Below are positions 1 to 45,008 of a DNA stretch of 45,008 nt, one piece after another. Position numbers and translations under genes: made by a program. The stretch is from positions 1-45,008 of the IMG/VR virus record IMGVR_UViG_3300038492_000072. One strand, given 5' to 3'. Source of the stretch: a virus. Taxonomy: Duplodnaviria; Caudoviricetes. A model generated the notes under the pieces. That model made no database searches. It was not told where the DNA came from and saw only the letters and a list, made by a program, of their open reading frames with translations. Every line of letters begins with the position of its first letter. Position 1 is the first letter of the stretch.

Positions 1-17
1 GTTTCCCAGTCACGATC
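1..17 (+). other. Library artefact: Round A/B random-amplification primer tag GTTTCCCAGTCACGATC
   Basis: Exact primer sequence at the contig start. The next 9 nt (18..26) match 44905..44913 with one mismatch, as expected for the N9 random part. Confidence 0.9.
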
Positions 18-22
18 GTTGG

Positions 23-121
23 GGGGCCGGGCTGGGATGCCCACAAAGACATTTATTGATGAAAGGGAAAACAATGCCAATTAGAGTGTGTGTGTGACGC
101 GCGCTAACTCCAAACAGGTCA
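23..121 (+). repeat. 99-bp direct repeat, copy 1 (assembly circularisation overlap)
   Basis: Identical to 44910..45008. It runs through coding sequence and its length equals a common assembler k-mer. Implied unit genome is 44,887 bp. Confidence 0.92.
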
Positions 122-300
122 AAAAGGCGGTAGTGGCAGACTATCCGCAATTAGAGCGCATATTGCCCAAATTGTTCTTTGATAAAGACGTAGTCAGGAT
201 TGAGTTAGCGCGGGACCATGTGTTTGGGGATGACAATAATGTCCTAACACAATTAGGTGTGCGCAACGGTGTTCAACCACCAAAACATAGGGATGGATGA
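74..300 (+). pseudogene. Early hypothetical gene, out of frame within a (GT)5 tract
   Basis: The SD-like AAGGG plus ATG74 reads MPIRVCV-stop. Removing one GT from 86..96 joins it to ORF 88..300 (MPIRVCVTRANSKQ...). Confidence 0.6.
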
Positions 301-464
301 TGGCGATCCGGCTTAAACTCAAGTGCACCAAGCACCCACAATACCAGGCCAAACGCAAACCTAGGGCCAATTGTTCGGCGTGTTGGTCTTTGTGGTGCAT
401 GGCTCAAACATGTGAGACAATCAAAATTGATGGTTCACGGGTAAGACGCGAAAGGTTGAAATAA
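297..464 (+). CDS. Small Cys/His-containing hypothetical protein (55 aa)
   Basis: Manually translated MMAIRLKLKCTKHPQYQAKRKPRANCSACW.... ATGA overlap upstream and TAATG overlap downstream. CxxH...CxxC pattern. Confidence 0.7.
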   Translation: MMAIRLKLKCTKHPQYQAKRKPRANCSACWSLWCMAQTCETIKIDGSRVRRERLK

Positions 465-640
465 TGTTTATACAGATTATTCGGACGGTCTTTGGATTGT
501 CTGTACTGTCATTAGGATGCGGCCTTGCAACGCTGATAGCTATGTCAGGTTATTGGTTTCCAGTCACGACTTTATTTGTTAGTGTAGGGTTACTGATATT
601 AATTTTAGCATGGTTTATCGGCTGGAGTTTTCTGACATGA
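464..640 (+). CDS. Small two-TM membrane protein (58 aa)
   Basis: Manual translation MFIQIIRTVFGLSVLSLGCGLATLIAMSGYWFPVTTLFVSVGLLILILAWFIGWSFLT. Overlapping start/stop on both sides. Confidence 0.7.
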   Translation: MFIQIIRTVFGLSVLSLGCGLATLIAMSGYWFPVTTLFVSVGLLILILAWFIGWSFLT

Positions 641-837
641 ACAACTACACAGCAGTAGGAATTATCGAGGGTTTTGTTGATTGTGATGATGCAGCCGATT
701 ATGTGCGCGCTTGCCAACATGTGCGGGACCACGGACTATTGAGTATACTGCATGGCAGTCTGAATATTCAAGTATCGCACATAGCGGAAATGGCTGACCA
801 AGACTTTGACCTAGCGGTTGAGAATGTGAGTGCATGA
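637..837 (+). CDS. Hypothetical protein
   Basis: ATGA overlap and upstream GGAG; part of ORF 610..837. Confidence 0.7.
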   Translation: MNNYTAVGIIEGFVDCDDAADYVRACQHVRDHGLLSILHGSLNIQVSHIAEMADQDFDLAVENVSA

Positions 838-922
838 GTTTAGACCTGTTGGCATGGGCATTGCTTGTGTCAACTAGCCTGCACTCATGCGGGACATTGA
901 CCAAATTGAAAGGATTGACAAT

Positions 923-1243
923 ATGAAAGTATCAACAATGCTAATAGGTTCGGCGGCACTTGTAGGTGTGTTCGCACTATCCCTCGCCATAGCGAATGCG
1001 GATGAATTGCCTAGCGACCTGCCAATTGTTGAGCGCGCGGCGGTTGCGAAAGTAGCTAAGCCGGATGACATGGACGGATGTATCACAGCCGGGAAGGGGT
1101 TTAGCTGGGTGAAAGTGACGGGCCGCACTCAAGACCGGACATACTTCCAATTTGTGAGCTATGACAAAGGCAAAAAGGTGTGGCGCGAAACCTTGCGTAT
1201 GGCCCGCGCGGATCGCTTCATAGTCAAAGACAACTGCAAATAA
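923..1243 (+). CDS. Exported/periplasmic hypothetical protein
   Basis: SD AAGGA. The N-terminus MKVSTMLIGSAALVGVFALSLAIANA/DE is a classic signal peptide with an ANA cleavage site. Confidence 0.75.
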   Translation: MKVSTMLIGSAALVGVFALSLAIANADELPSDLPIVERAAVAKVAKPDDMDGCITAGKGFSWVKVTGRTQDRTYFQFVSYDKGKKVWRETLRMARADRFIVKDNCK

Positions 1244-1290
1244 GTTTGGACCTGGGTACACCTTACGGGGTGTGCCCTAGCCTGCACTTA
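1241..1290 (+). promoter_or_regulatory. Intergenic stem/internal loop/stem (RNase III-site-like), copy A
   Basis: Lower stem TAAGT/ACTTA starts at the stop codon; upper stem GGGTACACCT-TACG-GGGTGTGCCC. Confidence 0.6.
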
Positions 1291-1318
1291 GGCAGGGATT
1301 TGATAAGGAGTATACGGA

Positions 1319-1390
1319 ATGTCAATAAACTGGAAAGTCGTTGCCATTACAGGCGGCGCAATCATTTTGGCACTCATTCTGCTATCATGA
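1319..1390 (+). CDS. 23-aa single-TM peptide
   Basis: Strong SD TAAGGAG; MSINWKVVAITGGAIILALILLS; ATGA overlap with the next gene. Confidence 0.55.
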   Translation: MSINWKVVAITGGAIILALILLS

Positions 1391-1725
1391 GCCTAGCCAA
1401 AAACCCGGACGAAAAGACCATTGCGCAATTGTTGATGGAAAAACCCCAGACAATTGCCCTAGGTGGTATAATCGGCAACACAACAGCGGAAATTTTAAAC
1501 GAGTTTGGTCCTAGCGTTGATGAAAAGACTTTTCTTGACGCCATGGGCATGGTTACAAAATTTGCGGTGGATACTTGTGTTGCAATTGGGCACGACAAGC
1601 AAGAGTGTATAGCGCGGCTGATTGAATTAGTTTCATCCGCAACTACACACGACGCAAAGGCTTGGCAAGAGTTTGTGGATGATTGCACAAAAGCAAAAGC
1701 CGCACGCCAAGCACATATCAACTAA
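1387..1725 (+). CDS. Hypothetical protein
   Basis: 3' part of ORF 1180..1725 from the ATGA overlap (MSLAKNPDEK...). Confidence 0.75.
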   Translation: MSLAKNPDEKTIAQLLMEKPQTIALGGIIGNTTAEILNEFGPSVDEKTFLDAMGMVTKFAVDTCVAIGHDKQECIARLIELVSSATTHDAKAWQEFVDDCTKAKAARQAHIN

Positions 1726-1766
1726 CAGATACGGGCGCATCTTGCGAGGTGCGCCCCAGCCTGTTA
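1723..1766 (+). promoter_or_regulatory. Intergenic stem/internal loop/stem (RNase III-site-like), copy B
   Basis: Lower stem TAACAG/CTGTTA starts at the stop codon; upper stem GGGCGCATCT-TGCG-AGGTGCGCCC. Confidence 0.6.
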
Positions 1767-1781
1767 ATTGGAGTACATATA

Positions 1782-2192
1782 ATGGGAAATCTGAATTGGA
1801 ATAGAAGCAGGCAAAAGCAAATCATGGATCGGCGCGGCACAGAACACCATGCCGGTTACAATCAGGCACATTCGTTTCGCCGCCGCCTATTCACCAAACG
1901 GACAAAGACCCGTGGCCCCAGCCCCACCTTCATGCGCACTTTTCGTTCCATTCTGGACAACAGTAACGAGGAATGGTCAACGGCTGAGTTAGCTAAGGCC
2001 ATGGCAGATAAGATTGGTGGGTCTAAGCCACGGATCATGAGCGCGCTTGTGCGGTACGCTAACCTGAATGACGGCACCGGGCATGAACACCTATCAGGAT
2101 ATTTTTACAAGTCTGAGCCGGAACCAATAGAGCGCTACGGCAAAACCGTCATGATACAGCGCAATATATGGCACAAAAGGCGTGACAAATAG
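1782..2192 (+). CDS. Basic hypothetical protein, possible winged-helix DNA-binding domain
   Basis: SD GGAG. The segment EWSTAELAKAMADKIGGSKPRIMSAL resembles an HTH. Confidence 0.65.
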   Translation: MGNLNWNRSRQKQIMDRRGTEHHAGYNQAHSFRRRLFTKRTKTRGPSPTFMRTFRSILDNSNEEWSTAELAKAMADKIGGSKPRIMSALVRYANLNDGTGHEHLSGYFYKSEPEPIERYGKTVMIQRNIWHKRRDK

Positions 2193-2239
2193 GGTTTTTG
2201 CGTCAATAATGGCGCTTTATCGTAGCCAAAGGAGTGACT

Positions 2240-2539
2240 ATGGCAGAAAAGCAAAGGCAGGTTTTTAACGTTAAGGTGACGCGGACGGTTGAAGAAACCG
2301 CGATCATTCAGGTGCGCGGGGAACCGGGCGCCAAATTGACGTTGAAACAGGTGAAAGAACGTGCGCTGAGCAAATACCGCCCACGCACAACTAAATTTAA
2401 ACGGGGCGAGGTCAGCGAGCCGGAACCGATTTCTGTTTACCTTCAATCAGCCATCACTGGTGTGGATGCCAAAGGCAAAGAGAAGTCGCGCAAGGGCCGC
2501 ATGATTTGGTCTATTGACAAAGAGGATGATGACGCATGA
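2240..2539 (+). CDS. Basic hypothetical protein
   Basis: SD AAGGAG before ATG2240. Confidence 0.7.
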   Translation: MAEKQRQVFNVKVTRTVEETAIIQVRGEPGAKLTLKQVKERALSKYRPRTTKFKRGEVSEPEPISVYLQSAITGVDAKGKEKSRKGRMIWSIDKEDDDA

Positions 2540-3525
2540 GCATTATCAATGACTTTGGCGCGATCCGCGCGAACATGGTAAAGACTGGTTTGGTCGACAC
2601 CATGACAGATGAGGCAATTGATGAAGGTCACGGTACAGTCTCTTTAGCGAGCGTTGCGGCGGTTGCGGCTGCCCAACAGGCGCGGCGCGAAATTTCGGCT
2701 TTGATTTGGTGTTCGCTACCGCATGTCACATTGGGTGAATGGGCAGAAGGTCAACATCCGATCTTTCGTGTGACGAACCCGGACGATTGGGCGCGCGGTG
2801 GCCAAAGCATGTATCTCAACTCGGATAAAGTGGCGCAGTTGCGCAAAGAGTACGGCGAACCCTTGTTTCAACCAGGGAAAGTAAACTTGGCGAGCAGGCC
2901 ACGCGATCCGGGCCGCCAAATTGACTACTATTCAGCACTTTATGGTGGGGTTCCGAAACACCCCCGCAACGTGATGGAACAGACACCATACAATGAACAC
3001 GCTGTACTGAGTAGTTTTGAAAATCAACTCAAGCACCGGTTTGATGGTCAACTAGACGTTTGTATACGGAAAGTCCGTGACGATAAGTTTTCTGTTCGGA
3101 CGTATGACAAAACGGGCCATTACAGGTACGTTAGTTGCATATATTGGAGCGAACTAGCGGATCAGGGTGTCACAAAAATCGCGGACTTTATTTATGAAAA
3201 GCATGTTCGTCAACACAACGGTGAACGGGCGGTTCGTTGCATGGACACAATTGGTCCTAAACCATTTGGACAACCCCGAACATTCCAACAAGAGGCGTTT
3301 TTAGACAAACTTGCGGAAGACCTTGGACCAGTTGAAGACATCACAGCTAGTGGACTCAGAGAACGGGGGGCTTTTGTTGGGATAGACTATTCCCAAATGG
3401 AAAACCGTCTGTTGCGTGGTGCCAATAGAGTAGGCAAGACGTTTGCAGAAACAACTAAAGACGTGGACACTGGGACTGATAGCTTTGACTTTGAAAGGGT
3501 CATGAAGGCATACGACGCCTATTGA
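2536..3525 (+). CDS. Hypothetical protein with isolated PolA motif A-like and terminase Walker A-like peptides (candidate decoy)
   Basis: 329 aa, ATGA overlap, SD GAGG; C-terminal FVGIDYSQMENRLL-RGANRVGKTF. Confidence 0.8.
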   Translation: MSIINDFGAIRANMVKTGLVDTMTDEAIDEGHGTVSLASVAAVAAAQQARREISALIWCSLPHVTLGEWAEGQHPIFRVTNPDDWARGGQSMYLNSDKVAQLRKEYGEPLFQPGKVNLASRPRDPGRQIDYYSALYGGVPKHPRNVMEQTPYNEHAVLSSFENQLKHRFDGQLDVCIRKVRDDKFSVRTYDKTGHYRYVSCIYWSELADQGVTKIADFIYEKHVRQHNGERAVRCMDTIGPKPFGQPRTFQQEAFLDKLAEDLGPVEDITASGLRERGAFVGIDYSQMENRLLRGANRVGKTFAETTKDVDTGTDSFDFERVMKAYDAY

Positions 3526-5411
3526 TCCCTAGGCAATCCCCAGCGTAACGGCTGGTCACAAACAACGTAGGCGGATAGATCGTGCTTTGAGCCAGGGTCT
3601 TTCCGCCTTATTAAATTCTGCTCACACTGGCGCACGTTCGCCTGTTCATCCCCCTCCAGTTCTTTGCCCCCGTGCACTACCAAATCAGTGGCGAGCACGT
3701 TTGTGCTAACGCCCCCTGCTTCCCCTTCATTCGCATACGCACCAAGCCGGACTAATGCCGCGCCAACATCCTGGTCAGACCAGAACGCCCTACGTCCCTT
3801 GGCCCCAGTCTTTGGCGGCTCAGTGATCCGCTCCAAAACCATGGAGCTATCAACCTTGTGTCCTTTGAAGTAAAGCGCGTCCGGCTTGTCGGCGTCTTTT
3901 ACTTTGTCCCAAGTGAGCGAGTAAACTTTATTGTCTTCATCCTTTTCAACGCGGGCGATTGCGTCGAAGTCACCCACCCATTTGGATGAGCCGCGCGGGC
4001 TGGTGCCGCCTTTAGCCGTGTGGTGAATGACGACCACTAGGCAATCTAGACTATCAGCAATGTGATACAGCGCCTCTACGGCCAAGCTGGCGTCATCCGT
4101 CTCCGATAGCCCGACCATTGCCTTAGAAAGCGTGTCAATCACGACCAGGCCGGGCTTTACATCGGAACCAATCACTTCATCAATGAAGTCGGAAACGTCG
4201 GATCGGTCTCGGATAGTGGGGACGGCGGGGACAATGAAGAAGGGGTATTCAACATTTGCGTGGCCATGTGTCCTTTCCCAAGCGCGTCGGCGATCTGTGG
4301 CGATACCGCGCGCACCTTCCCCCGCTCCAAATACCACTGGTCTCCTCCCAAATTGTGTGAGACCATAATAATCTGACCCGGTTGCGAGCGATAGAGCCAG
4401 GTCCAAAACAATGAAAGATTTTCCCGAGTAGGCTTCCCCATAAACGAGGAAAACACCCCTGTCTGGTATCCGTTCTGGGACGAGCCATGAAGGTTCTGGC
4501 CAGTTGTCTTGCTCAGAAACCGGGATAAGCCGGAACTTGCTTTTCTTAGGAGTTTCAGTAGTTTCATGTCTTTGTACCTTTTCAAATATAGATAGATCGG
4601 TGACGGCTTTGGACCCGAACTCGTTTTGTCCGCGAAGCCAGCCGCCTTCAATACGCTCCGCTAAATCGTCCGGGTCCCATTTTTCCGTGTTCTGCTTATT
4701 CCACTCTAGCGCAAGCTCAGTTGCCTTCTGAATGCTCAATCCACAGTCTTTTAAGAACGCGCCGATACCGAACCCGCCGTAACCTTTTGGGTCGTGTTGG
4801 TTATCACGCAACCACTGTCGCGCGCGGTCTACGTTGTGGGGCAGGTCCGCGTTCTCCAGGTCGACAAGGCCGGTCTCTTTGTCCCGCTTTTTCCTTATAA
4901 GTACGGATAGCCAGTCGGGCGGGGGGCCAACTGGGCCTGACTTGTCGGTGGTGTAGTCTCCGGGGGTGTCGGTAGGTTTGCAATTGCCCTCAACAAGTGT
5001 GCTACCTGGCATAACGACGTAGCCGCCTTGTGAGCGGACATCAATGCCAGGTGGTAGGGAACCGCGCGCGTTCGTGTAGTCTTTGCCAAGGAACCACAAA
5101 TGTGTGCCGCCTGACGGAGTGTTGTGCACGCGCGCAGGATTGAGTTCTCCATTTTCAATCTCCAAATTAAATATGCTTTCGTCACCCCCGTGCTTGGGGT
5201 CAACGTCCAGAACAAAGTAGCCGGACGCGCCAGGGCAACACCCTATGTTCGCGTCCGGCTCGGCGTCCCACCACTTTCGGATGGTACCAGCATCCGTAGT
5301 GGCGTCGTGGACACCGTTCTCAGTCAAGGGCTCTTTAGCCCCTGGCCTAAGCGGGATGACGTGGAACCCTTGTTGAGCCCAGTCTAAAGCTATCTCTAAT
5401 TTAGTTTTCAA
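3519..5411 (-). CDS. Bifunctional primase-polymerase fused to a RepA/AAA_25-type helicase
   Basis: Prim-pol motifs (GFHVIPL, DATTD, NIG, VLDVD, TPSGGTHLWF, IDVRSQGGYVV); Walker A GEAYSGKS, Walker B VVIDT, HHTAK, RGSS. Confidence 0.93.
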   Translation of the reverse strand: MKTKLEIALDWAQQGFHVIPLRPGAKEPLTENGVHDATTDAGTIRKWWDAEPDANIGCCPGASGYFVLDVDPKHGGDESIFNLEIENGELNPARVHNTPSGGTHLWFLGKDYTNARGSLPPGIDVRSQGGYVVMPGSTLVEGNCKPTDTPGDYTTDKSGPVGPPPDWLSVLIRKKRDKETGLVDLENADLPHNVDRARQWLRDNQHDPKGYGGFGIGAFLKDCGLSIQKATELALEWNKQNTEKWDPDDLAERIEGGWLRGQNEFGSKAVTDLSIFEKVQRHETTETPKKSKFRLIPVSEQDNWPEPSWLVPERIPDRGVFLVYGEAYSGKSFIVLDLALSLATGSDYYGLTQFGRRPVVFGAGEGARGIATDRRRAWERTHGHANVEYPFFIVPAVPTIRDRSDVSDFIDEVIGSDVKPGLVVIDTLSKAMVGLSETDDASLAVEALYHIADSLDCLVVVIHHTAKGGTSPRGSSKWVGDFDAIARVEKDEDNKVYSLTWDKVKDADKPDALYFKGHKVDSSMVLERITEPPKTGAKGRRAFWSDQDVGAALVRLGAYANEGEAGGVSTNVLATDLVVHGGKELEGDEQANVRQCEQNLIRRKDPGSKHDLSAYVVCDQPLRWGLPRDQ

Positions 5412-5829
5412 GGTAGTACACCAACAGTTTTAATTCTTCTAAGGTGCTGTCATTTTTAATGCGGTTAGCTCGTGCAGAAATGACGTGTACGTTAGTTTTG
5501 ATATATCCCAGCGATGGTATAATCCTATCTACACTAGGAGACCAATCATAGTCTCTACCCGCCCCATAGTATAGGGGTTTTCCAAAAATGGGGCAAACAT
5601 CGGGCAAGACTAAGTCTGCGGGTTCTAAATCAAAGGGCACATTAAGTTTTTGTGCCCGGCGTTTTAGTTCCGAACATGTCCTCTTTGGCCAGTAGGGTTT
5701 GGTACGCCTTTTGGCTGCGTATGTTCTTTGGTACTGGCGGCAATATTCTCTAAAAGCTGGGTCTTTGGCACGTTTTTTCCGCATATATTCGCGGTTTCGT
5801 TTACGTTTTTCAGCAGCAGATTGGGTCAT
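5401..5829 (-). CDS. HNH-like homing endonuclease
   Basis: SD AGGAGG; CPIFG...SPSVDRIIPSLGYIKTNVHVISARANRIK motif. Confidence 0.85.
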   Translation of the reverse strand: MTQSAAEKRKRNREYMRKKRAKDPAFREYCRQYQRTYAAKRRTKPYWPKRTCSELKRRAQKLNVPFDLEPADLVLPDVCPIFGKPLYYGAGRDYDWSPSVDRIIPSLGYIKTNVHVISARANRIKNDSTLEELKLLVYYLEN

Positions 5830-5855
5830 TGGGGCTATCCTCCTGGTACAAGGAC

Positions 5856-5905
5856 TTGAATAAGTTGGTGATTGTGAGCATAATCGGGTTTGTTCAATCA
5901 ATCAA
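5856..5905. promoter_or_regulatory. Candidate bidirectional sigma70 promoter with overlapping -10 elements
   Basis: Plus strand TTGAAT-17-CATAAT (5856..5884); minus strand TTGATT-17-TATGCT (5905..5877). Lies between divergent genes. Confidence 0.5.
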
Positions 5906-5921
5906 CCCCTAGGATCGCACC

Positions 5922-6269
5922 ATGCTAATCAATGAAGAAAGCGTTGCTCGCTCGTATGATATGCTCCGGGCGGTCGCTCCCTTCAACCGGTGGAAGCTGC
6001 CCCCATCAAGTGAACTGAAATTCCGCGTTGTCAAGTCCAAAAAATTTGCTGGTGAGTTCCGTGCCATGACGGATAAGCGTCAGCGGCACACAATTTGCAT
6101 ATCATCTATCCACTGTCATCACTTGGACACGTTGGTTTTGATTATGGCGCACGAGATGTGCCATTTGCGCCAGTGTATCAACGGCTGGCCACTCAATCAC
6201 GGGAAAAGATTTGACAAAATGAAAAAGTTAGTGTGTAAATGTCATGGGTTTGACCCAGCAGTATTTTAG
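5922..6269 (+). CDS. SprT-like zinc metalloprotease domain protein
   Basis: HEMCH (HExxH) plus downstream HGKRF. Confidence 0.8.
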   Translation: MLINEESVARSYDMLRAVAPFNRWKLPPSSELKFRVVKSKKFAGEFRAMTDKRQRHTICISSIHCHHLDTLVLIMAHEMCHLRQCINGWPLNHGKRFDKMKKLVCKCHGFDPAVF

Positions 6270-6272
6270 GAG

Positions 6273-6578
6273 ATGTTAATGACTACGACGGCCGAAGGTT
6301 ATCGCAAAGCGGTAGCCATGATCGGGTTCCGCATGGGACCACACATACCCTCTAAACACGCAACCAAACCATTCAAGTCCGAACGTCACGGCAAAAGACG
6401 CAAGCGCGAAATTGCTTTGCTCAAAAGTCGGGCGAGTTCGGAACATCACCAGGCGATTGAGAAAATGACCAACTGGCAACGCACCCAGTATTCCAAAGCG
6501 CTTGCCGCAATGCGTGTCATGGGCGATAAGTCGAACCTGGACCCCATGCCGTTTTTGCGTGCACGGAAGGCGTCTTAA
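6273..6578 (+). CDS. Basic hypothetical protein
   Basis: SD AGGAG; tightly packed in the operon. Confidence 0.7.
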   Translation: MLMTTTAEGYRKAVAMIGFRMGPHIPSKHATKPFKSERHGKRRKREIALLKSRASSEHHQAIEKMTNWQRTQYSKALAAMRVMGDKSNLDPMPFLRARKAS

Positions 6579-6812
6579 ATGTTTGACTTAATTTCATTCA
6601 TTTCTGCACCAGGGAAACAAAAGCGCTGGGATGGAATGTACCGGGTTATTAAACGCACCAATAATGCTGGATACACTTCTATCATTTCTCAAAGCCGTGC
6701 AGAATATGGCTGGCGGGATGAAGACTACCATGTCTCAGAACAAGACGCTATCGAAGCTTGCCAAAAGCAGTGGGACAAACTCATTAAATCAAAGATTGTT
6801 ATAGCAGAATGA
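6579..6812 (+). CDS. Hypothetical protein
   Basis: Abuts the upstream stop; ATGA overlap with the helicase. Confidence 0.65.
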   Translation: MFDLISFISAPGKQKRWDGMYRVIKRTNNAGYTSIISQSRAEYGWRDEDYHVSEQDAIEACQKQWDKLIKSKIVIAE

Positions 6813-8440
6813 AACTCGATTACTTTGAGAACACGGGCAATTATGTTCTTTACAAAGACAAACGAGAAACCGACTTAGACCTGTCGACACTTCGGGACTT
6901 GCATGGTTTTGACCACAGCTTGAAGATGTCAACAGGCAGTCAGGACGTGTTTTACACTCCTGACATGTACTGCGCGGCGACGTTCGCTAGCGCAGCCACC
7001 CCGCGTGCATTCAACCGGCTAGAGGGCATAGTCAATGAAATCGAGCAATCGTGGCTCAAAGAGAGTGGCGCCCATATTGACACACCACAAGACAAGGAAC
7101 TTTGGCCCTTTCAAGTGGCAGGCGTGGAATATGCACTCCGGCGTAAAAATACGCTCATTGGCGATCAACCTGGGCTGGGAAAGACGGCTCAAGCTGTCTG
7201 TATCGCGAATGAAATGCGAGCAAAGAAAGTGCTTGTCATTTGCCCGGCTAATATTCGCCTTCAATGGGCCAAAGCGATCCGAGAGTGGTCAACGCGAACG
7301 GATAAATACATCATTTACCCTATCCTTAAATCGGCGAACGGTGTCCACCCAAGGGCAGACTGGACGATAATTTCCTATGACCTGGCGCGCGGTGAGGTCA
7401 TTCATGAGCTATTGATGCAGCATACCTATGACTTATGCGTCATAGATGAGGCACACTATCTGAAAACCCCTTCGGCCAAGCGCACCGTGGCTATCTTTGG
7501 GAATAGTATCACACAGGGCCTAAGCGAGCGCTGTGGGGCCGTTGTGGGCCTGACCGGCACACCATTACCCAATCGGCCCCAAGAGTGCTACACGCTCACG
7601 AGAGCCATGTGTTGGGACGCTATAGACTGGATGTCAGAAGAACAGTTTTCCGCTCGCTACAACCCCCGTGAAGTGGTGGAGAAGTGGGACGCCAACAAGA
7701 ACAAGACAATCCGCTACAGTCAAGAGGCAACCGGGCGCCTGCCCGAGTTACAAAACCGGTTGAGATCAAATTTCATGGTCCGGCGCAAAAAGCGCGACGT
7801 GATGACCCAGTTGCCAGCCGTGAGCCACGAGATTGTGTATGTGGAGGAAACTGGCGCGGTCAAGCGTGCGCTCAAAGCCGAAAGTATGCTCGATATTGAC
7901 CCCACGGACCTGTCAAACACCGGGGATTTCTTCGGCGAGATTGCGACCATCCGCCGCGAAATGGGTGTGGCTACTGCGCCCGGCGTGGCGGACTATGTGG
8001 ACATGCTCTTGGCCGGAGGGGTCGACAAAGTGCTTGTGCTGGCGTGGCATCATGAGGTCATGGACATCTTGCAAACTAAGCTGGAGAAGTGGGGTGTTAT
8101 CCGCATTGACGGCAAGGTGTCGGCGGCCAGGAAAGAAATTTTTAAGAACAGGTTTATTGACATTCCCGATCAACGGGTGTTAATTGGGCAACTTCAATCC
8201 ATAGGGACGGGCACGGACGGAATACAGTTAGTTTGTTCACGTGCGGTGTTTGCCGAATGTGACTGGGTGCCCGGAAATAACTTTGACCAAGGCGTGGGGC
8301 GGCTTGATCGCGGTGGTCAGACTGACCCCGTCTTGGCGGAGTTCTTAATGGCGCAGGGCTCGTTTATTGAGAAGATCATGAAATCAGCCCTGGAGAAGTT
8401 GGTAAACATTAACGGCGCTCTTGACAAAGAACATTTTTGA
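6809..8440 (+). CDS. SNF2-family (SF2) helicase/annealing ATPase
   Basis: LWPFQ, GDQPGLGKT, VIDEAH, LTGTP, RRKK, RIDG, GRLDRGGQ motifs. Confidence 0.93.
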   Translation: MKLDYFENTGNYVLYKDKRETDLDLSTLRDLHGFDHSLKMSTGSQDVFYTPDMYCAATFASAATPRAFNRLEGIVNEIEQSWLKESGAHIDTPQDKELWPFQVAGVEYALRRKNTLIGDQPGLGKTAQAVCIANEMRAKKVLVICPANIRLQWAKAIREWSTRTDKYIIYPILKSANGVHPRADWTIISYDLARGEVIHELLMQHTYDLCVIDEAHYLKTPSAKRTVAIFGNSITQGLSERCGAVVGLTGTPLPNRPQECYTLTRAMCWDAIDWMSEEQFSARYNPREVVEKWDANKNKTIRYSQEATGRLPELQNRLRSNFMVRRKKRDVMTQLPAVSHEIVYVEETGAVKRALKAESMLDIDPTDLSNTGDFFGEIATIRREMGVATAPGVADYVDMLLAGGVDKVLVLAWHHEVMDILQTKLEKWGVIRIDGKVSAARKEIFKNRFIDIPDQRVLIGQLQSIGTGTDGIQLVCSRAVFAECDWVPGNNFDQGVGRLDRGGQTDPVLAEFLMAQGSFIEKIMKSALEKLVNINGALDKEHF

Positions 8441-8565
8441 TGAGACACCAATGGATACAAGTAGGACACAGACGGTGGTGCACAAATTGTGATGCGTTCC
8501 AATCTTATGGGCGCCCGACTGTGGGACAATGTAACCAAAAATGGCTAAAGTACAGGAGATGTGAC

Positions 8566-9225
8566 ATGCCTAAAATTACCCGCGCCGAAGTGACTTTTGA
8601 GCGCACTGTAAATGACGGTAACTATAACAGCCGGAAAGCTGGTGCGGTTATCGGATACGCTTTCGAACCAAATGAAGACGTGGATCCAGACCAAGCACTG
8701 GTTGATTTGGAAACCTATGCGAAAAACTCAGTTGCACGCTCTTTGGAGCAGCAGAAAGCCGAAATGGAAGCAGCTAAATCTGCTGCGGCTCCAGAACCGG
8801 CCAAAGAAGCGGCCAAACCAAAGCGTAAACGTCGCACAAAGGCTGAAATTGAGGCAGATAAAGCAGCCGAAGAAGCAGCACAAAATGAAGCTCAAGCTGC
8901 GGCTGACGAAGAATTTAGGCTGGACGACGAGCCGGAGCAAAACATCAAAGCGAACCCCGAAGACCGTCAAGATCCTGACGAACAAGAAATTGATTTTGGT
9001 GACGACGAACCGGTCGAAGAAATCCCAGTGGCAGACCTCAATAAAGCTGCCAATGCGGCCGTCAATCGGATCGTTGACAAGTCCGGCGTTCAACGTGCCA
9101 AAGCAGGCGAGCAGGTGAAAGACATCATCGCTCAACACCGTAAAGACGGCAAGCGCGGCAATATCGTTGATGTCCCGGTCGAAAAACGGTCAGACCTATT
9201 GGCGGCTTTGGAAGCTGCGGAGTAA
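8566..9225 (+). CDS. Acidic/low-complexity protein of the replication-recombination module
   Basis: SD AGGAG before ATG8566; Ala/Glu-rich with a KRKRRTKAEIE patch; position upstream of DUF2800 is typical of APSE-like modules. Confidence 0.75.
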   Translation: MPKITRAEVTFERTVNDGNYNSRKAGAVIGYAFEPNEDVDPDQALVDLETYAKNSVARSLEQQKAEMEAAKSAAAPEPAKEAAKPKRKRRTKAEIEADKAAEEAAQNEAQAAADEEFRLDDEPEQNIKANPEDRQDPDEQEIDFGDDEPVEEIPVADLNKAANAAVNRIVDKSGVQRAKAGEQVKDIIAQHRKDGKRGNIVDVPVEKRSDLLAALEAAE

Positions 9226-9241
9226 GTTGTGCACGCGGCTT

Positions 9242-9273
9242 TGGGCGGGTGCCGGGCTCAAGAAACCCGCCCA
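9242..9273 (+). other. GC-rich intergenic hairpin
   Basis: 9-bp stem TGGGCGGGT/ACCCGCCCA; no U-tract. Confidence 0.5.
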
Positions 9274-9290
9274 TGTAATTGGAGAATGTC

Positions 9291-9608
9291 ATGGTTAGCG
9301 ATAGATTTTACACGGACGGACCTCACCAGAATGAACCACCTATTACTGAGTTACAGGAGAGAGTTCTGGCTGACTTGGAAAACGCGGGATTGCCACAGTG
9401 GCTTTATGATGCTGTCATTGACATTATAAACCAGTATGAAGATTGGCTTGACGCAACAGGTGGAGAACCTGGTAGGGAAGCTAACGCAACAGAAAAATTT
9501 TCTATATTGACGAGACAGTATAAAAGGTCATCCAAAAAGCAAATGGTCTATTGCCCCCGTTGCGATGATATGGAAGAAGTCGGAAGCTCATGTGCGGAGA
9601 ACTACTGA
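9291..9608 (+). CDS. Hypothetical protein
   Basis: SD GGAG; C-terminal CPRC. Confidence 0.65.
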   Translation: MVSDRFYTDGPHQNEPPITELQERVLADLENAGLPQWLYDAVIDIINQYEDWLDATGGEPGREANATEKFSILTRQYKRSSKKQMVYCPRCDDMEEVGSSCAENY

Positions 9609-9609
9609 C

Positions 9610-10818
9610 ATGCCAGGACAACATAAAAGACTGAGCGCGTCGGGCGCCGAAAGATATATCGAGTGCAGTGCCTCCATCACCATGTTTGAGCGCCTGTTTC
9701 CAGACTATAACTCGGATGACGACGAGGAGGAATGGTCTGCCGAAGGGACTTGCGCACACGAGGGCGCGGCTAAATGTCTTATTGAAGGTCTGGACGGCTG
9801 GGAGGTCATCGGCGAGAAACTCTACAAAGACATTGAGTTTAACGACGAAATGTCCATTGGGGTGCAAGAGTACATTGACTATGTCCGGCAAATGTCCGAA
9901 GGCGCCAATCGAGACGTTGAAATCACCGTCGACAATATGAGCGTACACAAGGATTTTGGCGGGTCTACGGACTGCTGCATACACAATTTAGTGCGCAGCA
10001 AAGATGGCCTTCAAATGTCCGGCTTTGTCCACATTATTGATTTTAAGTATGGGGCTGGCATCGCCCGAGAGCCCGATGACCCACAGTTGAAGTATTATGC
10101 ATTCGGCGCAATCTTAAACCTCGCAACGCTCGGCGAACTTGACCCTGAAACTAACGTCGGGCTGACAATTGTGCAGCCACGCGCCTTCCACAAGGACGGC
10201 ACCATCCGAGAAAAATGGATGACAGTCAAAGAAATTGTCAGTTGGGCCGAAGAAACCCTAATCCCCGCCATGCACGCGGTCGACGGACCCAACCCAAACC
10301 TAAAAGCGGGTGAGTGGTGCCGGTTCTGCCCTGGTAAGATCGCCTGCCCGGCCCTGCATGGCGCGTTCAAAGCTATGATGAACGCAGACCCCCGTAAAGC
10401 TCAAACACTCACAAACGAGCAATTGGCCCTAGAGAAAGAGGCTTTCGAGGTTGTCAAGATGTACGGCAAAGCTCTGGACAAGGAGGTTTATGCACGTATA
10501 CAGAAGGGTCAGAAGGTGCCGGGATTTGCACTAGGCCCGAAAAGAGCCGACCGCGTGTTTAAAGACAAGCAAGAAATCAAAGGTAAGGAAATCAAGTTTA
10601 AAGATGCTGCGGCCAAGGCATTTGGGGATAAGGCGTTCCAAGATCGGAAATATCTGACACCCCCAAACATGGAGAAGCTACCTGGCGGTAGCAAGTTCGT
10701 GAAGCAGTGGGCCTATAAACCATACAATGGGGACACGGTGGTCAAAGATGATGGTTCGCGGCAAACCACCAAAGTTGAAACCCATGTTGAAGCATTTAAA
10801 GGAGTGAAAAAGGCATGA
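9610..10818 (+). CDS. DUF2800 / Cas4-like PD-(D/E)XK exonuclease
   Basis: HKRLSASGAERYIEC, EGTCAH, GSTD, IIDFKYG, QLKYYA, IVQPR, CRFCP...CP. Confidence 0.9.
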   Translation: MPGQHKRLSASGAERYIECSASITMFERLFPDYNSDDDEEEWSAEGTCAHEGAAKCLIEGLDGWEVIGEKLYKDIEFNDEMSIGVQEYIDYVRQMSEGANRDVEITVDNMSVHKDFGGSTDCCIHNLVRSKDGLQMSGFVHIIDFKYGAGIAREPDDPQLKYYAFGAILNLATLGELDPETNVGLTIVQPRAFHKDGTIREKWMTVKEIVSWAEETLIPAMHAVDGPNPNLKAGEWCRFCPGKIACPALHGAFKAMMNADPRKAQTLTNEQLALEKEAFEVVKMYGKALDKEVYARIQKGQKVPGFALGPKRADRVFKDKQEIKGKEIKFKDAAAKAFGDKAFQDRKYLTPPNMEKLPGGSKFVKQWAYKPYNGDTVVKDDGSRQTTKVETHVEAFKGVKKA

Positions 10819-10961
10819 GGAAAATGTCTGGTTTGTTTTATGTGTATAGACCCAATTGGCGGAATTGGTCTGTTGGGTTTGTCTTTGGGCACAAGTGGGT
10901 GTTATTCCAGTTTGGGCCGTTCGCCATTGACTGCAATTGGAGTGATAATATTTTTGATTGA
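10815..10961 (+). CDS. 48-aa aromatic-rich hypothetical protein
   Basis: ATGA overlap, SD GGAG; MRKMSGLFYVYRPNWRNWSVGFVFGHKWVLFQFGPFAIDCNWSDNIFD. Confidence 0.55.
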   Translation: MRKMSGLFYVYRPNWRNWSVGFVFGHKWVLFQFGPFAIDCNWSDNIFD

Positions 10962-11033
10962 CACCGTCCGATAAATGTATGAGTATTTCGGACTATCTAT
11001 TGACCCCATTGATCTCATTGAAAGGAGATTGAC

Positions 11034-11729
11034 ATGTCAGACGACCGTAAAGGTATTGTTCGGATTGGTTTTGAAGACCCGATCCAAGTAGTTTTCCCCC
11101 AACTTCATGAACCAAAGCGCGTTAAAAACCGCAATGGTGAGGAAACCGGGGAACCCAAATACAGCATCACGTTCTTGATCCCTGCTACCCACCCCGACCT
11201 TAAAGTGTTGGCGACAACTGTTGCGAAAGTTTTCAGGGCGAAATTCCCTGACGCTAAGCTTCCATCTAACCTCTCTGGGTTTTGGGCGAAAGACCGTGAA
11301 TACGCTTGGCCTTTCACTAAAGGTGAAGATGAAATCGAGCGCCTCAAGAAAAAAGCAGAGAAGGCGGGCAAAACCCCCCGAGACAATGAGTTCTACAAGG
11401 GCATGATTTTGGTCAAGGCCCGGAGCAACTATCAACCAAGCGTACTGGATGTTCGTCCTGCCACGCCTGTTGAAATCAAAGAGCCAGACGGCATCAAGTC
11501 ATTGATCTATTCTGGTGCTTATGTTGCGTCGGAACTCAACGCCAATGCGTATCAGGGCACTCGTGACGACGACAAAGACGGCGCCAACTTCTATTTGAAC
11601 GCGGTTGCTTTTGTTAAGTCCGGGGATCGCCTGACTGGTGTGAACCATGCTGAAACTTTCCGTGCCGTGAAAGGTAAGTCTACTGACGAAGACCCAACCG
11701 GTGGTGCGGAAGAAGAAATTCAATTCTAG
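11034..11729 (+). CDS. ssb: Single-stranded DNA-binding protein (DUF2815 / T7 gp2.5-like)
   Basis: FPQLHEP, KYSITFLIP, IYSGAY, GANFYLNAVAFVKSGDRL; acidic tail ending in F. Confidence 0.88.
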   Translation: MSDDRKGIVRIGFEDPIQVVFPQLHEPKRVKNRNGEETGEPKYSITFLIPATHPDLKVLATTVAKVFRAKFPDAKLPSNLSGFWAKDREYAWPFTKGEDEIERLKKKAEKAGKTPRDNEFYKGMILVKARSNYQPSVLDVRPATPVEIKEPDGIKSLIYSGAYVASELNANAYQGTRDDDKDGANFYLNAVAFVKSGDRLTGVNHAETFRAVKGKSTDEDPTGGAEEEIQF

Positions 11730-11794
11730 TTCCTCCTATAGCTAGAATTGCTGGGGGCGGGATGTGGCCCTAGTACTGCCCGCCCCCAACTTTT
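11721..11794 (+). terminator. Double hairpin / intrinsic terminator after ssb
   Basis: CAATTCTAG/CTAGAATTG stem, then TGGGGGCGGG/CCCGCCCCCA stem followed by ACTTTT. Confidence 0.55.
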
Positions 11795-11830
11795 ACCGGT
11801 TACTTCCGATAAACAGAAGTTATGCGCTAA

Positions 11831-13810
11831 ATGGCATACGTCCTAATAGACTTCGAAACTCAAAGCTACGCTGACCTTCCTAAAGTCGGCGCATGGGTTT
11901 ACGCGCAACACCCAACCACACGAGTGCTGTGCATGGGCTACTCAGAAGATGGCGGCGACCCCAAGCTGTGGGTGGACGGCGACCCTCCCCCCGAGTGGGT
12001 CAACCGGCTCGATGAAATCACCATAGTCTGTCACAATGCCGGGTTTGAGAAAGCGATTTGGGAATGGGTCATGGTCAAACAACTCGGCTGGCCCCCCGTT
12101 CAAAAGTGGTATGACACCATGGCAACTTGTGCTCGCAAGGTTTTGCCCCTCAAGCTGGAGCGCGCGGCGGCTGTGCTGGGCCTCAAACAACAAAAAGATA
12201 TGGAAGGCGCCAAGGCCCTAAAGCGCATGACACAGCCCGACAAGCACGGCAACTTCGACATGCGCCCGGAGACGGTCAAGATCGGGTTCAACTATTGCCG
12301 CCAGGACATCCGCACTGAGGTGGAACTACTGCAAGTGACCGGCCGGTTGAGCCCGGACGAAATGCGGGTCTGGGAAATGGACCAGCAGATAAACTATCGC
12401 GGGGTGCAGATTGACATACCATTTGTTAGAGCGTGTCAAACCATCGCCGATCAAGCCTTAATCCCTTTGGCCAAAGATTTTGCGAACATCACGGGCGGGC
12501 TGCGCGCAACTCAGCGCCAGAAGTTTTTAGATTTGTTGCACAAAATGGGCGCCCCAATGCCCAACCTCAAAAAAGAAACTGTTGAGGAAACTCTTGAAGA
12601 TCAAATGATACCCGAAACGGAGATAGTTATATCTGACGAGGTGGATCACCTTCTCCGTATGCGAACCAAACTAACTGCCACCAGTCTAGCGAAGCTGGAC
12701 CGCATGGCAGAGTGTGCGGGAGCGGACGGCCGGGCGCACAACCTCCTACAATATCACGGCGCGGGCACTGGGCGATGGTCCGGCCGCATGATACAGCCAC
12801 AGAATTTCCCCCGTGGTAAGTTTAACGCGCCGCCCGACGACATCATCACGGCTATCATGACGGAGGATGCTGAGTATGTGTCAATGTTATATGGTTGTCC
12901 CATTGACACCATCACGACCGGATTACGACACGCTATCACTTCGGCACCGGGCAAACTACTCGTGGTGCGAGACTTCTCAACAATTGAAGCTCGTATCGTC
13001 CTTGCCCTTGCCGGACAACACGACAAAGTCGAACTCCTTAGACGAGGGGATTGCATTTACTGTGCTATGGGGACGGAAATATATGACTTCCCGGTTGAAA
13101 AGAGGATAGCTAAAGACGATACGCACGCTGACTATAAGAAACATGCGGAAGCCCGGCAAGACGGAAAGAACGCTGTGTTAGGCTTGGGTTTCCAAATGGG
13201 GCACCCGAAGTTCCGTGCACGGTACGCCAAAAAGAAATCGGTTGAGTTTGCGCAAGACGTGGTCGCAACCTATCGTGAAGAATTTGCACCGTGCGTTCCT
13301 AAGTTGTGGGCCGGGCTGGAGGAAGCTGCCCTAAATGCAGCATGGGAAGGCGGTGCACATGAGGCGTTTGGCGTGGTCTACCAAGTGGTCGGCAAGTTCA
13401 TGACCGCCCGCCTGCCGTCCGGCCGCGTCCTCTACTATTATGACCCCCGCCCCATCAAAAAACACATGCCCTGGTCGACACCAGAACGGCCGGTCATTCG
13501 GCGCGCCTGGAGCTACAAAGCGACCAAGACAGGCAAATGGGTCACGTGTGACGCCTACGGGGGCCTCCTAACCGAGAATGTTGTCCAAGCTCTGGCCCGC
13601 GATCTTATGGTGAACGGCATGTTTAAAGCCGAAGAAAACGGTTTCCCTATTGTACTTACTGTGCACGATGAACTTGTCTGTGAGGTTGAAACCAGTCGGG
13701 CTGACGACAAAGTTTTAGGTGATATGATGGCGGATGTCCCTAAATGGGCACAAGATTTGCAGATACCAATCGCGACCGAAGGTTTTGTTGGGGAAAGATA
13801 TAAGAAGTAG
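11831..13810 (+). CDS. polA: Family A DNA polymerase with 3'-5' exonuclease
   Basis: Exo motifs DFET and HNAGFE; TGRWSG..QPQNFPR; motif A DFSTIEAR, motif B RQDGKNAVLGLGF, motif C TVHDE. Confidence 0.96.
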   Translation: MAYVLIDFETQSYADLPKVGAWVYAQHPTTRVLCMGYSEDGGDPKLWVDGDPPPEWVNRLDEITIVCHNAGFEKAIWEWVMVKQLGWPPVQKWYDTMATCARKVLPLKLERAAAVLGLKQQKDMEGAKALKRMTQPDKHGNFDMRPETVKIGFNYCRQDIRTEVELLQVTGRLSPDEMRVWEMDQQINYRGVQIDIPFVRACQTIADQALIPLAKDFANITGGLRATQRQKFLDLLHKMGAPMPNLKKETVEETLEDQMIPETEIVISDEVDHLLRMRTKLTATSLAKLDRMAECAGADGRAHNLLQYHGAGTGRWSGRMIQPQNFPRGKFNAPPDDIITAIMTEDAEYVSMLYGCPIDTITTGLRHAITSAPGKLLVVRDFSTIEARIVLALAGQHDKVELLRRGDCIYCAMGTEIYDFPVEKRIAKDDTHADYKKHAEARQDGKNAVLGLGFQMGHPKFRARYAKKKSVEFAQDVVATYREEFAPCVPKLWAGLEEAALNAAWEGGAHEAFGVVYQVVGKFMTARLPSGRVLYYYDPRPIKKHMPWSTPERPVIRRAWSYKATKTGKWVTCDAYGGLLTENVVQALARDLMVNGMFKAEENGFPIVLTVHDELVCEVETSRADDKVLGDMMADVPKWAQDLQIPIATEGFVGERYKK

Positions 13811-13814
13811 AGAT

Positions 13815-14228
13815 ATGGCACACAGTGAGGCAGGAAAGAAGTGGAGAAGGGAGTGGGCGAAGAACAACAGAGACAAGCTTCGCAATAACCTACGTAAATG
13901 GCGTTCTGAAAATTTAGGGAAACATTTGGTTACTGGCGCCAGAAATAGGGCTAAAAGAAACGGCCTACCATTTAACCTACCTCCAGACTATTTTGAGACC
14001 TTGCCGTCGGCTTGTACTTATTGTGCGGTTGAATTAAAAATGCAACATGGGCCGCGAAAGAATTGTTCACCATCAATAGATAGGGTAGACCCGAACATGG
14101 GTTATGTGGTAGGAAATGTTGTGATCTCTTGTTGGAAGTGTAACAGGTGGAAGCAAAACATGTCTCCGTCAGACCTTCGAAAGCTCGCTAACGCTGTTAC
14201 CGAAGTTGAAAGGAAATTGCGTGGCTAA
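13815..14228 (+). CDS. HNH-like homing endonuclease
   Basis: CTYC...SPSIDRVDPNMGYVVGNVVISCWKCNRWK. Confidence 0.85.
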   Translation: MAHSEAGKKWRREWAKNNRDKLRNNLRKWRSENLGKHLVTGARNRAKRNGLPFNLPPDYFETLPSACTYCAVELKMQHGPRKNCSPSIDRVDPNMGYVVGNVVISCWKCNRWKQNMSPSDLRKLANAVTEVERKLRG

Positions 14229-14565
14229 TAAGAAAATCAACAGTCGAAACAAAGGTGCGGCTGGCGAGCGCGAGTTTGCTAACGTACTCTGCGGCCATGG
14301 GCTCGATGCGAACCGGGGTCAACAACACGCGGGCGGGGCTGACAGTCCTGACGTGGTGTGCGAACCACTCGACGACATTCACTTCGAAGTCAAGCGCGTT
14401 GAGGCTGGCAGTATTTATAAGTGGCTACAGCAAGCAAAGAACGACGCAGGCGATGCAAAGATGCCGGTTGTTGCACACCGTCGCAGCCGCGAGGATTGGG
14501 TGGTCATTCTGTCCCTTGAAGATTTCATCAACATACTGAAATATCATTACCCAGTAGGAGAATAG
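14221..14565 (+). CDS. Holliday junction resolvase (PD-(D/E)XK type)
   Basis: NSRNKGAAGERE...RGQQ...PDV...HFEVKR...QA..DA...PVVAHRR. Confidence 0.85.
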   Translation: MANKKINSRNKGAAGEREFANVLCGHGLDANRGQQHAGGADSPDVVCEPLDDIHFEVKRVEAGSIYKWLQQAKNDAGDAKMPVVAHRRSREDWVVILSLEDFINILKYHYPVGE

Positions 14566-14566
14566 C

Positions 14567-16255
14567 ATGGCAACCCTGACACCAAAAAAGGCTGCATCAC
14601 TGATTAAGAAACACGGAGGTGTTAAAGCTGCCTCCCGTAACTCAGAATGGGGATACAACCAGTTGCAGCGCACTTATAAGAAGGCAGTTGCCGAAGGGAT
14701 CATGGAGCCAATCAACGTGGGTATCAAACCACGAGAGACATTGACTGGAAAGACACAAGCGCCAACTGCTCGTCGGGCAAACGCGGGCACAATTAAAGCG
14801 AAACGCATCATCAAAGAGAAGGTGCCTTCACGGGGCGAAGTGCGCCGATACATCCTGACATGCGCGCAGAACGACACCAAAGTGCACCCCGAGTTTTGGG
14901 ACAACCTCACTCTGTATGCGGACCACTTGGACGCAGAACTTATGGTAGCTCGCATCACCTATGACAAGAAGGGGTGGGACTTCCATGGTGGGCAGTCCAA
15001 GTCCGGCAACCGAACTAACCAGAAGAAAGGTGAAATGACTTGGGACCCCAAGGTTGAACCTTATCTCTGTGATAACCGAGTTGCTCTGGCCCCCGGTCTC
15101 GTTTGGGTGGGTGACATTGACATGAACCCGACGGCGGCAAACCCCCTCAGTGGGCTGACCACCTTCACCGGCCGGGCGACTGGCATTTTCCCCCACCCCC
15201 AAATCGCGCTGGAGAGTGTGTCGTCCCTGGGTGAAGACCCCACTAAATTTAACATGACGACCGGCACCGTCACCCTACGCAATTATATCTTGCGCAAGAC
15301 AGGGCAGATTGCCGACCACCATCACAACTATGCCGCCCTCATTGTTGAAGTCGATAGCGCGGGCAACTGGTATCCCCGCCACTTGGTTGCCGATAGCACG
15401 GGCTGCTTTTATGATTTAAACGTGCAGGTAAAGAACGGTGAGGTTACGGGCGGGCACCGGGTTGAACATATTTACTGGGCCGATGGCCATGACGTGGAGG
15501 CTGACCCCGAAATGGTGGAGTTGGCTTTCGGTGAAGGCGGGATCAAAGACGAACTCCGGCCGAAGAAAGAAAGTATCGGGGACATTATCAGCTTCAAGTC
15601 ACGGTCTCACCACGAAATGAAAAACCCCCACAAGATGTTTTTGCGCAAGGTGCAGGGGCTCGGCGATGTCCAAGAAGAATTGCTGAGTTCGGCACGGTTC
15701 ATTGCTAAGATGGTGAACCAGCGCGATTGGTGTAAGACATCATTGGTGTACGGAAATCACGAACAGCACATTGCTCGGTGGTTGCAAGAGCACAACGTAG
15801 CGCGAGACCCGACGAACGCCCTATTCGGATCACGGTTGCAGGCTTCGGTCTTCGATCACATACAGAAGCACGGCGAAGAACCCAACATCTTTCAACTGGC
15901 ACTCGACGTTGCCGGTGTGAAAATGCCGAAACATGTTCGTTTCCTGCTTGAAGACGAGAACGATATTGTTTGCGATGACGTGCAGGGCGGAATTGAAAAT
16001 GGTATGCACGGGCATCGCGGGCTGCGCGGCGCGAAAGCAACCATCAAGAGTTTGGGGAAACTGGGGCGCAAGGTGAACATCGGTGACAAGCACGGGTGTG
16101 GCATCTATCGTGGCGTTTACTGTGCAGGCACTTTCTCTTGGCAAGGATCAGACTGGACCCATGGCCCGAGTGATTGGTCTTGTTCTCACATTATCACCTA
16201 CCCGAACGGTAAGCGCACTCTGTTAATCTGCTGGAATGGAAAGGCATGGGCATGA
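14567..16255 (+). CDS. T5 A1-like protein (metallophosphoesterase-fold nuclease)
   Basis: Blocks recalled from T5 A1: RYILTCAQN, PTAANPLSG, TTGTVTLRNYI..KTGQ.A..HH, GNHE, HGH.G..G, SHIITYPNGKRTL. Confidence 0.8.
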   Translation: MATLTPKKAASLIKKHGGVKAASRNSEWGYNQLQRTYKKAVAEGIMEPINVGIKPRETLTGKTQAPTARRANAGTIKAKRIIKEKVPSRGEVRRYILTCAQNDTKVHPEFWDNLTLYADHLDAELMVARITYDKKGWDFHGGQSKSGNRTNQKKGEMTWDPKVEPYLCDNRVALAPGLVWVGDIDMNPTAANPLSGLTTFTGRATGIFPHPQIALESVSSLGEDPTKFNMTTGTVTLRNYILRKTGQIADHHHNYAALIVEVDSAGNWYPRHLVADSTGCFYDLNVQVKNGEVTGGHRVEHIYWADGHDVEADPEMVELAFGEGGIKDELRPKKESIGDIISFKSRSHHEMKNPHKMFLRKVQGLGDVQEELLSSARFIAKMVNQRDWCKTSLVYGNHEQHIARWLQEHNVARDPTNALFGSRLQASVFDHIQKHGEEPNIFQLALDVAGVKMPKHVRFLLEDENDIVCDDVQGGIENGMHGHRGLRGAKATIKSLGKLGRKVNIGDKHGCGIYRGVYCAGTFSWQGSDWTHGPSDWSCSHIITYPNGKRTLLICWNGKAWA

Positions 16256-16758
16256 TTGATATTAGTATGTTTGAACGCATGACGGATGCGGACCGCCATA
16301 AAGCAGTTCGCATCCTGGGTTCGGTACGAGAACCCGATTTCACTATCGCACCGGACGGGAGACCATATCTCTATCGCTGGCATGTAATACCACGGAACGA
16401 TTTTGCAAACGTGTATCTTCACATGCAGGTTGCTAGTGATCCCGAACGTCCGCTTCACGACCACCCGTGGGACAACCAAACAGTCGTCTTGTCTGGTGGA
16501 TATGCTGAACGTGTAGGACATTTTCATGGGGCTTATGCTTTCACACGACATCTTAGAGCGGGTGACGTGCAGGCCCGGAAAGCCGAAGAACCGCACCGCC
16601 TTGTTTTGCCGGATGATATTCCGTACACCCTCACATTGTTTACTACCGGTCCCAAGCGTCGTAAGTGGGGTTTCTGGTTCCCCGACGGCTGGCGGGAAAG
16701 TAGTAAAGTTATCATTGACCAACCCGACGGCACGTCGGTATTTAAAGGAGATGCCTAA
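16252..16758 (+). CDS. Cupin-fold protein
   Basis: PYLYRW, NVYLH, LHDHPW, GGYAE, HRL, TLFTTGP..R.WGF. Confidence 0.8.
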   Translation: MIDISMFERMTDADRHKAVRILGSVREPDFTIAPDGRPYLYRWHVIPRNDFANVYLHMQVASDPERPLHDHPWDNQTVVLSGGYAERVGHFHGAYAFTRHLRAGDVQARKAEEPHRLVLPDDIPYTLTLFTTGPKRRKWGFWFPDGWRESSKVIIDQPDGTSVFKGDA

Positions 16759-17153
16759 TGCAAGAATTAAAACCGCCCCCCATGCCAGGAGATGTTTTAG
16801 GACCGGCGCGGCCGGTTGAAGCAGACCCCAGCGGTAAGAAACCGTTTGAACCGGGGGCCAAGCTCGATGCTGGTAAGTCCCCTGTCAGGCGAGGGCTGTT
16901 AGAATATTTCCCCCGCGCCTGTATAGCCGTGGCGAACGTGTCGGCCTTTGGCGCGAGCAAGTATGCCTGGAATGGCTGGGAGACCGTTGATAATGGGGTT
17001 GATCGCTACGGGGATGCAGGTGCCCGACACATTTGTAAGGCCGCTATAGAAGGCCCTATGGACAGTGACAGTGACCTAGATCATGCAGCACATGAGGCAT
17101 GGAATGCACTGGCCCGGCTGGAATTGATCTTGCGCGAGCGGGAAAAGGTCTGA
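16758..17153 (+). CDS. dATP/dGTP diphosphohydrolase-like (DUF5664)
   Basis: GAKLDAGK, FGASKYAWNGW, RY.DA..RH, D.DS.L.H.AH.AWNAL. Confidence 0.85.
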   Translation: MQELKPPPMPGDVLGPARPVEADPSGKKPFEPGAKLDAGKSPVRRGLLEYFPRACIAVANVSAFGASKYAWNGWETVDNGVDRYGDAGARHICKAAIEGPMDSDSDLDHAAHEAWNALARLELILREREKV

Positions 17154-17165
17154 TATACTGACCCT

Positions 17166-17429
17166 ATGCAACCGCAACAAACCATAGTCGAGACAGCGGC
17201 AAAGAATGGGGGCGACATGACAGCTTTTGTCGCCTCTATTTTTGCTGCCTGGATGAGCAACCCAGCCTCAGCCTTTGTATGGCTGGCGACGGCTGTGTGG
17301 TTGTTCTATCGTGCTTTGGATATACGCCAGTCGTGGATCAACAAGCGGCTGGACGAAAAGTTAAAACGATTGGAGATTGAAGACCATGAGCGAGTTCAAG
17401 AAGGCACTAGACCTGATATTCAAGCTTGA
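17166..17429 (+). CDS. Putative holin/antiholin-like membrane protein
   Basis: Hydrophobic N-half, charged C-terminus, directly upstream of the lysin. Confidence 0.55.
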   Translation: MQPQQTIVETAAKNGGDMTAFVASIFAAWMSNPASAFVWLATAVWLFYRALDIRQSWINKRLDEKLKRLEIEDHERVQEGTRPDIQA

Positions 17430-17874
17430 AGGTTACGACACCGTAACCAATGACCCCGACGACCCTGGTGGGTTAACCAAGTGGGGTATCAGCAAGCGAG
17501 CCCACCCCGAAGTTGATGTTGAAAACCTGACGCGCGAGGGGGCGGGACAAATCTACCACAGAGACTACTGGGAAATGGCAAGTTGCGACCGGCTGCCGTG
17601 GCCCCTCAACCTGTTCGTTTTCGACGCGGCGGTCAACCAGGGTGTCATCCCGGCTAAGAAAATGCTCCAGGCCGCTACAGGGCGCACAGCAGCCGACGGC
17701 ATATTCGGGCCGAAGACTATGGCCGCGATTGCCCACTGGCCCTCAGACGAACTAGCAGCACGCTTTATGGCTAAGCGAGCGCTCCGGTATGTGGGCACCC
17801 GCAACTTTGACAAGTATGGGTATGGCTGGCTCAAGCGCCTCGCCCTGGTAGCGATGCAGGCTCACGATGGTTAA
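17386..17874 (+). CDS. Endolysin, glycoside hydrolase family 108
   Basis: EGY...NDPDDPGGLTKWGIS, FDAAVNQG, DGIFGPKT, YGYGWLKR. Confidence 0.93.
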   Translation: MSEFKKALDLIFKLEGYDTVTNDPDDPGGLTKWGISKRAHPEVDVENLTREGAGQIYHRDYWEMASCDRLPWPLNLFVFDAAVNQGVIPAKKMLQAATGRTAADGIFGPKTMAAIAHWPSDELAARFMAKRALRYVGTRNFDKYGYGWLKRLALVAMQAHDG

Positions 17875-18148
17875 AAAAGATCAAATGCGCCGGACCACTT
17901 GGGAGGATTTCAAACGGTCCAAGTGGTATAACGAACCCAAGAGCAAAGACTATCACACGGTTGTGATGCCTATGCCGGATGACACACCCCTGCCCGGCAA
18001 ACATGTGGCTAAGACCATGATAGACCAGCTTGGACACTTGCCGCTGGCGGAAGCGCGCCTAAAGAATGCGCAGTTTGAAGTCGAAACATGCGACCAAACG
18101 AAAATAAAGGCGCTCGTCGGCCGCATTAAACGGTGGAAAGGAGAATAG
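17867..18148 (+). CDS. Hypothetical protein
   Basis: Overlaps the lysin stop and fills the operon. Confidence 0.6.
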   Translation: MVKKDQMRRTTWEDFKRSKWYNEPKSKDYHTVVMPMPDDTPLPGKHVAKTMIDQLGHLPLAEARLKNAQFEVETCDQTKIKALVGRIKRWKGE

Positions 18149-18150
18149 CG

Positions 18151-18363
18151 ATGACCGAATATCAAGTGACACATCTGACAGACGAACTCTCTGTAGGCGC
18201 GATGCAAAAAGCACTAGATATGTCAGGTCTAGCTATGAGGCGACATGGGGCTTCCCATGCTGAAATCAACTTAGCAACGGTTGTCATCCATAAAGATGAA
18301 ACCTTAAGACGGCGCCCATGGAACATTGTCATAACTGCCACCATACAAAACTTTATAGGTTAG
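18151..18363 (+). CDS. Hypothetical protein
   Basis: SD AAGGAG. Confidence 0.6.
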   Translation: MTEYQVTHLTDELSVGAMQKALDMSGLAMRRHGASHAEINLATVVIHKDETLRRRPWNIVITATIQNFIG

Positions 18364-18373
18364 GACCATAGAC

Positions 18374-18763
18374 ATGGACCCACTCACAGCAATTCTAAAC
18401 GTCGGCGGTAAGCTGATCGACCGGATCATCCCCGATGAAGCGGCGCGCGCTGCGGCCAAGGTAAAGCTGGTCGAAATGCACTTGGCCGGAGAGCTAGAGG
18501 TTATCCGAAATCAGGCGGGTATCATAACGGCTGAGGCAAGCGGCGAGAGTTGGCTGCAACGCAACTGGCGCCCTATCACCATGCTATCGTTCCTCGGCCT
18601 TCTGTGGGCTTACTGGCTGGGCCAGGCGCCCGATTATGTGGTTGAAAACCCGGACGTGGTTGCCCAAGTGTTTGACCTCTTGAAAATTGGTATCGGTGGG
18701 TATATAGTCGGCCGTTCCGTCGAGAAGACAGCGAAGACCTGGAAAGTGAACGGGGGCGCATAG
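18374..18763 (+). CDS. Holin (3TM, GTA-holin-like)
   Basis: GKLIDRIIPD...IITAEA.GESWLQRNWRP...GIGGYIVGRSVEK. Confidence 0.85.
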   Translation: MDPLTAILNVGGKLIDRIIPDEAARAAAKVKLVEMHLAGELEVIRNQAGIITAEASGESWLQRNWRPITMLSFLGLLWAYWLGQAPDYVVENPDVVAQVFDLLKIGIGGYIVGRSVEKTAKTWKVNGGA

Positions 18764-18836
18764 AAGGGCCTGCACCGGACCGATAAACCGGAGTGGCAAG
18801 CCAAACGCGGGGTGCAAATCCTCGTCGCCTCCACCA
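18752..18836 (+). ncRNA. tRNA-like RNA 1 (G3-U70 acceptor, long variable arm, non-canonical)
   Basis: Acceptor GGGGGCG/CGCCTCC-A-CCA; T-arm CGGGG-TGCAAAT-CCTCG; CCGG/CCGG arm with GAT in the loop; GGC-AA-GCC arm. Confidence 0.65.
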
Positions 18837-18837
18837 T

Positions 18838-18906
18838 GAGGGGTTCATCTAATAAAGACTTGGTGGTTACACCAGAATGCAGGTGCAAATCCTGCACCCC
18901 TCACCA
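18838..18906 (+). ncRNA. tRNA-like RNA 2 (no canonical anticodon loop)
   Basis: Acceptor GAGGGGT/ACCCCTC-A-CCA; T-arm GCAGG-TGCAAAT-CCTGC; anticodon arm TGGTG-GTTA-CACCA. Confidence 0.7.
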
Positions 18907-18907
18907 C

Positions 18908-19915
18908 CTACACCCCATTAAGGCGCTCGCAAAACGCTTCGGTTTGCTCCCACCATTCCGACATTTCACCGTAGTCGGTGCTCCATGTGGTGTCAAAGGA
19001 TATGGTCCAGATAATTAAGCCGTCCGCGTACCGATTAGCCATTTCTAACACTAGCGCCCATTCATCCCGAGTGACCAACCGGTACTGACCAGCGCCGATA
19101 GGAACCCTGGTTGATGCGTACATGTACACCGGCTTCTGATAAATGCGGGCCTCTTGTAAAGAGTATTCCATGAACCGACGATTGAGAGCTACCGAAAACC
19201 CATTGACTATATAGCCGCAAGCAGGAGCCACAAAATCTAACTCATTGACTAAAGACTGTAGGGCTAAGTTCCGTGTACGTAAATTATAGGCCCCATCATT
19301 GACGTAAGCATCATGAACTGGTCCACGATTGTAGTAGCCAAGTTCTACACCGTGGTTTTGGACATACGACCGAATGTCTTTAATGGCGTCGATATATTTT
19401 TGTGTTTCCGTCTCTAGGTCCCAACTCTCAATGTCAACTACAAACGGCCGGTCAGTTGTCGGGGGGTCCGCAGTTAAAGAGGCCAGGGCTTTGGTTGAAT
19501 TGTAAGTACTACTTGGAGTATTCGGATTATCACAAAACCGGTCTTCATACATGATCTTCAACGGCCTAAATCCGAACACGGATAAGTCAGGCTTGTCTTG
19601 AATTTGTATGTTGTCAAACAGTTTTAATTTGTGCATTTTCGTAGGTGGGCTTGCCCGGTGTGCAGCCAAAGCCGGTATTTCACTATAGGCTTTAGTCGCG
19701 CCGGTAAACGAGTGTGTAACACCGTCGACCTCTATCACTTCCCCGTTGGCGAGTATTTCCCGAACATAGCCAACACAATGTACTAGGTCGTTTGCACACC
19801 GGGCGGGAACTGCCCACCCACCAGTGTCAACCTCCATCGGCTGCAACCCATGGCCAGGGGAAGTGACGCCACGGATGAAATTTGCTTCGGTTTCGGTTAT
19901 ACGTATGACAAGCAT
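18908..19915 (-). CDS. Putative virion-associated glycoside hydrolase/depolymerase (TIM-barrel-like)
   Basis: TAATG-coupled start. VVDIESW, LGYY, LDFVAP, KPVY and ADGLIIW patterns resemble GH56/hyaluronidase-like barrels. Last gene of the late operon. Confidence 0.5.
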   Translation of the reverse strand: MLVIRITETEANFIRGVTSPGHGLQPMEVDTGGWAVPARCANDLVHCVGYVREILANGEVIEVDGVTHSFTGATKAYSEIPALAAHRASPPTKMHKLKLFDNIQIQDKPDLSVFGFRPLKIMYEDRFCDNPNTPSSTYNSTKALASLTADPPTTDRPFVVDIESWDLETETQKYIDAIKDIRSYVQNHGVELGYYNRGPVHDAYVNDGAYNLRTRNLALQSLVNELDFVAPACGYIVNGFSVALNRRFMEYSLQEARIYQKPVYMYASTRVPIGAGQYRLVTRDEWALVLEMANRYADGLIIWTISFDTTWSTDYGEMSEWWEQTEAFCERLNGV

Positions 19916-20738
19916 TATTGTGCCCCCATCCCAGTCAAGTAAGCAAGTGCGATTGCATTTAGTTGGCCGTGTTCGGCTTCGGTCAGCGTTTCTCCTACCC
20001 AAGCGAATGCCACTCGGCCGGACGAATAGAGCGATGATGTGCGCAGTAAAACAACTGTCCCTGTTGGCAAACTGCTCCAGTCGGCAACCTGACTTGGGGT
20101 TAAAGCCTGACCGTCCTGATAACCAGTTGGAATATTCTCTGATCCGTCAACGCTAAACGACCGGGCTCCCAATTGGGTTGCAGTATTCAGTTCACAGATT
20201 GTTTGGTCAACAGTACCACCCAACCAATAGGTTGCCCGATCTGGTGAGGTAAACTGATACGGGAGTATTGTTGCTGCCACGATGTTATGGATACCAATAG
20301 ACGGGTCCGCCACTTGAGTTGTCGGAGTGTCGTGATCGTTTATGTAAGCGTACATGGACAAATTAGTTGTTGATATGCCTGCTAAACTTCCCAGTGTGGT
20401 TCCACTGTCTAAGTGGGCAGACACGTCATCGCCTTTGAACCCTCGATCAGTCGTGAATGTGGGAGAGTTTACAGCCGTTAAGGTGTTGCTGCCAGGGGTT
20501 TTCCAGTTCAAACGTCCTGCTTGCTCATCATGAGCCGCACACCCATAAATCAACCGGCCCTTGTCCCAAATACCAGCCGTCACTAAGCCGTCGATTGCCG
20601 TGTTGTACAAATCCTGTCGGCTAGAATTTGGCTGCACAGACATCGCCGCGAACAGCGTTTCTGATTGTTCTAGCACACCAAACCCGGCCAAGTTGACCAA
20701 ATTTGCAGGACCATTTATTAGATTAGATTAGATGTCAT
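19915..20738 (-). pseudogene. Tail/virion accessory protein, out of frame within (CTAAT)3
   Basis: SD GAGGG plus ATG20738 reads MTSNLI-stop. With two repeat units it reads MTSNLINGPANLVNLAGFG... into ORF 20700..19915. Confidence 0.65.
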
Positions 20739-20750
20739 GGTTTTACCCTC

Positions 20751-21545
20751 TTAGTTTTCCACTAAAACGAAATCAATCGACCCATAAAATTGAAGGTTGT
20801 TTTCGGTTGACGACACGATCACTTCTAGGTCAGCCGGACCAGCAACCGGCCTTGGTTGAACCGGCTCATCAATCAATTGCAAAACGCCCGTGTCAAATGT
20901 CCGCTCATAAATCTGCCCGCGAACTCCGGTTTCAAACAACCGACGCAAAATGCGGACATTGACCACTGGGTCTTGACCACCAGCGTCTTTAACAGCATTC
21001 CAGAATAGGCCAGTGAACAATAGTGTTTTGTTTGCAGGTACAGCGATCACCAATTGTTGGGTAAACCCATGACCGGCTGGGATGCTGCCTTGGACAGTAG
21101 CGTCGGTAGTTGCAGTTGCGGTAATAGTTCCTTCATTCATTTCAGAACTGCCAGCCGTCACAACCACCATTCGATTGATTCTAAGAAACGTCTGTATGGT
21201 GACTACTGGTGTAGTCCCGTTCATTGTTATGGTTTCTTCGACTTCTAGGAAGTTTTCATCAACACCTTGTATTAAAACGGTCCGAGCCCCGGTGTCCCCA
21301 GAAGCATCATCCGCATCCGAAGAAACCACACTCATGGTCCGGGCAGTTGTCAAATAGGAAATGCGGCCGCCAGGAGCCCAAGCTGTTTCCGCAGCCGAAC
21401 TATCTATATCTATATCTTGGTTAAACCCGAATTTTTGGTCTAACGTCCGCCCACGGACATTCCCTAGAGCCATTTCTATATAAGGGCTGTGTGATAGGGG
21501 TTTGCCCCTGACATCATAAAGTTGCTTGTTTACACTATCAGTCAT
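20751..21545 (-). CDS. Putative virion structural protein
   Basis: Thr/Val-rich beta protein (KFGFNQDID, TGARTVLIQG, FLRINRM) in the tail region. Confidence 0.75.
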   Translation of the reverse strand: MTDSVNKQLYDVRGKPLSHSPYIEMALGNVRGRTLDQKFGFNQDIDIDSSAAETAWAPGGRISYLTTARTMSVVSSDADDASGDTGARTVLIQGVDENFLEVEETITMNGTTPVVTIQTFLRINRMVVVTAGSSEMNEGTITATATTDATVQGSIPAGHGFTQQLVIAVPANKTLLFTGLFWNAVKDAGGQDPVVNVRILRRLFETGVRGQIYERTFDTGVLQLIDEPVQPRPVAGPADLEVIVSSTENNLQFYGSIDFVLVEN

Positions 21546-21548
21546 GGC

Positions 21549-22235
21549 TTAACTCGTTGTTATGATTTCCATCGCAAACCACGTTTGTGTGGCGTCGATT
21601 GTAGTCGAAGTGTCCGAACTCTCGTACCTCAATTCGAAATAATCACCCTCGGACACATTCAAGACGGGGCTGCAACACGACAGGGATGCTTCTGTGAACT
21701 CGCCGTCTGCACGAGCATCCCCCGACAGGCCGATGTAGTCCCGGCTCCCATTTTTCCAAATCTCGATTGCAGCAGACAAAGCGGCTGCCACGCCCGTTGC
21801 GCGCACTCCGCCTAACACCCGAACCTGGGTCACGTCAGCAGGAACGGTGAGACGGCTGTTGTTCGTGACGGTGTCATGTATGCTGGCGTTATCATATTGT
21901 TCCTCATCAAACCCAATGATGGTCCCTGACGAGTGGTTGCCGGTGTCGTCCGTCGTCATGTTGACTAGGGCGCCAGAGAAAGAACCCCCGCCTCCCCCGC
22001 CGCCGCTGGCGTCTTGCCAACTCACGTCATAGTCGTCACCACTGTCTTTGGTCAGAACTTGGCCGGTGTCACCTCCAGCCGGTACAAGCCGATTGCTTTC
22101 GACAGCCGCCGTTTGTAATTCGCTAACAGACAACATTTCAACCGGGCCGTCGCCAGGAGACAGGCGGCCTAGAAAAGTATTCTGACGCAAGGGGGTCCGT
22201 ATACCCCGTATTCTCCGGTCGTCTCTATTAGCCAT
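21549..22235 (-). CDS. Tail fibre/receptor-binding protein with C1q-like C-terminus
   Basis: VPAGGDTGQVLTKDSGDDYDVSW fibre motif, poly-Gly linker, FDEEQYD...SRLTVP...GDYFEL. Confidence 0.75.
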   Translation of the reverse strand: MANRDDRRIRGIRTPLRQNTFLGRLSPGDGPVEMLSVSELQTAAVESNRLVPAGGDTGQVLTKDSGDDYDVSWQDASGGGGGGGSFSGALVNMTTDDTGNHSSGTIIGFDEEQYDNASIHDTVTNNSRLTVPADVTQVRVLGGVRATGVAAALSAAIEIWKNGSRDYIGLSGDARADGEFTEASLSCCSPVLNVSEGDYFELRYESSDTSTTIDATQTWFAMEIITTS

Positions 22236-23452
22236 TAGCCCACCAATCGCCCTGCAAACCACGTCAACATGTCAGTGCCGCTACCCAGAATGTCAGACGT
22301 GTCGCCGCCTTCGCCCGTCACGGTGACGCGCACGGACGCAGTTTCGGATGTTTCCATCTTTGCGTTAGTGACAGACCACGGGATGGTGAGAACAGTTGAC
22401 ACGTCGACCGCCCCACCAGCTTGCCGGTATAATTCATAGGTGCGGTTAGTGGTCACAAGCTCAACCAAAACCTCAGTAGCCGAACCAACAGCCGACAGTT
22501 TCACCGCGCCCGAGTAATCATAATAACCTTCCTTCGGAGCCGTATGCACACCGGTCGACGTGTTGAAGTCGGCTCCGATGTCATGTACCTCAGCATTGAA
22601 GACGACAGTATAAGCCGTGCCGTCGCCCGTCACATTAGATATGCCGGATGCGTTGACATAGGCCAAGAAGCCGACTTGGTTCGGTTGCAATATTTGCTGG
22701 TCCGCGTCAATCGTCATGGCTTCATTGCCCCCGGTGCTAAACCGCATTTGGTCAGTGCCGGGCCGAGTGATGTTTGTATTGGTGTCAGCCGCGAACGCGA
22801 GCGTGTCGGGCAACAGCCCGCCAAAATCAGCCGCGAGTTGGGTCATAGTGCGGTTCACCCACGCACCAGCCTTGCGTTGAATGATGTCATCATTCGCTGG
22901 CGAAAGTGCGGCGATTGCAGCCAGGTCCGCGTCCAGTGTGCCAAGCTCAGCCTGGATAGTGGCGATAGCCTTTAGTTCCGGCTGCCCCGTTGTGGCGTTG
23001 AAGAACAAGTAAAAATCCTTCCGACCAACCGGCGCAGCCAGTTCGTTCACTCCGGCTGGGTCTGTTATCGGAACCCGGATACAAGCCTTGATGCGGTCTT
23101 CAAGGGTCTGCACTTGGCGTGCCACCTTGTCCACCATAGCTTCGACATTAGACCCCAGAAACGTTGCACTGTTGGCTATGTCATCTTGTTGCTCAAAGTC
23201 CGCGTCAGGGTACAGGAGCACCGTGTAGCCACTGGCCGGAGCGGTTGTGAAGGTGACAGTCGGGATGTTCGTGTCTGCGTCCAAAGTGACGGTGTAGTCG
23301 GTGTTTAGGGTTTGAACGGTTAACGACAAGTCACTATCCAATTGCAATACCACCCCCAGTTCATCGGCGGCGTTCACACTGAATGCGGGCGTGAAAGCTG
23401 TGGTGCTTCCATCACCGGATGCGGTGTATCGGGTTCCTGTTGCCACTGTCAT
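22235..23452 (-). CDS. Tail fibre protein (T7 gp17-like N-terminal anchor, C1q-like C-terminus)
   Basis: GDGSTTAF..F...LNTDYTV...VE...DK...QVQ.L anchor; FNTSTGVHTAPKEGYY in the C-terminal domain. Confidence 0.85.
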   Translation of the reverse strand: MTVATGTRYTASGDGSTTAFTPAFSVNAADELGVVLQLDSDLSLTVQTLNTDYTVTLDADTNIPTVTFTTAPASGYTVLLYPDADFEQQDDIANSATFLGSNVEAMVDKVARQVQTLEDRIKACIRVPITDPAGVNELAAPVGRKDFYLFFNATTGQPELKAIATIQAELGTLDADLAAIAALSPANDDIIQRKAGAWVNRTMTQLAADFGGLLPDTLAFAADTNTNITRPGTDQMRFSTGGNEAMTIDADQQILQPNQVGFLAYVNASGISNVTGDGTAYTVVFNAEVHDIGADFNTSTGVHTAPKEGYYDYSGAVKLSAVGSATEVLVELVTTNRTYELYRQAGGAVDVSTVLTIPWSVTNAKMETSETASVRVTVTGEGGDTSDILGSGTDMLTWFAGRLVG

Positions 23453-26400
23453 TGGTCATCCTCCTTGCGGATTTCGGCAAATTCCTCGTTGAAAAATTCG
23501 GCATAGTCTATCATCTCATAGGTCAGGCTGTCGATAAGTTGTCGCTTTTCCGCTGCCGACATGTCAGGATCGTAGTGGACCCCATGGATCACCGTCTGAA
23601 TTTCTGACAGGGCCGTGCGGACGGGGGCCGTCTTTATAATTAACCCACCAAACTGTGTCGCCAGCCGGTCCGCCTCATCAAACTTACTTTGTTCTTCAAG
23701 TTTTTTGATGGTGCGCTTTATCTGATCGACCCGGTTAGCATTCTCATAAAATGCAGTCAGGTGTCCTTGCGCGGCCGGGACGCGGGTAAAGAAAGCTTTG
23801 ACGACTGGGATGTCAGCGAGCGTGGCTTCGGGCTTCTCCACTACGTCTTGACCGAGCGCTTTTTGTGCAGCCCGAACCCCTTTGTCAACTAACCCAACAG
23901 CAAACACACCGGTCGTGCCGCCCCAGCTACGGATGTAGTGGTCCATAGCTATAGGCGTGCGGTAGCGTTCATTTACGACGCCTCCAGCATATCGACCTGT
24001 TAGCTTGGCCAATTGCTTGGCGGTGTCGGACGTGTACGGAGTGTAGCGGTATTCTGGCAGGACACTCTCTTGCGCACGAGAAACGAGCGGCTTACCAGTA
24101 AACATGTTGTGGTTCGTGCCAATCTCCAGAAACGGGGAGATAGCGACAGGGGTTGCAGTTGTCAGCGGGTTAAGGCTGGCTACAATTTCCTCCCCAATGT
24201 CTTGAACTACATCGGGGTTGTCTTTCGAATAGCTGTCTAAAACGGTTGTCGGCACATAGCCAAACCAAGTCCCAAACTGTTGCGGCATGGGGATGCGCAT
24301 GATCGTTGGGTCTTTTTTCGTGCCGACGTTGAAGTGCCAAAACAGGGCCTTCTCCCAGTCGTCGATACCTTTGTACCAATCTTCTTCGTGGTTCGCCCAC
24401 CACAGTAGGATGGAAGGCAAGGTTACGAATGCTGCCGCCTTCATAGCAGTTCCACGAGGGTCACGTTTAAAGGCGCCTACCGCACGGTCCATACCGTTGA
24501 TCGTAGCACCCAACCAAGCGGATACCATATTCAGTGCACGGATGTTGGCACCCATGCGATAGAAGTCAAGGGACACGTCTCGTGAACGTAAGGCCGCAGT
24601 CTGGTCACTCTTACCCGCCTTCTGACTGCGGATAAACTGCCCCACCCGCATGGAGTTTTCCAAGCCGGTCGACATATACGCTGCCAAGCGATATGGAGAC
24701 GTTGCCACATTCCAAGCTTGTGTTTTTAAATTCTGGTGAACCTGGTCGTCAAGTGCGCCTTTGGAAAGTACACGCTGATCGAAATCTAGTAGCGCTGAGT
24801 TAGCACCACCATTGTTCACCCACTGTACGTATTTCTCACTATGCGCCCCTTTGAGAACGTGTTTCATACCGATGATTGCATCATACACCGGAACCACTTT
24901 GAAGCTGTTCATGAGCAAGGATGACATGTTGTCCCGAACAAATGACTTAGCCATGAACTCGGGAAACAGCACCGTACCGGAGCGCAGCATCGCCGACGGG
25001 ACCTTACCCATTTTAATCAGCCAATTTGTACTGCTCGCATCAAGTGACTGGAGCGACAGAATGAGGCGCGGGTCTTTGGCTTTATAGATGACAGGATTGC
25101 CGTCTTCAAACACAATGAACTCGTTCTTATCAAGCCGCTTGTGTGCAGCCCGGTAAACATGCATACCCGTTAAATCATCCGGGCCAAGTCCATTTTCCTC
25201 CATGAAGTTTTTAAGTTCGGTGTCGCTATCCGCCAACTTCTTGAGTTCGTTCCGGCGCTTCGGAAACCCAACCTCTTGGCCGGGGACCACTTCAAAGTCA
25301 GTGTATTCCGGCCCTTTCGGGACAGCCGGTTCTTTCGGGGTGACGCGCTCAAGGAATTGATTGTCCGGGTCCAGACTATTATTGAAGTCTACCACACGTT
25401 TCCGGGCGAGATTGTTCTCCGCCAATTGTTCCATGGTGTACCGGTTCTTAACGATTACGTCCAATGGGTTAAGTATCGGACGGTCTGACCCTTTTATTTT
25501 CTTTACAGGGTTGCGAACCGGCAGGCCACGAACGCTCGCGCCCGCTGGCGGCAAACCATCATCCATCAATCGCATGAACGGCACATAGTCCATGTTCTGT
25601 CGGATCATGCTTTCAGCCCGGTCTTTAGACATGAGGCCGCTGCGCACCAGTCGCTCCACCCCACTGTCTAACCATCCCTGGAGTTTAACTTCCTGCGTCT
25701 CAAAATCTGATCGACGATTATCCACACGACCAATATTCTCAACAGTGTTGCGAGCGCCGTCGACATCAAAACCCGTCTCAATTCCTTGCCCGTCTTTCTC
25801 AACCACCCTCTTAGCAACGAGATACGCAAGGAAGTCTTCGGCGTTTCCTTTGCCGACCCCTTCAACAATTTCTTTGAGGCTGTCCCCAACTTTCTGCCCT
25901 TTGTCATTGAACACCCCACCTTTTAGGGCGAGGTCCGCTTTTGCATGTGCGCCTGCCGCTAGCCGGGCGAGTTCACCAGGGTTGCTTTCAATGCTCAGTG
26001 TGCGTCCGGTCTCTGCTTTGTGCGCGCGAGCAGACTGCGACACCGCATGTTGCAGGTCGTTGATAAAAGCATAGCGGAAATCATCGAAGTCGGGTAGACC
26101 CTTCTTTTCCGGTACATCTACTATCCGGTCTTTAATTGCCTCAACGTCGTCGTCCAAATCCCGCAGCCGTTTCATTTCCGGGTCTTCGGGCGCCGCTAAC
26201 TTTTTTGGTTCCTCGCCGCCTTCCGCCGAAGGTTTTTTAGCAGGAGGCGGAGGCTCTTTACCACCGCCGCTGCCGCCCGGCTTCGCCGCAAGAACAATAG
26301 CACTATGGGTAGTGTCAGCATTTTTCGCTGCCTCCACGTCAGAAGTCGAAGGGTTAAAAATAAGTTCGTCGCCATCAATGAAGACAACATCACCATCAAC

Positions 26401-27534
26401 GTCGGTATCAAAACCCGGCGTGTCTTTCGACACTTCTGGGTCAGCGTCCATTTTAAAAGAACCCACCTCGTCGGCGTTGTCTCCGGCCAAGAAGGCTTGC
26501 ATCACCTCGGGTTCGGTTTCCGCGCGCTTCAATACATCTTCGGGGCGCTCACCAGTTTTGACCCAGTGCTCTTGTAGCCGGTCGCTTACGTCTTTTACTT
26601 TTTTGCCGCCCAAGCCGACAGCGCCTTCACCAATTTTGACCCCGAGCATGATCGCGGCGGCCTTGCCGAAACTCTCGGCTGTCGGGAGTTCTCCCTCAAT
26701 CGCGCTTGCGGCTGTCACGGCTGCGGTCATCTCTGCTGTAGTTACGATGACCTCTCGGCCTATCGCATTGCTGACAGGTTTCGCTATGGCTTTCCGTGTG
26801 ATCGGCCCGGCGAAACTCGTGGCCGCGCCAGTGGCGGCGCCGAATTTGACACCCTCTAAAGTCTTGTCACTGAGCAGTGCTGCCGTCAGGTGGGCCGCGT
26901 ACTCACGGGGGGTCAGTCCCGATTTACCATCCGTGGACCGAAGAAACTCCATGTAGGCTTCGCGGGTGCCCTCAGTCACCGCGCCAGATGTCGCACCAGA
27001 TACACCAAGGGCAGTAATTGTACCCCCAACCGCACCGGCTGCTGTACCAGCACCAGGAACAACAGACCCGATTGCCGCACCGCCGCCAGCGAGTGGAGGC
27101 TCCACTGCGAAGAATGTGCCGACAAAAGCGGGCACGGATACAGGGAGGTCGCCCGCACCTTGCGCAAGAGCAAACCCTATCGTGTCCCAGATTTCTTCAT
27201 GCGCGCCAAACTCGTTTTCCGGCAATGACTGTCGGCTTGCGAGCCCTGACAGTGAAGACTGCCAACCGGCTTCCATTGCCTGCATGAAAGTTAAATTCTT
27301 GGGTTCGCCACCTTCGGCCGCTGGCGCCGACGCCTCTTGAACTCGCTGCCTCATGGCCCCAATTTGCGGAGACAGGTCGACCGGCCCCACACCGAAATAG
27401 TCGTCTATTTCAGTTTGAGTAGCGCCCAGAGATTTCATCTTTGCACGGGTGTGGTTTTCCCACTCTTGCATTTCTTCGGGAGAAGCACCCAACTCTTGCA
27501 TTTGAGCCAGGTTCTTTTGTCCAGGTGTAGGCAT
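23449..27534 (-). CDS. Large internal virion (ejection) protein, LPD38-like C-terminus
   Basis: 1361 aa, between the core genes and the fibres; DWEK.LFW...RIPMP...N.NMFTGKPLV...DHYIRSWGG. Confidence 0.8.
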   Translation of the reverse strand: MPTPGQKNLAQMQELGASPEEMQEWENHTRAKMKSLGATQTEIDDYFGVGPVDLSPQIGAMRQRVQEASAPAAEGGEPKNLTFMQAMEAGWQSSLSGLASRQSLPENEFGAHEEIWDTIGFALAQGAGDLPVSVPAFVGTFFAVEPPLAGGGAAIGSVVPGAGTAAGAVGGTITALGVSGATSGAVTEGTREAYMEFLRSTDGKSGLTPREYAAHLTAALLSDKTLEGVKFGAATGAATSFAGPITRKAIAKPVSNAIGREVIVTTAEMTAAVTAASAIEGELPTAESFGKAAAIMLGVKIGEGAVGLGGKKVKDVSDRLQEHWVKTGERPEDVLKRAETEPEVMQAFLAGDNADEVGSFKMDADPEVSKDTPGFDTDVDGDVVFIDGDELIFNPSTSDVEAAKNADTTHSAIVLAAKPGGSGGGKEPPPPAKKPSAEGGEEPKKLAAPEDPEMKRLRDLDDDVEAIKDRIVDVPEKKGLPDFDDFRYAFINDLQHAVSQSARAHKAETGRTLSIESNPGELARLAAGAHAKADLALKGGVFNDKGQKVGDSLKEIVEGVGKGNAEDFLAYLVAKRVVEKDGQGIETGFDVDGARNTVENIGRVDNRRSDFETQEVKLQGWLDSGVERLVRSGLMSKDRAESMIRQNMDYVPFMRLMDDGLPPAGASVRGLPVRNPVKKIKGSDRPILNPLDVIVKNRYTMEQLAENNLARKRVVDFNNSLDPDNQFLERVTPKEPAVPKGPEYTDFEVVPGQEVGFPKRRNELKKLADSDTELKNFMEENGLGPDDLTGMHVYRAAHKRLDKNEFIVFEDGNPVIYKAKDPRLILSLQSLDASSTNWLIKMGKVPSAMLRSGTVLFPEFMAKSFVRDNMSSLLMNSFKVVPVYDAIIGMKHVLKGAHSEKYVQWVNNGGANSALLDFDQRVLSKGALDDQVHQNLKTQAWNVATSPYRLAAYMSTGLENSMRVGQFIRSQKAGKSDQTAALRSRDVSLDFYRMGANIRALNMVSAWLGATINGMDRAVGAFKRDPRGTAMKAAAFVTLPSILLWWANHEEDWYKGIDDWEKALFWHFNVGTKKDPTIMRIPMPQQFGTWFGYVPTTVLDSYSKDNPDVVQDIGEEIVASLNPLTTATPVAISPFLEIGTNHNMFTGKPLVSRAQESVLPEYRYTPYTSDTAKQLAKLTGRYAGGVVNERYRTPIAMDHYIRSWGGTTGVFAVGLVDKGVRAAQKALGQDVVEKPEATLADIPVVKAFFTRVPAAQGHLTAFYENANRVDQIKRTIKKLEEQSKFDEADRLATQFGGLIIKTAPVRTALSEIQTVIHGVHYDPDMSAAEKRQLIDSLTYEMIDYAEFFNEEFAEIRKEDDQ

Positions 27535-29078
27535 TATTTTTCGCCTTTCAAGATTTTATCCCATTCTTCTGGAGACCGGGTTCGTCCCTCGGCTCGGTTC
27601 TTTCTAAACTCTGTTGGCCGGGTCCGTTGGTCGCGCCCAGCTTTTGGAGTGATCGGCTGACCTAGCCGGATATTTCTGCGAACTTCACGAACTTCCTCTT
27701 TCGTCCGGCCAAACTCGTGAAGTCGTGACATGATCGGACCATCCGATGCCCAGATTTCGTCTGGTGAAGTGCCGGTGTCTAGCAGTTTTTGACTTTCTCG
27801 TAAAGCCCACGCCTGGAAGTCAGAGAACTCTTGGCTGGCGACAGGGTTGCCGAGCGCGTCTTTCTCTGACAGGAGGTTCTTTGCTGACTGGAGCGCGGTG
27901 TTTTTAATCCGCTCGCCACTCTCCCCGTCCGGGCTAAACATGTTGTCATACCGCTTGAGTATGTGTTGCATGTCGGACACGCTAAGCCCCTTGCCGACCA
28001 TGTTCATGATCTCGGTCCGCGAAGGCCGGTTCTCATCTCCGGCAGGCAAACCGGCGCGAGACCACAGGTCATTGAAGACCCCTGGGTCAGTTTTAGGTGG
28101 GCCGCTTTTGCTGCCTTCACTCTGACTATCAATCATTACACGGACCATATTGAACATAGTGCGTTGCTGGTCTGACCCTTGTGGCGTGTCAAACCGGGGG
28201 TCATTCAAAAGCATTTTCAGTTGTTTGCTGCCTGCTTGGATTGATCCGTCTGGAGCGATCATGCTTTCCAGTACATCATTGGAGGCATTCTTAGCGGCGT
28301 CTTCAAGTGCGCGTCGGCTCTCTACTTCACGAGCCTTAATTGCGCTTTCCGCATGGTTTACGAGCGCCGCCTTACGGTCGCCAGTGATGAACTCATTGAA
28401 CCGTCCGGCCTCAATCTGTGCCTTAGCTGCGAACGGGTCCTGGTCGATCATACCCTGCGCTGCACTAACCGCCAGGTTCTCTTTCACCTTGCCGGTCATC
28501 TTGATCGCATTCTGGCGGCTGAGCCCACCCGACTGGATTAACCCCTCAAGCGCAGTGTCGACCATGCTCGCGGTGAACTCGAAACTCTCGGGCGAGGCAA
28601 CCACGGTCGACGACATGTGGTTAAACATTTCCTGCGCGTTTTCGACCGCTTGCACTCCGGCCAGGTCAGCTTGCCCCTGCGCGGTCGAAGTCATGAAGTG
28701 GGCCTGCATCCCGGCTGACATACGGTCGTAATATTGGCGGGCCTCTTTGGTGGTCGCCAATTCAGATATGTCTCCAAGTCGAGTTTGGATGTTGGTCGAC
28801 AGGAAGTCTTGCGCGATGTTGTCAAACTCAGGGTCGTTAGGGTCAGCCGTGCGCAGCTTCTCGCGCCACTCATTGGTGGCTTCGGCTTGCGCCAGCGCAA
28901 AAGCTGCGTTCATCTTAGAGATGTCGCTTTGGGTTTTCCGTTGCTCGATTGCCCCACCGAACTGCTCAAGTTCTTGGCCCAAGCCTTGAACAGCATTACC
29001 GATAATTCGTCCGGCACGATCCCCGTCCACAGGTCCGGGTAAGCGCGGGTTTGATTTGTAGGTTCTGATTTCAGGCAT
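27534..29078 (-). CDS. Internal virion protein
   Basis: 514 aa, helical, MPEIRTY start; synteny with podoviral core genes. Confidence 0.75.
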   Translation of the reverse strand: MPEIRTYKSNPRLPGPVDGDRAGRIIGNAVQGLGQELEQFGGAIEQRKTQSDISKMNAAFALAQAEATNEWREKLRTADPNDPEFDNIAQDFLSTNIQTRLGDISELATTKEARQYYDRMSAGMQAHFMTSTAQGQADLAGVQAVENAQEMFNHMSSTVVASPESFEFTASMVDTALEGLIQSGGLSRQNAIKMTGKVKENLAVSAAQGMIDQDPFAAKAQIEAGRFNEFITGDRKAALVNHAESAIKAREVESRRALEDAAKNASNDVLESMIAPDGSIQAGSKQLKMLLNDPRFDTPQGSDQQRTMFNMVRVMIDSQSEGSKSGPPKTDPGVFNDLWSRAGLPAGDENRPSRTEIMNMVGKGLSVSDMQHILKRYDNMFSPDGESGERIKNTALQSAKNLLSEKDALGNPVASQEFSDFQAWALRESQKLLDTGTSPDEIWASDGPIMSRLHEFGRTKEEVREVRRNIRLGQPITPKAGRDQRTRPTEFRKNRAEGRTRSPEEWDKILKGEK

Positions 29079-29086
29079 GTGTCACC

Positions 29087-29521
29087 TTAAAAGAATTTGC
29101 CGACCGCGCCCAGAATGCCGCCGACCGCACCAATTTTGCCAGCCGTCTTAGCCGCCCCCGCTTGCGCGTCGAATACCTCAGCTTCCAGGTTAGTGAGCCG
29201 TTTGATGTTCTGAGCGTCGAAAGCAATGTCCCTGGCGCTCTCTCGGAGCACGTCAGCGGCCGAACCACCCAAGGTAAGGCCCGAAGCCGCAAAGTCCGCC
29301 TTAGTGGCTCCTGTGGCTTTTATGCCCTCACGCTCTTGCAGGATACCCTCGATCCGGCCCCGTTCCCTGACCAACTGGGCATTTTGGGCCGCGCCCCGAG
29401 CAGTGGCGTCAGCCGATTTCTTTTTCCCAAAGCCGCCCAGCAGTGAACCGGCCGCCCCAATCACAGCCCCCAATAGCCCGTAATACATGCTGACATCGCC
29501 AGTGATAGTCGGGTCGATCAT
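29087..29521 (-). CDS. Internal virion protein (gp14-like)
   Basis: Gly/Ala-rich; G...A.FAASG....GSA.DVL motif. Confidence 0.75.
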   Translation of the reverse strand: MIDPTITGDVSMYYGLLGAVIGAAGSLLGGFGKKKSADATARGAAQNAQLVRERGRIEGILQEREGIKATGATKADFAASGLTLGGSAADVLRESARDIAFDAQNIKRLTNLEAEVFDAQAGAAKTAGKIGAVGGILGAVGKFF

Positions 29522-32500
29522 TATCTGTCCTCGCTCGAAATGAAGCCTGCCATAGCCAAGATAGTGCCCGGCGCCGGGGTATCTTGCTCGATTGTGATTT
29601 CGTTGTCAAAGTCAGTCTTGCTTTCCAGTGTATCGTGATAGACCCCAGAAAACAATGGCCTAGACCCGTTGCTTGCAGGTTCGGTAAATACGTGCACATA
29701 GCTGTTGGTGAAATCCGTGCCAAACTTCATAGGCCCAGAACGGTTAACAAGCGCGGCAAACTGCTCAATACGGCGCAGTTTACCCAAGGCAGGACCGTTG
29801 CGGGTGCCCGCGTTTTCGTCCGGCCGGAGCAACTGTGCTTTTGCAGGCATGTTTAGCCCGATGATTGCATCAAACCCTTCGCCGGTTAGCTCCAGGGTCT
29901 TGGTCTCTACCGCGTATGTACCGGCGCGCGCGAACACCATCCGCTGGTTCACCGGCGACGTGTCATATTGCAACGCTGCATAAAGTGTGCTGGTCTCACG
30001 ATCCCACACCATAAACACGTCGTTTGCAAAAGTGTCTGAGCCTACGCCCAAATCTGTTTGCATGTCATAAAGTTCAATTGTGTCGACCGACAACTGCACG
30101 CCCTTTAGTGCGTAGGGGTCCCACTCAAAAACTCGCAACACGATTTTATCACCAGCGTCGTCGCTCCTAAACAACTTCGGCCAAAAGATCAGCCAAGGTT
30201 TGGTCAAATCTGTTAAATCTGTGGGGTATACGGACGGGTTCATGTAGTCGTCTAAATCGCTCCCTGTTTCACCAGCAGAGTTTAGCCCGACGTCCGAAAA
30301 GGGCATAACATCAACACCATTTTCGTCCACGAACCGACAGTTCATGACACTCACGTTGTTGAATTGTGGGACCCACACATCGTATAATAAGTCACCACTG
30401 TCAGGATGTGTTAAGTTTTGTTGAAATTCTGTTTGCATCCGTATCCCGGCAATAAACCCATCAGGATAGTTGACACCATGCGTTTGTATAAACGTATTGG
30501 CCGGAGACGGACTACCATTCACTTGTTCGTTAATAGTCTCTTTGTCTACATACGAACAAACCAAGAAAGCATTCGTTGTTGCGTCCGGCAAAAAGAAAGC
30601 GCGGTTTCTGCGCGGCAGTGGGCTAGACCCCAAGTCCGCATTCCAGAAACTCGAACCAAGTGTGCTTTCTAACGACACATATTTTAAGTCCCATAGGGCA
30701 TCTCTTACAGTGGTGTTCAAACTTTCTGTAGTTCGTACAAACCCGTCTTGGGTAAGAAAATCATCCCGTATGGCTAGATCAGCATTCGGAGTGGCTATCA
30801 TCCTAACAAACGGATCGGCCGTTCCATCTCCACTAGTGCTGTCGTTAACAGCAATTGGGAATTGCACATTACCAGCAATGTTCACGCCTTCATACGTACA
30901 TGCAATAACTTGTGATGGTTGACCGGCTTTTTGTATGGTTGCCGGACCAGCACCTTCAATTAGTCCGCGCTTAAATTCAATCGTACCAGATGTATTTACA
31001 GTGTACCAAGCATAATACCAAAACAGGTCTCCACCATTCTGCTCATTCATAAGGATACAGAAGTGTGGAGTTTCTGGCGATGCAAAAGCAGTAGCAAATG
31101 TGGCTACGTCTGGATCAACCTGGCTGATTGCAGGAAGCCGATTAGCTAAATCAACCCTCATTTCATCTTGCGTCAAGCTCAATACCGCGCCATCACTTAA
31201 CCTAAGCAGGCGAACGGTGCTGCTGGAGCCCGAACTTTTCGACATGACGTATAATTCGTCATCCAGTCCGCGAATGAGGTTGCCATTATAAACCGGATCA
31301 ACTGCGGACCCGCCGATGTCAGTCGCATCTACATCTGAAATATAGCCGGTGTTAAAAGTCAGCCCTGCTTCATACACGCGCGTTACCGTCCCGGTTGAAG
31401 TTGCTCCGGCCAAGGTAAGCAATTCCTCGCCGATCACTGTGGTAACAATGCCGTCAGTTACAATGAATTGCCCCAGGTGCCTGCCACGCCACACGAGTTC
31501 CACGCTGTCGCCCTCAAGGTGCCACAAACCATAGAACTTAAATGTGTTAGAGGCGGCGTCCGACATTTCCCATGTTGATCCATAGTCAGAAGGTTGATAC
31601 CCGATCCCGCTGTCTACAAACCACGCTTCGGTCTCTGCCTGGCTCTCATCGAATATACGCTCCAAAACTTCAACACAGTAAGCGCCATTCCGCTCAGCCA
31701 CAATCCACAGCGTATCATTGCGGCTTTCGTCCACGTCCGATAGCGGGGCGACCGTGATCGACCGCAGCACCCCATTCGCAGCCGAACGGTTTGGGTCGTC
31801 GACCGAGTTGATGTTGTGTTTGTGCCAAGCTACCTGCTCGCCGTCCTCGTCATTGCGGTATCCGCACGCCACAAGATGGTTGTCGGTAGTCCGCCCCCAG
31901 ACTATCGGAACCGGCACTTGAGAGTATGCCACTTCGGTCAACCCCTGGGAAATCAAGTGGCGGCCCTTACGGGAGATGTTGCGGCCCCCGTATTTCACCT
32001 CATTAATTTGAGTGTGTTCCCGTAACACATTTTGCAATGACTGGATGAACACGACCGAACTTTCTGTCTCCACTGGCAAAGCAGTCGACGACCCAAACTT
32101 CGACACGCGCCGAGCCTGGATGCTGGTGGGCGTGATAGGGTCATCAAACGTCGAGGCGCGGACCACCCACTCTCTCGTTTCTGTCCCGGCCAAGAGGCTC
32201 GCTTCCTGCGAAACCAGCCAGTTGATGCTGTTGCGCCCAGTGCTGTTAAAGACAGCCGCGACCGCGTTATCGTCAGCCACGGTCCCGTCGTTAGCTGCCG
32301 GCTCAAAGTTTAAGGTGTCAAGCACCTTCGACCCATCCACGCGCGCGGTTTGTGCGCCCGACGCCAACATCAAACGAGCCTCGTGGAACGCCCCACAAGT
32401 CGGCCAGCCGGTCGTGTCTGAATAGAGGCCCAAGCGCCATAGAGCCGTGGCTGACCCCGAAGCAAGGGCCGTGCCGCTAACGGTAGCTGTCACGACTGTG

Positions 32501-33462
32501 GTGCTGGTGTAAGCCGTTATGGTCAACCAGGACCAGTCTGGCGCGCTCGCTGAGCCGGAGTTAACTCGTATCAGGCGCCCGATGTCCGTCTCTTGGAAAC
32601 CAGACCCGCCGTTAATGCCAGTGATTGCAGATGCCGTTACCGTCACTGACCCGGATGTGCCGGAGAACGCGAGCGTTGTGGCCGTCGTGTTTTGGTCGAG
32701 ATATGGTCCATCATCAAAAGTGACAGTTGCTATAGACAAATCACTACCGTCAATGCGACGGGGTTCGTGGTTGCCATGGAACAGGTATAGGTATTCTTGA
32801 TCTTGTGCATATTTGATGTCGGGTATCTCTGCATCCGTGTACGGAGCAGACCGCTCTAAAATCTGGCTGACCGTACCGCCATGCCAACAGATGTCTGCCC
32901 CATTCACGTCGTTAGGGGCGGTATCTATGTTGATGCCCACATCGCTGTTGTCGAGTTCGGCACCACGAACTCCACCATCATATTCTATAGAAAAGTTGTC
33001 GCTATCAATCACTGTGATGATGAATTGAGAATGCAGTAGGACATTGGCGCCCGTACTGTCAGTAGGGCTAAACACAACGTAGTCATCATCGGACAGGCCG
33101 TGGCTTGGTGCATTTACTACAGCCGGACTTGCATCGCTGATTGCATCCACGGTTATTGGGCTGCCGGTCACAAAAATGGCACCTGCATTATAGAACCGAA
33201 TGGCGCCCGCAGTTAGTTCTAAGACGTAGGTTTCTCCGTTGTCGGCACGAAACGGAACCAATTTGATATTCCCTTCATGGACGCGGGCATGGCTCACGAA
33301 CCGCGTGCCCGGCCGACGAACAAGCGCCCCTTCATCCATGGGAAAGAAATTCTCACACAGTTTCAAGGCTTGATAATATTGGTCAGTGTTTGAGTGGCCC
33401 TGCGAAAAGGGTGCCCATTCACCTTCACGGAATGAGGTCTGTGAAAAACTCGCGCGTCCCAT
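29521..33462 (-). CDS. Tail tubular protein B / nozzle with a large insertion
   Basis: SQTSFREGE, GALVRRPGTRFV, GWPTCGAFHEARL, VAWHKH, WFVDSG, WHLEG; 1313 aa; TAATG-coupled start. Confidence 0.88.
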   Translation of the reverse strand: MGRASFSQTSFREGEWAPFSQGHSNTDQYYQALKLCENFFPMDEGALVRRPGTRFVSHARVHEGNIKLVPFRADNGETYVLELTAGAIRFYNAGAIFVTGSPITVDAISDASPAVVNAPSHGLSDDDYVVFSPTDSTGANVLLHSQFIITVIDSDNFSIEYDGGVRGAELDNSDVGINIDTAPNDVNGADICWHGGTVSQILERSAPYTDAEIPDIKYAQDQEYLYLFHGNHEPRRIDGSDLSIATVTFDDGPYLDQNTTATTLAFSGTSGSVTVTASAITGINGGSGFQETDIGRLIRVNSGSASAPDWSWLTITAYTSTTVVTATVSGTALASGSATALWRLGLYSDTTGWPTCGAFHEARLMLASGAQTARVDGSKVLDTLNFEPAANDGTVADDNAVAAVFNSTGRNSINWLVSQEASLLAGTETREWVVRASTFDDPITPTSIQARRVSKFGSSTALPVETESSVVFIQSLQNVLREHTQINEVKYGGRNISRKGRHLISQGLTEVAYSQVPVPIVWGRTTDNHLVACGYRNDEDGEQVAWHKHNINSVDDPNRSAANGVLRSITVAPLSDVDESRNDTLWIVAERNGAYCVEVLERIFDESQAETEAWFVDSGIGYQPSDYGSTWEMSDAASNTFKFYGLWHLEGDSVELVWRGRHLGQFIVTDGIVTTVIGEELLTLAGATSTGTVTRVYEAGLTFNTGYISDVDATDIGGSAVDPVYNGNLIRGLDDELYVMSKSSGSSSTVRLLRLSDGAVLSLTQDEMRVDLANRLPAISQVDPDVATFATAFASPETPHFCILMNEQNGGDLFWYYAWYTVNTSGTIEFKRGLIEGAGPATIQKAGQPSQVIACTYEGVNIAGNVQFPIAVNDSTSGDGTADPFVRMIATPNADLAIRDDFLTQDGFVRTTESLNTTVRDALWDLKYVSLESTLGSSFWNADLGSSPLPRRNRAFFLPDATTNAFLVCSYVDKETINEQVNGSPSPANTFIQTHGVNYPDGFIAGIRMQTEFQQNLTHPDSGDLLYDVWVPQFNNVSVMNCRFVDENGVDVMPFSDVGLNSAGETGSDLDDYMNPSVYPTDLTDLTKPWLIFWPKLFRSDDAGDKIVLRVFEWDPYALKGVQLSVDTIELYDMQTDLGVGSDTFANDVFMVWDRETSTLYAALQYDTSPVNQRMVFARAGTYAVETKTLELTGEGFDAIIGLNMPAKAQLLRPDENAGTRNGPALGKLRRIEQFAALVNRSGPMKFGTDFTNSYVHVFTEPASNGSRPLFSGVYHDTLESKTDFDNEITIEQDTPAPGTILAMAGFISSEDR

Positions 33463-34037
33463 TAGCCGATCCTCGTGTGTATCCACTCATCAACTTCACT
33501 TTCAGTCGGTCCACGGATAATCGCATCAACCGACCGTGCTTTAGTGATATGAAAAGTGTAAGCGGACTCCAAGCTGTCTTTTTTAGAGTTCGACCCAGTC
33601 AACTTCTCACATATCTCGATAGCAATGCGGGCGGCCAAAGCTTCGACAAACAATGGGCTAAACGTCTGTTCACTCACCGCGCTGCTAACATAGCGCAGTT
33701 GCAGCGGACCGACATCATTAGTCAGGACTTTTGTTCCTTCCCACAAAATGTCGGACGGAAAGTGGCTAATGTCGGGGTCTATGGGCGCTGGCCGAATAAA
33801 GTCGGCTGGTAATTGGTACTGGTTATCCCGGCCGAACGCAGGCGCCGTCGACATCGCCGCGATAGATACTCGCTCGATGGAGAAGCGCCAGACATTGGTT
33901 TCGAGTTCCGCATTTTTGACGAACTCGTAACAAGCGTCGATTTCATTTGACCGATCCGAATTTTCATTAAAGTCTACAATACGACGCTGACCAATTTTCT
34001 GGAGTGCCCGGTTGGCAATTTGAACTTTACTAGCCAT
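33462..34037 (-). CDS. Tail tubular protein A / adaptor
   Basis: IANRALQKIG...WRF...YQLPADFIR...FSPLFVEALAARIA. Confidence 0.88.
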   Translation of the reverse strand: MASKVQIANRALQKIGQRRIVDFNENSDRSNEIDACYEFVKNAELETNVWRFSIERVSIAAMSTAPAFGRDNQYQLPADFIRPAPIDPDISHFPSDILWEGTKVLTNDVGPLQLRYVSSAVSEQTFSPLFVEALAARIAIEICEKLTGSNSKKDSLESAYTFHITKARSVDAIIRGPTESEVDEWIHTRIG

Positions 34038-34071
34038 GGCCAAGGTTCCTGATTTTTAGTTGTGTGGTCAA

Positions 34072-34383
34072 TTAGTCGTCACCGCACCTTACGGCCGTAA
34101 CATACAAACCGGAAGGTGATCCGCCCCCAGATGATACAAAAGCACGGATGGTGGAGCCTGGCGCGACATAGGCTGCTAATTGTAAGTCAGATGTGAAAGA
34201 CGCACCTTTAATCGGTACATAAGTTGAAGCGTCAGCACCAAGTTTTTGTACCGTTACAGTCTCACCATCAAAAGTGCCAAGGGCTTCAAATTCATAGACG
34301 CCACCCATGTGGATTTTTGACCCACTTCCAGTGGCACTGGCATTGCTAAGCAGTGTGACTTTTTCGTCTCTAGCTTTACCCAT
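34072..34383 (-). CDS. Small virion protein
   Basis: Beta-rich ORF in the late operon; SD GGGGA. Confidence 0.7.
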   Translation of the reverse strand: MGKARDEKVTLLSNASATGSGSKIHMGGVYEFEALGTFDGETVTVQKLGADASTYVPIKGASFTSDLQLAAYVAPGSTIRAFVSSGGGSPSGLYVTAVRCGDD

Positions 34384-34392
34384 GGGTGTCCC

Positions 34393-34578
34393 CTAAATTG
34401 AATTGAAGCCGCCGTCCTGCAACACCGCTTCTTTGATCCGTTCTAGCGCGATCACGATGTCTTTTTTCGTAACCCCAACTGCGTCGTCAACAATAAGTTC
34501 GATGTCAAGGCCGGTGGTGGAAGTGTCGACCGTCGCTTTGCTCTGGCCCTTATCTACTCCATAAAACCGATCTGCCAT
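34393..34578 (-). CDS. Small hypothetical (virion) protein, 61 aa
   Basis: SD CAGGA before MADRFYGVDKG. Confidence 0.65.
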   Translation of the reverse strand: MADRFYGVDKGQSKATVDTSTTGLDIELIVDDAVGVTKKDIVIALERIKEAVLQDGGFNSI

Positions 34579-34720
34579 GATGATTTCCTGTTCAAAGTTG
34601 TTTGCCATAAATAGCATCTCATTTAATGCTATTGGGAGGCCATGTGTCAAGGGCTGTTCATGTTTGCGGGCTTTTCTTAGGGCACGCTTACATTTTACCC
34701 GTATGCGTTTCTGGCCGCGA

Positions 34721-34837
34721 TTATACGGCGTCAAGAAAGGTGTTCAAATCTGTTAGTGCTGTTTGCACCGCCGCCGTGTCAGTTAGTATGGTTTGAAGCG
34801 CCGTGGCGATAGCTTGAAGTTTTTGCAAAAGTGTCAT
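34721..34837 (-). CDS. 38-aa amphipathic/coiled-coil peptide
   Basis: SD GGAG; MTLLQKLQAIATALQTILTDTAAVQTALTDLNTFLDAV. Confidence 0.55.
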   Translation of the reverse strand: MTLLQKLQAIATALQTILTDTAAVQTALTDLNTFLDAV

Positions 34838-34855
34838 GTCAGTCTCCAAATTAGG

Positions 34856-35039
34856 TGCCCGGCCCCGTCTGGTCTGACCACATAAGTGGCATTAGCTTCC
34901 GGGGCCGGGCGGACAGGCCACCCCCTGATTATCCCGCTCGCCATGTCGCCGAGTGGCGCGTAGGGTTGCAGTGCTGATCAAGGGGTGGCGGGCCTGCTTT
35001 ACGCCTCCCGGCGCGTTGGGCTCCCGCCCGCAGCAGGTA
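34856..35039 (-). ncRNA. Highly structured intergenic RNA (three consecutive domains)
   Basis: Stems CCTGC/GCAGG, GCCACCCCTTGAT/ATCAGGGGGTGGC and GCCCGGCCCC/GGGGCCGGGC fill ~185 non-coding nt. Confidence 0.5.
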
Positions 35040-35561
35040 TTAAACAGCTACGTATTGCACCTTCACAGTGATGCTGGTAGGACCACCAGCGAACACCTCA
35101 GAGATGTCAATCGCAAGGAACAAATCCTCGTGTGGGTCTTCGCTCAAACCAAGAGCCTGCCAAAGTGGTTGAATGCTTTCAGCATGCGTGATCTGGGCAT
35201 AGTCGATGACTTCCACGAATGCGCTAGTAGCGGCACCGCCGTCGTCAAAGTCGTAAGCCGCAGCGAAGAAATCCGCATCGCCGTTGGTATAGACGTAATC
35301 ATTGGATGATTTGTCAAAACGGGCGATACCGAAGTTGCCTTGACCGGTAGTCGACGCCTCAGCATGACGAACTTTGATGCTGGTTACGCGAGCGTTTGAA
35401 GGCAGAGCGCAGATAATCAAGTTGTCAGATGCCGATTGGTCGGCGGCCGGAGTTACGATTGCGATGGTTTCCTTGAGCACAGCACCGTCACGGCGGGCGT
35501 CGGTACGCACAGAAGGCGTGGCATCGCGGTTAGTGATTAAGTCAGAAAGAACAGAAGCCAT
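35040..35561 (-). CDS. Capsid decoration/minor capsid protein
   Basis: Directly follows the MCP; LPSNARV...LWQALGLSEDP...QYV. Confidence 0.75.
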   Translation of the reverse strand: MASVLSDLITNRDATPSVRTDARRDGAVLKETIAIVTPAADQSASDNLIICALPSNARVTSIKVRHAEASTTGQGNFGIARFDKSSNDYVYTNGDADFFAAAYDFDDGGAATSAFVEVIDYAQITHAESIQPLWQALGLSEDPHEDLFLAIDISEVFAGGPTSITVKVQYVAV

Positions 35562-35593
35562 TGTCTAATCCTCGTTTGTGTTTCGTCAGTATA

Positions 35594-35616
35594 AGGAGGG
35601 GCCGAAGCCCCTACCT
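35594..35616 (-). terminator. UUCG hairpin after MCP (weak terminator/stabiliser)
   Basis: Minus strand AGGGGC-TTCG-GCCCCT immediately after the stop; poor U-tract. Confidence 0.5.
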
Positions 35617-35617
35617 A

Positions 35618-36511
35618 TTAGCCTTCGTCAGCCAGGATGCGGATGACTTTACCTTGCTCGATCCGGGTCGCACCGAACGTAGCGCAGGTGTAAACCTGCC
35701 ACGGACGGCCGGAAAGGTCTTCGCGGTGGGTGATCGTAGTCTCCATATCTTTCCAGATACCGAGGTACAGACCAGACTTAGCGAATGCGAAGCAGACGCG
35801 CTGGTCAGTGTTAATCACATCCAAGCGGGTCGTAACCACGATGAAGAAACCGAGGAAACGCTTCAAGTTGCCGTCCACAAGAACCGGATGGTCGTTATAG
35901 TCAGTCGACACAACTTCCACTTGGCCCAAGAGGTCGCGCTCTTGACGTTCGCCGATCACAAGCGTGATGCTTTCCATTTCCAAATCGACTTCTGCACTGC
36001 GGAACATGCGCCGCACTTCAAGCAGTTTGTCGATGGTCATGCCCACGTCGCCGGAAGCTTCATAGTCGGCCGCAACCGAGTAATTCGTGGTGTCAAAGTT
36101 CTCAGTGCTTGCACCAGTTTCGCCGGTGTTTGCAGTCGCCAGGGCTTTGTCGATGATCTCGTCATCGTAAGCACGGCCGATAGCGTGAGCGGCGTTTTCA
36201 ACGTACTTACCTTTCGGGTCGTTCAACAGGCGAAGCATGTCGAAGCGGTCCAAATACTGAGGTACGTCTTTGTCAATCGGGTACACCCAGCGCCGGGTCA
36301 TATCGGCGTGGACAGGTACGATTGGTGCGAAGCGCGCTTCTGGCGTTTGTGCCTCGATAGCGCCGATCTGGTCTACAGGAGAAGCCTGCTTGCCGGTGTG
36401 GTCACTACCAACCGTCACAAGATCGCGCAGCTTAGAGCCGCGTTGTTGAAGCAACAGGTCCAAGTTGGTGGAATACTGTTGCACAAAATGTTCAGTTACG
36501 TTTACAGACAT
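35618..36511 (-). CDS. Major capsid protein (BPP-1/T7-supergroup type)
   Basis: FVQQYSTN..LLLQQRGSKLR, AIGRAYDDEII, STDYN...LVDG....FLGF, GATRIEQGKV. Confidence 0.93.
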   Translation of the reverse strand: MSVNVTEHFVQQYSTNLDLLLQQRGSKLRDLVTVGSDHTGKQASPVDQIGAIEAQTPEARFAPIVPVHADMTRRWVYPIDKDVPQYLDRFDMLRLLNDPKGKYVENAAHAIGRAYDDEIIDKALATANTGETGASTENFDTTNYSVAADYEASGDVGMTIDKLLEVRRMFRSAEVDLEMESITLVIGERQERDLLGQVEVVSTDYNDHPVLVDGNLKRFLGFFIVVTTRLDVINTDQRVCFAFAKSGLYLGIWKDMETTITHREDLSGRPWQVYTCATFGATRIEQGKVIRILADEG

Positions 36512-36546
36512 TGTATGCCCCTTAGTTCACGGTTAAATATTTCTCC

Positions 36547-36670
36547 ATTTTGACCGTGTCCTTGCGGGGGTCGAAAATAACGACGCGGCCCTTGCGGGGT
36601 ATCGCCTCCAGATTGAGGTGGGCGGCTGTCCCGATAACAAATCAGGGCCTATCCCACCTCATGACTGGAG
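36547..36670 (-). promoter_or_regulatory. Structured MCP leader with repeated asymmetric-loop hairpins
   Basis: Three hairpins; the direct repeat CCTTGCGGGG at 36560 and 36590 gives two GCAA tetraloops. Confidence 0.6.
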
Positions 36671-36707
36671 ATGTCATGATTGATAAGATCACAACTTATA
36701 ACTCATG

Positions 36708-37559
36708 TCAACTTGCTTTCGGCGGATATGCCAATTTATGCAAGTTGTCCATCCTACGGTTGGCGTCAACATCGCCTTCCATATATTTTTTAACGAACGC
36801 TGGATCTTTTTTCAGGTCATTAATTTCTTGGCGAGCACCTTCCGGGGTCATGCGTTGGTCGTTACCACCGCCGTCACCGTCTTCGAAATTGTCTTCGCCG
36901 ATCTTCGCGCTCAAATTCATGAAGTATTTCATCACGTCGGCATAACCGAGCGCGTCTTCAAGCTTCTGCACGATTTCAGGTGTGGCACCAGTCTTCTCGA
37001 CAAACAACTTGGCCTGGGCTTCCAAAATCGGATAGCGCGCGCCCAACTCGTTTTTAAGGTCCTGGTCCGCAGCCTGGTTTAAAGTCTCCGCGTCCTTTTT
37101 CTCCTGGTCGACAATGCCGTTCACGAACTCAGCCAGGCTGTCGTACATGGCATTGGCTTGCGATGGATTGAGGCCAAGTTTGTGAGCTAGGCCGCCAGCC
37201 CACTCAACAACCTGCGTGTCATCTTCTTCTGCGCTGTCGAAGGTGTAGTCCGTGGCCGCGTCCGGGCGCCCAAGGGCTTTGTAAATCGGGTCAAAAGCGC
37301 CTTCGGCTTTCGGGTCGACCGGCAACGTCAAGACGCGGTCAGTCGGCAACCCGTGCAATTTCTCGGAATTGCGCGCGGTTTTGATTACATTGGCCAGGGC
37401 CTCGCCGCTATCGAGCCGGTCGAAACCTTTGGCGTTTAACCAGCCGCGAGTGTCCTCGTCATAGCCGGAGTGCCAATCTGTGGCTGGGGGTGTTGCTTCG
37501 GGTGGAGTGCCAGGGTTATCCGGCCCGCCGCCATCACTGGGGTTAGGGGTATCGGTCAT
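36708..37559 (-). CDS. Capsid scaffolding protein
   Basis: Acidic, Pro-rich N-terminus, IYKALGRP...Y, AHKLGL, IGED, MTPEGA...I..L; between portal and MCP. Confidence 0.85.
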   Translation of the reverse strand: MTDTPNPSDGGGPDNPGTPPEATPPATDWHSGYDEDTRGWLNAKGFDRLDSGEALANVIKTARNSEKLHGLPTDRVLTLPVDPKAEGAFDPIYKALGRPDAATDYTFDSAEEDDTQVVEWAGGLAHKLGLNPSQANAMYDSLAEFVNGIVDQEKKDAETLNQAADQDLKNELGARYPILEAQAKLFVEKTGATPEIVQKLEDALGYADVMKYFMNLSAKIGEDNFEDGDGGGNDQRMTPEGARQEINDLKKDPAFVKKYMEGDVDANRRMDNLHKLAYPPKAS

Positions 37560-37843
37560 TGTTTATTCTCCATGTAAAGTGCCCACAATTGTTCATCCGT
37601 CAGGTTTAGGTGGTGGGCTAACCTATCCCAGACCTCTTTGCGACCTATAGCAATATAGGTGGCCTTTTCTGACATAACGTCTTTTTTATTGAAGCCATGT
37701 GCGCGGCAAAACTTAGCCAGGTCTTGCAGCACAATTCGTGTGTCGACGCTCTTAGGGTTGAAAGTCCGGCTGTAAGCCAGCTTGCGGCTGCGAAGCCATT
37801 CCCGAGCGCGATCCAGTGGTGACAACTCCAGTTCTTTAACCAT
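37556..37843 (-). CDS. Bbp19-like conserved head protein
   Basis: AYSRTF...VLQDLAKFC...GRKEVW; position after the portal. Confidence 0.75.
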   Translation of the reverse strand: MVKELELSPLDRAREWLRSRKLAYSRTFNPKSVDTRIVLQDLAKFCRAHGFNKKDVMSEKATYIAIGRKEVWDRLAHHLNLTDEQLWALYMENKQ

Positions 37844-39499
37844 CTACTTCTCCACTTTAGATTGGGCGGCCGCGACCTGGGCTTGCGCCTTCGCAGCCTC
37901 AATATTGGCGGCCTGTTGCTGTTGCGCGGCACGGCGCTCAGCCAATACCTGCATCTCGCGGACACCGTTCATCCACGATACCGGCGCACCATTGATCCGG
38001 GCGATCTCCGGCATCGCGGTGCGGAAATTGAATGGGTCCAGGTGGGACGGGTCGCCGGTCGCTTGAGCCACGCCCATGGCGATTTCTGCCGTCCGCATGA
38101 AACCTGCGACCTGCTCAGCCTTCATGGCCCGAGATAACGGACTGTCGTATTCGACCTCGTACTGGGCCCGCGCCTCGCGCAGAATAGCGGGCATTTCAGG
38201 CAACATGCCAAGCTGGGCTGCCACGTCAATCTCGCGCTCGATCATCGGCCCCAGATACTCAGACATTTGTCGACCGACCGTCGGCGCCAGCAAGATGCCT
38301 TTCTCTTTGGTCCGCTCGATCACTTGGGTCGCGGTCATGCGGTCCGGCACATCCTCAGCGGCCAACTCGAACAAATTGACCAGGAATGCCATGTTAATCG
38401 CATTGCGCTCTTGATCCATCATTTCCAGGCCCACGTCGACGCGGCCGACCGGCAAGGTTTGGATCATCGGGCGCCCGTCTGCGTTAACCCCGCCTTTGTT
38501 AAGCGCACCGGGCCGGAGCGACACCTCGTCGATCAAACCATCATCGTGCACGAGTAGGACTGGGTCCACCGTCCGATGCGCCTGTTTCAAGACAGCCTTT
38601 TTCTGAGCCATCAACGTTTTGATTGCTGGTAGCGCCATCATGCCCGGTGACCGGCCGAACTGTTCGCCAGGGATTTGCACATAGCGCGGGATGATGTACG
38701 GCATGGTTTCGTAGCCACGGCGCCGGATCACGTGCTTTTCGTTCACAGCGAGATAGAGGCTTGCAAAACGCATACCGCGCGCGTCCAGCCGGTTCGGGTC
38801 GAACTGTTCGTTCGGCTTAACCACGTGCAGGAACCAGTGCTCCCGATCTGGCTTATCCGCCGCGTCACCCCTGATTTTATCCGGCAAACTCTCGATCCCG
38901 AACGCCTGGGCGGCCTGCCGGGCGGTCATGCGATAGAAGCGATAGACCGTGTCGACAATGCCCTGGTGGTTCTCACGCAAGAAGATTTCGCCGATATGGC
39001 AGTGTTTGTACCGTATCCCACGGTTTTCCCAGTGGGGGTCCACATATAGTGCTCCAGTGCCCCACGCCCCCAAGGACTGGTATACCAGTTGGTTTTGGCT
39101 CACAAAGTTGGCGGTCGACGAATAGCGCATCCGAAACAGCACATTGGTCACTTGCTCGTAATAAAGCTGGACCTGCCGGTTCTTCATGAGGTCCGGGTCC
39201 TGGGGGATGAGGCCATGCCAGGTTTGGTTGCGCGGGGTCAGCAGGCTGTCCATGATCGCGGCAAACTGCCCAAGCGCGATCTGAGGCGTGCTGTCAAGCT
39301 GGAACTCGGTTTTCTTCTCACCCTTCGGCCGCTGGTCGATCCCCGCGCGGAAAGTGTCTTTCATTTGGGGCCACAGCACATCGGCTATGTCCTCCCAATG
39401 TTCTTCAAAAACCGCCCGGTCGCCTTGCAGTTTTCGGACTGCGGCGACCTCGCGCTCAGCTTCGGCATCGGGACCACTGGTAGAATTTGCAATTGTCAT
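37844..39499 (-). CDS. Portal protein (head-tail connector)
   Basis: LGAWGTG, ENHQGIVDT, GEQFGRSPG, MTATQV.ER..EK...L.P.VGR..SEYL.PMIER, VEYDSPL. Confidence 0.93.
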   Translation of the reverse strand: MTIANSTSGPDAEAEREVAAVRKLQGDRAVFEEHWEDIADVLWPQMKDTFRAGIDQRPKGEKKTEFQLDSTPQIALGQFAAIMDSLLTPRNQTWHGLIPQDPDLMKNRQVQLYYEQVTNVLFRMRYSSTANFVSQNQLVYQSLGAWGTGALYVDPHWENRGIRYKHCHIGEIFLRENHQGIVDTVYRFYRMTARQAAQAFGIESLPDKIRGDAADKPDREHWFLHVVKPNEQFDPNRLDARGMRFASLYLAVNEKHVIRRRGYETMPYIIPRYVQIPGEQFGRSPGMMALPAIKTLMAQKKAVLKQAHRTVDPVLLVHDDGLIDEVSLRPGALNKGGVNADGRPMIQTLPVGRVDVGLEMMDQERNAINMAFLVNLFELAAEDVPDRMTATQVIERTKEKGILLAPTVGRQMSEYLGPMIEREIDVAAQLGMLPEMPAILREARAQYEVEYDSPLSRAMKAEQVAGFMRTAEIAMGVAQATGDPSHLDPFNFRTAMPEIARINGAPVSWMNGVREMQVLAERRAAQQQQAANIEAAKAQAQVAAAQSKVEK

Positions 39500-39690
39500 T
39501 AAAAGAGCCTCCCTACGGCTCCAGTCATCGTATTTACAGCATCAAACGTCGTGCCGGGGGTTGATCCCCGACGCGGCACTTTCTTTTTGTTGGGTTGCAG
39601 CCGGTCTTGCGCCACTTGGGGGTTAACTGGCTGGTTGCCGGTCCCGCCCTCCAGGCCCAGCGCCCGCACTGCTTGAGAAAATGAGGTCAT
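39499..39690 (-). CDS. Small hypothetical protein
   Basis: Overlapping start/stop with both neighbours. Confidence 0.6.
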   Translation of the reverse strand: MTSFSQAVRALGLEGGTGNQPVNPQVAQDRLQPNKKKVPRRGSTPGTTFDAVNTMTGAVGRLF

Positions 39691-39869
39691 TTCTTACCAT
39701 CATCTTTCTTTTTGCCACCGAACATGGTCGCCAGTGTGTTGAGGTTCTGCTTAAAAGCTGCCTTTGACTTCTTGCTCCGCTCATCACGAGCTTGTTTTGA
39801 ATGGCCGGGGCGATCTGCCGTTTTTAGGTTTACGCCCGTTTTCATGAAGTTTTTACCCTTGTCTGCCAT
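39687..39869 (-). CDS. Small basic hypothetical protein
   Basis: TGATG/ATGA overlaps. Confidence 0.6.
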   Translation of the reverse strand: MADKGKNFMKTGVNLKTADRPGHSKQARDERSKKSKAAFKQNLNTLATMFGGKKKDDGKK

Positions 39870-40042
39870 CAATAGGTCCTCGCTGCTCCGCGCCGCTTCT
39901 TGCGCTTACTGTCGGTCGATTTCGGTTTGTGGCTGCTAGACGGATTGCTTAGAGCAGGAGCACTGCCCCCACCTTCGGAACCACCGCTACTTCCCCCTAA
40001 GAGGCCGCCCACTGCTTTGCCGATGCTCTTGAAAATACCCAT
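39869..40042 (-). CDS. Small Gly/Ser-rich basic protein (57 aa)
   Basis: Manual translation MGIFKSIGKAVGGLLGG...KRKKRRGAARTY; between TerL and portal. Confidence 0.6.
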   Translation of the reverse strand: MGIFKSIGKAVGGLLGGSSGGSEGGGSAPALSNPSSSHKPKSTDSKRKKRRGAARTY

Positions 40043-40056
40043 AAGAATACCCGATT

Positions 40057-41514
40057 TTACCCATGAACATCAAAATCCACGCCGGAAGCCACGGTTTGCG
40101 TCCGTTTGCCCGTCCGCGTCACGTTGCTCTTTGGCTTTGCATAATTCAGCGACATCATTGCATACTCGGTCGCAGACATCAAGTCATCGTCCTTCATAAC
40201 GATTTTCCCCTCCTTGAAGTGGTACATCCGGTATTCCTCGAACCACGCCTCGCATGACTTGAACACCTTAAAACGCCCGGATTTCATCCGGTCATCAATG
40301 TCCAAAATAGCCGCGTAGCGGCTGTTGCTGCGACTGTCAGTGTACTGAGCATGTTTAGGGAGCATTTTAACACCCTGCTGCCGGTATTGTTGGGCGATAG
40401 CCACGCCTGCCCCGGCGCCACCCTTATCGCGCTGGTGTCCGTCATGCGGCCAAGCCATGGGGATGCTCCCCCGTGCCTTAAAATTAGCCGCGTGATAGAT
40501 GACACCCTGACCGCGCTCCCGATAGCAGTCGGTCACATAAACACAGTCCGCGTCCCGGTCCCACGCCAGCCACGCTGCGGCAGTGGGGTGGTCGATCCCG
40601 AAGTCCATGCCGCTGACCAGACACCAGTGGGGCGGCAACTCGAACCGGTCGACCGTAATTGTTTCCTCGGTGCAGTGGTAAATCCGGCCGGACCCCATGA
40701 ACGGGATACCCTTGGCCCGAGCCTCACGCTCGTGCGGCAGATAAGACGCCATCGCCTTGTCTTTGTCCTCTTGGGACAGGTGTTCTGCCTCGTCAAGCTC
40801 CATGCGCACAACCTCACGGTCGCTTGCGCCCTCATCATCGTCTTGCAGGAAGCGCTTTACGACGGTCGACATCCCCAAAAGCGGGGTCGCCGTCATCATG
40901 ATGAGCCCTTTAGTGGTCACGATCCGGGCAAGCATCTCACCATAGATCGTCGCGTCGTCCATTTCCTCGTCAGCCCAAATCACGTCAATGGCGTCGGCCT
41001 GGAATTTGGCGCGACCCTGTTCGTATGACTTAAACAGGATTTCGGACACACCCCCCGTGACGTGCCGGACCGTGATTTTGTCTAAAGCTTCGGACGCACC
41101 CTTCGACGCACTCGTGTTGATGATATCTTTTTTGGGCAGGGCGCCGGTCCCTAACGCGGCCGGTAGCGGCGAGCCACACAATAGGCGCTGCACACCATCG
41201 CGCGTTAGAAGACCGGTGATCGAGCAGGCCCAGATACGAGTGGGCCGTTTAAACCGTTTGCCCTTCCACCAACTCGGGTACCGGCCGGTCGCGTGCATGG
41301 CGACTTCCATCGCGCCGCAGTAGGTTTTACCGACGCGGTTGGCGGCCATGAAAAGTCGCTCGCGCTTAGTGGCGCCAAGTTCGTGGAAGGTGCGCTGCTT
41401 AGGCTGCGGTCGATAGTGGAGCAATTTGTCAGTGTTCCGACTAACTTGCTCCTGTTCCGCAGCCTTTAGAAGTTCGCCTAACTGTTGGTCGCTAAGCTGT
41501 TCCGCCATCGTCAT
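40057..41514 (-). CDS. terL: Terminase large subunit
   Basis: MAANRVGKT Walker A, FKSYEQGR, WADEE Walker B, TATP, GMDFG..HPTAA, WPHDG, DDLMSA. Confidence 0.96.
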   Translation of the reverse strand: MTMAEQLSDQQLGELLKAAEQEQVSRNTDKLLHYRPQPKQRTFHELGATKRERLFMAANRVGKTYCGAMEVAMHATGRYPSWWKGKRFKRPTRIWACSITGLLTRDGVQRLLCGSPLPAALGTGALPKKDIINTSASKGASEALDKITVRHVTGGVSEILFKSYEQGRAKFQADAIDVIWADEEMDDATIYGEMLARIVTTKGLIMMTATPLLGMSTVVKRFLQDDDEGASDREVVRMELDEAEHLSQEDKDKAMASYLPHEREARAKGIPFMGSGRIYHCTEETITVDRFELPPHWCLVSGMDFGIDHPTAAAWLAWDRDADCVYVTDCYRERGQGVIYHAANFKARGSIPMAWPHDGHQRDKGGAGAGVAIAQQYRQQGVKMLPKHAQYTDSRSNSRYAAILDIDDRMKSGRFKVFKSCEAWFEEYRMYHFKEGKIVMKDDDLMSATEYAMMSLNYAKPKSNVTRTGKRTQTVASGVDFDVHG

Positions 41515-41638
41515 CAAACCCTATTGCAAACACGAGCGGGCCGAACAAGAACAGCACGCACCGGTCTTCATCGCAGGAGGCCACACCGAACACGATGGAC
41601 CACGGTACAAATCCAATATCAAACCACATCGTGTTCAT
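41492..41638 (-). CDS. 48-aa aromatic-rich hypothetical protein
   Basis: SD GAGGA; MNTMWFDIGFVPWSIVFGVASCDEDRCVLFLFGPLVFAIGFDDDGGTA. Confidence 0.55.
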   Translation of the reverse strand: MNTMWFDIGFVPWSIVFGVASCDEDRCVLFLFGPLVFAIGFDDDGGTA

Positions 41639-41852
41639 AATCCTCACCGTACCAGTTTACATTGCCGGTGATCCAATTAAGGAGCCGGTTTGCGGGAGCA
41701 CTCACCCAATCAACAAAACGGCTAAAGAAGTTTAGGCCGACTTGCTCGAACGACACCGCAACAATTACTAGGGGAACCCACCATGGGCAGACCAATAGAA
41801 TAAATGTGGCGATCATTAAGATGATCCGTATGCGTGCTATAGTTGTTTTCAT
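41619..41852 (-). CDS. Membrane protein
   Basis: SD AGGAG; long hydrophobic segment. Confidence 0.65.
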   Translation of the reverse strand: MKTTIARIRIILMIATFILLVCPWWVPLVIVAVSFEQVGLNFFSRFVDWVSAPANRLLNWITGNVNWYGEDYEHDVV

Positions 41853-41884
41853 ATCATTGTCTCCTGTTGATATGTGTTTCGGCA

Positions 41885-42610
41885 TCACCACTCTTGAGTG
41901 AAGTCGATTTCGTCTTCTTGGGCCTTTGCAGCCTTCAACGCTTTCCGGGCTTGCTCCTTCGGTTGCAGCTTACCCGGCACCAAAACTTTCTTGTACGGAC
42001 GACCCCGGCCGCCCTCCCCAGGAATTTTACCGTTGACGGAAGGTGTCGGCCTTTTGGGTTGATAGCCCGGCCCCGTAGCTTCCACCACTTCGAAGTCCGC
42101 GTCAACCACTTCTTTCGTTTTCCCGGCTTGGTCCTCCACCAGCTTGCGATAAAATTTAGCCAGTTCGGGGTTCTCGGCCTCGTTCTGGTCCGCCAGCATG
42201 GTGAACTTTTCGAGCATTTCTTCGCGGGTCTGGTAGGTGTGCTCGTGTTCGTGCTTCACCGAAATCTTTTGGTCCGGCATCATCTCCGACAACTTCAATA
42301 CCAACTGGATCGCTTTGAGGGCATCGCTCGCGCTAGAACTCTCGATCAAGTCTTCGGCCCGCTCTACCGCGCGGATAGCCGCCGCAAGGTTCCGGGCATA
42401 GAGGCTGCCTTTCAGGGCGGCGATGACGCGGGGGTTGCGGAGCAGTTCGTGTGCCTGGTGCGCGGCCCCGCTTTCCGCGTATCCAGCCGCGCGAGCAGCT
42501 TCGGCCGCCTTGCCGGTGCCACCGCCGAACTCCAGATATTTTTCGACGAACGCCCGCTGTTTGGGTGTCAGCGCGGCGATCTCGGGTGGGACCGCGAGGT
42601 CTTGGGCCAT
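41885..42610 (-). CDS. terS: Terminase small subunit
   Basis: LTPKQRAFVEKY...AARAAGY...A..LLRNPRV. Confidence 0.9.
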   Translation of the reverse strand: MAQDLAVPPEIAALTPKQRAFVEKYLEFGGGTGKAAEAARAAGYAESGAAHQAHELLRNPRVIAALKGSLYARNLAAAIRAVERAEDLIESSSASDALKAIQLVLKLSEMMPDQKISVKHEHEHTYQTREEMLEKFTMLADQNEAENPELAKFYRKLVEDQAGKTKEVVDADFEVVEATGPGYQPKRPTPSVNGKIPGEGGRGRPYKKVLVPGKLQPKEQARKALKAAKAQEDEIDFTQEW

Positions 42611-42614
42611 GGGC

Positions 42615-42731
42615 TCAATCCTTAAACTTGCCGAACAGGAGCCGACCGACGAGCAGTGTGGGTAGCATATAAATGGCGAACACAACGCCGAGCAGTACCG
42701 TGTCCAAAGTTGCAGCGAATAGCATATCCAT
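42615..42731 (-). CDS. 38-aa membrane peptide
   Basis: SD GGAGG; MDMLFAATLDTVLLGVVFAIYMLPTLLVGRLLFGKFKD. Confidence 0.55.
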   Translation of the reverse strand: MDMLFAATLDTVLLGVVFAIYMLPTLLVGRLLFGKFKD

Positions 42732-42770
42732 GTTGGCCTCCAATCGCCAAAGTGTATCTAAGTTGACGCG

Positions 42771-42801
42771 AGTATAAGCAGGTGGGGGTATACCTTGTCA
42801 A
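42771..42801 (-). promoter_or_regulatory. Candidate late-operon promoter
   Basis: TTGACA-19-TATACT upstream of the first late ORF; the spacer is longer than consensus. Confidence 0.4.
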
Positions 42802-43131
42802 GCGTTTTCACCCAATTGGGTAAATTTACCCAAGTATTTTAAAAATTTTCCCCGAAAATAAGATGTGCTAAGCGTACACCATACGACCGCTGGGGGGTCC
42901 CCCGCCCCCACCCATCTCCATGCGCAAACCGGCGAGCCCAAAACCGCAGCCAACATGCGTGCACTTAAATTTAACTGGACATGCCAAAGTTATAATATAA
43001 CTAAAATCCACACCACCACGAAATATTATTGCGCACATGCGTAATTTTATGTCGTATGAGCAGGTTGCGCCAGCATAATCTAAACACAGGGCTTATAACT
43101 ACGGCATATTTACCCAATTAATTAAACCCAA

Positions 43132-43147
43132 TTAACCCGGTGTTAAC
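43132..43147 (+). promoter_or_regulatory. CtrA-box consensus TTAA-N7-TTAAC
   Basis: TTAA-CCCGGTG-TTAAC in the non-coding divergent control region. Confidence 0.45.
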
Positions 43148-43371
43148 ACATGCCTGCTACTGTACACCCACGTTGAGATTAAACCGGGGTATATAACCTA
43201 TGTCACCTTACCTAAACCAAGCACCACGTACAGTTGCACAAGCCACTTTAGACATAATTAAAGCCCACGGATGGAACACAAACGCCAAAAAAGGCTATTC
43301 TATGTGCACCCTAGAAGCCCGTACTTGGATCAAGTCAGAATTGATCCGTACACAACATACGTCTACCCCAG

Positions 43372-43384
43372 TAAGCCATTGATT
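43372..43384 (-). promoter_or_regulatory. IHF consensus site
   Basis: AATCAATGGCTTA = WATCAA-N4-TTR, 22 bp upstream of a TTGACA (43407..43412). Confidence 0.5.
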
Positions 43385-43546
43385 TCTAAGGCCAACACGC
43401 GAGGGGTTGACATTCTACCGCTTACGTGTCAGAACCGTCTACGTGTCGCTCCCGGCGACAGCGCGCCCCCAAGGCGCTTGCTTGGAGCCGACGGACGTAT
43501 CACTAGACGGGCATATTGCGCCTAAACTAGACTGGAGACTATTATA

Positions 43547-43750
43547 ATGTCAGGAAAATCCCCAAAATACCAGCGTCGCCACTATGAAGACACGGCGCGC
43601 ATTATAAACACCCACTTGCATCGCAAGGCCACTAACACAGACGGCGCGCGTGCAATCCGCTACTTGGCCCAAGCGTTCGCCCTACAATATAGCGTCGACA
43701 ATCCCCGCTTTAATGAGGCGCGGTTTTTAGAGGCATGTGGCGTACAATGA
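43547..43750 (+). CDS. First early gene, hypothetical protein
   Basis: SD GGAG; RRHYE..A...DNPRFNEARFLEACG, a pattern common in phage early genes. Confidence 0.8.
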   Translation: MSGKSPKYQRRHYEDTARIINTHLHRKATNTDGARAIRYLAQAFALQYSVDNPRFNEARFLEACGVQ

Positions 43751-43977
43751 AACTCTCACTTAGAAAGTTTAGCCCTTACGTGATCCGGTATTACACCGGC
43801 AATAGCTACGGCATCACATTCATAAAATATGATGACGATGTCTATGCCATTTTCCAGCACCACGGCACCAAGCTTAAACCTCGTATGGTGGCGCGGTGTG
43901 TGGCTATAAGTGTTGATGATGCACGCAAAGAGTTTAGACGGCGTGCACGTGCTGACCATGAGGAATACATCAAATGA
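43747..43977 (+). CDS. Hypothetical protein
   Basis: ATGA overlaps on both sides. Confidence 0.7.
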   Translation: MKLSLRKFSPYVIRYYTGNSYGITFIKYDDDVYAIFQHHGTKLKPRMVARCVAISVDDARKEFRRRARADHEEYIK

Positions 43978-44117
43978 GCGACCAAATGGTTTATATCATC
44001 CTGGGTGTATGTTTTTGCACCTACATTGTGTCAATTGTGGCCCCTTTGCTTTGGCCCAAGCCTTGCAACAAGCAGGATAAGACAGTTTTCACACACCGCA
44101 ACATAAGGAAATGGTGA
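43974..44117 (+). CDS. 47-aa single-TM protein
   Basis: MSDQMVYIILGVCFCTYIVSIVAPLLWPKP...; ATGA overlap. Confidence 0.55.
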   Translation: MSDQMVYIILGVCFCTYIVSIVAPLLWPKPCNKQDKTVFTHRNIRKW

Positions 44118-44118
44118 C

Positions 44119-44645
44119 ATGCTAGAACCACGGCAACATTATCCGCATACCCCGGCCAATCCGGGCATACCCACTAATCGGTTCCAAAACTCGCAACCGA
44201 TCTTAGACAAACAATTGAACGCTGCAATCCTTCATATCGTGCAGCACCTTAAAATCAATTATCAGCCATCCCCGGACGCGCCAGACACGCTAGAGGGCAT
44301 CACAGATATGTACGAGTGCGGCGGACCAATTTACGTCTTTGATGGTGGTTGCGACAATACGATATATGGTGACAAAGAGGTCAACTACGCATTCCGCGCG
44401 TGGCATGACTATCATCATTGGAAGCTACAGGCACCGCTCACACGCGAAGGCGAGGCAAAGGTAGTTGAGGCACAAATCACTGACCTTTTCGCCCTAAGCG
44501 GTGGGCAGAGATATTGCGCGCTGAGGTGAATGGGCAAGCGGAATATTTCGCCCACCATGGCGTGTTTCCGGTTTTCCAATTGGAGTTTGTCAAACTCTAT
44601 GCATTAAACCACTCACTTGCTATCAACAGTGGTTCATTTCACTGA
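44119..44645 (+). pseudogene. Hypothetical gene split by a -1 frame change near 44484..44500
   Basis: ORF 44119..44529 (VNYAFRAWHDYHH). The -1 frame is open 44484..44645 and encodes KRWAEILRAEVNGQAEYFAHHGVFP.... Confidence 0.55.
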
Positions 44646-44694
44646 TAAGAGCGGTTAGGGCAGGGTTTCGGCCTTGCCCCTTCCCCTATTATCA
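44643..44694 (+). promoter_or_regulatory. Intergenic stem/internal loop/stem (RNase III-site-like), copy C
   Basis: Lower stem TGATAA/TTATCA; upper stem GGGCAGGGT-TTCG-GCCTTGCCC. Confidence 0.6.
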
Positions 44695-44712
44695 GCAATC
44701 GGAATTTATAAC

Positions 44713-44946
44713 ATGGGTAAAGTTGTCCGTACATGTAAGAATTGCAAGGCTCAATTCACGGCCCGCCAAGCGGACGTTAATCGGGGCTGGGCTCAGTATT
44801 GTTCCAAAAGTTGTAAGGCAACTGCCCAAGTAAAACGGGGCGGAAAATATCTAGCCTATCAACACCAAAACAATGATGACCCTAACTATATAGACCCTTA
44901 CGACGTTGAGGGGCCGGGCTGGGATGCCCACAAAGACATTTATTGA
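44713..44946 (+). CDS. Small zinc-finger (TRASH-like) protein
   Basis: CKNC..F......RGW..YCSKSC. Confidence 0.75.
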   Translation: MGKVVRTCKNCKAQFTARQADVNRGWAQYCSKSCKATAQVKRGGKYLAYQHQNNDDPNYIDPYDVEGPGWDAHKDIY

Positions 44947-45008
44947 TGAAAGGGAAAACAATGCCAATTAGAGTGTGTGTGTGACGCGCGCTAACTCCAA
45001 ACAGGTCA
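44910..45008 (+). repeat. 99-bp direct repeat, copy 2
   Basis: Identical to 23..121. Confidence 0.92.

What the first reader, a model, noticed from the sequence alone, without database searches (positions are those of the whole stretch)
18752..18906. Tandem non-canonical tRNA-like RNAs after the lysis cassette
Seen: the gap between the convergent holin and late operons holds two cloverleaf-like units separated by 1 nt. Both have 7-bp acceptor stems, discriminator A, encoded CCA and the same atypical T-loop TGCAAAT. Unit 1 has a G3-U70 pair (the established AlaRS determinant, also used by tmRNA) but a GAT-containing loop with C at position 33 and a long variable arm. Unit 2 has only a 4-6 nt loop where the anticodon should be. 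Intact acceptor/T halves with aberrant decoding arms suggest selection for tRNA shape rather than decoding. Inferred roles include decoys for tRNA-targeting defence nucleases or toxins, a tmRNA tRNA-like-domain mimic, or RNase P/Z processing signals.
Basis: partly seen in the sequence, partly recalled or inferred. Interest (0 to 1): 0.72.

Follow-up and report, generated by a model that had tools for sequence, protein, structure and literature searches.

The report
Paired non-decoding tRNA mimics in phage
An uncultured phage carries, right behind its lysis gene, two back-to-back DNA units that keep the amino-acid-carrying half of a transfer RNA but lack a normal codon-reading arm; they are predicted to be made as small RNAs that likely act as decoys for host toxins that attack tRNA ends.

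Summary
Both units are real: a strict acceptor/T-arm/CCA detector finds exactly these two in the window and 0 in 300 simulated genomes; ARAGORN (default) and Rfam miss them. (1) The TGCAAAT T-loop is no sign of non-decoding: it marks many ordinary phage tRNAs, covarying with a GG-to-AG D-loop change. (2) Unit 1 (85 nt, G3-U70) is predicted to fold not as a cloverleaf but like the tRNA-like end of tmRNA, and appears to have lost the SmpB-contacting D-loop segment. (3) It overlaps the holin stop codon, so RNase P maturation would leave a non-stop holin mRNA. Unit 2 (69 nt) looks like a Glu-type tRNA with a 4-nt loop for an anticodon; one homolog with compensated stems lies in a distant podovirus. 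The closest syntenic relative has an empty site, not canonical tRNAs. Best guess: tRNA-end decoys (0.38); expression, charging and targets are untested. Nearest known: tag-less tmRNA of phage DS6A. This scan has noted tag-less phage mini-tmRNAs on other DNA several times, once in tandem with a non-alanine mimic. New variant of a known kind; interest 0.5.

The parts
18752..18836 (+). Unit 1, 85 nt: alanine-type acceptor RNA, likely a tag-less tmRNA derivative with a shortened D-loop
18752..18758 (+). Unit 1 acceptor 5' strand (pairs with 18826-18832; G1-C72, G2-C71, G3-U70, G4-C69); discriminator A 18833, CCA 18834-18836
   Evidence: pair probabilities 0.95-1.0
18759..18766 (+). Unit 1 stemless 8-nt D segment, starts with C not U8; CATAG as in two-piece phage tmRNAs; holds the holin stop codon (18761-18763)
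18767..18802 (+). Unit 1 predicted single bulged stem (tmRNA P2-like) capped by a 9-nt loop 18779-18787 that holds GAT at 18782-18784
   Evidence: MFE fold; 0.55-0.91 with the T-arm enforced, 0.24-0.39 unconstrained
18807..18825 (+). Unit 1 T-arm, 6 bp, loop TGCAAAT 18813-18819; competes with an alternative pairing to 18771-18776
   Evidence: T-stem probability about 0.3 unconstrained
18837..18837 (+). 1-nt spacer, as in tandem canonical phage tRNAs of the same T-loop class (L029, L361)
18838..18906 (+). Unit 2, 69 nt: anticodon-less cloverleaf of Glu-tRNA type (acceptor 18838-18844/18896-18902, D-arm 18847-18859 with 5-nt loop, 6-bp stem 18860-18875 with 4-nt loop 18866-18869, T-arm 18879-18895, A 18903, CCA 18904-18906)
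18680..18708 (+). Sigma-70-like promoter match (10 of 12, 17-nt spacer) inside the holin gene, about 43 nt before unit 1; function not shown
   Evidence: one of 6 such sites on both strands of the window
18374..18763 (+). Holin (GTA_holin_3TM); its last 12 nt overlap unit 1, and the predicted RNase P cut (18751/18752) falls on a codon boundary before the stop
18908..20002 (-). Convergent 364-aa ORF of the virion-gene strand; its stop ends 1 nt after the CCA of unit 2

Best explanation
The 155 bases hold two tRNA-shaped units with intact acceptor stems, T-arms and CCA ends but no normal anticodon arm; they are likely transcribed together, predicted to be cut apart by host RNase P, and likely serve as decoys that soak up host defence toxins which bind or modify tRNA acceptor ends. 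Shown by sequence: the stems, the CCA ends, the alanine marks of unit 1, the 4-nt loop of unit 2, the overlap with the holin stop. Inferred from comparison: unit 1 descends from the tRNA-like domain of a phage tmRNA and has lost the SmpB-contacting part of the D-loop; unit 2 descends from a Glu-type tRNA of the phage A18/G55 class. Inferred without test: transcription (from the holin mRNA or the internal promoter match), processing, alanylation of unit 1, poor charging of unit 2, and the decoy role itself. Losing the anticodon would keep them out of decoding and out of reach of anticodon nucleases; two different acceptor stems would cover two toxin specificities.
For: Reality: (2 hits vs 0 in 300 simulations). 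Top half kept, decoding half lost: (U33 in 103 of 121 and a 31-39 pair in 116 of 121 canonical G55 tRNAs, neither in unit 1; 4-nt loop in unit 2). Unit 2 homolog L058 in G041, a podovirus with the same capsid family: same A10-C25 mismatch and U13-A22, 4-nt loop of other letters, anticodon-position stem fully paired with other letters. Unit 1 ancestry: no U8 (U8 in 112 of 121 tRNAs, in 1 of 12 tag-less tmRNAs), CATAG at 8-12 in 6 of 22 two-piece phage tmRNA loci and 0 of 121 tRNAs, alignment with a 6-nt gap over the TTTCGA segment; that segment holds the SmpB contacts A15, U17, C18, G19 (PMC8363625 passages). Two more D-shortened alanine acceptors: L150 and G023. Accessory cargo: empty site in G001. 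Such toxins exist, act in phage defence, read the first five acceptor pairs plus CCA, and accept minihelices (10.1101/2024.07.05.602228 passages).
Against: No result here bears directly on a decoy role; no host or host defence system is known. Unit 2 has one homolog only, unit 1 none close; the tandem pair was not found elsewhere (3 metagenome matches, none of this kind). The tmRNA ancestry is statistically modest (shuffle p 0.035; 5 of 121 tRNAs score as high; the same test does not recognise DS6A, L150 or G023), and CATAG doubles as holin codons. Unit 1 scores 24.1 bits on the mini-tmRNA model, no better than ordinary G55 tRNAs (25.5, 24.2, 29.8). Unit 1 is not a stable folder: 1111 of 2000 sampled structures break its T-arm. 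Unit 2 lacks G19 and L058 has an acceptor mismatch, which fits decay as well.
Confidence: 0.38

Rival explanations
1. The units work in cis as RNase P handles. Cutting before unit 1 would remove the holin stop codon, giving a non-stop mRNA whose product would be tagged by host tmRNA and degraded, which would delay or tune lysis; the pair would also end the two convergent transcripts.
For: The predicted cut lies on a codon boundary 3 codons before the holin stop. Distant holins end 7-8 residues after the EK motif in 66 of 79 matches; this one has 11, and 8 would end at the cut. In 7 of 9 mini-tmRNA family members the RNA lies in the same frame inside a small conserved ORF. A non-stop mRNA made by RNase cleavage is how arfA is regulated (PMC8012679 passage). 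No intrinsic terminator on the + strand.
Against: Overlaps are common in compact phage genomes and the frame is 1 in 3 by chance; the 7 are one related family. DS6A, L145, L153, L161, L150, G023 and L058 show no such overlap. It does not explain unit 2 or the alanine marks. G001 ends the same convergent genes with no RNA at all.
Confidence: 0.2
2. Unit 1 is a working tag-less tmRNA like that of DS6A: it binds SmpB (and is alanylated) and so blocks or bypasses host trans-translation; unit 2 is a helper or a second, non-alanine copy.
For: Alanine acceptor, no U8, no D-stem, one inner stem, 85 nt against 83 nt for DS6A. A DS6A-like molecule is reported to inhibit tmRNA, perhaps by titrating SmpB (PMC4131195 passage). 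True tag-less tmRNAs occur in this phage group (G042). Unit 2 scores 40.5 bits on the mini-tmRNA model.
Against: The D-loop segment that contacts SmpB is absent. No RF00023 or RF02544 match at E up to 10, whereas DS6A scores 43.2 bits and L143 47.5; L153 and L161 also missed RF00023, so this test is not strict. Unit 2's score comes from size and T-arm; it lacks G3-U70 and its 5' part matches tRNA better than tmRNA (15 vs 6).
Confidence: 0.15
3. Both units are decaying cargo: a broken tmRNA fragment and a tRNA with an anticodon deletion, carried in with a variable tail-gene block and without function.
For: Absent from the closest relative and from 12 of 13 near-complete capsid relatives; unit 1 folds no better than shuffles; unit 2 lacks G19; no close homolog of unit 1.
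Against: All 13 top-half pairs of unit 1 and all 21 pairs of unit 2 are intact, both CCA ends and both T-loops are exact, the pair fills the interval to the base, a promoter match sits upstream, and L058 shares the derived features of unit 2 with different stem letters.
Confidence: 0.15
4. Unit 1 is an adaptor that mistranslates: charged with alanine, it would read AUC isoleucine codons through its GAT loop, like the G3-U70 allo-tRNAs.
For: The 7-nt core of the loop matches an Ile(GAT) loop but for C33, with A37-A38; relaxed ARAGORN calls it tRNA-Ile. L150 and G023 also carry alanine acceptors with 9-nt loops whose centres read TTG and CCT. G3-U70 allo-tRNAs insert alanine in E. coli (PMC5389517).
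Against: C33, a 31-39 mismatch, no U8, no D-stem and a 13-bp 7/6 branch; allo-tRNAs are 8/4 or 9/3 with a long D-stem. AUC is the phage's own main Ile codon (192 of 371 in 12 long ORFs), so misreading it would harm the phage.
Confidence: 0.07
5. The units are non-ribosomal amino-acid donors (Ala, Glu) for a transferase that modifies wall, lipid, protein or DNA.
For: Alanine identity lies wholly in the acceptor stem (established knowledge; PMC5389517 passage on G3:U70). From my own recall, not from a call: staphylococcal non-proteinogenic tRNA-Gly has a UGC T-loop.
Against: No aminoacyl-tRNA-dependent transferase among 44 ORFs scanned with PHROGs or 28 with Pfam; the UGC loop is common in ordinary phage tRNAs; GluRS reads the anticodon (own knowledge), which unit 2 lacks.
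Confidence: 0.05

Closest known systems
Tag-less ('TLD only') tmRNA of mycobacteriophage DS6A (PMC4131195, PMC11915505; passages read) and the phage mini-tmRNA family seen here (L143, L145, L148 and others)
   Same: Unit 1: G3-U70 and A73 acceptor, no U8, no D-stem, one inner stem, no tag frame, 85 vs 83 nt, just behind or inside a gene end.
   Different: Lacks the UUCGA/CGAC D-loop segment that contacts SmpB; 6-bp T-stem; no RF00023 match; followed by a second, non-alanine mimic.
Canonical phage and island tRNAs of the A18/G55 class, above all tRNA-Glu(TTC) L089 and L101
   Same: Unit 2: G1-C72, A2-U71, A73, U8, U11-A24, C12-G23, near-identical T-arm; 1-nt spacer between tandem genes.
   Different: 4-nt loop instead of the 7-nt anticodon loop, A10-C25 mismatch, 5-nt D-loop without G19; no Rfam tRNA match.
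Allo-tRNAs and polycistrons of irregular tRNAs (PMC5389517, parts 2-3 of 5 read)
   Same: Irregular tRNA shapes in tandem; G3-U70 with a non-alanine anticodon; some are charged but not used in translation.
   Different: Allo-tRNAs have 8/4 or 9/3 branches, a long D-stem with tetraloop and a long variable arm; here 7/6 and 7/5, and unit 2 has no anticodon.
tRNA-Pyl (PMC7609411 passages)
   Same: Unit 2 has a 5-nt D-loop without GG, an elongated 6-bp anticodon-position stem and a 3-nt variable region.
   Different: No CUA anticodon loop, two nucleotides between acceptor and D-stem, T-loop keeps U54 and C56, no PylRS gene among the scanned ORFs.

Membership tests
canonical tRNA | 7-bp acceptor stem, discriminator and CCA | tested here: met
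   both units
canonical tRNA | 5-bp anticodon stem with 7-nt loop and U33 | tested here: not met
   unit 1: 4 bp, 31-39 mismatch, C33; unit 2: 4-nt loop
canonical tRNA | U8 and a D-arm with G18-G19 (or A18-G19 in the G55 class) | tested here: not met
   unit 1 has C8 and D-stem probability 0.00; unit 2 has U8 and a D-stem but no G19
canonical tRNA | passes ARAGORN default or Rfam RF00005 | tested here: not met
   canonical G55 tRNAs pass at 40-67 bits; relaxed ARAGORN (-ps90) calls unit 1 Ile, with 3 other calls in the window
tag-less (TLD-only) tmRNA, unit 1 | alanine marks G3-U70, A73, CCA | tested here: met
tag-less (TLD-only) tmRNA, unit 1 | no D-stem, one inner stem in place of anticodon arm, no tag frame | tested here: inconclusive
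   favoured when the T-arm is enforced (0.55-0.91); unconstrained ensemble is mixed; prediction only
tag-less (TLD-only) tmRNA, unit 1 | 12-13-nt D-loop ending in the SmpB-contacting segment (A15, U17, C18, G19) | tested here: not met
   8-nt segment, 6-nt gap over that part (PMC8363625)
tag-less (TLD-only) tmRNA, unit 1 | scores on tmRNA models | tested here: not met
   no RF00023 or RF02544 match; 24.1 bits on model R1 vs 48-50 for L153 and L161
tag-less (TLD-only) tmRNA, unit 1 | alanylation and SmpB binding | not testable with these tools
   needs bench work
allo-tRNA | 12-bp acceptor branch of 8/4 or 9/3 type with long D-stem and tetraloop | tested here: not met
   7/6 in unit 1, 7/5 in unit 2 (definition)
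allo-tRNA | G3-U70 with a non-alanine anticodon triplet | tested here: met
   unit 1, in sequence only
bacterial Y RNA (YrlA type) | Rfam Y RNA match and a neighbouring Ro60 gene | tested here: not met
   no Rfam match; no Ro60-like hit among the ORFs scanned
RNA decoy of tRNA-end toxins | binds or is modified by the toxin and protects translation or phage growth | not testable with these tools
   needs bench work; host unknown

The most novel reading that the evidence does not exclude
A tmRNA-derived, SmpB-blind alanine acceptor is wired into the end of the holin gene so that RNase P, in releasing two tRNA mimics, turns the holin message into a non-stop mRNA: lysis timing is then coupled to host tRNA processing and trans-translation, while the released RNAs act as decoys. 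The in-frame mini-tmRNAs of marine phages would be a second case of the same switch, and anticodon-less A18/G55 mimics a widespread unannotated phage RNA class.
Probability: 0.12. Interest if true: 0.85.

Novelty: new variant of a known kind. Interest (0 to 1): 0.5.

Why it matters
Phage tRNAs are known to replace host tRNAs cut by defence systems. RNAs that keep only the acceptor half would be a different counter-measure, an RNA sink for toxins that attack tRNA ends, and standard annotation misses them (ARAGORN and Rfam both do here). The pair is small (155 bp) and can be tested directly in laboratory E. coli. The overlap with the holin stop gives a second testable idea: lysis control through non-stop mRNA. 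The side result, a G18-U55 to A18-G55 swap across many mobile-element tRNAs, was not found in two full-text searches.

Tried and rejected
Rfam (whole window at gathering, region at E up to 10; RF00005, RF00023, RF02544 singly): no relevant match. BLAST of the region against phage and plasmid records: only 20-47-nt pieces or nothing; the Caulobacter hits are the T-arm of a two-piece tmRNA, the Bacillus phage hit a long Leu-like element, the Pseudomonas hit lies in repeat-like DNA. Relatives by A1-like protein (18 loci) and holin (80 loci): 0 of 98 loci pass the strict detector; DNA polymerase found no relative. Capsid relatives: model R1 found nothing in 80 loci and, in 40 stretches of 15 genomes, only the two elements already known (G041, G042) and one new one (G023); G023 39001-45218 was covered only by the pattern search; ARAGORN found 1 tRNA in those 40 stretches, which I did not identify. 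Tandem pattern in metagenomes: 3 matches, two canonical pairs and one duplication. Unit-2 pattern: 1 true homolog among 18 viral loci and none among 13 genome loci (part of the output was cut). The last viral scan used a wrong gap length that could not match unit 1 itself, so its zero says nothing. Expression: no RNA holder listed. Rejected: integrase attachment site (both units are whole; no integrase hit among the scanned ORFs); cross-pairing of the two units as a two-piece tmRNA (unit 1's acceptor 3' strand does not pair with unit 2's 5' strand, and the joint fold keeps them separate); the - strand terminator match over unit 2 (1 found, 1.8 expected); the UGC T-loop as a mark of non-decoding. 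PMC11662646 and PMC10690425 (passages) did not bear on the case. Supplements of PMC5389517 and PMC10690425 were not opened and may list similar RNAs.

Full report
Setting. The window is one whole virus record (G000, 45,008 bases). PHROGs and Pfam show a podovirus-like phage: replication genes, an A1-like protein, a GH108 endolysin and a GTA-type holin on the + strand, virion genes on the - strand. The capsid is 38-44% identical to those of HTVC010P-type pelagiphages and Ralstonia phages. The host is unknown.

Observation. A detector that asks for a fully paired T-stem, a T[T/G]CRANY loop, 7 of 7 acceptor pairs and NCCA finds exactly these two in the window and 0 in 300 order-3 Markov simulations. 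ARAGORN at default and Rfam find nothing; relaxed ARAGORN calls unit 1 tRNA-Ile along with 3 other calls. Contigs of two DNA runs of one study, flagged as the possible source, agree letter for letter, so the 4-nt loop is unlikely to be an assembly slip, though this is not independent support. The pair fills the interval exactly: unit 1 begins 12 nt inside the holin and the convergent 364-aa ORF stops 1 nt after unit 2.

The T-loop is a class mark. The pattern of this T-loop plus ACCA has about 1100 matches in IMG/VR (estimate from 7 of 64 parts). Of the 121 loci returned, ARAGORN tRNA and 17 tmRNA, 41 have a T-arm but no call, and 21 have no T-arm. Among 231 distinct ARAGORN tRNAs in my loci (19 not parsed), those with U55 have GG in the D-loop in 84 of 85, those with G55 have YAG and no GG in 101 of 127 (14 GG, 12 other). 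The G55 set was enriched by my own pattern and many members come from related Opitutia arrays, so these are not independent events. G55 tRNAs with normal anticodon arms pass Rfam tRNA at 40-67 bits (25 matches in 11 loci). So G55 goes with A18 in place of the usual G18-U55 pair (the usual pair: PMC7609411 passage) and says nothing about decoding. Two full-text searches found no paper on this swap.

Unit 2. It folds as a clean cloverleaf (z -3.89, 0 of 200 shuffles as good) with a 4-nt loop where the anticodon belongs. Its first two acceptor pairs, discriminator, D-stem and T-arm line up with G55 tRNA-Glu (L089, L101), and positions 8-19 match tRNA far better than tmRNA (15 vs 6). One homolog turned up, L058, between the terminase genes of G041, a complete phage with the same capsid family (E 1e-41). 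Both share two changes from the Glu type (A10-C25 mismatch, U13-A22) and a 4-nt loop; the loop letters differ, and the stem beneath is fully paired with different letters. This favours selection for an anticodon-less shape, but n is 2, unit 2 has lost G19, and L058 has one acceptor mismatch.

Unit 1. The acceptor carries the full alanine set (G1-C72, G2-C71, G3-U70, G4-C69, A73). The cloverleaf with a variable arm is 5.2 kcal/mol worse than a fold with one bulged stem; with the T-arm enforced the D-stem and variable arm have probability 0.00 and the single stem 0.55-0.91; unconstrained, 1111 of 2000 sampled structures break the T-arm, and the RNA folds no better than shuffles. It lacks U8, which 112 of 121 canonical G55 tRNAs have and 11 of 12 tag-less tmRNAs lack. 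Positions 8-12 read CATAG, as in 6 of 22 two-piece phage tmRNA loci and 0 of 121 tRNAs, and positions 8-19 align to such a tmRNA with one 6-nt gap. The gap covers the nucleotides that contact SmpB in cryo-EM structures (PMC8363625 passages). The support is modest: shuffle p 0.035, 5 of 121 tRNAs score as high, the test fails on DS6A itself, and the same letters encode the holin end. A model (R1) built from 9 phage mini-tmRNAs, whose inner stem covaries in 7 of 8 pairs, gives unit 1 24.1 bits, like ordinary G55 tRNAs, against 48-50 for two divergent true members and 40.5 for unit 2. DS6A's RNA scores 43.2 bits and L143 47.5 on RF00023; unit 1 has no match. I read unit 1 as likely tmRNA-derived but outside the family as defined. 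Two other alanine acceptors with a short D segment and a 9-nt loop were seen: L150, itself in tandem with an odd tRNA, and one in capsid relative G023; their kinship to unit 1 is not established.

Relatives. The closest syntenic phage, G001 (capsid 61%, same gene order), has its holin abutting the homolog of the 264-aa gene with no spacer; the two units and two extra ORFs are an addition in this genome, not decayed tRNAs of a conserved site. Of 13 near-complete capsid relatives, 1 (G023) has a comparable element (one stretch of G023 was covered by pattern only). G041 and G042, picked by their RNAs, also belong to this capsid family. So such RNAs are scattered accessory cargo of this phage group.

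Expression, inferred. A sigma-70-like match (10 of 12) lies about 43 nt upstream inside the holin; the window holds 6 such sites on both strands. The 1-nt spacer recurs between canonical G55 tRNAs (L029, L361). By established tRNA biology RNase P would cut before each unit and exonucleases would trim to the encoded CCA. The first cut falls on a codon boundary three codons before the holin stop, so a processed holin mRNA would be non-stop. Distant holins end 7-8 residues after the EK motif in 66 of 79 matches, this one after 11. In 7 of 9 mini-tmRNAs of the marine family the RNA lies in the same frame inside a small conserved ORF; 7 other elements show no overlap. arfA is regulated by cleavage to a non-stop mRNA (PMC8012679 passage).

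Mechanism. What is kept in both units is the acceptor stem, T-arm and CCA; what is lost is decoding and, in unit 1, SmpB binding. That surface is the one read by RNase P, AlaRS, EF-Tu and by toxins that modify tRNA ends. toxSAS toxins act in phage defence, read the first five acceptor pairs plus CCA and accept minihelices (10.1101/2024.07.05.602228 passages; CapRel paper PMC9712102 seen in the search listing only). I commit to a decoy role at 0.38, a cis RNase P role at 0.20, DS6A-like SmpB titration at 0.15, decay at 0.15, mistranslation at 0.07 and amino-acid donation at 0.05. That the units are maintained non-decoding RNA elements of some function I put near 0.8. No step beyond sequence, predicted fold and comparison is shown.

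Known kinds. The DS6A 'TLD only' RNA is described in PMC4131195 (passages), which says a similar molecule inhibits tmRNA, citing Mao et al. 2009 (not read); PMC11915505 (passages) words this as shown for the DS6A form. Allo-tRNAs and irregular tRNA polycistrons are in PMC5389517 (parts 2-3 of 5 read). Searches listed no paper on anticodon-less phage cloverleaves or on RNA decoys of tRNA-end toxins; the library lacks most subscription journals, and I recall without a call that T4 and T5 encode stable tRNA-like RNAs of unknown function. Earlier notes of this scan report tag-less phage mini-tmRNAs many times, one that lost the SmpB site and one in tandem with a non-alanine mimic; they are leads, not support, but one gave the DS6A coordinates that I checked and one shaped my reading of unit 1.

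Verdict. Real, missed by standard tools, a new variant of a known kind (tag-less tmRNA and irregular phage tRNAs), with thin family support and no functional data. Interest 0.5.

Noticed in passing
L143:995-1064, L148, L154, L157, L158, L163, L165 (also L145, L156): A family of 69-70-nt tag-less mini-tmRNAs with a covarying 8-bp inner stem; in 7 of 9 the RNA lies in frame inside a small conserved ORF starting M(N/S)GKGD, so RNase P cleavage would leave a non-stop mRNA, as for arfA.
   Followed up: partly
L363, L364, L368, L372, L374 (Opitutia contigs), L179 and many viral loci: Whole tRNA arrays in which G18 is replaced by A and U55 by G; 101 of 127 G55 tRNAs vs 1 of 85 U55 tRNAs have the AG D-loop. 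Not found in two literature searches.
   Followed up: partly
window 17583-19576: Contigs of both holder runs break with loose ends near 17583/17961 and 19500-19576, which hints at a co-occurring variant with another lysis-to-tail block; no contig of such a variant aligned to the two units at 80%.
   Followed up: partly
L150:2391-2571 (-): Tandem of a 71-nt alanine acceptor with a TTG-centred loop and a 101-nt tRNA with a Leu-type body but a Pro anticodon, among lysis-like genes.
   Followed up: partly
L392:10440-10510 (G023): 71-nt G3-U70 acceptor with an unusual T-loop, before an unknown 287-aa ORF and an IS1595-type transposase.
   Followed up: partly
L030, L099, L100 (73 nt); L081 (68 nt): Other anticodon-less tRNA shapes: an 8/4 cloverleaf with a GAAA loop at the anticodon position, and a D-armless form.
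   Followed up: no
L060, L095, L117, L126, L142:1894-2028: Long (115-135 nt) Leu-like elements with a 6-bp T-stem as in unit 1; the one in Bacillus phage BUCT082 is unannotated and shares unit 1's T-arm exactly; L060, L095 and L117 gave no Rfam match.
   Followed up: no
L144:2501-2586, L159:391-476: 86-nt G3-U70 elements with an 8-bp acceptor and a long arm, allo-tRNA-like, not called by ARAGORN.
   Followed up: no
L005 near 10430-10500, L016 near 1960-2050: Odd tRNA-like elements downstream of A1-like genes, without a normal anticodon arm and with no Rfam match.
   Followed up: no
L140:2449-2790 (Caulobacter phage CcrBL10): An unannotated two-piece tmRNA gene in the GenBank record.
   Followed up: no
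window 18908-20002 (-): The 364-aa ORF has a predicted fold like glycoside hydrolase barrels (TM 0.62 to a GH56 cluster), a possible tail depolymerase; absent from G001.
   Followed up: partly
window 14567-17153: A1-like protein, a cysteine-dioxygenase-like protein and a dATP/dGTP diphosphohydrolase stand together between RusA and the lysis genes.
   Followed up: no
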